64,000 nt of DNA from the human T2T-CHM13v2.0 reference genome, Homo sapiens (GCF_009914755.1 NC_060933.1), one strand, 5' to 3'; counted from the stretch's first letter, positions 1-64,000 are shown. Numbers and translations: made by a program. The notes: generated by a model from the sequence alone, not told the origin.

Positions 1-1980
1 TTCTTCTGCTAGTTTTGAGGTTTGTTTGCTTTTGCTCCTCTGGTACTTCTAGTTGTAATGCTGGGTTTTTAGTTTGATATCTATCATTTTGATGTGAGCA
101 TTTAGGACTACAAATATCCCTCTGAATACCACTTTAGCTGTGTCCCAGAGATTCTTGCTTGTTTTATCTTTTTGTTATTTTCAAAGAATGTCTTGATTTC
201 TTCCTTAATTTTATTGTTCACCCAAAAGTCACTTAGGAGCAGATTGTTTAATTTCCATGTAATTGTATGGTTTTGAGTGATTTTCTTTGTACTGAATTCT
301 GTTTTTATTGCACTGGTTTTTTTTTGTTTTTTTTTATTATTATTATACTTTAAGTTTTAGGGTACATGTGCACAATGTGCAGGTTAGTTACATATGTATA
401 CATGTGCCATGCTGGTGTGCTGCACCCATTAACTCGTCATTTAGCATTAGGTATATCTCCTAATGCTATCCCTGCCCCCTCCCCCTGCCCCACAACAGGC
501 CCCAGTGCGTGATGTTCCCCTTCCTGTGTCCATGAGTTCTCATTGTTCTATGAGTGAGAACATGCGGTGTTTGGGTTTTTGTCCTTGCAATAGTTTACTG
601 AGAATGACGATTTCCAATTTCATCCATGTCCCTACAAAGGACATGACCTCATTATTTTTTATGGCTGCATAGTATTCCATGGTGTATATGTGCCACATTT
701 TTTATTGCACTGTTGTCTGAGAGTGTCGTTTGTATGATTTCGGTGTTTTTTTTTTAATTTGCTGAAGAATGGTTTATGTCTGATTGTGTGTTCCATTTTA
801 CAGTATGTGTCATGTGGTAATGAGAAGAAAGTATATTTTGTCATTTTTGGATAGAGCGTTCTGTAGAAGTCTATTAGGTCCATTTGATCAAGTATTGAGT
901 TCAAGTTCTGAATATCTTCATTAATTTTCTTCCTTAATGATCTGTCTAATACTGTTAGTAGGGTGTTGAAGTCTTCCACTATTATTCTGTAGAAATCTAA
1001 GTCTCTTTGTAGGTCTCTAAGAACTTGTTTTACAAATCTATGTGCTCCTGTGTTGGGTGCATGTATATTTTGGATAATTAGGTCTTTTTGTTTAATTCAA
1101 CTTTTTACCATTATGTAATGACCTTCCTTGTGTTTGTTGAGTTTTGTTGGTTCAAAGTCTGTTTTGTCTGAAATTAGGATTGCCACCTCTGCTTTTTTAT
1201 GTTCTCCTTTCGCATGGTAGATTTTTTTTCCATCCATTCATTTTGAGCCTATGGTTGTCATTGCATGTAGGATGGGGCTCTTAAATTCAGTATACCATTG
1301 GGTCTTTTTCTTTATCCAGCTTGCCACTCTGCCTTTTCTTTGAGGCATTTAGGCCATTTACATTCAAAGTTATTATTGATATATGTGGATTTGATCCTCT
1401 CATCCTGTTCTTAGCTGATTATTATGCAGACTGGTTTGTGTGGTTGCTTTATAGTGTCACTGGTCTGTGTACTTAAAGGTGTTTTTGTAGTGGCTGATAA
1501 CAGTCTTTCCTTTCCATATTTACTACTCCTTTCAGGAACTCTTGTAAGGCAGTCTGGTGGTAATGAATTCCCTCTGAATGTGTTTGTTTGAAAAGATCTT
1601 ATTTCTCCTTCACTTATGAAGCTTAGTTTGGCTCCATCTGAAATTCTTGGATGAAGATTTTTTTCTTTAATAATGTTGAATATAGACCCCCAATCTCTTC
1701 TGGCTTGTAGGATTTCTGCTGAAATTTCTGCTTTTAGCCTGATGGGGTGCCCCTTGTAGGTGATCTGCCTTTTTTCGTTAGCTTACTTTATCACTTTTTC
1801 ATTCATTTTGGCCTTGGAGAATCTGATGATTATGTGTCTTGGGGATGGACTTCTTTTTTATCATCCTGTAAAGGTTCTCTATATTCTTTGAATTTGAATG
1901 TTGGCCTTTCTAGAGAGGTTGACGAAGTTTTCATAGATGATATCCTGAAATATGTTTTCTAAGTTGGTTGCTTTCTCCCC
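1..1980 (-). mobile_element. Old primate LINE-1 (L1PA13-16/L1PB-like): ORF1 C-terminal half, inter-ORF region and ORF2 endonuclease; continues off the window edge
   Basis: The minus strand from 1980 reads GEKATNLENIFQDII.ENF.NL.RKANIQIQ (L1 ORF1p). ORF 659..979 (DFNTLLTVLDRS..KKINEDIQNLNSILDQMDLIDFYRTLYPK) is the ORF2p endonuclease. Many stops and frameshifts. Confidence 0.93.
316..698 (-). mobile_element. 5'-truncated young L1PA 3' end nested in the older L1
   Basis: Poly-T then the canonical L1PA 3'UTR (ttatactttaagttttagggtacatgtgcacaatgtgcagg). A perfect 14-bp TSD tttttattgcactg lies at 302-315 and 699-712. Confidence 0.95.
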
Positions 1981-3685
1981 ATGAGTACAGCACACCACAG
2001 CCACCATTTAGAGAAAAGCCCCATTTCTTGCTGCTATGGGCCCTTGACCCCCTGTTCCCCAACAAGCAGAGCCTCTAGCTCAGGCAAGCAGTGCAGCTGC
2101 TTCACCCTCTGGCCGAACACTCCCAGTAGCAGCAGCTCCACATTTCTCAGAGATGGAGCTCCCAGGGGCAACCAAAAGTCCCTCTGCCACTGCCTGTCCA
2201 GTTTAACTTCCCTGTTTACCCTTGAAGTAGGGAAGGAGCAAAGACTCCGAGTGCTTTATCCCGCAAGTTGTAGTTGCTCTAAGGAGAGGAGGCCAGTCTG
2301 TCTCCCACGGGTCCTACCCACATTCTCTGCTAGTCACCAGACAGGATCCCCCCAGCGTGGGCTCACAGTGCAGCTGCCCCATGCCAGGCTGATCATGCTA
2401 ATTGATTGCAGTTCTGCATCTTTCTGCAATGGAGCCCCAAGTGACAAGAAAAGACGTTGAGCCACAGGGTCTCCTCTGCTGCTTCCAAGCTGGGGAAGTA
2501 ACATAAAGCCTATGATCATTTCAGAACTATGGTGTGCAGTCTGGATGCACCAAGCCAAGATCTGCAGTGAGCACTCAAGTTGGAGAGGAGCCTACACTGA
2601 CTTTCAAAACATTGAGAGGAAGCATAGCTGCAACCCATGAGGAAATACGGAGGAGCCACATGACTGAGCAGGAGCCTACACAGTGACCATTACACTTCAG
2701 CACCAGCTACTAGATCACACCCCAAAACTTCAACACCAATAATACTTTGCTATCATACCCTGCTGTGAAAAGAAAGACAAGAATTTAGCTACAAATAAAG
2801 GCCCTAAACAAAGCCTTAGGACTCTGAAAACATGGAAAGAAGTCTACTGACTGTACTCAATTTACACTGCAATTAAAGGAACACCCCCCCACACACACAC
2901 AGATGAGAAAGAACCTATGCAAGATCTCTGGCAACTCAAAAGGCCAGCATGTCTTCTTTCCTCCCAAAGATCACACTAGTTCCCCAGCAAGGGTTCTTAA
3001 CTAGGCTGAGATGGCTGAAATGACATAAATTGATTTCAGAATATAGATAGGAACAAAGATCATTGAAATTCAGGGGAACATCGAAACCTAATTCAAGGAA
3101 GCTAAGTGTATTAGTCTGTTATCACCCTGCTATAAAGAACTTCTGAGACTGGGTAATTTATAAAGGAAAAAGATTTAATTGACTCATAGTTCTGAATTGC
3201 TGGGGAGGCCTCAGAAAACTTATAATCATAGCTGAAGGTGAAGGAGAAGCAAGTAACTTCTTCACAGGGTGGCAGAAGAGAGAGAGAGTGAAGGGGGACA
3301 GTCACTTTTAAACCATCAGATCTCATGAGAACTCACTCACTATCATGAGAACAGCACGGGGGAACCACCCCCATGATCCAATCACCTCCCACCAGGTTCC
3401 TCTCTCAACACATGGGGATTACAGTTCCAGATAAGATTTGAATGGGAACACAGAGCCACACCATATCACTAAGGAACAAACACAAAAAATAATTCAGGTG
3501 CTGATCGGTGAAATAGCCAGTATAAAACAGAACCAAATTGACTGGCTAGAGTTGGAAAACACACCACAAGAATTTCATAATGCAATCACAAGTATTAACA
3601 ACAGAATGGACCAAGTTGAGGAAAGGACCTCAGAGCTTGTAAACTGGCTCTCAGAAATAAGACAGTCGGGCAAAAATAAATAAAA
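1981..3685 (+). mobile_element. Inverted 5' segment of the same old L1 (5'UTR plus ORF1 N-terminus)
   Basis: ORF1 start at ~2902 (atgagaaagaac... MRKN.CK.SGNSK), continuing across the LTR into ELENTPQEFHNAITSINNRMDQVEERTSEL..WLSEIRQS.KNK. Confidence 0.85.
3107..3468 (-). mobile_element. MaLR solo LTR (THE1D/MSTA-like) inserted in L1 ORF1
   Basis: Termini tgtattagtc...ccatatca; 5-bp TSD ctaag at 3102-3106 and 3469-3473. Confidence 0.93.
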
Positions 3686-3689
3686 TTTT

Positions 3690-3865
3690 ACAGAGCTCAT
3701 TGTATTAGATTATGTACACTTGGATAATCTTCCTGTCTTCACATCAACTGATTATTAACATTAATTACATCTGCGCAATCCATTTTGCCGTGTAATACAA
3801 TATAATCATCAAAGTAACACTGGGAGTCTAAGGTCATGACCATCTAATATTCTGTATACCACACA
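3690..3865 (-). mobile_element. Old MLT1-type LTR fragment
   Basis: Motifs ggataatct...tcaactgatt...ttaattacatctgc and the end attctg..taccaca resemble MLT1 LTRs. Confidence 0.5.
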
Positions 3866-5033
3866 ATCGTATTGCTTTCTGAGGTCATTGAACACTTTCA
3901 GAATTCATGAAAGTTGGATATTCACTATAAATAAGATAGATATGGCTAGCAAGAAGAAAAATATAGGGATTCTATACTTAAAAGATACAGCTATTTCCAT
4001 TTATATAATTGTCACAATAAAAATTTAAATGTGAATAAGTGAATAGCAAGTATAGAAAGTTTAGCAAAATAATGAGAATTAGATATATAAAAGAATTTTT
4101 AAGATAGTCTCAGAAAAAGTGTAATATTTGTCATTTATCCTGAAATGTCAAAAATTTTCCTAAGCAGAACTACTCACCACCAATTTCTCAGTTTCATCCC
4201 TGAAAAAAAAATCATTCAAGTGGATTTATTTTGGCAAAGTGAAACTGTGAATTGCTTGGCTCCAGAACAGCTGCCCATACTCAGCAGGACTGCATTCCCA
4301 CACTCCATTCACCCTTACCCCATCCCTTCCAGGAACACTTGGACTAGGATCCAGCTCTAGATCTGCAAGAAGTTGTGTTCCAGCTCTTAAATCATTAGTA
4401 GGACCAGATTTTACTCAAAAAACTATTCTAGCATTTGAAATTATTTCCACTGCTTTGTTGCTTACACTGAAATTGTCCCTCAAAAAATATAAGAAATAGA
4501 ATATGAGCCCTGCTTATTCTTTAGGACAAAATTTAGGATGGTGTATCTAATAAATGGATTGTAATTATGAAGATGGTTTTACATTTGTCCCTAGATTCTT
4601 CTGTTTTTCTCAGGCCTCTATGAATCTTTCTCTCTGAGAGATCCCGACTTGCTGAGAGCAAGAACTATTGAAAGGAAATGAAGTAAATAACTGATGGTTG
4701 CCCATGGCAATTAGGAAAATAAAGAGCAAACTTCCCTCTTTGAATATTACTTAGTGTCAAGACTTAATTATACTCATTGGCTATACAAGTCTAAATATTT
4801 GGGCACTTATATTTTTGTATTTGGGCATATGATATTACAAAATAATTTTGAGAGGTAAGAGACATACGTATGTATTTTAGAACTCCAATAGCAGTAACTT
4901 TCTCAGTAGCATATAGTTTTCCAATCTGTTGGAAAAAGCTTGGCTTCAACTAGGAAAGATAAGTAATAGAGCTAGAGTTTCAATTCTGTTCAATATGAAT
5001 AATAATATTTCACCAGTAAAAATTAAATATGTA

Positions 5034-6200
5034 TAATCATGTGACACTTAGTAATACTGATATGATCTGAGAAATGCATTATTAGGCAATTTTGTCATTA
5101 TGCAAACATCATAGATGTTTACAAAACCTTGACAACATAGTCTGCTACATATCTAGGCTATATGAGATATAGCCTATTGCTCCTAGGCTACACACCTGTA
5201 CAGCGTGTGACTATACTGAACATGTAGGCAATTGTAACATAACGGCAAGTATTTGTGTATTTAAACGTATCTAAACATAGAATAGGTATAGTAAAAGTAC
5301 AGCGTAAAAGATGGAAAATGTTACGTCTATATTGGGAACTTACCATAAATGGAGCTTGAAGACTAAAAGTTACTCTGGATAAGTCAGTGAGTGAATGGCG
5401 AGTGAATGTGAAACCCTAGGACATTACCATATATGACTGTGGATTTTATAAAAATGATACACTTAAGGACCATGAAATTAACATTATCTTACTATACCTT
5501 TTAATCTAATATATTTTAACGCTTTTATATGTTTCAACGCTTTGATTTTTTATAATAACATTTAGCTTAAAACACAAACACATTGTGCAGCTATACAAAA
5601 ATATCATCTTTTATAGCTCTGTTTTATAAGATTTTTTCCTTTTTCAGCTTTGTACACCTTTTTGTTAAAAAGTAAAATGCAAACACACACATTAGCCTAG
5701 GCCTACACACGATCAGGATCATCGATATAATTGTGTTTTACCTTCACACCTCATCCCACTGGAAGGTCTTCAGGGGCAATAACATGCATGGACCTGTAGT
5801 CTGCTGTGATAACAATGCCTTCTTCTAAAATATCTCCTGAAGGACCTGCCTGAGACAGTCTTACAGATAATTTTTTTTAATAAATAAGAGTATACCCTAA
5901 GATAACATTAAATAGTAAAGTATATACATAAATGAGTAACATAGTAATTTATTATCATTATCAAGTATTATGTGTTGTACATAATTATATGCACTATTCT
6001 TGTCTATGATTGGCAGCACGATAGGTTTGTTTATATCAGCATCACCAAATGCACTTGAGTAATGCATTGAGCTTTGAAGTTATAATGGCTATTATGTCAC
6101 TACATGGAAGATATTTTTCAGCTCCATTAGAATCTTATGGGACCACTATTTTAAATGCAGTCTGTCGTTGACCAAAGCATTATTATGTGGGGCATGACTG
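5034..6200 (-). mobile_element. Tigger3b (TcMar-Tigger) non-autonomous DNA transposon, near full length
   Basis: Right terminus gtcgttgaccaaag...ggcatgactg followed by TA; degenerate left terminus taatcatgtgacactta preceded by TA; internal tagcctattgctcctaggctaca; length ~1.17 kb. Confidence 0.88.
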
Positions 6201-7263
6201 TAAACGTTTCAAAGAAATTGGTTTTCCCTTTCATTCTATTACTGTTCCACCACTAGCTGTTTTGTACGTTTCTCTTTCTGTGCTGTTCCTTAAATGTAGA
6301 ACTCCTCTAAATGTATTTTTTTTATTTATCCTGTCCCAGAACAATCTCATTAACATTCCTTGGAAATGTTTCCTCTCATCAGGAATGCTCTTCTGAGGCC
6401 TGTACCTGAATGACCATTTGTCCCCATTAAGACTCATTTGGGGGCAAGTAACATAAATGGAAAAAAAAAGTAGACTAAAGTAACTAAGCCCAAGGGTAGT
6501 ATGATTTAAGCTAAAGGTGATTTCAGGCTCCAAGTAAAGTAATCAGGGTTCAGCTTATCTCCATTTGTTATCTCTTCTTCTAGTGGGTTGGACCCATTTT
6601 CAAAGAATCCCTTCCCTTACATAGCAGTCCATATAGAATCTCACTTCAAATACAGTTTAAAGAAAAAAAAAATTATCTTCAAAGGCAAAAGCAAAGTCTG
6701 GAACCAGATTTCCATTGACCCAGCCTGGATGCTGGTATTGGATGCTCTATTACGCTTAAGTGAGATAAATAGCCATTTCTGGCCCTCTTTTTATTTGTTT
6801 ACAATGCCCCACTTTGGAGAAATGCTGGAGTGCATTTAAGAAGGTTCTATTCATGAATAGAAGAATCTCAGTTGTATAGAAAATGATTTATTTGAAATTA
6901 CCTGCTATAAAAACTTCCCAGGCTCATTGCTTTTTGGATCAACTCTGTCTCTTCTACTTCCTTGTATTGCTGTCTGGAAGAACCCTGGCTCACAATGGTG
7001 CAGAACTTTTTATCCTGATATCTGAAGTAAATTGATCTGAGTTTATATTAGGTTGGATCTTAGTGCCCATATTATCTACTGGGAGTTTCCCAGCCTGGTA
7101 TGATGGAGCTTAGAAGAGAGTAAATTAGCTTTTACAAGTCAGTCTCTCAATATTTATTTAGTGAGTGAGTGGACAAATGAATGAATATTTCTTGGAGGTA
7201 TTATTCATTTTGTGTTCCCTTCATACTTCAAATTATTTTTTACCTTTAGTAAGAAATGGATAC

Positions 7264-7594
7264 TGACATGGCTTTAATGAATCTCCTCCAAAATTCAAGT
7301 GTTGCCAATGTGATAGTCCTAAGAGGTCAGGCCTTTAAGAGGTGTTTAGGCCATGAGAGATCCTCCCTCATGAATGGGATGAGGTGATCTTATAAAGGGT
7401 CTTGACAGAGAGAGTTGGTTCTCTCTTGCCCCTTCCACCTTCCACCATGTGAGGATGCATCAAGAAGACCTCAGAGCCTGGTATCTTGATCTTGGACTTC
7501 CTAGCCACCAGAATGGTAAGAAGTAAATTTCTGTTCTTTATAAATTACTCAATCTATGGTATTCTGTTTTAGAAGCACAAAATGGTCTAAGACA
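7264..7594 (+). mobile_element. MaLR LTR (MSTC/MLT1A-like)
   Basis: ctccaaaattcaagtgttgccaatgtgatagt...gatcttggacttcc...ggtctaagaca. Confidence 0.8.
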
Positions 7595-8018
7595 CATAAT
7601 TTTACCCTTTCTAAATCCAAATTGAATGCAATTTTATCATAAAGTTTTATCATTTCTCTAATAAAAATGTTTTTAAATTTTTTGAAAGTCCACAAATGCA
7701 TATATATTTACATGCATATCTATATGAATGTCCAACTTTGATTCTGCTTTGTTTTGGCTTTCTTTTTTGTATTACTTTTCTCCAAAGAGTAAAATACACA
7801 CTTGTTTTATTCTCTTATTCCTACAGCACCTAACATAATTCTTACTAAAAAATATTATTTAATGAAGAAAATTATTATATAATACATTTTGTTGATACAT
7901 TATTTTCTACATATTATGTGTCAATTTTGTTCCTTACTATCCTCAGCTGGAATCCATTTGAAGAGACAGAACTGTATTGTGTAGATTCAAGCAATACATA
8001 GTAGGATACCATACATAC

Positions 8019-8393
8019 TGTAGGGTTTGGCTCTGTGTCCCCACCCAAATATCACCTTGAATTCTAATCTCCATAATCCTCATGTGTCAAGAGCAGGACC
8101 AGATGGAAGTAAGTAGAACATGAAGGTGGTTTCCCCCATGCTGTTCTCATTATAGTGAGTGAGTTATCTTGAGATTTGATGGTTTTATAAGCATCTGACA
8201 TTTCCCCTGGTTGCACTCATTGGGTCTTGCCACCCTGTGAAGAAGGTACCTGCTTCTCTTGCATTCTGCCATGATTGTAAGTTTTCTGAGGCCTCCCCAG
8301 AACTGTGAGTCAATTAAACCTATTTTCTTTATAGATTACTCAGTCTCCAGTCTTGGGTATGTCTTCATGGCAGTGTGAGAATGAACTAATACT
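8019..8393 (+). mobile_element. THE1D-like MaLR solo LTR
   Basis: ggtttggctctgtgtccccacccaaat...ccatgattgtaagttt.ctgaggcctcccc...gaactaatac; approximate TSD catac/catat. Confidence 0.88.
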
Positions 8394-10478
8394 CATATAA
8401 TGGATACTAACAAGTAAATCTTTATTTACCACTTATTAGAAGCTTGACTTAACCAATTATCAAATTTTATATAAGCTTTAATGTTATTGGGAAATATCCT
8501 TTTCCTGTAAAAATAAATGAGATTACCTACCTGAAGTACCTTAGGCCTTTCTAATATTTTCAATTTTCATTAAATGTTTATTTTTATGTATCTATAGATA
8601 TCTTGAATATGTATTGTAAATATTATATGTATGTAGAATATATGTATTCTGGTATTTCTTCCAGATAGCACTTAAAAACCAGTGTTTGCATTTTTGCATG
8701 TGAGCAAGCAATTCCTACTTACAATGATGGAAGAAATAGATACCCTGGAAGAAGGAAAATTAAATTCATGCTTTCAAAGCATCCTTCCCAACAAATCCAA
8801 TTCATCTTTTGCACAGAAGGAATAATTAGATGAAGATATATTTTAAGTCAGATTGTTAGTATTTTGGCCACATGGCTACATCAGAAGTGTAGTTTAGAAT
8901 TCTGTTCATTTTTATTTTTTTAAATCAAAACACTCATTGAACTGTACTTAATTTTTAAATGCAAAATACATAAAACTCTTGCATTTCTTGGAAATAAATT
9001 CTCTTTATTCTACTAATAAATAAACATTGTTACCACCATTGAGGCAAATGACAGAAATTCTTACAATTGATTATCCTATATGGGTATGAAAACTTTAACA
9101 TGCTCCTCTAAGTAACTGAATACTACAGAGTGATTTTGGATCAATGTGGCCTTATTTTGAATATAACATACAAAATCATTGAGTGTTTTATGATTTATCT
9201 TCATTTTAACTCAAGCTTTGGGATATATGAAGACAGAAGATAAATCAAAATGTGTCATGTATTATATTTTCTGAAGTTATTAATATATATCTAGCAAAAG
9301 GTAAAATAGCACAGATATACCAACCAAATTTTCATGTGAAGAAAACATTTTATATAAATAATGTTTCTTCTTTTATATGAAATCACTGCAAAAATGAGAA
9401 AGCTACTTTTTATATTCCCCAATGAATATTCCCCAGTCCTGTGATTCCAAGTTCAGTAAAATTTAGAAAATTATGGCCAAGAAATTTAGTAGACCGAATG
9501 TACCTTCACTTTCTGGAATGTACTTGTAACCCTACATTCACAGTTAGAAATTTGCTTGAATGAAAAAGTGTTCAAAGTAATTATTATCTTGTATTTGGCT
9601 TCTCTGGGTACCTGTTTGGCTTTTATTTCTAAATAAAAAAACAAAACATGCACAATGTAAATATTTTTAGTTTGTAAAATTTTCTTTCCAATTACATATT
9701 TTGAGATGTTGTATATACTGTAAACATTTTGAAGTAATTTTGCCCAAATTAAGAAAAAAAATTCATTCATCTTTTTATCGTCTTTTTATTTTGGTTCACT
9801 TTTCACCTGGGTATTAATATGGATGTTGCAGAAAGAATAGCTCCTATAAATGATAGGTTGCTATATGGATATGCAACAAAACCATCTTTATTTTACAGAA
9901 AGGTCTCATTACTCTAAAAGAAGGCCAGTGAAGAAATTTATATTGACCTTTTGGCATGACCTTTCTAAACCAACTGTTCCCTAGTACATAAACTAGTGAG
10001 TTTACTGCATAGAGACACCCAAAGGAGTAAAACATGAAGTGGGAGACTTTGGCCCTATTAGAAACCTTAGGGCCAGGTTCTGTTCCTTATCACCTATGAG
10101 ATTTCCCTTGTTAATGATGCTGAGTTGGGCATATTTATTTTTTAGCCATTTCATCAACAAGTTTTGCTTATGACTAAGGATGTCATTTCTTGTTCCCATC
10201 ACATGGTGTTTTAGGACATTCCTGCTGCTTTAACAAAATATCTTACTTAGAGTAATTCATAATTTATAAAAATTCCTTATACATTCTTTGTAGATTCTGA
10301 CAATTCCATAAGTGTCATGAATTTCAGTAGGGAAGTGACTTTTCAAAGTGAGCTCTGGACAGGTAGCCATAAGTAAGACTACGGTGGTACGGATATGCTG
10401 TGCTTTGATCAGTTGTGTGGTATGCAATTTTTATTATAAATATCACTGAACTCCATATGACAAAAATTACTCATCAAC

Positions 10479-10753
10479 TTTTCTTTTTTTTTTTTTGAGA
10501 CGGAGTCTCGCTCTGTTGCCCAGGCTGGAGTGCAGTGGCGCGATCTCGGCTCACTGAAACCTCCGTCTCCCGGGTTCACGCCATTCTCCTGTCTCAGCCT
10601 CTCCGAGTAGCTGGGACTACAGGTGCCCGCCACCACGCCCGGCTAATTTTTTTGAATTTTTAGTAGAGACGGGGTTTCACCGTGTTAGCCAGGATGGTCT
10701 CGATCTCCTGACCTCGTGATCTGCCCGCCTCCACCTCCCAAAGTGCTGGGATT
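10479..10753 (-). mobile_element. AluY, 5'-truncated
   Basis: AluY diagnostics (gttcacgccattctcc, ccgtgttagccaggatggtctcgatctcctgacctcgtgatc); the match ends at gggatta. Confidence 0.95.
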
Positions 10754-11173
10754 AAATTAGATGTAAAATGTTGTTCAGGTTTATTAAATAAAGAAAGAAA
10801 AAGATTGTTAACTAGATGTCTTATTTTGTTTTTCTCTGACAACAGCTGTCTTGTAAATTGGTATATTTAGATCATGCACATTTAAAGTAATTATTGGGTG
10901 GTAAAAAAGTTGGGCTGGTATTTATTATGTTTATAACTATTTTCTATTCATATCATTTATTCTTTGCCTCCCAACAATCACTCTTTTTCTTATTTCTATT
11001 GTTTTAATTGACACTTAAAATAATCCCATTACATTTCCTCTCCTAGCATGTCAGTTATACTTTAGAACAGTTTTAGTGATTTATGTGAGTTTGCAATACA
11101 CATTTTTAACTAATCTCAATCTACCTTTAAATAAGACTTTGAATAACTCAACACAAATATCACTTTACAAGAG

Positions 11174-11529
11174 TGTTACAGACTCAATATTTGTATTCCC
11201 CTCTTCCCCCAAAATGTGTATGTTGAAACCTAATCCCTATGGTAAGAGTATTTGGAGATGGGTCTGTGGGAAGTGATTAGGTCATGAGGGCAAACTGTTA
11301 TGGATAGAATTAGTGCCTTTACAAAAGAAACCCTAGAGAGCTAATTTGCTCTTCTGCTGTGTGAAATCCCAGTGACCCATCCTCTATGAACAAGCCCTTG
11401 CCAGACACGTAATATGCACATGGCTTGACCTTGGACTTCCCAGTCTCAGAACTGAAAACTGCATTTTTGTTGATTATAAGCCACCTAGTGTATGGTATCC
11501 TGTTATAAAAGCCTGAGCAAACTAAGATA
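11174..11529 (+). mobile_element. MLT1A-type LTR
   Basis: tgttacagact...cccccaaaat.tgtatgttgaaacctaatccc...ccttggacttcccagtctc...aactaagata. Confidence 0.8.
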
Positions 11530-11898
11530 CAAGTAATCCCAATTCCTACCATTATTTATGACACTACTGCCATTTAATGTATTCATTTATATACTATATT
11601 CATTCAATACATTGTTACAGTTATTCCTTTTAAACAAAATATTATCTTTTAAGTCAATTAAGAATAAGAAAATAAAACATTTTATTTTAGTTTCATTCAT
11701 TCCTTCGGTGATATTCTTCCTTTCTTTATATAGACCAATTTCTGACCTATACCCTTTTTCTTCTCCCTAGGAACTTCTTTGAACATTCCTTGCAAGGCAT
11801 GTCTACTGACCATAAACTTTCTCAGTTTTTGTTTGTCTGAGAAGGTCTTTATTTCTTCTACACTATTGCAGGATAATTCTATTAGATATAGAAATGTA

Positions 11899-12170
11899 GG
11901 CCAGATGCGATGGCTCACACCTGTAATCCCAGCACTTTGGGAGGCCGAGGCGAGCAGATCACGAGGTCAGGAGATTGAGACCATCCTGGCTAATACAGTG
12001 AAATCCCGTCTCTACTAAAAATGCAAAAATAATTAGCCAGGTGTGATGGCATGCACCTGTAGTCCTAGCTACTCGGGAGGCTGAGGCAGGAGAAATTGCT
12101 TGCTCAGGAGGTGGGGGTTGCAGTGAGCCGAGATTACACCACTGCACTCCAGTCTCCAAAAAAAAAAAAA
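11899..12170 (+). mobile_element. AluSc/Y with a small 3' internal deletion
   Basis: gatcacgaggtcaggagattgagaccatcctggc; TSD agaaatgta(g) at 11890 and 12170; the cctgggcgacagagcgag segment is missing. Confidence 0.93.
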
Positions 12171-12845
12171 GAAATGTAGATGGTGTGTGTGTCTCTGTGT
12201 GTTTCACTTTCAACACTTTAAGTATTTCCCCCCACTCTCTTCTTGTTTTCATCTAATGAAAAACCAACTGTAATTCTTAGCCTTATTTATTTACAGGTAA
12301 GTTTTCTTGTTTACCCTTGGCTCCTTTCAGTATGTCTCTCTGTCTTTGATTTTCTTTGGTTTAAAAAATATATACCTAAGTATAGATTTTTGACATTTAT
12401 TCTGCTTGGTATTCTCTGCACTTCTTGAATCTGTATTCAGTATCTGCTGTTAATTTTGGAAAATTCTTAGCCATTATTACTTTAAATATTTATTTGGATC
12501 TGTTCTTCCTTTCTTTACATTCTGGTATTCAGATGTACCAGCTAATATTCTACTAGAAAGAAAATAAAATATAAAATTGAGTAAAATAAAACAAAATAAA
12601 ATAAGGAGTAGCAACACAATGCATTAAATTCAATGCAACGGATTAAATATGTTTTGATCTGTTAAAAAAATCAATCTGAACAATGATGTGGTTTACAGTT
12701 AGTATGCAATATAGAACTCTGAATTTAATTGTTTTTATTTTTCTACAGTGGTTTTACAGTAAAAATAATTTGTTTAAGTTTGGATTGTTACTTTTAAAAA
12801 CAGAGCTAATTAGCATTGTTTATTACTTTCTCACCTTAATTTTCT

Positions 12846-12846
<1 letters not shown>

Positions 12847-12893
<47 letters not shown>

Positions 12894-12911
12894 CATATAT
12901 ATATATATATA
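12847..12911. repeat. (TA)n(TG)n(TA)n compound microsatellite
   Basis: Directly visible. Confidence 0.95.
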
Positions 12912-13254
12912 AAGAGATTATAGATCTGTAATGCTTAGCATAAGTCCTGGTAAATTGCATCTATTCAATGAACATTTGTTCTCCCTTTAATTCCTGCAAT
13001 CTAGATGGTGGTTCATGGATATAGTTGCTCTCTAATTTTTTGAGCGTATTAAGGACTTAAAAGCTAATGATGGTGTATTGTTATGTCAAGGCCAGCAGAG
13101 CATATCACTTTAAAAAACTGGCAATAGAAACTTCTCTTTAAAAATTGTAAAAGTAAGTAAAGTTTAGAAACCAACCAAGTACGAGCAATGCAATGTTAGC
13201 ATCTCATTGGTTCACACTAGTGAAAAGTATTTAAGAACAAAGAAATAGTATACT

Positions 13255-13780
13255 GTACCACACAGAAACTTGCATGCAAATGTTTATTGCATGTGCAGCT
13301 ATATTCTTACTTACTAAAACTTAGAAGCACCCAGCTTATCCTTTAATAGGTAATCATTCCTTAGTTAGATAAACAAACTCTGCTATATCCATACAATGAC
13401 ATAATTATCAGGGGTAAAAAAATAAGCCATCCAGTCATGATTAGACATGGAGGAAATTTGAATGCATATTTCTATGTGAAAGAAGCCAGTCTGAAAAGTC
13501 TACATATTGTATGAGTCCAAGTATATAATCTTCTAGAAAAGACGAAACTATAGAGCTAGTGCAAAGTTTAGTCATTACCAGGAGTTGGGCATGTGGGGGA
13601 TAAGTAGGTGGAGCACAGGGAATTTTTAGGGCAGTGAAATTATTATCTATGATTCTGTAATGGTGGATACATGACATCATGCAATTAGCAAACCCCATAG
13701 AACTGTATAATACAAAGAGTGAACCCTAATGTAAACTCTGGTCTTTAGTCAATAAATGCATCAATGTTGGCTTCTTAATG
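13255..13780 (+). mobile_element. L1M 3' region fragment
   Basis: cacacagaaacttgcatgcaaatgtttattgca...gtgaaagaagccagtctgaaaag...gtgaaccctaatgtaaact. Confidence 0.8.
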
Positions 13781-14411
13781 CAATTTCATTTTAAAATATA
13801 AATTTTCTTATTTTTTCCACATATTTCTTAGGGGAAAATTTTAAATAATTTCTAGCTTCACTGTTTTCTAATGGATAAAAGCATAAATTAAATATGCTTT
13901 TATTACTGAGAGGATATGACATTGTAGTAACAGATTTATTAATAATCAAGAATGTATTAACATATTTATATAAGGTAACATTCTGTGGATTTTTGTTTCC
14001 AAATAACTCAGAATTGACAAAATAAAAATATAATTATTCAATGATGAATATCACAATGAGCAATATTGATCTATTTCATAAACATTTCATCCTGTCAATC
14101 ACAGGGATACTCAATTCAAATACATCAAAAGAAAACATTCTTCAGGTAAATTGAAATTACAATAGTTTCAATTTTTACAAAAGTTTAGATGTTGATAACA
14201 GTTTCAGAGCCACTTCTCTGTATAGAAAAGCTTTCTGGGGATGTCATGGTTGTAACTAAAAACAAAAATACAGATTTATAGATAACAAAATGAAGAGAAA
14301 TCTGTTATAAATATTGATTGTATGATTATGAGGTCTTTAGAAATTACAAATTATTTTATCAGTATATTTTAAGTGTAGGATATACTTAATTTGAATACTA
14401 ATATTTATTAC

Positions 14412-14831
14412 ATATGAGCTTAATTGTGTCTCTTCAAAAGATACAATGAAGTGCTAAACTCCAGTACCTTAAAATGTGAACTTATTTGATAATAGAGCTA
14501 TTGCAGATGTCACTAGTTAAGATGAGGTCAGGTGAGTGCTGTCCTTATAAGAATTGGGCACAGAGATACATACATATAGGGAGAATGTCCTGTGATGACA
14601 GAGTCACAAACTGATGCAGTTGCCTGCCAAAAAATGTGCCAAGAATTGATAACTGGCACCTGAAAACAAGAGGTAAAGAAAGATTCTCTCCTTCAGGTTT
14701 CAGAGGGAGCATGGTATTGCTAACATCTTGATTTTGAATTTCTGACCTCCAAAACTGAGAGAATAAGCTTTTGATGTTTTAAGCTACCCAGTTTGTGGTA
14801 TTTTGTATGACAGTCCTAAAAAATGAATACA
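14412..14831 (+). mobile_element. MLT1B/C-type LTR
   Basis: aattgtgtctcttcaaaagata...ttgcagatgt...gttaagatgaggtca...ttcagagggagcatgg...aatgaataca. Confidence 0.75.
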
Positions 14832-16221
14832 AATAGTAAACCATAAGCAAAACTACAAGCATGGAAATTTACCCTAATTCACTTTCTGCGTAACACTTAT
14901 GATTCAAAAATTGATATTATATTTTGTATTTTTAATTATCTTTCTCACGTAGGAGAACATAAACATCCTGAGGGCAAAATCTTTATTCAGTTTTTATTTT
15001 ACTCATAACACTTAGAACATTGAGTGGCAATTGATGTGTTTGCTAGTCAGGATATTATTCTGGTGAATACTGTTCATTCTATGTAACAAGAAACCACTGA
15101 TGTATCAGTAGTTTATGAAAGGTTTAGTTTAACTGATGCCACCTATCCAAAACAGGCAAAGCAGTGGGACTTCCCCTTCCTGCGAGTCAGGTAAAATATT
15201 TGATACATGTTTTCATAGCCACAGAGATGGGGGGAAACAGAACATGGCAAAGAATGACTGGACTCTAAAAAGTTTTATATTCTGGATTAGTCAGAATTTC
15301 AACAGAAAACAGTTGGTAAATACAACTAAGAATAATTTGAGGAATGCTTCCATACAAAGGAAGGAGCATGAAAGAATTGTAAGCAATAAATCTGGAACTG
15401 GCGCTCAGTGAGGATAAAAACAAAACCTGGAAAAAGAAGGAGTAGAAGATCAGACCACCTGGAGAACAAAAGTAACCTTCTGTAAAGAGACACATGTAGG
15501 GAAGACAGCCTCATGGAGAAGAGACCAACAGAATAAACACGGATAAACACCGTGACCCTTTTCTCCTCTTCCTTTCTGCCTTCTTACAGGGTTCTCCACA
15601 GGCTGAACCTAACCTGAAGCCAGAGGGTGAGGGAGCCTCCTAATGTATTCGTGAGAAGTCAAAAAAAAAAAAAAAAAGGCCAATGAGTCAGGAAGAGTGG
15701 AAAGGGTTGCATTAGAAGATATTTTACACATTACTTTCCTTTTTTTATGTTACCATTATAAAGTGATATATCTAGAAGCAATCTTGCACAACAATCTTTA
15801 TCTACATCTCAGATTGTGTAAACTTTATAGCTTACTGTTTCCCTCATGAAAAGTAAAGTATCCCATTGTAAGAGTAAGACAATATACAACTATGTTATAT
15901 AGTGTTAACTTCTGTTAATTGTTTGTAAGACAAATTATTGGGGTGATTACATGAAATAAGGAGGTCTAAATTAAACTTTCAATGACAGAAAACCAGCAAT
16001 ATATAAGAAACAGAACAAACATTCTTAATGTATTTAATGTATTTCAATCTGTGTATTTAGCATCTACTTATAATTTTTTAAACAATTTAACTCTAGTTTT
16101 TAATATAGAGACCATTACACCATTTCTTCTTATATTTTTAAATTACATTTTATATCATCTTTATCATTAGGATAAGCAGGGGAGAAATGTTGAATATATT
16201 GATTGATGTATCTGATATATA

Positions 16222-16797
16222 CACTCATGTGCCACATAATTATGTTTTGGTCAATGACAGACCATATATGTATGATGTTGTCCTCATAAGATTCTAATGG
16301 CCCTGAAAAATTTCTATCATCCAGTGATATTGTAAGCCACCTAACATTGTAGCAAAATGTATTGCTAGTGTTTGTGGTGATGATGGTGTAAACAAATTTG
16401 CTTTTCTTTCAGTGATACTAAAGTACACATGCAATTGTGTGCAGTACATAGTATTAGATAATGATAAACTCTGTTACTGGTTTATGTGTTTTATATATTA
16501 CAATTTTTATCATTAGAATTACCCCTTCTACTTATGGAAAAACAGTTAAATCTGTACAATAGCCTCAAGCAAATCTTTCAGGAAGTATTACAGAAAGAAG
16601 CATCATTACCATAGGAAATAACAACTCCATGAGTGTAATTATCTCTGAAGCCTTTTCAGTGGGACAAGATGTGGAGGTTCAGACAGTAATATTGATTATC
16701 CTGACCTCATGTTGACATAGTCTAATGTGTTTGTTTGTCTTTTTTTGTTTTTTGTTTATTTTTACAAGAAAGGTTTACAACATAAAAGAAAAAAAAA
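16222..16797 (+). mobile_element. Tigger3-family 5' portion, truncated at the duplication junction
   Basis: Terminus cactcatgtgccacataattatgttttggtcaatgacagacc...cataagattctaatgg matches the terminus of the element at 5034-6200. Confidence 0.8.
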
Positions 16798-18681
16798 GAA
16801 ATACCGAAGTGGTTCCCCAAGACACCAATTTAAAGTGTATATGTGCAGTGCAGGGTTACTGGACCAAGGCACAGTGTAAACAGCGAAATTTTATTTTTTG
16901 TTTTCTTTTTCCTAAGATGTTCCTTACTCCCAGTTACATAAAAATGTGTATTACAAGCAAACAAAAATTAACAGGAATAGAAATAACTATAAAGTATATT
17001 CACATTAAAATCAGCTTTGCTTTATCTATTAAAGGATGTAACACAGTTGTGGTTTTCAGGACCTTGTAACTCCTGGTGAATTGGAAAGCACAGAAATTCT
17101 TCAGAGCCTCAAGAGTTGTGTTTAATGCATTATTTAAATAGTGTCCAACCACTAGTTAGATAGCTTAGCACTCAAATAGCTTTTGAAATCTCTGTAGACT
17201 CACCTCAATTGAAGAGTCCTGATAATTTACAGAAGTGTGTAGTGCACTAAGAGATCCCTGCTGTACGATGTCTGCCTGTGGAGTGTTTTATGTGTTGATC
17301 CACTGGAGTGTGTGTGTGTGTCTGTGTGTACGTGGGTGAGTATGGGTGGGTGTGGATTGTGTGTGTGTGTATGTGTATGTATTTACATTGTGGTATGTGT
17401 CTGTTGGGGTGCCGCCATTAGGGATTTGGAAGAGTGAGGACCATAAACTTGTCAACATTCCTACATGCCTGCTTCATAACAAGTGTACTGAACATGGCCA
17501 AAATAACTAAACCAAGTAAACAAATTAGACATTAATTAAATTTAATGCTGGGCAGGAAAGAAGTAGTCAAGGCCAGGTAAAATGAAGAAATATAACCAAG
17601 TGAATGAAATTTTTAGATTGATTCGTAGAATGAGACAGGAATATTTTTTAAAATTTGTAATTTCTAATGACTATCAGTATATAAAACTAAGAATTATATG
17701 GCTGTCAATTGACTAAAAACTGTACATAAGATTTGAGCTAGTGAAACATCCATATATGAACTTCTATTTCCACTTTTCTGTCTCAAGAATGACTTGTGAA
17801 AATGATGTTTTTTTTGAAATTTTACATTCTCATTTTGAAAGAGCTTCACAAAACTTACATGAGAATCTGGATGCTCATAAGAGGTCTGATTTTTTAATGG
17901 CATGTTTGTATTTCTGTTATGTTCATCAATGTCAAGCATTCGTTTCCTGAGCTGTTCTCTACAACACAATTTAACTTGTAATGGACACTCAATAAATGGT
18001 CGGTTGGATATTCAAATCAACACCTTAGTTCCATCAATTTTCATTTCATATAAAAATGCCTGATCTTCTATACTCACCAATGAAACAGAGAGCGATGAAG
18101 GAGGGAGAGCAGTTGAGACTGAGAGGATGACAAGCAGACCTCATTCTGCAGTGGATTTCCTACACTCTCCACTTCTGAATGCTTGGAAACACTTGCCATG
18201 CTTAGAAAATATTGGTATTTCCTAGGCAGCAAATGGGAGTTAAAGAAAGTCCATATTTCTATATTGCAATAACTTACACTATAATACACAGACAACATAC
18301 ATTTCTAAGCTATTTCAATTCATAGAAAATGTAGATAAATTTAGGTGAGCAAGGTGTAGGAGAAGGGTTAGTAATCAAGCTGAGTGTGATTGTGAGATTA
18401 AATCTAATATTATGCAATTATTGTATAATTGTATCAGTTGACATATCTGTTGAAACAGAAGGTGGGAGAGTTTTGCATGCGCTTCCGAAATGTACTGGAT
18501 GATGTTAGGAGAGAGGCGGGTCAACGTGGCTAGGCCATAAGTGTTTACTAATTGAGGCTTAGGAAAGTTAAGTTCCTAACCAGAGACTGGGAGATAGAGG
18601 CGCTAAATTGTATAACATTTATATTTAATATATATTTAATAATATATAGTAAAGTCTTAAAATGCCAATTTTAAGTCTTTT

Positions 18682-20108
18682 CATTTTCTTCTTAAAAACA
18701 GAGGTTTTATTGCGTTTGGTCCACAGTCGGTATTTCACATTATCTCATAGCGCAGGGCCCCTGGGTGGAGGGCTCTGTGCAGTACTTGGCGTGGCCTGGA
18801 GCCGGGAGAGATAGAGCAGTAGACCTGGTCAGGCCCGGAAGGGGAGAAGGAGGGCCGGGGCTCCTTAAGACCTACTGAGGAGCTGGGCGCGGTGGCTCAC
18901 GCCTGTCATCCCAACACTTTGGGAGGACGAAACAGGCGGATCACATGAGGGAAAGAGTTCCAAACCAGCCTGGCCAACATGGTGAAATCCCGTCTCTACT
19001 AAAAATACAAAAAATTAGGCAGGCGTGGTGGTGGGCGCCTGTAGTCTCAGCTACTCTGGAGGCTGAGGCAGGAGAATCGCTTGAGCCCGGTAGGCCGAGG
19101 TGCAGTGAGGCGAGATTACTCCAGTGCGCTTCAGCCTGGGCAACAGAGTGAGACTACATCTCAACAAAAACAAAAACAAACAAAAAACCCTACTGAGGGC
19201 CACGGAGGTCGGGGAGCAGGATGGAGATGGGTCAGGCTTAACCCTGACAACTCAAAATTCCAGTACCTTGTATGGGCCTCAGTTTCCTCACGGGGCCCCA
19301 GCGTAGGTCTGAGGTCTGTTGGTCTGAGGGTCCTAGGGAAATCCAGCCACTCAGGAGCCTGAGATATTTTAGCATCATGGCTGAGCCCCCTCTCCCAGGG
19401 GACACACTTCCTAGCACCCTCTCCACTGTCCCCGCCCCATTCCTCGGGGAAAAAAATTTTTTTTTATTTTGTTAATACTTCCTGAAACTTTTGCAGGTAC
19501 AGAAACCACTTACTGATAGGCTGAGAAAAGGGGAAGAGGAGAGGCAACCAGAAACCTTCAGGGACCGGTTCCCTCCATGTCCAGGTCTCTTCTCTCCAGC
19601 ACAGCTCAGCCTACAGCCTGGAAGTGCCAGCGGGCACCTTCACCCTACACGCATCAGGATACGGCCTTGATCCCTTCCCCCACAGCCCGGTGGCTCAGTC
19701 CTGAGAAGGAACCAAAGCAGGGGGAGGTGGGGGAAAAATCCCTGCTGCCTGATCCCACGCTGCCACTCACAGACCCTCGGTTGACTGGCAGCACTGAACA
19801 GGTTAAAAAAAAAAAAGATGAAAACACAGAAAAACCCAAACACCCAGAGGGGAGATCATGTGTGGAGAGAGCGTGCTGGGAGCCTCAGTAGCCGGTCTCC
19901 TCCTGGTAGTAAGGGAGATATTCAGGGGCCGGAGCCCGAGGGAGCGCCGTGGGCCACTGGGCCTCCCCAGTAGTACCTGGGGTCGTATATCTGTGGGCCC
20001 AGGCCGAAGGCCTGGCCGCTCTGATGAGCGCCCTGTGTGTATCCCATCTTCAGGGACGTGGAGGAGTTGTCACACTTGTCGATTCCCAGCTTGGTGTCAT
20101 AGGTGTGC
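18682..20108 (-). pseudogene. CNN2P: Partial calponin-2 processed pseudogene (last ~75 codons plus 3'UTR)
   Basis: Translation HTYDTKLGIDKCDNSSTSLKMGYTQGAHQSGQAFGLGPQIYDPRY...EYLPYYQEETGY*. AATAAA (as tttatt) at 18706-18711; copy of the 3' TSD at 18672-18681. Confidence 0.93.
18881..19188 (+). mobile_element. AluS in the CNN2P 3'UTR (duplicated copy)
   Basis: Full dimeric Alu with TSD cctactgagg at 18871-18880 and 19189-19198. Confidence 0.95.
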
Positions 20109-20109
20109 T

Positions 20110-20547
20110 CATTACTCCTATCTAGCTGTAAGTTTGTATTTGTTAACCAACCTCTCCCTGTCCTCTTCTCCCTGTTGCTCTCCCCAGCCTGTAATAACCA
20201 GAATTCTACTCTCCACTTCCATGAGCTCAGTTCGTTTTTTTTTAGCTCCCACATATGAGTGAGAACATGCAAGATTTATAATTCTGTGCCTAGGTTATTT
20301 CACTTAATGTAGTGTTCCAGGCTGATCCATGTTGCAGCCAAGGACAGGATTTCATTATTTTTACGGTTAAATAGTACTCCACTGTGAATAGATACTACAT
20401 TTTTAATCTATTATGTTTTTGGACATTTAGGTTGATTCTAATCTTGGCTACTGTGAATAGTGGCTGCTATAAACATGAGGGTGCAGGTATCACCTAAATA
20501 TGCTGATTTCCTTTCCTGTAGATAAATGCCCCATAGTGGGACTGCTG
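20110..20547 (-). mobile_element. L1MA 3' region fragment abutting the duplication breakpoint
   Basis: tagctcccacatatgagtgagaacatgc...gctgctataaacatg.gggtgcaggtatc...gatttcctttcct. Confidence 0.85.
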
Positions 20548-23500
20548 GAAAAAAAAAAATTCTTTTTCTTTAAACCTGATCATGTCTGTCCTCATAAATG
20601 CATGTTACACCCATCTCTCGCCATCAATGCAACCCGACCCCGAGCAGTTGTTCACTCTTCTCTTCCCTCGTTCTCGGCACACCGTGTGCCTCCATACCCC
20701 AGCCTCAGGCCTTTCTATACCACTTCCCATTTGAGGCACTGTGTTTTTATTCAACTTTGGTACTGTCCTTTGAGAATCTTCAACGTGATTTGGATATGGC
20801 ACTTTTTATCAGGATGTTACGTCAGAGTTGATAAATTCAAAGTAATATCGTTCTTTTTCCTGCCAAAGTCAGCTCCTCCTTTCCACTGCACTTTCCTGCC
20901 GATGCCACCACTCTTTCTCCTGTTGTGTAGGGAGAACACAGGTCACCTCCCTGGCATGAAATGTGCAGGTGCTCAATAAAGATTTTTTGAATACATGAAT
21001 GAATGTTCTCAGAGGACACCCTTGTACCTGGACTGGTCATTACATAGGTGTAAGTTTTATTCTCTAAAAGGGGTGAGTGAGAGTTTATACTAAGGTTGTA
21101 AGCATCCCTCAGGGCAGACTCTGGATGTATATTACAGAACTGCTGAACTTGTGGAATGTGCATGTTTAATACTGAAAATATTTAATGCCACATGTGTAAG
21201 ACTTTTGCCAACTGGAATCTGAACATCAACAATTTTGAAGGGCTTATTCTACCTTCTCAGCACAAAAATACTTTCTACGAATGCACATATTTATGTGCAA
21301 ATGTATAGAAAATTAACTTTAAAGTGTACAACAAATTTATTTTAGCAATTGGGCCTGGGGGACCTAGAAGGAGAATGAGATTGGAGTGGTACGGGTGGAA
21401 CATTAGCTAATAATGATTTATTTTATTAAAGTAATTACTGAAAAACAATGCAATAAAATATTAACATGTTAATTGAAGGGGTTGGGAGTATAGTGCTTAT
21501 ATTCTTCTTTACATGTTTTAATATCTTTAAAATTCCTTTTTTTGCTTTTGCTAAGGAAGTCACAGTTTAATTGGCAGTATATCTCTAATGGTACATGAAA
21601 TAATGTCTGATTTCTAAACATTGACATTCTACATTAGATGAAATATATTAACTATTAAGCTTTGATATTACACTATAAAATTAATTGAAGAAAGCCACTC
21701 CTCTTTGTTTCTTTTTTTTTTTAGTTATTATGTGCCCCATGTGATCTGCGGGAGTTTTTTTTCTAGGCTTTGATCATTTTAAATAAAATCAGAATTTGTT
21801 CAAGTTCAGTTAACACTCAGCTGTGAACCCTATGGTACTGGGGTCTTTTTCAATGGGAGATCTCTAAGCATTATTCCAAACTATTCTATGCTAATTGATC
21901 TATTGATAATTTATAATTTATTATGAAATACATTAAATTTCTTAAAAAGAAAAAGGAAAGAAGTAAAGGGAAACATTTATTACAATTTAAATAAAGGAAT
22001 TAGCAGTTGAAAACAAGAAAACCTATTCTGAGCATCCATACTTCTCGGCAACCAAAACAATCAATGAAATCAATGCATTGGGTTAAACAGTTCCCAATTG
22101 CCCACTATGTTACCAGGAGAAAAAAACCCTTTATCATAGGGTTAAACTTTGGGAAGGATTTTCCATAAGGATCTTAATATAAAGGTTCTTGAATGACATA
22201 ATGTATAAGGTCTTTGATAGCAACGCTACCCACAGTGCAAAGATGTTTTACTAGTCCTGTTGGTGTCTCAAATTGGCTCTCGGTAAGTAATCTGGACATA
22301 TCGTGAAATTATAATTCTGTGTAGACAATTCGACTTACCAGGTTAGAGTGATGCAATCCAAATAGATGGCTTTCTTCTGATCTGGCTTAACAGAAATCTT
22401 GAAAAATCTGGAGGAGTAAATGTTTAATATACCCTCACTTGTCAACCATTCTTCTTCCCCTGAAAGACAACACCACAGGCAGGACTTCCTCCCAAGTGTA
22501 CACGCAATATTATGTACAGTTCCCACGTGAGAAAGCACATCATAATCTTAGTGAGAATGATGTTCTCATAAGGTCAGTTATACTCAGTGTGCATAGTTGT
22601 CCAAGTGTGAGTATGAAACCAAGTCATTCACAAGTACCACTAGTCTGATTATTAGTAATAATAATCCACTTGTGACATAGTTTTTCTTTGCTGAAATAAA
22701 ATATTGTTTTGACACCATGGTTGAAATGTTGGTCTTAGGTCAATGCTCTCTATTATCTGTTGTTGTTGCAAAGCCTCTGAGAGGTGTTTTATGTGGGGCA
22801 AAAGGTCCCTTCCTGTGTCTTTGGTCAAAGCAAATGAGGAGTACAGATGACTGAGAGAGTGATCACGCTGCTGTGCCCACCTATGCGGTAGACCTTGTTC
22901 CTGGGTTGGGAGATGTTTTATGATCAGGGTGCAGTAGAAAGAGCACACTAGTAGCAGTAAAGAGAGGTGACCCTGGCTGCAGTTCTGCCTCTAACTTCCT
23001 GAGTGACCTAGGCTAGTCACACAGTGACTGCTCCCCACATTTCTTTTTGTAAGCTGCAAGGATTGAATCAGACAATAGCCTCTAAGTTTCTTCTGAACTC
23101 TCATACTCAGGGATGCCAACGATGTTGGTAATAAAATAGTATGAACATGCCAAAAAAATAAAAATAAGGAAGAGAAATAGGTATGTAACTTTACTCTGGG
23201 ACTCCTGTGGTATCTCACAACACCATGTTTCATGAACCCCAAAGAAAGCAAAAAATCCAGCTAGTGTTATAAATCCTGATCAGCTGAATTCTTTCACATG
23301 TTGCAGCCTGACTCAAGTTATTCATCACAGAGGCTAGCAGCTCCCTGATGCATCCTTCCTTGTCTCTGGACAGGGTAAAAATAAGAAATTGGCCATTGTG
23401 AGACACTCTGAGTTTCATGGGATTGAGCAGAGCATATTTTATATTCTTCTCTTGGAACTGCCTCTTGTTGGTAGTAAATCGTTGCCAGCACTGTTGTTTC

Positions 23501-25884
23501 TCAATAGACAAGTCCTAGAAATAAAGATAATTCAATTTTCATTCACTCTTAGCTCTTCTGCTACCAGTGTTCTTCTTTGACACTGACAGGGCTGCACCTG
23601 TCTCCCTGGCCTGACATAGCACTTGTATGGTTTGCCACTTGCCAGAAAATCCACGAGTCATTCTAAAGACCTTTTGCCCAGCAGAGACCACTCCAGTGAG
23701 CACAAATTGTCTAGTGGTTTTTTTAGATGGTCTTCCTCCTTGGCTCATTTCTCTCCAAGAACGAAGATATCAAGGTGTTCATTTAACAGCAGCTCCTGAA
23801 AGACAATCCAGCTTGGTTTAAATCTTTAACGGTTTTCATTATAATAGAAAATATAATAGCAACAGTAGCATCCTCTGTTACATTGAAATTAAATTGCAAT
23901 TCTTTCACTGTTGGGGTGGCAAGTATAATTCCTATCACTTCTTTGGAAAGCAATACAATTTACTAAAGATCACCAAAATGTTTATACTTTTTGGAACCAA
24001 AAACCTCACTGAAAAATTTTATTCCAAGAGTATGATTCAACAGAAAAAAAAAAGTAATATACATGTGCATGTTTCTCCCTGTGAAAACAACAGCACAGAA
24101 TTTACTAGACAAGTTTTGAAACAGTTGGCTATGTGGTAACGTGGAACAACATTCTCCTATAATGTTGAAGGATAAAAGCTTAGAGAATAGAATATATTCT
24201 ATGACTGCAACTATGAAAGAAAACATAGATCTACATAGGGACAAAGATGATAAACATGTGAAAACAGGTGTTAGATTCATGGATTATGTGTATTTTTCCT
24301 GCATTCAAATTTATCTTTATTATTGCTTTTTTATGTTCCCCTCTCCTCCCCCGAAAAAATCCTAAAGATCTTGAATATGCCCCTGTCAGTATTTAACATT
24401 TCTTCTGAAACTGAGTCTAGATACTCAATCTGCTCCAGTTTTTTGAACAAGATGAGTAGCAAGGTTATTCTTTCCATTTTTTTGTTTGTTTGTGTTTTTT
24501 GTTTGTTTGTTTTTTGTTTTTTTTACAGCCAGACACAGGTCTTGAATTGTACAGCTGACTGCTTTGTTTGGGATACGTTACTTTCAATCATTTTCCTGAT
24601 CCTCTGCATGATTTACAGAAGCCGAGTGGGTGGCTTTAGCATTTCCATGGTCCTCCCTCTCCACTATCATGACATTCTTAGGTGAATTTTTTTTAGAGCC
24701 ATTATTCTCCATTTACAAAGGCAGAATGCAGTGGCAGGAGCTGGGACTCTGGGAAACCAACAGCCAAGAATTCAAACTACAGCATACTATGAAACACTCA
24801 GATAAGATGTCCCCATCATATTCTATTATTGGGCAAAATAAAAGGTAAACCATGTGCTCAAAACAGCAAATATTGTGGGTGACAGTGACACTGGTATTCG
24901 GAAAGATGAAGAGATGCAATTAAGAAACCTGGCAAAGAAGTAAACATGCCATGTAGCTTACAAAAGACCAGCCACATTGTGTGTATTTTAATATTGTTTA
25001 ACAGTAACACCTAATAAAGAGAGCATCATGATTGTGTGAACTACATTTTCGGTCATAATGAATGCTACAAAATTAACCTCCCAAGTTTAAACAGGCTACA
25101 ACGTCTTGGGAAATATGCAAGAAGAATTATTTGATAAAGGTGACAGTTTTTCACACCTGAAAATGATTTTCTCCCAGCCTATCTTGATCAACAGCCAGCA
25201 GCAACACATTGCAGATATAATCTCAAGACCTTGTGGCATGTACTTCTCACTACATGCATAACTTACTATGGACAGAGGATCATGGAGATTTTGAATATAA
25301 TTTCCCACATGACAGGAGATTAAATAGACCACATTGGAAGAAGCTAGGTCTCTGGAGAACCAAAAAGTAAACTTCAGCCAGTTCTGGAAGCAGATAAACA
25401 GTAGGAAATATACTTTCAGATGGGCTACTTTCTCAATAGTTCTTTCTTGCAAGAGCTCTAGGGAAAGTATGAGTTACTGGGTAAGAATGTAATAGAAAAG
25501 GGGCCAGCCTTGGAAAACTTTGCAATGGAAGAAAATCAGTGTCTCCTCATTTACATCTTTCTTTCTCCTCTTCCTTTGTAATGCCACCTTTCTTGGGATA
25601 TTCCTTCCCCTAGAATACCCTGCCTGTCACCCCACGAGAACCTGCTCTTGAGACTGCATTTCTAATACCTATAATGAGATGTTATGTCAATGCCTTATCT
25701 CTCAGTGTGTGTATATACATATTAAGCTTTCTGTCTATGTTGTGCTTTCTCATGCAGGAATATCAGACATTAATGAACCAGTAAAGAAGATACTGAGGTG
25801 CAGAAGAGTTTTCCCAGTGTCCCGGGAGCCATTCTACACAGCATCCTACAGAATGACTGTGGATCTGCTGTGCTTAGTTTCTTT

Positions 25885-26345
25885 ACTTGTGAAAACAGAG
25901 TAATAGTAGCACCTACCTCACAGGGTTGTTCTGAAGATTAGAGGGGTTCTTTCATGGGAAGCTCTAGAGCAGTGCTTGAGACATGGTAAGTGTTCAACAT
26001 GTGTTCATTATTATTATCATTATCAATATTTGATGTAAAAGCCTTTCTGAAAGAAATCACACAAGAACATGATCAGTTAAAAGATATATATGAATGAAAG
26101 TATGTTTGGCGCTGTCACAACACAGAGTGGCATAATGGTTAGGAACATAGGCTTTGGAAGTCAACCATCTGTGCTCAAAGCCTAGTGTCACCACACAGCC
26201 ATTGTGGGACACTGGGCCTCAGATTTCTAGCCTGAAAAATGGGGGAACAATGTCTGTCATATAAAGTTGCTGTAAAGATCAAACTAGATAAGAAATGTAA
26301 AATACTCAACAGTGCCTGACACAAAATAAACACCAATTAATGGTA
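25885..26345 (+). mobile_element. Two MIR fragments
   Basis: taatagtagcacctacctcacagggttgttctgaagatta...; ctgggcctcagatttct...tgaaaaatgggg. Confidence 0.7.
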
Positions 26346-26425
26346 GCAGGAAGAAAAGAGCACTCTTCACCAACATTTTACCTTCAGAAATTGGTTAAGA
26401 AGAAATGAGTGCTTAGGAACCTTCC

Positions 26426-26947
26426 TGTTAGAGCTGGGAACACAAATAACCCCAAGATATGACCCAACTGAGAAAAGAGATACGAGAGTCAGCAGGTCTC
26501 AGGACTCGAGAACATATCATAGATCTGGGGCCAAGGGGACCTCCCAATACCTCAGTCTTGAATTAGCCAGATGTGCCTTTCAGTCCTTGGCTGAGCTGGA
26601 CTGAGGCCTCCTCCAAAGGGAGAAATAAATGCGCATCCTGAAGAGAGCTGACTCTGAAAGAGAGAGAAACCCACAGAGGATGAGTTTCACCAGTACAGCA
26701 CATTCCTCAGTTAAGTCATTTCTCTTCCCAAGGGGAGGACTGAATGAGCTTATGGTGAGAGGCCAAAAGCTTTTCTCCTTTGTTTTTCCCTCATGGGAGA
26801 GGATGGAAGTGCTATCCTTTCTGTGGGAACCTGCAGACTATGGACGTTTCCCCCAGCAGTTGGCATTGACTGATTTATCTGCATGTTTCTCTGTTCACAT
26901 CCTCTATATGAAGAATCGAAGTGGGAATAGCCCCCAAGTAATCTGAT
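26426..26947 (+). mobile_element. Probable old ERV1-type LTR (family not assigned)
   Basis: The start tgttagagctgggaacacaaataaccccaagatatg resembles the 5' ends of MER/LTR elements. Confidence 0.35.
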
Positions 26948-28836
26948 AGTACCAAAGCACTATTCTAGTTTTGTATAATTTTTTAAGTCTCTTCTTTAAA
27001 TTTTTTTTTGCAGACTCCATCCCAGACACAGCATACCAGAGTCTCCAAAGGGCTAAGCTCAGCAATCTGTTCTCAAGCTCCCAACAGGAGTCTTACATAG
27101 TCAGGCAGGCAATGATCATATATGGGGACCATTAGAAATAATCTAATGCATACCCTCTGAACTTCAAATTTTTAGTATTCTCATTTTCTGCTCAAGCTCA
27201 ATTTCAACACAGTTCACAGTTTCTCATATCCACCATGGCATTCTGCCAAGGAACTACAACTCGTGTTCTCTAAACCCATCTGTTCTAAGAATGCTGGGCT
27301 GGTTATCAATTTCTAATGTACCTGCTTAAACTTTCCTCTCTCAATATGTCCCTGACTGAACTGCAGAAGACAGAACAACTGTACTAGCCATCTCTTTCTG
27401 CATATCCCATGTCCCCACAGAGGCCACTGTGTCTTCATAAAGCTAACTGACACGATTTTCACAAGTGATATTTTTCCTTCATGATTTTCCATTTTCTACT
27501 TGAGCATTAAAATACCAGGGAGAAAAGGAAGATAATCGTTTAGCAGCTGGGAAAATAAGATATGTGCCCCAGCACAGTACATGCTAAGTATTCAGAATGT
27601 ATAGTTATAGTAGATAACTATAAATTAGATAACTATTAAAATAGTTATATTAGATAAGTAATATTTTTCTCATCTTCAAGACTTAAAAAGTTAACTGTTT
27701 TAAGTGGTATTCAAAAAAGGAAGGTACTCACTCACATCAACCCTATTGAAACCACATTTCTATAGCTGGATGTAACAATCTTAATCCAAATCATTCACCA
27801 AAGTTGTTTAACTTTCTTAAAGTAAGGCTCTAGACATTTGCTTCTTTACAAGTATCTTGCAAAGCCATTATGAGGTAGAAGAAATGTTTAAATGCGCCAC
27901 ATTTTCCTACTGCATTGTAACTAAAATTACTACTCACAGGACGTGTATAGCTTCTGCATTTTGGTCCATCACATTTTCCGCCATCAAATGAGTGTATTCT
28001 TAAGGTTCTCACTTTATCATCAGCATAACATATTTTGCTTCCAGAATGCCCAGTAAAGCTGAAATTTTTCATTTAAAGTGATAAAAAAGTTCCCCAAATA
28101 TCTACTTAACAATCTTAGATCTGAGTTTTAGCAAGACAGTTTAATGCATACACAATGAAAACACTATATTTCTCATTCTCTCTCACATGCACAGATTAAA
28201 ACCCCAAAGTTTTCACTATATTTCCTCTTTCTTATACAGCTCAATTTTTAACATGCAGCTTCCTTATAATCTAAAAACAATTTTAAATATGATTATCATA
28301 AAAATATTTTAAAACAGAGATGAAATGTGTAAAGGCAGATATAGATCATCCATGGTTACATTGGTTACATCACATTTCTTTAGAAACAGAACTGTTTCTA
28401 CTCCTGTAGACAAACCTCTCTCACACATTTAAAGTGAGGTTAGTGCTGACATAAAATTATCGCTCTACTCACCATCTGAGTGTTTGCACTGTGTTTGAGG
28501 TACATTTTCTTCATTTTCACAGCTCCACCACTCTTGAGAGTATGAGTCAACAGAAGTTTGCAGGCTAAAACCATTCAATAATATTTTCATCAATACTGGA
28601 ATGATAGTAAGTAACATTACACAACATCAGAGGCCAAAAATTTTTCTTTGTTGAAGCCCAAGATTTTAACTTATTCTTCATTACCTGAAAATACTGCTCA
28701 TTTAACCTCTTCAGGAAAAAAAAAAATTCTGTAGATGAATAATTCCTGCCTTAATGCTTCACCCAAGACAGTTCCTTCATACTTATCCTCCGATGCTTTG
28801 TTCTTTTCATCCATTTGATGTAGCAGGCAACAAGAA

Positions 28837-30085
28837 TCACCTTTCCTTTGGTGATCTGACATAGCGATCTCTTATGTTTTTGTTAATTGTTTGATAAATA
28901 TTTAGTAAATTTTTCCACGGTATGTATGCACTATTTTTTGTAGTTCCATTTCTAAAGGTTTTATTAATGAATGAATATTGTCATCTTAAAAGAACAATTT
29001 CTCAGTGCTTCAAAAACAGCTCTAAATGCTGGTTGCTTATCATCATGGTAAACACCTCTGTTCCCGTGAAAAATAAAGATTCCTTCTTCTGCTTCTTGGC
29101 AACTGCTTCCATATAGACAATGATCTGGACGACACTTCCATTGACACAGAAAGACAAAAAGGCTTTCTGGATTATGAAAAAACAGGATATCCAACAGATC
29201 TTGATCGCCCATGTAATGTTTAACTTGTATATTTTAAGCCATGTCATAAGTATATCTCCTCATTGTAGTCATACAGTTGTCATATTATTCTTGAAATACT
29301 TCCTTCTCATTCAAGTCATGTTTGTCAACATAACTCCAGAGTTTACTCCAGCTTTTCCACACTATGGATGCCTAGCAAAGAGACTATACCATCCTATTTG
29401 ACATTCCTTGTGTTCTGGGGCCATTTCAGAATTTGTGTGGAATTAAATTTCTTTAGTAAAGACCAAATATTATCAGCTGGTCTTTTAAAAAGGCTATCAG
29501 TGTGAGAGTCAACTTCTTTCAGGAATAACGGCAAGGACAATCTCTGCAAACTACATGGTTTAAAGAGTTTTTCCACTCTGCTGCATTCTCACTTGGAAAG
29601 GTTATGGAGTATACTGTATAATTAAATATTTGTAGGAATGACCCCTGTCAAGCCTTCCTTTAAAGCTATGATGTAGTTGATCTTCAGCAAAAATCTGGAA
29701 TTGAAGAGGTTTGATCCTGAAAATAATAGTTGACTTCAACATGGTCATAGTTTCTTCCAGTCTTTCACTTAGATACATTTTCTCAACGGGCTGTATTTTC
29801 AGACTACACCTGTCCCACCTGCGGGGATGCGCAGCGGGACAAGCGCTGTTCGCGCCTCTCACCGCACCGCATCCGCCTCCCGCCAGCCACGAAGCCACTG
29901 CGGCCTGCGGCTTCCCGCCACCACTGCCCGCTCCTTCCTCCGGGGACACGGGGAGCTGGGTGAAGGCGTAAAGGAGCGAGCAGAAGCCTCAGGCCAGACA
30001 CAGAGCCACCACGCACGGTAGCGCCGCATGGCCCCAGCGGCGTTCCTCGGTCTCCGTCTCCGCCGCGCCCGCCTGGCGAACTGGA
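28837..30085 (-). pseudogene. GXYLT1P: Glucoside xylosyltransferase 1 processed pseudogene (5'UTR plus CDS; the 3'UTR continues leftward, end not determined)
   Basis: ATG at 30029-30027 (MRRY). Recognisable peptides: [122 protein letters not shown] at 28839-28837. Intronless, with many frameshifts. Confidence 0.95.
29810..30085. promoter_or_regulatory. Small CpG-rich patch carried in with the GXYLT1 5' end
   Basis: Dense CpG (ccgccgcgcccgcctggcg, gcggcctgcggcttcccgcc) in an otherwise AT-rich, CpG-poor region; function untested. Confidence 0.5.
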
Positions 30086-30408
30086 GCACAGGGACCATAG
30101 TTCTGGAAATTTATCCTTTTTCTCTCCAAGGATTCAGCAGCAGTGTCTAAAAGAAAAAAATTCATCAATCAATCATTTATATATGTTTTAATATAAAGAT
30201 ATAAAACAGTGGAACCAGTGGAACTGGATAGAAAGTAATTCAGTTTTACAGAACACATCTGTTTTTCAGGCTCTTACTTTTCTTAAACATAAAAGAGCCA
30301 TATATATTTCTATGGAATTCCCCTTTTACTTAAGAATTCATTATCAGCGAATTAGTGTAACGAGGCTGTTTTGTTAGAGGCTGTGGTTGCATTCAAAAAT
30401 TAGAATAG

Positions 30409-30715
<307 letters not shown>

Positions 30716-30849
30716 TAACATTTTAACATTTTAAACTACCACTTACTACATTCACTGTGTCTGTGATTTAATATACCTTTTTCAGTGGCCACAAAATTAT
30801 AAAATGGATACAGAATAGTCTCTTCAAAAAATTAAGGAAGTTCTTTCTT

Positions 30850-31176
30850 TTTTCTTTTTCTTTTTCTTTTTTTTTCTTTTTTTTTTTTTTGGTTTGAGAC
30901 GGAGTCTTGCTCTGTCGCCCAGGCTAGAGTGCAGTGGCACAATCTTGGCTCACTGCAACCTCCGCCTCCCGGGTTTAAGGAATTCTCTGCTTCAGCCTCC
31001 CAAGTAGCTGGGATTACAGGCACCCGCCACCAAGCCCAGCTAATTTTTTTGTATTTTTAGTAGAGACGAAGTTTCACCATCTTGGCCAGACTGGTCTTGA
31101 ATTCCTGACCTCATGATCAGCCCGCCTCGGCCTCCCAAAGTGCTGGGATTACAGGCGTGAGCCACAGCGCCCGGCC
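30850..31176 (-). mobile_element. AluSg-like, full length
   Basis: TSD ggaagttctttctt at 30836-30849 and 31177-31190. Confidence 0.95.
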
Positions 31177-31513
31177 GGAAGTTCTTTCTTCTTGAAAGGA
31201 TTATAAATATAATTCATACTGGCATGACACTTTTACTAATATAGATTGACTTTTCGCTTCAAATAACCCATTCGTATATTGAAATTAATTTTGGTCAGTA
31301 TGTGTGTGTGTGGATGTATGTGTGTGTAGATGTGTGGATGTAAATGGCAGTAAAGGGTAAAAGGGAAGGTGGAAAAAAGGGAGATGGTCTAACATTTTCC
31401 ACACATTTTTAAATACACAAAATGTATATTTAACACAATACACATACAATAAAATATGTAGTAAAACAATGGTGTGGTGAAAACAAAACATTGCGAACTA
31501 GAAAAAAGACTTA

Positions 31514-33684
31514 GCCGCTGGTCCTGTCGGATCCGCCCCGCGGCGGCGCCCTCCAGCCATAAGCTCCACGCAGTTCAACAAGGGCCCCTCCTACAGGCTC
31601 TTGGCGGACGTCCAGAACAGGCTTCTGCCCAAATATGACTCCCAGAAGGAGGCAGAGCTCCGCAGCTGGATCAAGGGATTCACTGGCCTCTCCATCCTCC
31701 CCGACTTCCAGAAGGGCCTGAAGGACGGGATTATTTTATGCACACTCGTGAACAAACTGCAGCCGGGCTCAGTCCCCAAGATCAACGGCTTCCGTGTAGA
31801 ACTGGCACTAGCTAGAAAACCTCTCCAACTTCCTCAAGGCAATGGTCAGCTACGGCATGATCCCGTGGACCTATTTGAGGCCAACGACCTGTTTGAGAGT
31901 GGGAACAATATGCAAGTGCGGGTGTCTCTTCTCACCCTGGCAGGGAAGGCCAAGACTAAGGGGCTGCGGAGCGGGGTGGACATCCGTGACAAGTACTCAG
32001 AGAAGCAGAACTTCCACGACACCACCATGAAGGCCAGCCAGTGTGTCATCCGGCTGCAGATTACCAACAAATGTGCCAGCCAGTCAGGCATGACCGCATA
32101 TGGCACGAGGAGGCATCTCTACGACCCCAAGAACCGCATCCTGCCCCCCATGGACAATTCGACCATCAGCCTCCAGATGGGTACAAACAAGTGCGCCAGC
32201 CAGGTGGGCATGACGGCTCCCGGGACCCAGCGGCACATCTATGACACCAAGTTGGGAATCGACAAGTGTGAGAACTCCTCCATGTCCCTGAAGATGGGCT
32301 ACACGCAGGTTGCCAATCACAGCGGCCAGGTCTTTGGCCTAGGCCGGCAAATATACGAACCCAAGTACTAGCCAGGTGGCCCAGTGGCCCACGGGGCTCC
32401 CTCCGCCGGCAACTGCCCAGGGCCAGGGGAGGCCCCTTACTACCAGGAGGAGACCGGCTACTGAGGCTCCCAGCACGCTCTCTCCACACATGGTCTCCCC
32501 GTCTGGGTGTTGGGTTTTTCTGTGTTTTCATCTTTTTTTTTTTTAACCTGTTCAGTGCTGCCAGTCAACCGAGGGTCTGTGAGTGGCAGCGTGGGATCAG
32601 GCAGCAGGGTTTTTCCCCCACCTCCCCTTGCTTTGGTTCCTTGGCAGGACTGAGACACCGGGCTGTGGGGGAAGGGATCAAGGCCGTATCCTGATGCGTG
32701 TAGGGTGAAGGTCCCCGCTGGCACTTCCAGGCTGTGGGCTGAGCTGTGCTGGGGAGAAGAGACCTGGGCATGGAGGGAACCAGTCCCCGAAGGTTTCTGG
32801 TTGCCTCTCCTCTTCCCCTTTTTGTCAGCCGATCAGTTTGTGGTTTCTGTACCTGCAAAAGTTTCAGGAAGTATTAACAAAAGAAAGAAATTTTTTTCTT
32901 CTCCGAGGAATGGGGCGGAGACAGTGGAGAGGGTGCTGGGAAATGAGTCCCCTGGGAGAGGGGGCCCAGCCACGATGCTAAAATATCTCAGGCTCCTGAG
33001 TGGCTGGATTTCCCTAGGACCCTCAGACCAACAGACCTCAGACCCTCAGACCTATGCTGGGGCCCGGTGAGGAAACTGAGACCCGTACAAGTTAGTGGAA
33101 TTCTGAGTTGCCAGGATTAAGTCTGACCCCTCTCCATCCTAGCTCCCCCACCCCCGTGGCCCTCAGTAGGTTTTTTGTTTGTTTTTGTTTTTGTTTTTGT
33201 TTTTGAGATGCAGTCTCACTCTGTCGCCCAGGCTGAAGCACAGTGGAGTAATCTCGCCTCACTGCACCTCAGCCTCCCAGCTTAAGCGATTCTCCTGCCT
33301 CAGCCTCCAGAGTAGCTGAGACTACAGGCGCCCACCACCACGCCTACCTAATTTTTTGTATTTTTAGTAGAGACGGGATTTCACCATGTTGGCCAGGCTG
33401 GTCGGGAACTCTTTCCCTCATGTGATCCGCCTGTTTCGTCCTCCCAAAGTGTTGGGTTGACAGGCGAGAGCCACCGCGCCCAGGCCCTCAGTAGGTCTTA
33501 AGGAGCCCCGGCCCTCCTTCTCCCCTTCCGGGCCTGACCAGGTCTACTGCTCTATCTCTCCCGGCCCCAGGCCACGCCAAGTACTGCACAGAGCCCTCCA
33601 CCCAGGGGCCCTGCGCTATGAGATAATGTGAAATACCGACTGTGGACCAAACGCAATAAAACCTCTGTTTTTAAGAAGAAAATG
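31514..33684 (+). pseudogene. CNN2P: Full-length calponin-2 processed pseudogene
   Basis: Start codon mutated to ATA (31559) followed by SSTQFNKGPSY. The CH domain (KYDSQKEAELRSWI...DGIILCTLVNKLQPGS) and three calponin repeats (LQMGTNKCASQ.GMT) are in ORF 31601..32371. Original stop at ~32462-32464, AATAAA at 33655-33660, TSD aaaagactta at 31504-31513 and 33685-33694, no introns. Confidence 0.97.
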
Positions 33685-35565
33685 AAAAGACTTAAAATTG
33701 GCATTTTAAGACTTTATTATATATTATTAAATATATATTAAATATAAATGTTATACACTTTAGCGCCTCTATCTCCCAGTCTCTGGTTAGGAGCTTAACT
33801 TTCCTAAGCCTCAATTAGTAAACACTTATGGCCTAGCCACGTTGACCTGCCTCTCTCCTAACATCATCCAGTACATTTCGGAAGCGCATGCAAAACTCTC
33901 CCACCTTCTGTTTCAACAGATATGTCAACTGATACAATTATACAATAATTGTATAAGATAATATTAGATTTAATCTCACAATCACACTCAGCTTGATTAC
34001 TAACCCTTCCCTTACATCTTGCTCACCTAAATTTATCTACATTTTCTGTGAACTGAAATTGCTTAGAAATGTATGCCATCTGTGTATTATAGTGTAAGTT
34101 ATTGTAATATAGAAATATGGACTTTCTTTAACTCCCATTTGCTGCCTAGGAAATACCAATATTTTTTGAGCATGGCAAGTGTTTCCAAGCATTCAGAAGT
34201 GGAGAGTGTAGGAAATCCACTGCAGAATGAGGTCTGCTTGTCATCCTCTCAGTCTCAACTGCTCTCCCTCCTTCATCTCTCTGTTTCATTGATGAGTATA
34301 GAAGATCAGGCATTTTTATATGAAGTGAAAATTGATGGAACTAAGGTGTTGATTTGAATATCCAACCGACCATTTACTGAGTGTCCATTACAAGTTAAAT
34401 TGTGTTGTAGAGAACAGCTCAGGAAACGAATGCTTGACATTGATGTACATAACAAAAATACAAACATACCATTAAAAAATCAGACCTCTTATGACAATCC
34501 AGATTCTCATGTGAGTTTTGTGAAGCTCTTTCAAGATGAGAATGTAAAATTTCAAAAAAAATCATTTTAACAAGTCATTCTTGAGATAGAAAAGTGGAAT
34601 TAGAAGATCATATATGGTTGTTTCACTAGCTCAAATCTTATGTACAGTTTTTAGTCAATTGACAGCCATATGATTCTTATTTTATATGCTGTTATTCATT
34701 AGAAACTACAAATTTTAAAAAATATTCCTGTCTCATTCTATGAATCAATCTAAAAATTTCATTCATTTGGTTATATTTCTTCATTTTACCTGGCCTTGAC
34801 TACTTCTTTCCTGCCCAGCATTAAATTTAATTAATGTCTAATTTGTTTACTTGGTTTAGTTACTTTTGGCCATGTTCAGTACACTTCTTATGAAGCAGGC
34901 ATGTAGGAATGTTGACAAGTTTATGGTCCTCACTTTTCCAAATCCCAAATGGCGGCACCCCAACAGACACATACCACAGTGTAAACACATACACACACAA
35001 TCCACGCCCACCCATACTCACCCACCTACACACAGACACACACACACACACACTCCAGTGGATCAACACATAAAACACTCCACAGGCAAAGACATTATCC
35101 ATCAGGGATCTCTTAGTGCACTACACACTTCTGTAAATTATCAGGACTCCTCAATTGAGGTGAGTCTACAGAGATTTCAAAGGCTATTTGAGTGCTAAGC
35201 TATCTAACTAGTGGTTGGACACTATTTAAATAATGCGTTAAACACAACTCTTGAGGCTCTGAAGAATTTCTGTGCTTTCCAATGAACCAGGAGTTACAAG
35301 GTCCTGAAAACCACAAGTGTGTTACATCCCTTAATAGATAAAGCAAAGCTGATATTAATGTGAATATACTTTATATTTACTTCTATTCGTGTTAATTTTT
35401 CTTTGCCTGTAATATACATTTTTATATAATGGGGAATAAGAAACATCTCAGGAAAAAGAAAACAAAAAATAAAATTTCGCTGTTTACACTGTGCCTTGGT
35501 CCAGTAACCCTGCACTGCACATATACACTTTAAATTGGTGTCTTGGGGAACCACCTCGGTATTTC
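32233..35565 (+). repeat. Right arm of the inverted duplication (partner 16798-20108)
   Basis: See the left arm; includes the CNN2P 3' part, the Alu and ~1.9 kb of flank beyond the TSD. Confidence 0.97.
33171..33485 (-). mobile_element. AluS in the CNN2P 3'UTR
   Basis: Flanked by ccctcagtaggt; shares the private variant gatcacatgagggaaagagttc with the 18881 copy. Confidence 0.95.
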
Positions 35566-36599
35566 ATTTTAATAGCGCATCCTGGAGAATATATTTGAGT
35601 GGATCACATATTACAACTGATTTAAATTTTGACCCATATAGAAATGTTTTCAAAAATATGTCTGAAGCCTGGATACTGTAAAAATGTTTATCATCATAGA
35701 ATAATAAAAGGCTAGCCATTAGTTACTCAGAAATTGTTCAGTAAATCTAAGATGACTTAGACACAAATAGTTATGAGTGAATATAGTTCATCATTAATGT
35801 TTGTAAAAATTAATGCTGTCTTTTATGGTTGAGAAAAACTAGAAATGTAACTTAACTTGATAGAGATAAATGACATAAACTTTACATAAAGCAAGAGAAT
35901 AATAGATGTCTAAAAATGTTTTGTAGATAAGATTTTAAGATGAAATTGTGCTGAACGACATGAATCAAATGTGTTTTGCATACTACATCTGCAGCTACAA
36001 CATCACAGCCTTTTAAGTATTTCGTTAACTTCAAAATGTAACTTATTGCTGAAACAATCTGATTTAATGAATTGGGATAACGGGTAATGATTGGTGTCAG
36101 CTGAAAGCAATGCTACACTTTTAAAGTTAGATTTCTTTGTGTATTAATACAAACACCAGAGAAGATGGTCAATAAAGTAATTACTGTACAATGCCTATCA
36201 TAATACTTAAACCTGGAAGAAAATCAGTAAATGTTAAGTGAATAGAATTGGTGAATTGCTTCCATTTTATACAATTTTTTGTTCATTTTAGGGCTTACCA
36301 AAACTTGCAGCTCTGAATAAGGCCCAATTATTTACTCCTTCAAATAAAACAAGACTGCAAGAATAAGGGTGAATGCTTTGTTTTGTTTTGTTTTTCACTG
36401 AAATATTCCAGTCTGTAGCAGCTCCAAATCACACTGATCTTTCTAGAGTCTGATACAGGTCCTGGTCTCAAGGCCAGTGTTACCATAATCACCATCTTTT
36501 GTGCTTCAAGGTTGAGCCCTCCTAATTTACCTGCATGAAATTGGAAAAGTCCCGTTTCATACTTTAAGCAACCTAGATGTCTCTTTCACTGAAAGTGGT

Positions 36600-37680
<1,081 letters not shown>

Positions 37681-38883
37681 TTTAGTAATTCAGTACAAAA
37701 TTGTTTTCTATAAGCCATGATTCTAGAGATTGAGGGGAAAGTGCAGTGGTAATCTGTCCCAAATGGAAGGACAAATAGCCAAGCAATGTTGACCTACCCA
37801 TTCATCTCTCAAAAACAGGGTTAAGATATTGATTCTCCTGTTTTCAGGATGAAGCAGGGACAGGGAGTTTCTTGTTATCCTCTCAACTCACTCTTTTTAT
37901 GGAAAAAGTAATTAATCTGATAAATGACACAAAAGATTTTGATGTTCATTAACAAGGTGGTGATTCCAAGAAGTTGAAATAAAAAGACTTCAGAGCCCGT
38001 CTCTCTCAATCACTATCTTTGGTCTCTTGAGGATGCTTGTGCACAAAATAGGGAGCACCTGTGTAAGAACTGCATAGGCAGGCTCAGTCCAGCGACTGGT
38101 TTCATAAATCCAACTTTTCCAAGCATGATGGAATGTCAGAATCCCGTGAGCCAAAAGTTTTATGATGAGAGAGGAAGAATGATATTTTACTCCCCAATCT
38201 AATTTTTAAATTAAATTTTAAACAAAGTTAATAAAGTTAACAAACCTGAATACACACACACACATGCATATATACCCACGCACATGCACACAGGCTTCTT
38301 GCATTCTTTTTTTTGTTTAATCATTCATGAGAAATGGTTGGATTTTGTATTTTCTATCTACCAATACTTGCACAAACTCTGGCTGCAAAACTTTTGTTGG
38401 TCAAATATTAGCATTTGGGAAACCACATCCCTGCTGAGAGATAGAAGATCTTGATACAACCTTAACTACATCATCAGTAGACATGGGACTGTTTTTAACC
38501 AGAAGGAGGCAAATGTCTTCCAGATGGTTGTGTAGCTGGTTTTAACAGTAGCCTGCAGTGGCTTTTTGACAGACATAAACCTTACTAGTTATTATTAGGC
38601 TTCAGAGCATTAGTATGAAGTTTTAATTTGGCTTATGTTAGGGATGAGAAGGTAGCACTATCCTAGATGCCCTAAATATTGCTCCTTGTCACTTTTTCCC
38701 CACTGAATTCAGAGGTAATCTGGGGACTGTGTCTAAAATGGCCTTATATTCATGTGTTTGCCATGAGTTTCTGAAGCTTTCATTCTGAACATGGTCTCAA
38801 GTTGGCTCTTGAGGGCTAATTTCATTACACATGATCATAGGCATAAATTTAAATTTGTGGAGGATTGTTTTGTACATCCCACA

Positions 38884-39857
38884 TGAAGGGGTGACCTGCC
38901 CCTCCACACCTGTGGGTGTTTCTTATTGGGTGGGATGAGAGACTGAGAAAAGAAAGAGACACAGAGACAAAGTATAGAGAAAGAAACATGGGCCCAGGGT
39001 ACCGGCACTCAGCATATGGAGGATCCACGCTGGCACCGGTCTCTGAGTTCCCTCAGTATTTATTGATCATTATCTCTACCATCTCAGAGAGGGGGATGTG
39101 GCAGGGCAATAGGGTAATAGTGGGGAGAGGGTCAGCAGGAAAACATGTGAACAAATGTCTGTGTGCCATAAACAAGGTTAGAAAAGGTGCTGTGCTTTGA
39201 GGTGCACATACATAAACATCTCGGTGCATTAAAGGGCAGTACTGCAGCCAGCATGTCTCACCTCCAGCCTTAAGGCAGTTTTCTCCTTATCTCAGTTGAT
39301 GGAACATACAATCGGGTTTTACACCGAGATATTCCATTGCCCAGGGACAGCAGGAGACAGATGCCTTCCTCTTATCTCAACTGCAAAGAGGCCTTCCTCT
39401 TTTACTAATCCTCCTCAGCACAGACCCTTTATGGGTGTCTGGCTGGGGGATGGTCAGGTCTTTCCCTTCCCACAAGGCCATATCTCAGACTATCACTTGG
39501 GGAGAAACCTTGGACAATACCTGGCTTTCCTAGGCAGAGGTCCCTGCAGCCTTCCATAGTGTGTAGTGTATTGTGTCCCTGGGTACTTGAGATTAGAGAG
39601 TGGTGATGACTTTTAACAAGCAAACTGCCTTCAAGCACTTGTTTAACAAAGCACATCCTGCATAGCCCTAAATCCATTAAACCTTGAGTCAACACAGTGC
39701 ATGTCTCTGCCAGCACAGGGTTGGGGGTAGGGTTACAGATTAACAGCATCTCAAGGCAGAAGAATTTTTCTTAGTACACAACAAAATGGAGTCTCTTATG
39801 TCTACTTCTTTCTACATAGACACAGTAACAGTCTGATCTCTCTTTCTTTTCCCCACA
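38884..39857 (-). mobile_element. HERV-K(HML-2) solo LTR, LTR5A/LTR5B-like
   Basis: The minus strand begins tgtggggaaaagaaagagagatcagactgttactgtgtctatgtag and ends caccccttca; 974 bp; 5-bp TSD ccaca at 38879-38883 and 39858-39862. Confidence 0.93.
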
Positions 39858-40794
39858 CCACAGAATCTGGATTCACTACCAAGAGACTGTAGCATTTATC
39901 AAAAAGAAGATAAAGAGAAATAAGAGTTCTTGTTGTCTAGGGAATATATCATCTTCTTTAGGTAATGCTTATTAATGCTCCTCAAAATAGCTAGAGCATT
40001 CAAGCTTTGTAACGAGTTCACAATGAGAGAAGTAGCTTCTACTAGAAATTAAATGTTACTTCTTTCATTAACTATTGCTACAAGAATACGTTTGCTGAAT
40101 AAATTAGCACATTTATTGATATAATTGATTTGCATACTGTGGCAGCACTTCATGGACCAAACCCTAAATCCCATGAAAAATTGAATAGAATTATTTGACA
40201 GTTAAGTATCATTGGAAAAGTCTGGCTCTAGTTCTCAGGAAGCAATCTGGTTGATTATGTGTTTTCGGTGTGTAGTCATAATACAACTGTATATCACTAG
40301 TGTACATTAGACACTTTGTGCACTCTACATATATTTTCTCATTTGATGCTTCAATACATGCATAACAGAAGAAATAGATGTGGATTTAATTGCTCCACTA
40401 GGGTCAAAGACCAAAAACCTCATTACAATGCCAATGTTAGAAATTCTTCTTCCAATTAAAATAAAGTTACCAAAGACAATTGCTCCTGCCATAATGAGAA
40501 AATATCGGATGAACTTTAAAAAATTATTTTTTTTTTGTTTAAAGCCATCAAAAAATTGTGGGTCTAAAGTGTCAATGAACTAAATTTCAGAGAAAAACAA
40601 GCCCTTCCTTGGTGATCACAGATTAGCAGCAGAGCCCATCTCTGAGGACATTTGCTGGATCTGGGGCCTTGAGTAGGTAGAAGAACAAGCCTACAATGTG
40701 CAGACAGCTGGAACATTGGGAATAAGCAAAATAATCTACAGGGAACTGCAAGAGGGACTGAAAACTAGAAAGATCACGTGTTCTCCTCACACTT

Positions 40795-41105
40795 ACTTAT
40801 TTCCACTTAAGAGACAGGGTCTCATTCTGTCACCCAGGCTATGGTGCAGTGGAATAATCATTGCTCACTGCAGCCTCAAACTCCTCCCTCAGGTGATCCT
40901 CCTGCTTCAGCCTCTCCAGTACATGGAACTACAGGTGCATGGCATCATGCTTGGCTAATTTTTAATTTTTTTGTGTGTGGACACAAAAACCGACTAGGTT
41001 TCCCAGGCTGGTCTAGAACTCTTGGCCTCAAGTGTTCTTCCTGCCTTGACCCCACCCTCTCCAACCAAGCACTGGGATTACAGGTGTGAGTCATCACATC
41101 TGGCC
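40795..41105 (-). mobile_element. AluJ
   Basis: gagacagggtctcattctgtcacccaggct...gctcactgcagcctcaaactcct; diverged. Confidence 0.9.
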
Positions 41106-41845
41106 TCCCCTAGCATTTAGATATTAAACTGTTGGAAAAATGAGTAAAAAATAAATATAAGTAGCATTTTGAGTATTTTCTTCCCATACACCCATGGATT
41201 GTTTAGTGTATCTTACTACTTCACATAGGAGACCATTCCTGCATCAAACTATATAAACTAAGTATTTAAATTTGATTTTTTCCCTACAATAAGCTCTATG
41301 CTAAAGCTCATTACATTTGATTTTGACAATCTGTTTTTATACCACAGTTGCAAAAAATTAATCACATTCTTTACTTCATGAGACATTATCATTATTGTTT
41401 CCTACAAGTTTCTCTGGTTTTACTTGTTTCATTTTTTTATTCCTTATCCCTTGTCACAGACAGGCATGCTAATGTGTTTGATATAGGTTCTTTACTCTTA
41501 AAGAATTCTTACAAGATAAGAAGGTTGTTTTCTGAGTGTGTGTATGTGTATATACGTGAGTGTATACATTTTGCTTAAAGAGTATTGTGCTATAAATCTA
41601 ATTTTATTTCTAATTTTTTCACAGAGCATAACATCCTTCATACATTCCCACATTGCTGTAGGTTATTTTTGGTTGTTTATTCCCCTGTAGCTGCTGCATA
41701 GTTTTCAATAAAATGAATCAACCACATTTTCCCTATCCAGTCTTGCAGTAGAATTCACACTGATATCCTGCTACTGAAATATTCACTTCCTTATGGTATC
41801 CTTATGAAAACACTTTTTGGTCATGTGTTACAATTTGTCAGGGGC

Positions 41846-42244
41846 TGTGTTAGTCTCTTTATATTGCTATGAAGACATACCCAATGCTGGGTAATTTATT
41901 TATTATTTTTTAATAAAAGAGGTTTATCTTGGTTCGGGGTTCTGCAGACTGCACAGGAAGCAATGCTATCTGCTCTGGGTGAGGCCTCAAGAAGCTTACA
42001 ATCATGGCAGAAGGTGAAAGGGAGCCAGTGTGTCACATGGTCAGAGAGGGAGTAAGAGAGAGAAGGGGGCAGTCCCAGGCTGTTTCTAACAATCAGATCT
42101 CTATGAACTCACTGAGAAGAACTCACTCAAGTGGATTGTGCTAAACCAAGCTTGTCCAACCCACAGCTTGTGGGCTGAATGCAGGTCAGAACAGCTTTGA
42201 ATGTGGCCCAAATTTGTCAACTTTGTTAAAACAAAAGAGAGTTT

Positions 42245-42281
<37 letters not shown>

Positions 42282-42532
42282 TTTTTATTTTTATTTATTT
42301 ATGTATTTATTTATTTTAGCTCATCAGCTATTTTTAGTGTATTTTATGTGTGGCTCAAGAAAATTCTTCTTCCAATGCTGTCCAGGGAAGCCAAAAGTTG
42401 GACATTCCTGTGCTAAGCTATTCATAAGGCATCCACCCCATGATCCAATACCTCTCACTGGGCCCCACCTCCAACATTGGGGATCATATTTTAGCATGAG
42501 ATTTGGAGGGGACACACATCCAAACTATATCA
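41846..42532 (-). mobile_element. MSTA/MSTB solo LTR interrupted by MER30
   Basis: Termini tgtgttagtc...cacatccaaactatatca; gaagcttacaatcatggcagaaggtgaaagggagc. Confidence 0.88.
42147..42410. mobile_element. MER30 (hAT-Charlie) with an internal (TG)n expansion
   Basis: caagcttgtccaacc...cagggaagccaaaagttggacattcctg; 8-bp TSD tgctaaac (42139-42146) / tgctaagc (42411-42418). Confidence 0.88.
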
Positions 42533-43166
42533 GGGATATGTACCCATCATCGAGACAGGTTGTAGAGTATGCATACTTTCAAATGGGTCCTGTCATGTTA
42601 TTTTCTGAAATGGTTAAAACCATTTAATTTCCCATCCATTGCCCATAAAGGTTGTTTTCCTCATATCCTCATCACTCAATGTTATCTAGGATTCTTATAT
42701 TTTCTAAGCAAGTGGTGAAAATACAGATCTCATTTTATTTGTGTACATTTGCATTTGTCAGATTGTTAACAATGTATTGAATTTTTTGGCCCATTTTTCT
42801 ATTGAGTTTACTATCTTCTTTGTTCATCTGAATATCAATCATATTCACTTTGCCCTAAGCAGTGTCAACATTTTCTATTACTCTGTCATACATCTGATAA
42901 CTTTGTATGCCAACCTTTACTGAAATGAGCCTTTATGATTTTTATACATCTAGAGTTTATGTATTTAATTAAATTTATTGGTTTAGTATATATTTTATTA
43001 AACTGTAACAACAGTCCCAAATCTATGTTTTGCTGGGTTCATTCAGATTTAGAACTCAGATAACTTTTTGGAGGATAAATTCTTTTTATCATAATGAAGA
43101 ATGGCTATCATAATGCAATATGATTACTTCTGCCAATGTTTATTGTTTTATAGTCTACTTTGTTTC

Positions 43167-43635
43167 TGTGGTCAGGAGGACAAGACCTGAATGGCCTTGA
43201 CCAACTCAGCTTTCTGTACCTCCTAGTTCTCAGAATAACTTTAGAATGTTCCAAGAAGACAATATCCTGAGATGAGTAGAAACCGTCTGGGACAGTCTGG
43301 GCTCTGTCCTTGTTGTTCCTAGAACAGGATATTACTGCAGCCCTTAAACTCAGAGAGCCAAGGTGCACGTGGGGTGTGAAACCTAGGGCGGAGCACTCAG
43401 GGGTTCCTCAGCGCAGTACACAGTGGGGCATGTGCAGAGGAGACTCCACCAACCCTGGGCAACTTTTCTGACCTCAAGGGTCAGGCTTGCCATAGAACTT
43501 AACGGTTTTGCTGATTCTTCCTGCTCCTCTGTGAGTAATAAATTTGGTTTGTCTGACTTACTGTGCGATCATTCTTCTGTTCCTGGCAGCTTGGTTTATA
43601 TAAAAAACCTCCTACTAGACCTATGAATCTATGCA
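43167..43635 (+). mobile_element. ERVL-type solo LTR (LTR47/MER73-like)
   Basis: tg...ca ends, agaataactttagaatgt, aatatcctgagat, gtgagtaataaa polyA signal. Confidence 0.55.
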
Positions 43636-44342
43636 ATGTGGAAGTGTCATAGAGGTAAATAAGAAGCAACTTAACTGAGTTGAAAACTAACATACATAAC
43701 ATGGGGCCACTGCACCAAGGGGCAAAATGATCCTGCCAAAAAGTCCCATGTGACCATTCCAGACATACTGTGGAAGAAGGATGCTGAAACTCACAGAGAT
43801 CTGAAGATCTTACCCAAGCCAACAGGAGGCTAATAAAGCAAGAGAACTCCACTGTACTCTGATGTGAGAGTACAAGCTTCATCTCAGAGAATAGCAATGC
43901 AATGGCCCCAGCGATCAGACCAGAGAGACCCTGTGCCACAGAGAAAGCAGAGGTCTAGAGAACAGCATGAAGACAATAAGAGACTTCAGATTCACTTTCC
44001 CTTTGCCTTGAGGCCACAGAAAGCCCAAAGCATCTGAACATCTTCCTGGAGGCATTTAACTAAAAGAGAGCTATTGAAACTTGAAGAAAAATGTGAATCA
44101 AGAAGCTAAATTTAAAGATATGTTACTTTCTCCAACCCTCCCCCACCAATTAACCATAGGATGAGTCTAGTGAGATAAAGCATATCATTTATACAAAATA
44201 CAAAAGTTATATGTCCTTTATGTGGGCAGAAATATGTTCAAGCTTTACTCAATAAAGGTAACTTGTTTTACTACTAGAAATGGTAATTTTCACTTGGTCA
44301 TTACTTTATTTTATAATTATCTCTATTTAAATTAGTATCAGC

Positions 44343-44850
44343 TCACTCCTGGGTATCCACCTAGAGGAAAAGAAGTCATATGAAAAAGACACATGTATGC
44401 ACATTCATAGCAGCACAACTCACAGTTGCAAAAATGTGTAACAAGGTTAAATGTCTATCAGCCAATGAGTGGACAAAGAAAATGTGTTATAGATACACCA
44501 TGGAATACTACTCAGTCCTAAAAATGAATCAAATAATGACACTTGCAGCAACCTGGATGGAGTTAGAGATGATTATTGTAAGTGAAGTAACTCAGGAATA
44601 AAAAACAAATATTGTATGTTCTCACTTATAAGTGGGAGCTAAGCTATGAGAGAGTGAAGGCATAAGAATGATTTAATAGACTTTGGGGACTCAGAGGGAA
44701 GGTTAGGGGGGTGAGGGATAAAAGACTACACATTGGGTACAATGTACACTACTTGAGTAATGCGTACACCAAAATCTCAGAAATCACCACTAAATAACTT
44801 TTCCATGTAACCAAAAACCACCTGTTTCCCAAAAACTATTGCAATAAAGT
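44343..44850 (+). mobile_element. L1PB-type 3' end
   Basis: gaggaaaagaagtca.tatgaaaaagacac...gttctcacttataagtgggagctaagc...accaaaatctcagaaatcaccactaa...aataaa. Confidence 0.9.
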
Positions 44851-44859
44851 AATATATAT

Positions 44860-46050
44860 GAAAACAATCAACATGATAGTCTTGAAGTGCAACATTCACT
44901 GGGTTTCATATGGGAGAAAAACAGCTAAAATCAAACACATGGACAGGCAGTCAGAACAATGTCCATCATATACATAGTAAAATTAATACAAGGACAAACA
45001 TTCATGAGTGGAGTCCATTTGAATTAGCCTGTAGTGAAGACATGTGCCTTAGGGCACACATAACTCATGTTAGGGAGAAAATGTATAATTTTACTCAATG
45101 TGAAAACATCTTCAGAAATAACTCAGTCCATGCTGTCCAGATGCAGTTCTGTTCTGTAGAGATGAAGAATAAGAATCATCAAAGTGGAAAAACCTCTGTC
45201 CTGCTCCAAATTCTGGTCCACACAGGAGTAGTACTACTGGAGAGAAAAGCCATACATGTCCCAAATGAAGGAAAGCCTTTACGTTATCAGTCATTTCTTA
45301 TGAGACATATGAAACTTCACACTGGAGAGAAACCTTATGAATGTAACAAAAGTGAGAAAGGCTTTAGATATTCCCTACACCTTAATAAACATTTAAGAAA
45401 GAACATTCTGGAGAAGCCCTATGGATGTAAGGAATGTGGGAAAGCCTTCAGCAAGGCTCAAAACATGCACATATAAGGAGTCACACAGGAAGAAACCCTA
45501 TAAATGTGATAAATGTGAAAAAGACTTTGCAAAGTCACCAGAATTAAAAGCCATCTTAAGATTCACAATAGTGAGAAGCCCTGTGAGTGGCAGGGAAATC
45601 ATCATTAATTTTTCACCGTACTGAACATGTGAGGAGGACATACTGGAAGGGAGCTCAATGAGTTAACATGCATAAGAACATCTTTCCTGAACTCTCCTAT
45701 CTTACAGAAGTGTGAAAAGAAACCCTCTGAAGGTAAAGTCTATGGAAAGCCTTTCATCTTCATTCATCGTGAGTAGATATTTGTTCTCACACTGGAGAGA
45801 AGCTATGAAAGTAAGGAATATAAAAAAAGCCTCAGTGTTGTCTCAGACTCATAGTTCATACAAGAACTCACACAGCAGAGACTGCTTATGGAAGTAAAAA
45901 ATGCAGAAAATACCTCTTTAAACACTATCCCTCCTTTATACATGATTCCACACCCTGGAGGGAGACTACAATTGAATAAATATAAGAAAGCTTTCAGTTC
46001 CAGCTCTTCACTTATTGGGCATGAATGAGCACAGGGTAGGACTGAAGCAC
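44860..46050 (+). pseudogene. ZNF114P: ZNF114-like C2H2 zinc-finger pseudogene fragment (spacer plus fingers, no KRAB visible)
   Basis: LRAHITHVREKMYNFTQCEN.FRNNSVHAVQMQ, YQSFLMRHMKLHTGEKPYEC, FRYSLHLNKHLRK and KPYKCDKCEKDFAKS match recalled ZNF114. Frameshifted, with lost Cys/His residues. Confidence 0.85.
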
Positions 46051-46544
46051 AGTAAACGTTAACAATTATTGACTTTATCATTGTCTTATCCCTCAATTAG
46101 AACTCAAATTCATAATTTTGTAGTTTTTCCTTTCTTAAAAAATGGTACAAGATGACAGATATCTGTCTTAGCAACCTTTCCGCTCTGCCACATTAATGTT
46201 GCTATGTAGTAGCTTTGTTACAATTCATTTACATACACATGGTTTCATTTTCAGTGGGAAGCCCTTCTGAGCTCCATTCAATTTAGATTTAGAATTCGTA
46301 TGCTCCATGATACCTTTTTTGTCAGTTTGTTTTTCGTTGGTCACAATTTGACTGCATTATGGTCACATTATGTGGTTTTAATGGTACTGATTTGGGGTAC
46401 CTGTTATGACTTTCATTTTGGTCTAATGTGGCCAATGCTGTCCATTTCCCTGCTATATCCATTATTCTCATCTTCTTCACTAAGGGAACATAGATTCACT
46501 TTTTCCAAGGAGCACTGTTTAAATGTCTTTATTTATTTATTTAT

Positions 46545-46868
46545 GCATATTTTATTATTTTATAATTTTTTTTTTGAAAAATGGTCTCACTCTGTCTCCC
46601 AGGCTGGAGTGCAGTGGCATGATCAGAGCTCACTGCAGCCTTGAACTCCTGGGCTCATGTGATCTCCCAGCTCAGACTCCTGAGTAGGTAGGACTGCAGG
46701 CATAACAGGTGTGCACCGCCACACCCAGCTTTTGTTTTGTTTTGTTTTTGTAGAGACTGGGTCTCGTTATGTTGCCTGGACTGGTTTCAAATTCCTGTGC
46801 TCAAGTGATTCTCCCACCTTGGCCTCCCAAATTGCTGGAATTACAGGCATGAGCCACCATGCCTGGCC
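46545..46868 (-). mobile_element. AluJ
   Basis: gctcactgcagccttgaactcctgggctca...tgagccaccatgcctggcc. Confidence 0.92.
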
Positions 46869-47507
46869 CTGGTTAATGTCTTTAAATGAGTTTCCCAGTT
46901 TTTCTTGTAACTGTAGTGAGCGAATCTTATAGTCCTGGCCAATGTGAAATGCAGAATTCACTGCTTTGGATTTCTGAAAATCTGTTTGGAAAGGGGAGAG
47001 TTATTGTTCCTCTTTTTTGTTGACCAATTTCCCTTTGCTTTCTCTGCTTGCTCCTCTCTGGAAATAGGATGAAATGCCCTGAGTTGGGTTTAGCAACTTG
47101 AAGACCATTGGAAAGATTGTCCCTACAACAAAACCTTCAATCTACAGGATTTCTCCCTCCCCAATGGCATGTTGTGTATCCCTGGCTGCCGTGGACTATT
47201 TCTGGACTTGTTTCATGAAACTAACCCCTAGTAGAACTAAGAAACATTTTAGGAGAGAAGTTTACAACAGATTAAATGATAAACCTAAAAAATGAATAAA
47301 ACATATTATAAAAATAAAGAGGATAGACAAAACGGGCTTGCAGATGCTGACTGGCCACACTCATCCTTGGTGCTTGCCCCCATGGATGCCTCACTGACTG
47401 TGACACTTGGAGAGCTGGCAGCCATCACTCAAAAATCAGAACACAGTGGCCTCTACTGCAGCATCAGGGAACAAAAACTAAGCTTGTCAGCTCTCAAGAA
47501 ACATACT

Positions 47508-47509
<2 letters not shown>

Positions 47510-47560
<51 letters not shown>
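47510..47560. repeat. (TG)n(TA)n microsatellite
   Basis: Directly visible. Confidence 0.95.
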
Positions 47561-47833
47561 GACATAAATTTATTCAGGGACTTTGAGGTATCTCATGCTA
47601 AACAGATAAAATGAATTAAAACTAGTGCAAAGTTATGGCAACAGTACTCCCCATTATTTATGCAGGGCATTGAAAATTGGCACACATCACAGATCCTTAA
47701 GTCATTCTCTGAATCAGGAGGAGAAAAGAGAACAGAGAGAGCTCACTGTATGTGCCAGTCACTGGACTGAGTACTGCGCCTACAGGATCCCACTTGATGC
47801 TTGCAATAACCCTGCAAGATAAAGGTAAAAACT

Positions 47834-47942
47834 CACACACACACACACACACAAACTCACACACACACTCTCACGCATACATACACACACATACATACAC
47901 ACACATAAACTCACACATACACACGCATCCTCAAGCACACAC
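47834..47942. repeat. Imperfect (CA)n repeat
   Basis: Directly visible. Confidence 0.9.
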
Positions 47943-47992
47943 TAGAAACTACAGAACAAAAAAGCATTGACAACTAATAGAAGTATACTGCT

Positions 47993-48100
47993 GGCCAAAG
48001 TGGCTCATGCCTATAATCTTGGCACTTTAGGCCAGGAATTCAAGACAAGCCTGGGCAACATAGCAAGACACCATCTACACAAAACATTTTCTTAAATAAA
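47993..48100 (+). mobile_element. FLAM/AluJ left-monomer fragment
   Basis: ggcca..gtggctcatgcctataatc...ggccaggaattcaagacaagcctgggcaacatagcaagac. Confidence 0.8.
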
Positions 48101-49320
48101 CATCATTTTTAAAAAGAGGTATAATGCCTACAGGCTCAGGGAAGCAATACCCCTATGGCTGTATGGTAAGCAGCAGGCAAGGCTATTTTTCAGACCAAAG
48201 TGGTAGTGACTCCAGGGTTCCTTTGCACACTTAGCCAGGAGATTGGCTAGCTCAGCACTGCCTGGGTTCACTTTACCCTTCTACAGTTCTAAAGCTCTGG
48301 CAGGTGGGACCTAAGCATCACAGAAAGTGCTATTATGCAGGACTCTCTTGACTGCAAGTGACTGAAACCTAACTGGATCCAGCAGAACATTGAATTATTT
48401 GGCTTTACTTACTAAAAATGTACATGAGTAGATGGGCTTCTGTCTCAGTGGGATCAGGGGTCAACTAATATCAACCAAGGCTCATTCTGTCCCTTCATTT
48501 CCTATGTCAGCTCTGCTTTTCAGGCAGGCTGTTTTGAGAGAGCAGCAAAAATGGCCCCATAAAGTTCACATCACTTACTTCCTTACAAATAGATATGCCA
48601 ATAAAAAGAAAGCACCTCATTCCCAGCAGTTTCATCAAAAGTTCAGGGATGACTTCCATGAGCCCAGCTTGGATCACATGACCACTCCTGAATCAATTAC
48701 CCTGCTGATCTGATTGCCCAGGGTGGGTCAGCCTTCCCAAATCACATGGACTAGTATTGAAAGACAGGTCCTCCCATGAAAAAAAAAAAAAAAAAAAAAA
48801 AAAAAGGAAGGGTAGTGGCAGAGGAATATGAGTGGGGGGGGCCTCATCTCTATATAAAAAGTATGAGCGTATTTGTGCTCTTTTGTACATTCATTTGTAT
48901 AGTCACTGGGAAAAAAATGAGAAAAACCCAAACACGGCTTTCTATATGCCTCTGTGCTTTGTTTTCAACACTGAGCTGTGAGAAATCTAGTTACTAAAAT
49001 GAAACTTTGAAAAAATATAACAATTTGGGACAATGGGGACACTTAGCTGATGCAGCACAGGTGAACAGTTCTTCTTTTGTGCCCAAGAGGACACAATTCC
49101 CAGGAGGCTGCATGTGGTCTCCTAGGACAAGCCTGTGGGCACCCACTGGCTGCAGTTCCACCTTTCCTTCCCTGGACTCTCAGGAAGACATGAGTTCTGG
49201 ATTCAGCTGAACTGAGCTCAAGTTCAGGTTCTGTGACTCACTGGCTCTGTAATTCTGGGTAAGTCTCTTGCTCTCCTTGAGTCTCATATTCTCCTTGGTA
49301 AAATGGAGAGGTAGAGCTAT

Positions 49321-49711
49321 TGTTAGATTTTGAAGGCAAGGCAAGGGTTAAAGAAAGACACAGAAAGACAGTTGACGGCTTCAACAGCAACACCTTTATT
49401 ACTAGCAAAACCCTGCAGAGGAGGAAACCAGCTTACTGCCAGCACCAACTGCCTCTCACAGGCTGGGGTGATCATGGGACTGGGAAGGAGGGGTGTGGGC
49501 GGTAGAGCTTGCTGCCCGGCAGGATATGGCAAGGATGTTCCTGCAGTCAGGCTGTTGGGCCTTTGCCCGGGAGGGTGCGATAAGGATGTTTCTACAGTCA
49601 GGTGATCAGGAAGGATGCTTCTCACGGCCCGAGTTCCCAAGGAATGTTTCATTCTGACCAGGGTGTGCAAAACGGCTGCAGGTTTACAAAATGGTACAGG
49701 TTAGACTAACA
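49321..49711 (-). mobile_element. ERVL solo LTR (LTR18/LTR32-like), adjacent to a MIR fragment
   Basis: Terminal tgttag...ctaaca; the minus strand starts tgttagtctaacctgtaccattttgtaaacc...ccctggtcagaatgaaacattcc; AATAAA on the minus strand. Confidence 0.75.
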
Positions 49712-49997
49712 GCAACATCTCCCAGGTAGACAGTTCTATAAAGTAAACTTCCCTTGAGCACCTACACTGTACCAGACATGGTGCTAGGACCCAGGCCACA
49801 GGAGGAACAGGACAGATGAGGCCCCTGCCATCCTGGTGCTCATGCCTGATGAAGGAAGCTAACAGGTCGTAAGACCAGGTCACGTGGTGGTGGTAATGAA
49901 AGACATTACCAGCCACTTCGAGGTCCCTGCCAGAACCTGACTGCCACATTCCCCAAAGGGACCAGACTCCTCGGCACACTAGCTGAGGTTTCTATAG

Positions 49998-50447
<450 letters not shown>

Positions 50448-50519
50448 TACAAATTATGTTCTTAAAAGAAGCTGCTCAGTGCCATGCCTAACACAAGATG
50501 GAACTCCACGATGAGATAT

Positions 50520-51990
50520 GTGTGAAGACAGGGTGCCATGGTTACAAACAAGGACTCCAGGTGCAGACTGTTTGGTTCAAACCTGGACCAGCGGTATGAA
50601 TTTTTGCAACTCTCTGTATTGCTCTTTGCCTCAGTTCTTTCATATAACAACCAGAAGTAAAAACAAGGTTATTGTGAAAATTAAATGAATTAAAGTAAGT
50701 GGAGTGCCTACAACACCCCCAGGCACACGGTCAGCACTGAGCATGTTTTTCATTACTACTCTTAATGAGGTAAGAATGAGAAAACAGGCGCCAGCCATGA
50801 GCCTGGGGTTTATCTGGCAAAGGCATCAGAGACCCCACTTTTAACATCCTCCATTCATTCATTTGACCCTGATAAGGAAGGAGTCCCATGGGAGAGGAGC
50901 AAGCCTCCACCTTGGGGCCAGACATCTCATGATCAAAGTTGAACTCTACCACTGTTCAGCTGGGTGACTTTGGGCAAGTGACTTTCCCTCTCTGATCCTC
51001 ATGTTCCTTTTTGATAAAAACAGCAAAATGTCAGGCCTATGGGGATTCAAGGAGCCAAAAGAAAAATGTGTGTCTTAGTCTGAATTTCCTGGAAGTAGAT
51101 CCCGAGGCAAAGATTCAAATACAAAAATTTTGTTTGGAGATAACGCTAGGATATTAATTCGACTGCCAGTTCTTCCTTAGGGTGCTAATCCCAGGAAACA
51201 TCAGTGGAGGAGTGGGGAACTGAGACAGGAAAGGAATGCAGCAGTTAAAGGGACCTTCATCAAGAAAGTTTCCACTGTGGCAGCCAGGACTCAGCCCTGC
51301 CAGGTACCTCTGAGAGACAGCACAGAACATGTGCTTCAGAGTCATCATACCCAGAGCAAGGGACCAGGGGTATTTATCCACCAATACCCACCAGTCACTC
51401 CTCAGGGATCCTCCCAAGGGCATGATTCCTCCAGAATGTCCTGCCTGCGCTGCAAGGGTCAGACCTGGGGTTGAGGGCAGGACCCCTGACAGCGCTTCCA
51501 GCAATGAGCAGAACCACAGCCTGATGTGTACAGTTTCAGTCACCCAGTAACTCCAACACACACACACACACACACACACACATTCACACACCACACTCCA
51601 ACACCAACAAAGTATATACGTACATACACATACATGCATACATGACTGTTACCCACTTAGATCCTAGTGACTCCATGGGATAGACGATAAGGTGGGAATC
51701 AGAGGAAAGAGTAAAATTAAGGCGAGTGAAAGTCTTAAGAACAAAATGCAAATTTAGGCTGAAAATGAAGGGGGAGGAGGTGTGGTCTCGACACCAAATG
51801 CCTGCTGGGTGGCACATGCTCTACACACACTGTCACTAATTCTCCAAGCAGCCTCGTGGAGTAAAAGAAATTCCTCTCAATGTACAGATGACAGAAACAT
51901 AGTTCAGAAAAGAAAACTGATTTTACTAATGTCTCAGCAAGTTGGTGGGTGACATGGAGTCCCAGATCTTTCTGTCCACAAAGCCTACAA
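50520..51990. mobile_element. Cluster of MIR fragments, an old MLT1 LTR (~51070-51550) and a (CA)n tract (51556-51600)
   Basis: MIR cores (gctgggtgactttgggcaagtgacttt, gcctcagtt) and MLT-like tcttagtctgaatttcct. Confidence 0.6.
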
Positions 51991-52155
51991 ATTCTCCCTT
52001 GTTAGGCAGGCTGGGTACCAGGCCCTGCTTCTGGGCTCTGCTTCTTTTCCTGCTAGGCTAAAACAGCAGAACTGACAGAGACATCATCCCCCTTCTCCAC
52101 CTGGAGCAGAGCTAATGAGAGGGGCTGGGGAACAGCCATGAGGCCCAGCACCCAC

Positions 52156-53138
52156 CATTCAATGTCTTCAGAATTGCCGTCCCTCAGAACTCTTGCACCA
52201 CGAGGTGGCAGCACTCCCAGTGTCTGGGTGTCTTCTGAGGGGTACCAGGATCCAGTAGAGGCCACTGGCTGTGCTGTCATATCCTAAGTGGCAGCAAGGC
52301 AGGCTTGGGTCTCTTGGCTGCTTCAGCACCAGAGGTTGGACAGTGCCCATGCATTGAGTCCCTCAGGAGAATGGGACGGAAAGGAAGGGCAGAATGGAGT
52401 GATGTAGGGTCCACCCACCATGTCCCTGGATGGAGAGACCCCTGCTCCCACAGTAGTCCACACCAGGACCACGATTGGCACTCATGAAGATGCCAGCCTC
52501 CATGTATATGTCCTTGTCTGACAACTCCTCCTTATTTTCATCCTGGAGACAAGAACCCTGAACACAGTAGCTCTGAGGGCACCTGAGTGTAACCTGAGAC
52601 AGTCCCTGAAGACCTTTCATCCAAGCAGGATCCCTCCCTTGCCATCTCCAGACCTGCCCCACAAACTCCCTCCCTGGTCTCCTGGCTCTTGTTCACTCCT
52701 TCCAGGCAGCCTTCCACAGTCATCTCTAAAACATATATGACTGTCCCTCCTTTATCCAGCACCTTCCATGGCTCCCCAGAGCCCTCCAGGTCAAGTTCAA
52801 GTTCTTTGATCAGACACTAGATCTCAAGCTGCATTCTACCTCCTGAATTAAGATCCCGGAGAAGCCCACCTTGCTCAGCACAAACGCATCACTGAAGTCG
52901 AAAATCTTGAACGTGGCCTTGGCATTGAGGAAGTCATCAACACCCTGGCTAGTGAGGGTGCAGTGCCGCTCCAGGATGATGGTGTCTAAAGTTGTGCACC
53001 AGGTCGCAGGCCCTGCAGAAGCATCTCCCCTCAGGAGTGAGGTAGTACAGGAAGTCTGTGCACAGGCAGATCTGCTGGTGCTGTTACACTATGAGGGCAC
53101 TGAGCTCCAAGATGGTGGCAATATATTCACTGGGATTC
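52156..53138 (-). pseudogene. Unprocessed CYP4F pseudogene fragment, exons 7-9 only (CYP4F29P/30P/35P-type; exact paralog undetermined)
   Basis: Exon 52870-53138 (AG/GT intact): NPSEYIATILELSAL...DFLYYLTPEGRCFCRACDLVHNF/DTIILERHCTLTSQGVDDFLNAKATFKIFDFSDAFVLSK. Exon ~52484-52542: DENKEELSDKDIYMEAGIFM (donor lost). Exon 52156-52283: GYDSTASGLYWIL...EDIEW. Stops and frameshifts present. Confidence 0.92.
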
Positions 53139-53223
53139 CTGCACGGTGAGGTTGGAGAGAGGAAGCATCTCCATAACACATATGAAACCCTGGAAGCACT
53201 TCCCAGCCAGAAATTCAGGACCA

Positions 53224-55437
53224 CGTTATATGCAGATATGGGTGCCCTCTGAGCACACTTGTCTCTCTGTCTCCCACTCTGAGCTGCCTCCTGGCCCCAC
53301 ATGCCCCAGCCTGGCCCAGGGCTTAGCCCAGTGGGTGTTCAGTCCATGGTGTTGACTGCTCCCTGGGCCAGGAGAGCCCTTGGTGGCTCTGTGACTCCTC
53401 CTGTGGAACCCCTACCTCTGCCTTGGGACCTCCCAATTCCCATGGAAGCCCCCACAGCTCTGGATTGCCCCACCTGCCCTGTGATCCTCCAGCCCCATAG
53501 GCCTTACTCGATGCCTTAGCCCTCCCAGAACATGACACGTTTCTCTGAATGTGGCTGATGTCCAGGGCCATCTGTAGATGTTTGCTGGGGACCTCTTGCT
53601 GTTTTCCTTTATGGTCTGTAGGCCAGGGCCAAGAGGAGAAACCAGCCCAATCTCAGAATGGACAAAAGGCTCACTGCCCTAACAGCAACCACCAAACAGT
53701 CAGCAGTGCTTCTGGATGGAAAAGAGGTTTCATTCTGCAGAAAGCTCCTTGTTTGGCTTCTTTCTGAAGCCAGGAAGGGGTACCAAACCCAGCTTACCTG
53801 CGGTGCCTACGTTAGCATCTGTGCCTAGGATGCATGATGGGCTCCCACTGCAGGGTTGACATTCCCTCCAGCTGGAGACCTGGGCTCCTGACACCACCTG
53901 GCGTGTTTGTCCTGCTCTGGATGACGGTGGAAAGGCTGTATCTGGTATTTTCCTAGGTCCTTGGTTTTCACCTTCTAGACATCCAGCAGGAGTGACCATA
54001 CCCAGCCCCACACCTGAAATGGGACTCCCTTGTAGAGCACCTGAGACCTCTACAGACAGAAGAGTGCTCTGGTGAGACAGGCCACAGAGGTCCCCGGGGG
54101 GGGGGGGGGGGATCAGGGGCTGGAGGATTCTGGAGGTTTCCAGCCTTGGGCTCTGTGGTTCCTCAAAGAGTTTAGGTTTACCTAGGACTAGGCCTCCCCT
54201 CCCATGATTCAAAGAGTGGGTGAGTGCTATGCATCACGAACTCTGATCTGGACCTATTTTTTCATTTAGGTCACCAAGAGACAACCCCTAACCCCCAAGC
54301 TAGGGATGGTCCAAGCTCTGGCATGAGATTCTCTTCCAGCAATGTGATGCTTGCAGGGACAGGGAGAAAAGCCGGTGACCAGGCCTGCTGTCCCCCAGGT
54401 AAGGACAGTGTGCTACCCACCCTCTGAGAGGCAGGTGGTGCCAGCTCACTGCACTGGGTGCCTGTACCCCTGGCTCTGCAGACACCGGTCATGGAGGTCC
54501 TCCCCTCTCCACATTACCTTCTTGCTGCTCCCAGATTTCTTCTGGTCATTAAGCACTTTGAGCCATTTTTCTGTGCAGCCGATCTGATATTTTTGCTATC
54601 AGATGAAACATGACAAAGTAAGCCGAGCCACCAGGATTCCTGGAGGGAACCTTGGATGCTGCGTCTTGGGATCCAGAGCCCTGATGGGACTGAACCAGAA
54701 GGAGCCAGGGAAGGACAAACACTGGGGCTCAGGCCCTATGACCCAACGGCCATTGGTGGCCTGTCCTCATGGCCCCAAGACACCCTGTCCTCAGGCCACA
54801 GACACCATGGGCTTTGGTCAGGTCCCAGCCTCCCAGTAGTGCCCTGGCACTGGTGGGTGCTGACCTCCAAACCACAATAGCAGTTCTGGGTTATGGGTTT
54901 GGTAAAACCACCTCAGGGAGAATTCTGGGGTTGGGTTTGGCAGGAACCACGGGGCCTCCCAGGAATGATGTGTCACTCCTACTTGCCACAAAATGTGCAC
55001 AGAGGCTATCCCACTGACCAGCCCATCCTGCTGGACAGGATGGAGGAAATCAGGGAAAAAGCAGGGTGGACATCTGGGGTGCAGGGAGAGGCAGGTGCAT
55101 GCTGGGAGGTCAGACCCTGCGAGGGCTGTGGGGGCATCAGGTGGGGTGGGCTCCAGGTGCACCCTCAATGCACTGGGTGGGTCTCAGGCCAGGCTCCCTG
55201 GACCCTGGTTGGCTGATGTGGTCACTCCCTGGGGGACTGCTGTCAAGCCCTGGCCACCCACCCTGGGCAGCACCATTCCATCCCAAGACCGGATTTTCTG
55301 AGTCCTGAGACAGGACAGTGCTGTCCAGGCCTGACAGACTGGGAGGACCTGCCAAGTCCTCCATCCCTAGACCAGCCTCCCACACAGCAGGGACAGTCTC
55401 TTCCATTTACCTTCAGGGCACTGACTGATCCATGTCA
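53224..55437 (-). pseudogene. Five degenerate TBC1D3/TBC1D26/USP6-like Rab-GAP (TBC) N-terminal exons
   Basis: 55411-55437 micro-exon (TGACATGGA..GTCAGTGCCCTGAAG|gt); 54518-54595 QKYQIGCTEKWLKVLNDQKKSGSSKK (AG/GT); 53942-54049 RSQVLYKGVPFQVWGWVWSLLLDV*KVKTKDLGKYQ (108 nt, donor GT>AT); 53508-53615 TIKENSKRSPANI/QMALDISH/KRVMFWEG*GI (AG/GT); ~53224-53273 ...SAYN. Order, sizes and motifs match the recalled TBC1D3/26 exon series (40/81/108/110/49 nt). Confidence 0.82.
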
Positions 55438-56000
55438 CTCTAAGGCAACCAAGGCAGAGCTGAGGACCTGTGCCAGGCTGGGAGCCAGTCCCCTCCCTAA
55501 ATGGGCCTGAGGAAAGCACCATCCCTGTCCCAATGCGCCCCAAGTTTTAGCCCAGGAGACACAAAGGGAAGGGAGGACGGAGCCTCTCTGCTGGCTGACA
55601 CTTGAAAAGCGGGACCTGGGAGTAGAGGGAGCGCAGGGCTGGCAGGGATGCTCCAGGCCCATGGAGAGCTTGGGCTGCACCAAGGGGCTGCCCCTCCTGG
55701 GCTGGAGGCTGTGCCCTCTGCAGGATCTGAGAAAGTCCAGTCCTGAGATGGGACAGTGCTGCCAAGGGTGGGTGGCTAGGCCTGACAGCAGTCCCCCAGG
55801 GAGTGACCACATCACCCGACCAGGGTCCAGAGAGCCTGGACCGAGACCTGCCCAGTGCACACTGAGAGTGCACCTGGAGCCCACCCCACCTGACGCCCCC
55901 ACAGCCCTCACAGGGTCCGACCTCCCAGCATGCACCTGCCTCTCCCTGCACCCCTACTGCCCACCCTGCCTGTTCCCTGGCTTCCTCCATCCTGTGCAGC
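55030..56000. repeat. Local inverted repeat with ~280-bp arms (55030-55307 / 55721-56000)
   Basis: gggtgcagggagaggcaggtgcatgctgggaggtc.gaccctg.gagggctgtgggggc.tcaggtggggtgggctccaggtgcac occurs on both strands; ORFs 54993(+) and 55435(-) share HAGRSDP.RAVGASGGVGSRCTL. Confidence 0.95.
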
Positions 56001-56204
56001 CCATAGACTGTGACCATCTCTCTAGCCACTCTGGCCCTTCCTTTACCTTTGTTCTTTCAGAATCTCTGAGCAAGATCTCCCAGGTCCATCCAAACACCTG
56101 CTTTGTCCACTTTTGACTGGGCCACTGGACACCACTGGGCCATCCCAGCTGTCCATAGGGCCCCTGATAACATGCATTTCCCCTGACACCTCCCAGCAGT
56201 GCTC

Positions 56205-57072
56205 AGCAGCCCCACTGACCAGGTCCCTGCTGACCAGATCCCGCACATCAGGTCCTCCCTGACCACACTCTCACTGATTAGGCCCCCATCACCAGGCCCC
56301 ACTAACTAGATTCCCGCTGCCAGGCCCACAGTGTCCAGGACCCCACTGACAAGGACCTCACTGACAAGGCCTCACTGACCAGGGCCTTACTGACAAGGCC
56401 TCCCTGACCACATTCCACCAATCATGACCCCATTGCCTGGCCCCACAGATGAAGCCCCACTGACCAGGTCTCCAGGGAACAGGCTGCCAGTGACCAGGTC
56501 CCTACTAACCAGGCCTGCGGTGACCAGATGCCCCGACCAGGAACCTAGTGACTAGGCACCACTGAACAGGCATGTACCGCTCAGACCCCCGTTGACCAGG
56601 TCACCCCATAGACCAGTGCTACAAAAGCCACCACTGATCAAGTCCTCTCTGACCAGGCCCCCACTGATTAGGTTCCACTGACCTGACCAGGCTGCCATGA
56701 CCAGGGTCCCACTGACAAGGGTCTCACTGATGAGGACATGCCCTGCTGACTAGGTGCCATGTGACCAGGCCTCCACTGAATAGCACCCCTTGACCGGGTC
56801 ACCAGTGACCCAGCCCATTCTGACAAGGCTACCACTAAGCCACAGCTGACCAGGTCTCCACTCACCAAGCCCTGCAGCCCAGGTTTGCACTGACCAGACA
56901 CCAAACATTTGTCTGCCACTAGGTCCCCACTCACCAAGACCTGCACTACTCGATCCCTCTAATGAGACCCTCTCTAAGCAGACCCTGGCTGACCATTCCC
57001 CCAGTAAATAGGCCTCACTGACCAAGTCCCAACTGACTAGTTCACTGACCAGGCCCACACTGACCAGGCCCT
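56205..57072. repeat. Degenerate GC-rich minisatellite, core CCCCACTGACCAGG (~17-19 bp period)
   Basis: Repeated cactgaccagg / ctgacaaggc variants throughout. Confidence 0.9.
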
Positions 57073-57079
57073 TCCTAAT

Positions 57080-60000
57080 CATACCAGAAGGCCAAGTGGC
57101 AATGAGATGTTTCATATGGCAGGGGTAGGAGCAAGACAGAGAGAGGAAAGAGGTACCACACCCTGTTAGACAACCAGATCACATGAGGTCTCACTATCAG
57201 GAGATCAGCATCAAGAAGATCCTGCACCCACACCACCACCCACTGTTTCCAGGCAGAAGCCTCCTGCAGAGGCCAAGCCTCTTGAGAAACTTCCACTATG
57301 GCAGTGCAGAAGGAAAATATGGGCTTGGAGCCCCCAAAAAGGAGGCCACCATCCTCCAGATCCCGGATTCATAGGCCCACCAACAGCTCACACCCTCAGT
57401 ATGGAAAAGCTACAGGCACTCAACACCAGCCCAGCCCATGAGAGCAGCCATGGGGCTAAAGCCTGCAAAGCCACAGGTGCACTGCCCTAGTAGAGGTTTT
57501 CCATGAGCCTCTGCCTCTGCAGAAGGCTACTCCCCCTTCCTACTACCCCCTATCCTCCTACCACCCTACTGACAACCTACTCCTCCCCACCCTACCCCTC
57601 CTTTTCCTACCACCCCGAACCCCCTCCCATTCAAGATTAAATCGCCTACCACCAGGCCCCAAAATTAAGGATTACAATTCCATATGAGTTTTATATGGAC
57701 ACACAGTCAATCCATATTATTTGACCCAGATACCCCAGAACCTCATGTCCTTCTCACACAGCAAAACACAGTCATGCATGTTCAAAAGTTTCCAAAATTC
57801 TTAACTCATTCCAAATATAAAAAATTCAAAGTCTCATCTGAGACAAGGCTACAGTCCCTTCGGCCTATCAGTCCCTGAGTTCAAAAGGCATTTCTTTTCT
57901 TTCAAGATACAATGATAGTACCAGCATTAAGTAAGGTTTCTCAATCCAAAGGGAAGAAATTCCCCAGAAAAATGACAAAAATGTCAGTCCAAACCCCAGC
58001 AGGACAATATTCACTCAATCTTTAAGCTCCATAATCATCAAGAGAACTCACTATCACGCAGACAGTATTAAGGAGATAGTGTTTCACCAGTTGTGAAGAA
58101 TCCGTCCCCCCTCATTTTTCACCCCCACCCACAAAATAATCTCTCCTATTCTCCCCACTCCCCCACCTCCAACGCCCACTCTTCTCCATGATTAAATCAT
58201 CTCCCACCAGGCCCCACCTTTAACATTCCCCATTACAATTTCACGAGAGTATTGGTAGTGACACAGGGCCAAATCATATTATTCTCACCCAGGTCCCCCC
58301 ACATCTCATATCGTTGTCACACTGCAAAATACAATGATGCCTTCTCTACAGTCCCCCAAAGTCTTAACTCATTCCAGCATTTACTGAAATGTCCAAAGCC
58401 CAGTCTCATCTGAGACAACGCTGCCATCCCTTCTGCTCGAGCCTCTGAAATACAAAGCAAGTTAACTACTTCCAAGGTACAATGATTGTAGAGACATTGG
58501 GTAAGCATTCCCAGCCAAAAGGAAGAAACTTGTCAGAGGGAAGCACAAAACACAGATGGGACTTGCAGACCCCATGCAAGTCAAAAACCCAGCAGGAAAG
58601 TCATTCCATCCTACAGCTCCAAATCATCTTTCCTGAAAGGATCTACATCCCACATCTAGAGCACAAGAGTGGATGGCGGGGCTCCCAAGGCCTTGGGCAG
58701 CTCAGCTTCTGTGGCTGTGCAGGGTCTTTCCCCACAGCTGCCCTCGTGGGCTGGGCTGGTGGTCAGTGCCTGTGGCTTTCCCACACTGAGGGTGCAAGCA
58801 GTTGGTGGGTCTATGAATCTGGGGTCTGGAAAATGGTTCCTCCCTGTATGGGGGCATCAACCCTGTATGTTCCTTCTGCACTGCCCTAGTAAAGGTTTCC
58901 CATGAGGCTCTGCCTCTTGGAAAAGCTTCTGCCCAGCTGGACACTGAGGTTTTTCCTTACATACTCTTGAGTCTAGACAAAGGCTCCCAAGCCTGTGCAC
59001 CTGCTGGCTTAACACTATGTGGAAGCCACCAAGGCTTGCAGCTTGCACCCTCTGAAGCAGTGACCCAAGCTGTACCTGTGCATCTTTCAGCCATGGCTGG
59101 AGCTGGAGCTGGAGCTGCAGGGATGCAGGCGGCACTGTCCTGAGGATGGACACAGCAGCGCGATCATGGGACTGACCCAGGAAACCATTCTTTGGTCCTA
59201 GAACTCAGGGCCTTTGACAGCAAGCTCTGCTGCAAAGGTCTCTGAAATGCCTTCAAGGCCTTTTTAACATTGTCTTAGCTATTAGCACTGGGCTCCATTT
59301 TATGCACATTTCTGAAGCCTTCTTGAATTTTCCCACTAAAAATCAGCTTTTCTTTTTGACCTCTTGGGCAGGCTGCAAATCAAACTTCAAAGCTCTGCTT
59401 CTCATTTAAATATAAGTTTCAACTTGAGGTCATTTATTTGGTCACACAGAACACCACAGGCTGTTCAATACAGACAAGATACCTCTTGAGTTTTGCTGCC
59501 TAGAAGTTCATTTCACCAGATATACCCTAAATCATCACCCTCAAGTTCAAAGTTTCACAGGTCACCAGGTCAGGAGCACCATCCAGCCAAGTTCTTTGCT
59601 AAGGCAAAAGAAAAGTTACCTTGGCTTCTGCTCTCAGTAAGTTGTTCATTTTCATCTGAGACCTTCTAAGCCTGGCCTTCACTATCCATCCTTCAGTCAC
59701 CCTTTTAATTATAACTATTTAACACGTCTCTACAATAGTCAAAACTTTCATTCATCTTTCTGTCTTCTTCCAAGCCCTCCAAACTGTGCAGCCTCTGGTC
59801 GTTACCCAGCTTCTGAACCTGCTTCTGAACTTGCTTCTACACTTTCAGCTATCGTTGTGACAGCCTGGCAGTGTGGTAAAAGAAAAAAAGTCCATTTTCA
59901 GGGGGAAAATTCAAGAAGGCTTCAGATATTTGCATATAAAAGAAGCCAAATGTTAATAGTAAAAAATCAGGAAAAAAACCTTGAGGGCATTTCATAGCTC

Positions 60001-63000
60001 CACTCTACAGTACAAATTTTCTGTAGTATTATTTTAAAAAGAGGTTTAATTGGCTCATGGTTCTGCAGGCTGTAAAGGGAACATAGTGGCTTCTGCTTCT
60101 GGGAGGACTCAGGAAGTCTCCTACCATACCAGAAGGCCAAGCGACAATGAGATGTTCCATATGGCAGGTGTAGGAGGAAGACAGAGAGAGGAAAGAGGTG
60201 CCACACTTGTTATACAACCAGATCTCATGAGAACTCAGTATCAGGAGATCAGCATCAAGAAGATTAACCATTGGTGAAGGATCCACCCACACCACCCCCC
60301 ACTGTTTCCACGTAGAAGCCTCCTGCAGAGGCAGAGCCTCTTGGAGAACCTCTACCAGGGCAGTGCAGAAGGAAAATGTAGGCTTGGAGCCCACATACAG
60401 GAGGCCACCATCCTCCAGACTGCAGATTCATAGACCCACCAACAGCTTGCACTCTCAGAGCAGAAAAGCTACAGGCACTCCACACGAGCCCAGCCCATGA
60501 CAGCAGCCATGGGGGCTACACCCTGCAAAGCCACAGGTGCCCTGCCCTAGTAGAGACTTTCCATGAGCCTCTGCTTCTGAAGCAGGTTACTCCCCCCTCC
60601 TAGTACCCACCACCTTACTAACAACCTACTCCTCACCCTACCCACCCCTTTCCTTCCATCCCCGGTCCCCCTCCCATCCATGATTAAATCACCTCCAGCC
60701 AGGTCCCACCTCCAACATTAAGGATTACAATTCACATCAGTTTTGGTAAAGAAACACAGCCAAATCATATTATTCTGACCTGATACCCTGCAGTCTCTTG
60801 TCCTTCTCACAGAGCAAAATATATTCATGCCTTTTCAAAATTTTCCAAAAGTCTTAACTCATTCCAACAATAACTCAAATGTAAAAAATTCAACATCTCA
60901 TCTGAGACAAGTCTACAGTACCTTTTGCCTATGAGTCCCTGAATTTAAAAGGATGTTCTTTCTTTCAAGGTACAATAATGGTACAGGCATTGGGTAAGCT
61001 TTTTCAATCCAAAGGGCAGAAATTTCCCAGGAAAATAACACAAATGGGACCACAGGCCCAATGCAAGTCCAAAACCCAGGAGGCCAGTATCCATTTAATT
61101 TTACAGTTCTAAAATCATGAAAAGAACTCACCGTCACAAGGACAGCAATAAGGAGATAGTGTTTAATGATTTGTGAAGGATCTGACCCCCCACCCCAATT
61201 TTCACCCCTCACCCCCACCATAATTCCCCCATTTTCCCTACACCCCCATCTTCCAACCCCCACTCTGCACCGTGATTAAATCATCTTCCACCAGGCCCCA
61301 CCTTTAACATTCCAATTACAATCCCACATGAGTTTTGGTAGGGACACAGCGCTGAATTTTATTATTCTTTCCCTCACTCCCCAAATCTCATGTCCTTCTC
61401 ACATTGCAAAATACAATGATGCCTTCCCTAAAGTCCCATAAAATCTTATATCATTCCAGCATTTATACAAATGTCCAAAGCCTAAAGTCTCATCTGACAC
61501 AAGGCTACAGTCCCTTAGGCCCATGAGCCTCTGAAATATAAAGCAAGTTAACTACTTCCAAGGTACAATGCTTGTACAGGCATTGGGTAAGCATTCCCAG
61601 CCAAAAGGAAGAATTTTGCCAGAAAAAAAACAAAACACAGATAGGACTTACTGGCCCCATGAAACTCCAAACCCAGAAGGCCAGTCATTCAATCCTACAG
61701 CTCCAAAATCACCCTTTTTGAAACCCTGTCCCACATCCAGGACACAGGGGTGTGAGGGCTGGGCTCCCAAGGCCTCGGGCAGCTTGGCACCTGTGGCTTT
61801 GCAGGGTATATGCCCCAAGGGTGCCCTCATGGGCTGGGCTGGTGATGAGTGCCTGTGACTTTTCCACATTGAGGAAACAAGTTTTGGGGGGGGGGGTCTA
61901 TGAATCTGGGGTCTGCATGATGGTGGTCTCCAGTGTGGGAGTTCCAACCCCATATTTTCCTTCTGCACTGCCCTAGTAGAAGTTTCATATAAGGCTCTGC
62001 CTTTTTGGGATGTTTTGCCTGGACACCCAGGAATTTCCATACATCTTCCAAAATCTATAGAGAGGTTTCCAAGCCTCTAGTCTCACACTCCGTCCACCAG
62101 TGGCTTAACATTATGAGGATGTTACCAAGGCTTCTAGCCTGCATCCTCTGAAGCAGTGACCTGAGCTGTACCTGTGCATCTTTCAGCCATGGCTGGAGCT
62201 TGAGCTGCAGGGATGCAGGCAGCAGTGTTCTGAGGCTGCACATAGAGGAGGCTCATGGAACTGGCCAAGGAAACCATGCTTCTCTCCTAGGCCCCAGGGC
62301 CCACAATAGCAAGGGCTGCTGCAAAGGTCTCTGAAATGCCTTCAAGGCCTTTTTCCCTATTATCTTGTCTATTAGCACCGGGCTCCTTTTCATGCAAGTT
62401 TCTGAAGCCTTCCTCAATTTTCCCCCTGAAAATCAGCTTTTCTTTTTGACCACTTGGCCAGGCTCCAAATTTTCCTAAATTTGAGTTCTGAGAGACGGGA
62501 CTCATTTAATGTAAGTCCCATCCAGAGGTCATTTCCTCCATCACACATAAGAGCACAGGCTGTTCCATGGGGACAGGACACCTCTTGAGATTTGCTGCCC
62601 AGTTCATTCCACCAGATACTCAGTAAGTCATCACCCTCAAGTTCAGTTTCACAGATCTCCAGGGCAGGGTCACCGTGCAGCCACATTCTTTGTTAAGGCA
62701 AAACAAAAGTCACTTTGGCTTCTGTTCCCAGTAAGTTCCTCATTTTCATTTGAGACCTTCTAAGTCTGGCTTTCACTCACCATTTTCCTGTGAGCCTTCT
62801 GGTCACAAGTATGTAACAATTCTTTACAAAGATCCAAACTTTCCCTCAACTTCTTGTCTGCAAAGCCCTCCAAACTCTCTGAACTCTGTCTGCTACCCCC
62901 TTCTGAACCTGCTTCTACATTATCAGCTATCTTTGCTGCAGCCTGACAATGTAGTAAGGGAAGACAAGTCCATTTTCAGGGGGAAAATTCAAGAAGGGTT

Positions 63001-64000
63001 CAGAGACTTCAATGAAAAGAAGCTGAGTGCTCACTCCCAAGACAATAGGGAAAAGGCCTTGAAGACATTTAATAGACCCACTTTGCAGTACTAATTTTCT
63101 CTATGATCATAAAGAAGAGGTTTACTTGGCTCATGATTCTGCAGGCTATAAGGAAGTATAGTGGCTTCTACATCTAAGAGGAATCAGGAAGCCTCCCAGT
63201 CATACCAGAATGTCAAGGGGCAATGAGATGATTCATGTGGCAGGAGGAGGAGCAAGACAGGGAGAGGAGAGAGGTCCCACACCCGATTATACAACCAGAT
63301 CTCATGAGAACTCACTATCACAAGGTCAGCATCACAAAGATGGTGCTTAACCACTGGTGAAGGATTCGCCCCCTACCCCCAACTCCCACTATTTCCAGGC
63401 AGAAGCCTGAGGCAGAGGCAGAGCCTCTTGGAAAACTCTACTAGGGAAGTGTGGAAGGGAAATATGGGCTTGGAGCACCCACACAGATGGCCACCAACCT
63501 CCAGACCCCAGATTCATAGACCCACCAACAGCTCACACCTTGTGTGGAAAAGCTACAGGCACTCAACACCAGCCCAGCCCATGAGAGCTGCGGCAGGGGC
63601 TAAACCCTGCAAAGCCACAGGTGCATTGCCCTAGTAGAGGGTTTCCCATGAGCCTCTGCCTCTGCAGCAGGCTGCTCCCCCTTCCTCCCACCCACCACCC
63701 TCCCACCACCCTACTGCCAGCCTACTCCTCCCCACCCTAACCAACCCTTTTCCTTCCACCCCAACCCCTTCCAGTCCATGATTAAATCATCTCCCCCAGG
63801 CCCCAACTTCAACATTTGGAATTAAAATTCCACATGAATTTTTATAGGGACACACAGCCAAACCATATTATTCTGACCCTGCTATCCCAGAATCTCATGT
63901 CCTTATCACAGAGTAAAATACAATCATGCCTTTTCAAAAGTTCCAACAGCCTTAACTCATTCCAAATGTAAAAAGTTCAAAGTCTCACCTGAGACAAGGC
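57080..64000 (-). repeat. Tandem array (~3.05 kb unit, at least 2.3 copies) of rearranged MaLR MST LTR plus internal sequence
   Basis: The landmark cataccagaa.g.caag..gcaatgagatg recurs at 57080, 60125 and 63201. Units contain MST LTR pieces (ggtttaattggctcatggttctgcaggctgta, accagatctcatgagaactcactatc) and MaLR-internal sequence (ctctgaagcagtgacc..agctgtacct, aaagtctcatctgagacaagg). Confidence 0.9.

What the first reader, a model, noticed from the sequence alone, without database searches (positions are those of the whole stretch)
52156..56100. Exon-shuffled TBC(Rab-GAP)-CYP4F chimera with a phase-compatible junction
Seen: on the minus strand, five TBC1D3/TBC1D26-like exons run in native order and are followed ~85 bp later by CYP4F exons 7-9 in the same orientation; the genomic switch lies in ~53140-53223. 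The last TBC exon has poor splice sites (gggag / gtcctg). The preceding exon keeps a strong donor (GA|gtaagg at 53507) and ends in phase 2 of its ancestral frame, and CYP4F exon 7 keeps its acceptor (cag at 53141-53139) and starts in phase 2. Splicing the two gives GGC ATC GA|G AAT CCC AGT GAA TAT (GIENPSEY), in frame. Known: USP6 arose by fusing TBC1D3 5' exons to USP32. Inference: this is an independent, now decayed, fusion of the same 5' module to a P450 fragment, hidden inside what is usually labelled simply a CYP4F pseudogene. Current stops and 1-bp deletions preclude the fusion protein in this copy.
Basis: partly seen in the sequence, partly recalled or inferred. Interest (0 to 1): 0.8.

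Follow-up and report, generated by a model that had tools for sequence, protein, structure and literature searches.

The report
Dead TBC–CYP4F pseudogene junction, copied 17 times
A broken internal piece of a TBC1D3/TBC1D26-type gene lies fused, intron to intron, to a broken three-exon piece of a CYP4F gene; it is a relic of duplication near centromeres copied to 17 places in this genome, not a former fusion gene.

Summary

- **TBC part:** window 56122-53291 (minus strand) aligns, introns included, with TBC1D3/TBC1D26-family loci. It holds four exons, coding exons 3-6 of the family. The ATG exon and the second coding exon are absent.
- **CYP4F part:** No haem-binding exons follow.
- **Junction:** the switch lies at 53309-53291, in a 16-19 nt imperfect microhomology.
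- **Phases:** the phase-2/phase-2 match is correct, but it has a one-in-three chance.
- **Copies:** the same junction occurs in 17 copies (chr2, 8, 9, 13, 18, 20, 21).
- **Shared damage:** two 1-bp deletions and a TAA in TBC exon 6, and a 2-bp deletion in CYP4F exon 7, are in 17 of 17 copies. A TAA in exon 7 is in 16 of 16 alignable copies.
- **No constraint:** exons have diverged as fast as introns.

Side findings: the interval RefSeq labels CYP4F45P is TBC-derived DNA, and published CYP4F26P qPCR primers sit in the TBC-derived part of the chr9:33.62M copy. Interest is low.

The parts
53291..56122 (-). TBC1D3/TBC1D26-family gene fragment, from an intron upstream of coding exon 3 to about 217 nt into the intron after coding exon 6
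   Evidence: Local blastn against nine TBC-family loci gives 67-76% identity, introns included. There is no TBC homology upstream of 56122 up to window end 64000. Copies on chr8, chr2p and chr2q have the same two boundaries.
55405..55437 (-). TBC coding exon 3 homologue. It carries a 7-bp deletion in the 5 non-chr8 copies aligned (chr8 keeps the 7 nt), and the ancestral donor GT is changed to GG in this copy.
   Evidence: Alignment with five TBC-family loci and five other duplicon copies. The exon was located in the TBC1D3 copy. It is not detectable at protein level.
55030..56000 (.). Inverted duplication inside the TBC intron: arms 55030-55266 and 55762-56000
   Evidence: the repeat finder reports arms of 141 nt at 90% and 98 nt at 84% complementarity. 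TBC-family loci match both arms with a single region.
54518..54595 (-). TBC coding exon 4 homologue, open in this copy
   Evidence: Aligned with three TBC-family loci. A TAG lies inside this exon in 12 of 17 copies. It is the same codon in the 4 of those that I aligned. tblastn against the TBC1D3-copy exon gives only E 0.82.
53942..54049 (-). TBC coding exon 5 homologue (start of the TBC domain). It has an in-frame TAG, and the donor GT is changed to AT in this copy.
   Evidence: tblastn gives E 1.9e-8 against the chr17:15.64M exon and 9e-7 against the TBC1D3-copy exon. The genome-wide peptide search hits chr17:5.03M and chr17:15.64M at E 1.3e-3, chr10:11.51M at 0.012 and chr17:37-39M copies at 0.0245. 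The donor GT is kept in 9 of 17 copies.
53508..53615 (-). TBC coding exon 6 homologue: 108 nt against 110 nt in the TBC1D3 copy, with two 1-bp deletions and TAA in place of the parental TAC
   Evidence: All three lesions are present in 17 of 17 copies. The homologous TBC1D3-copy exon matches Pfam RabGAP-TBC only weakly, E 0.14.
53139..53507 (-). Hybrid intron: TBC donor and about 217 nt of TBC intron, then about 152 nt of CYP4F intron 6 and its acceptor
   Evidence: The donor GT and the acceptor AG are kept in 17 of 17 copies.
53291..53309 (.). Breakpoint: a stretch of 16-19 nt where both parents align imperfectly, identical in position in all 17 copies
   Evidence: Five TBC loci end at 53291 and both CYP4F loci start at 53309.
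53226..53275 (-). It is not TBC; it is CYP4F intron 6 DNA.
   Evidence: It lies inside the 53309-53139 stretch that aligns with two chr19 CYP4F loci, 83% over 53309-53231.
52870..53138 (-).
   Evidence: tblastn E 5e-22. The TAA is in 16 of 16 alignable copies and the 2-bp deletion in 17 of 17. The intact chr19 exon matches Pfam p450 at E 7.5e-12, profile positions 170-248.
52476..52542 (-).
   Evidence: tblastn E 1.6e-4. Alignment.
52156..52283 (-).
   Evidence: tblastn E 3.5e-5. Pfam p450 gives E 0.32 on ORF 52168-52362. Alignment.
50464..53309 (-). Whole chr19 CYP4F-cluster-derived block. It is continuous from 53309 to about 51977/51837, then non-coding DNA at 51604-50464 matches chr19:15.715M.
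   Evidence: No Pfam p450 match in any minus-strand frame of 51978-48500.

Best explanation
This is a non-coding relic. It is one junction inside a pericentromeric mosaic of gene fragments.

The join lies inside introns, at a short stretch of imperfect microhomology. The joined block was then copied by segmental duplication to 17 places in this genome.

By the time of the last common ancestor of those copies, both halves already carried stops and frameshifts. The exons have since drifted at the intron rate. The block makes no protein.

The same orientation and the matching intron phase are coincidences, with a joint chance of about 1 in 6.

Shown: anatomy, breakpoint, single origin of the junction, shared lesions, lack of constraint. 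Inferred: the joining mechanism (microhomology-mediated) and that no open fusion frame existed before the common ancestor.
For: 1. Boundaries. TBC homology runs 56122-53291 and CYP4F homology starts at 53309. The chr8, chr2p and chr2q copies have the same TBC boundaries.
2. Single origin. All 17 copies have the same junction. The trees of the TBC half and the CYP4F half give the same groups of copies, with chr8 the deepest branch.
3. No 5' end. The ATG exon and the second coding exon of the family give no match in the 64-kb window above noise (best E 0.3-0.8, none near 56100). They are found upstream of the homology start in the chr17:5.02M locus (both exons) and the chr17:15.64M locus (second exon).
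4. No 3' end. No P450 exon lies downstream of 52156.
5. Shared lesions. The TBC exon at 53615-53508 has two 1-bp deletions and a TAA in 17 of 17 copies. The CYP4F exon at 53138-52870 has a TAA in 16 of 16 alignable copies and a 2-bp deletion in 17 of 17.
6. No open copy. Reading the three exons around the junction straight through gives 3-10 stops in each of the 17 copies.
7. No constraint. Among 7 lineages, mean pairwise difference is 0.122 in 683 exon columns against 0.114 in 1268 intron columns. Minimal changes are 237/683 against 423/1268. There is no third-position excess (21/48, 17/47, 17/47 and 20/36, 15/36, 11/36).
Against: - The lesions shared by all copies arose on the stem leading to the 17 copies (0.087 substitutions per site on the TBC side, 0.125 on the CYP4F side). 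Their order relative to the joining event cannot be read from one genome, so a short-lived open frame is not strictly excluded.
- The donor GT at 53507 and the acceptor AG at 53139 survive in 17 of 17 copies.
- Some paralogues are reported as transcribed. PMC13403586 (passages read) gives CYP4F29P the biotype 'transcribed unprocessed pseudogene'.
- The CYP4F26P qRT-PCR primers printed in PMC8088053 match the chr9:33.62M copy with 0 mismatches, inside its TBC-derived part.
- The block may therefore have a life as non-coding RNA.
Confidence: 0.85

Rival explanations
1. One reading: a once-functional, exon-shuffled TBC-CYP4F fusion gene, comparable to USP6, that has since decayed.
For: - Both fragments have the same orientation, and both parental introns are phase 2, so the ancestral frames join in frame.
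- The join is intron to intron and keeps a good donor and acceptor.
Against: - There is no ATG exon and no second coding exon.
- The fragment lacks the TBC exon that carries Pfam RabGAP-TBC positions 82-122. That exon lies beyond the breakpoint in the parents.
- The P450 piece covers only about profile positions 170-330 of 462 and has no later exons.
- Lesions on both sides are shared by all alignable copies.
- Evolution has been neutral since the common ancestor.
- Phase match plus orientation has a chance of about 1/6.
Confidence: 0.04
2. The block is non-coding but used. In transcribed paralogues the TBC-derived exon at the position of 53615-53508 is spliced to the CYP4F-derived exon through the hybrid intron. 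The RNAs measured as 'CYP4F pseudogene' transcripts would then be TBC-CYP4F chimeras. This is compatible with the best explanation as to origin.
For: - The CYP4F26P qRT-PCR primers in PMC8088053 (passages read) both match the chr9:33.62M copy exactly. They bracket 141 bp that correspond to window 53697-53563, which is TBC intron plus TBC exon 6.
- PMC13403586 (passages read) calls CYP4F29P a transcribed unprocessed pseudogene.
- Several papers list CYP4F26P, CYP4F29P or CYP4F35P in expression data (listing only).
- The donor GT and acceptor AG are kept in 17 of 17 copies.
Against: - The amplicon is unspliced genomic sequence, so it shows neither splicing nor freedom from DNA carry-over.
- RefSeq gives no transcript for this window's copy (hub table).
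- I saw no exon table or junction read for any paralogue.
- The upstream exon's donor is lost in 8 of 17 copies, including the window.
Confidence: 0.35
3. The TBC resemblance is chance, or the junction arose several times independently.
For: Pfam finds no TBC domain in window ORFs. Three of four TBC exons are not significant at protein level.
Against: - Collinear DNA alignments of 0.5-1.6 kb run through exons and introns to nine TBC-family loci, with E as low as 1e-141.
- Three of those loci contain exons over the Pfam RabGAP-TBC cut-off.
- The breakpoint is identical in all 17 copies.
Confidence: 0.01

Closest known systems
USP6 (Tre2), the TBC1D3-USP32 chimeric gene. The origin is recalled; the paper by Paulding et al. 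2003 is only cited in PMC6920530 and is not held.
   Same: TBC1D3-family sequence placed by segmental duplication upstream of, and in the same orientation as, part of an unrelated gene.
   Different: - The chr17:5.02M locus that I take to be USP6 keeps the ATG exon and the second coding exon. It also keeps a TBC-domain exon over the Pfam cut-off.
- The window block has only coding exons 3-6, all damaged.
- It belongs to a different, older branch of the family, about 68% DNA identity to the TBC1D3 and USP6 loci.
- It is not open in any copy.
The dispersed CYP4F pseudogene family (CYP4F25P and relatives)
   Same: - This block is a member; RefSeq's CYP4F25P label covers exactly the first CYP4F exon.
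- PMC4964396 (passage read) says 21 CYP4F pseudogenes lie on chromosomes 1, 2, 8, 9, 13, 18, 19 and 21.
- I find junction-bearing copies on chr2, 8, 9, 13, 18, 20 and 21.
   Different: Neither the passages I read nor the RefSeq labels mention a TBC-derived part. The chr20 copy is not in that list.
Pericentromeric mosaic duplicons, in which fragments of unrelated genes are juxtaposed and then copied among pericentromeres (recalled from the segmental-duplication literature; no paper read here)
   Same: - There are many copies, mostly near centromeres on several chromosomes.
- The same window holds fragments of GXYLT1, CNN2 and ZNF114 (hub table).
- The junction is shared by all copies.
   Different: Nothing essential. 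This is a typical case.
Unfused TBC1D3/TBC1D26-family pseudogenes at chr6:29.39M, chr7:57.65M, chr16:38.97M and chrX:51.75M/51.82M
   Same: - They share the exon-intron backbone.
- They form one of the three groups in the TBC tree, next to the duplicon clade.
- They carry stops or deletions.
   Different: Three of them (chr16, chr7, chrX) go on into 3' TBC sequence instead of CYP4F, and the chr6 locus continues along TBC sequence past the breakpoint position. They lack the first 1-bp deletion and the TAA of the duplicon; a 1-bp gap at the site of the second deletion also appears in the chr16 copy.

Membership tests
TBC (Rab-GAP) domain gene of the USP6NL/TBC1D3/TBC1D26 family | Sequence homology to family members | tested here: met
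   Collinear DNA alignment to nine family loci at 67-76%. One exon is significant at protein level, E 1.9e-8.
TBC (Rab-GAP) domain gene of the USP6NL/TBC1D3/TBC1D26 family | A recognisable, complete RabGAP-TBC domain (Pfam PF00566) | tested here: not met
   No Pfam hit in window ORFs. The exon matching profile positions 82-122, present in the parents, lies beyond the breakpoint and is absent here.
TBC (Rab-GAP) domain gene of the USP6NL/TBC1D3/TBC1D26 family | Intact reading frame with a start codon | tested here: not met
   The ATG exon is absent. Stops and frameshifts are present in the exons.
Cytochrome P450, CYP4F subfamily | Sequence homology to CYP4F genes | tested here: met
   73-76% DNA identity to two chr19 cluster loci. 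tblastn E 5e-22. The only PDB match is CYP4B1.
Cytochrome P450, CYP4F subfamily | C-terminal exons with the haem-binding cysteine region | tested here: not met
   Exon homology ends at 52156. No p450 match in 51978-48500 in three frames. Only non-coding chr19 DNA follows.
Cytochrome P450, CYP4F subfamily | Intact reading frame | tested here: not met
   A TAA and a 2-bp deletion in the first exon of the fragment.
Chimeric fusion gene of the USP6 type | Promoter and 5' coding exons of the upstream parent retained | tested here: not met
   The TBC fragment starts in an intron at 56122. The first two coding exons are absent.
Chimeric fusion gene of the USP6 type | Open frame across the junction, now or in the reconstructed ancestor | tested here: not met
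   0 of 17 copies read open. Lesions are shared by all alignable copies.
Chimeric fusion gene of the USP6 type | Transcript spliced across the junction | not testable with these tools
   No RNA data or transcript tables for the paralogues are on hand. The only indirect hint is the unspliced CYP4F26P amplicon.
Pericentromeric mosaic duplicon | Fragments of unrelated ancestral loci joined, with the junction shared by dispersed copies | tested here: met
   17 copies on 7 chromosomes have an identical breakpoint. The parents lie on chr17-type TBC loci and the chr19 CYP4F cluster.

The most novel reading that the evidence does not exclude
Between the joining event and the last common ancestor of the 17 human copies, the block was briefly part of a larger transcription unit. 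In it the TBC exons 3-6 and the three CYP4F exons were read in one frame, the phase-2/phase-2 junction allowing it, with start and end supplied by neighbouring duplicon modules. All shared lesions would then be later decay.
Probability: 0.03. Interest if true: 0.5.

Novelty: new member of a known kind. Interest (0 to 1): 0.18.

Why it matters
Mostly as a correction.

- **Annotation.** The dispersed "CYP4F pseudogenes" of human pericentromeres are two-part relics. Their upstream part comes from the TBC1D3/TBC1D26 family. RefSeq's CYP4F45P label at this locus sits on TBC-derived DNA.
- **Expression studies.** At least one published assay for CYP4F26P RNA amplifies the TBC-derived part, so reports on these pseudogenes should be read with that in mind.
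- **TBC1D3 evolution.** For those studying the TBC1D3 core duplicon, fragments of an old branch of that family were already being moved around and copied well before the present chr17 genes diversified.
- **New genes.** It says nothing new about how new genes arise.

Tried and rejected
- **Pfam on eleven window ORFs** and on read-through translations gave no TBC hit and only a weak p450 hit (E 0.32). The fragments are too short and broken.
- **Ordering the lesions against the fusion.** I compared unfused relatives. A 1-bp gap at the site of the duplicon's second deletion also appears in the chr16 pseudogene. That copy nests among relatives without the gap, so I treat it as coincidence or alignment ambiguity, not as evidence.
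- **Rooting the TBC tree with the chr10 locus (USP6NL by recollection).** There was no DNA-level hit, so the tree is unrooted. "Sister group" is conditional on the root.
- **CYP4F similarity in the interval labelled CYP4F45P.** tblastx against 24 kb of chr19 CYP4F DNA gave E 0.57 or worse inside the interval. A genome-wide DNA search gave 41 matches, none in the chr19:15.5-16M cluster.
- **Further chr19 and TBC sequence.** As a result the third chr19 locus (79% identity) and the pericentromeric TBC exons seen were not examined.
- **The USP6 origin paper** (PMC151371) is not held.
- **Literature searches for the junction.** "cyp4f + pseudogene + pericentromeric" found 0 papers. "tbc1d3 + cyp4f" found 23 papers; the 15 listed are gene-list papers by title. 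CYP4F pseudogene names found 50 papers; the 25 listed are expression studies by title. Searches added nothing on structure.
- **Limits of the library.** Subscription papers, such as the P450 nomenclature papers and much of the segmental-duplication literature, are not in it. I therefore cannot say the junction is unpublished.
Full report
**What is in the sequence**

On the minus strand, window 56122-53291 aligns collinearly with nine loci of the TBC1D3/TBC1D26 gene family. The alignment runs through exons and introns alike.
- chr17:15.64M: 71-76% identity
- chr17:16.87M: 74-78%
- a chr17:37.1M copy: 67.6%
- chr17:5.02M: 67.6%
- chr1:245.94M: 67.9%
- pseudogene-like loci on chr7, chr16, chr6 and chrX

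Three of these loci contain an exon over the Pfam RabGAP-TBC cut-off: chr17:37,117,768-37,117,893, chr17:5,029,166-5,029,288 and chr17:15,647,424-15,647,540. The family assignment therefore does not rest on my recollection of gene positions. By position I take them to be a TBC1D3 copy, USP6 and TBC1D26; no tool names them.

From 53309 the window aligns with two loci of the chr19:15.7M CYP4F cluster at 73-76%. The alignment is continuous to about 51977/51837. One of the two loci is intact over these exons, and its first exon matches Pfam p450 at E 7.5e-12.

**Exons**

I read the coding exons of the TBC1D3-type copy from the locus itself and carried them over by alignment. The window holds homologues of four exons:
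- coding exon 3: 55437-55405
- coding exon 4: 54595-54518
- coding exon 5: 54049-53942
- coding exon 6: 53615-53508

The CYP4F exons are 53138-52870, 52542-52476 and 52283-52156. They are three consecutive exons covering roughly Pfam p450 positions 170-330.

At protein level the CYP4F exons are clear, at E 5e-22, 1.6e-4 and 3.5e-5. Of the TBC exons only exon 5 is clear (E 1.9e-8 and 9e-7). Exon 4 reaches E 0.82 at the right place, and exons 3 and 6 are not found. The TBC case rests on DNA collinearity.

**The breakpoint**

Five TBC loci stop aligning at exactly 53291. Both CYP4F loci start at 53309. Between these points lies a stretch of 16-19 nt that both parents match imperfectly. That is what a microhomology-mediated join would leave; this step is inference.

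The join therefore lies about 217 nt into the TBC intron after coding exon 6 and about 170 nt before the end of CYP4F intron 6.

The real next TBC exon lies about 1.8 kb further on in the TBC1D3 copy.

**Phases**

- The TBC1D3-type exon 6 is 110 nt, starts in phase 0 and ends two bases into a codon.
- The chr19 exon begins with the third base of a codon.

Two arbitrary introns match in phase one time in three, and orientation matches one time in two.

In the window itself exon 6 has lost two bases and is 108 nt long. A straight reading enters the CYP4F exon in another frame and stops at its fourth codon.

**It is not a 5' module**

- TBC homology begins at 56122 and nothing upstream to window end 64000 matches TBC loci.
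- The chr8, chr2p and chr2q copies begin and end at the same parental positions.
- The ATG exon and the second coding exon, read from the TBC1D3 copy, give only noise in the whole window (best E 0.3-0.8, none near 56100). In the chr17:5.02M locus both are found, and in the chr17:15.64M locus the second, about 1.1-1.5 kb upstream of the point where window homology starts.

On the other side, no P450 exon follows 52156.
- Three frames of 51978-48500 give no p450 match.
- What follows at 51604-50464 is non-coding DNA that matches chr19:15.715M.

**Copies**

The own-genome searches find 17 copies carrying both halves:
- five on chr9 at 40.3M, 42.96M (the window), 44.5M, 77.8M and 79.7M
- chr9:33.62M and chr9:38.57M
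- chr2:95.27M
- four at chr2:130.5-131.7M
- chr8:43.81M, chr13:17.96M, chr18:14.50M, chr20:30.08M and chr21:12.19M

Identity to the window runs from 83.7% to 99.7%. All 17 have the same breakpoint.

Trees of the two halves give the same groups of copies, with chr8 the deepest branch. The block has travelled as one unit since a single joining event.

In the TBC tree the 17 copies form one clade on a stem of 0.087 substitutions per site. There are two other groups: the chr17 loci with chr1, and the chr6/7/16/X pseudogenes. The tree is unrooted because the chr10 locus gave no DNA match. The fragment is thus not a piece of TBC1D3 itself but of a separate old branch of the family.

**Was it ever coding?**

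Lesions shared across copies:
- All 17 copies share two 1-bp deletions and a TAA (parental TAC) in TBC exon 6.
- The CYP4F exon has a TAA in 16 of 16 alignable copies. The chr20 copy is deleted at that point.
- The same exon has a 2-bp deletion in 17 of 17 copies.
- TBC exon 4 holds a TAG in 12 of 17 copies. It is the same codon in the 4 that I aligned. The five pericentromeric chr9 copies, which nest deep in the tree, have CAG there.
- The TAG in exon 5 is younger: it is absent from chr8 and chr2:95.27M.

Joining the three exons around the junction gives 3-10 stops in every one of the 17 copies.

Since the common ancestor, exon columns have changed as fast as intron columns. Mean pairwise difference is 0.122 against 0.114, and minimal changes are 237/683 against 423/1268. 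There is no excess at third codon positions.

What cannot be settled from one genome is whether the shared lesions came before or after the join. They lie on the stem of the clade. No unfused copy of the same branch exists in this genome.

**Transcription**

- RefSeq gives no transcript at this locus (hub table).
- PMC13403586 (passages read) gives CYP4F29P the biotype "transcribed unprocessed pseudogene".
- PMC8088053 (passages read) prints qRT-PCR primers for CYP4F26P. Both match the chr9:33.62M copy without mismatch, 141 bp apart. This corresponds to window 53697-53563, which is TBC intron plus TBC exon 6.

So RNA reported under a CYP4F name is measured on TBC-derived sequence. The amplicon is unspliced, so it does not show use of the hybrid intron. 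The donor GT and acceptor AG of that intron are kept in 17 of 17 copies, which is weak evidence at this level of divergence.

**Annotation**

RefSeq's CYP4F25P (52870-53152) is exactly the first CYP4F exon.

RefSeq's CYP4F45P (53677-53999) lies in TBC-derived DNA.
- tblastx against 24 kb of chr19 CYP4F DNA finds nothing better than E 0.57 inside it.
- A genome-wide search with 53660-54010 gives 41 matches. These are the 17 copies, then TBC-family loci on chr17, chr6, chrX, chr16 and chr1, and two adjacent matches at one small fragment at chr19:19.88M. None lies in the CYP4F cluster.

**Comparison and verdict**

The block resembles USP6 only in that TBC1D3-family DNA lies upstream of another gene's exons. 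It fails every defining test of a fusion gene that could be run. It fits the familiar picture of pericentromeric mosaics of gene fragments; that picture is recalled, as I read no paper on it here.

PMC4964396 (passage read) lists 21 dispersed CYP4F pseudogenes on chromosomes 1, 2, 8, 9, 13, 18, 19 and 21. This agrees with the copy map except for chr20. I found no paper that mentions the TBC part, but much of the relevant literature is not in the library.

On age: the deepest copies differ by 14-18%. At the primate neutral rate that I recall, about 1-2 x 10^-9 per site per year, that is tens of millions of years. This is a rough inference.

Verdict: a real but ordinary relic, and the reading as a fusion gene is not supported. 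The useful by-products are the corrected anatomy, the mislabelled interval and the primer observation.

Noticed in passing
window 53677-53999: The RefSeq label CYP4F45P sits on DNA that matches only TBC1D3/TBC1D26-family loci genome-wide (41 matches, none in the chr19 CYP4F cluster). It shows no CYP4F similarity by tblastx.
   Followed up: yes
L042 (chr9:33.62M copy) 440-580; corresponds to window 53697-53563: The CYP4F26P qRT-PCR primers printed in PMC8088053 match this copy with 0 mismatches. They amplify 141 bp of TBC-derived intron plus exon, with no CYP4F-derived sequence.
   Followed up: partly
window 55030-55266 and 55762-56000: An inverted duplication (141 nt at 90% and 98 nt at 84%) lies inside the TBC-derived intron. 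It was seen in every duplicon copy listed, whereas TBC-family genes match both arms with one region.
   Followed up: partly
window 56100-54849: The first 1.0-1.6 kb of the TBC fragment, with the module upstream of it (56130-58100), also occurs without the CYP4F part at 20 or more further places. These include acrocentric short arms, chr1:127.9M, chr4:49.2-49.4M, chr3:200.78M, chr9:94.2M, chr9:100.1-100.3M and chr9:109.3M, at 86-91% identity (TBC part; the upstream module 79-85%).
   Followed up: no
G000 chr14:13.53M, chr18:15.15M, chr22:16.48M, chr9:47.83M, chr21:5.64M, chr13:9.38M, chr15:4.74M and others: Isolated exons over the Pfam RabGAP-TBC cut-off (profile positions about 82-123, open frames of 82-98 aa) lie in pericentromeric and acrocentric DNA. 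This is the TBC exon type that is missing from the window's block. Their relation to it was not examined.
   Followed up: no
window 51604-50464: Non-coding DNA downstream of the CYP4F exons matches chr19:15.715M (72-74%). That is about 12 kb beyond where the exon-bearing homology ends on chr19. The chr19-derived block is therefore longer than the exons and has an internal gap or deletion.
   Followed up: partly
window 54108-54094: A run of about 15 C lies just upstream of TBC exon 5. Alignments to the chr13, chr18 and chr21 copies break around it (query 1863-1943).
   Followed up: no
L030 (chr1:245.94M), L029 (chrX:51.75M, with a twin at 51.82M), chr19:19.88M: Further TBC1D3/TBC1D26-family loci. 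The chr1 locus has the ATG exon with an internal stop. chrX has an inverted pair of copies. chr19:19.88M holds a fragment of about 150 bp.
   Followed up: no
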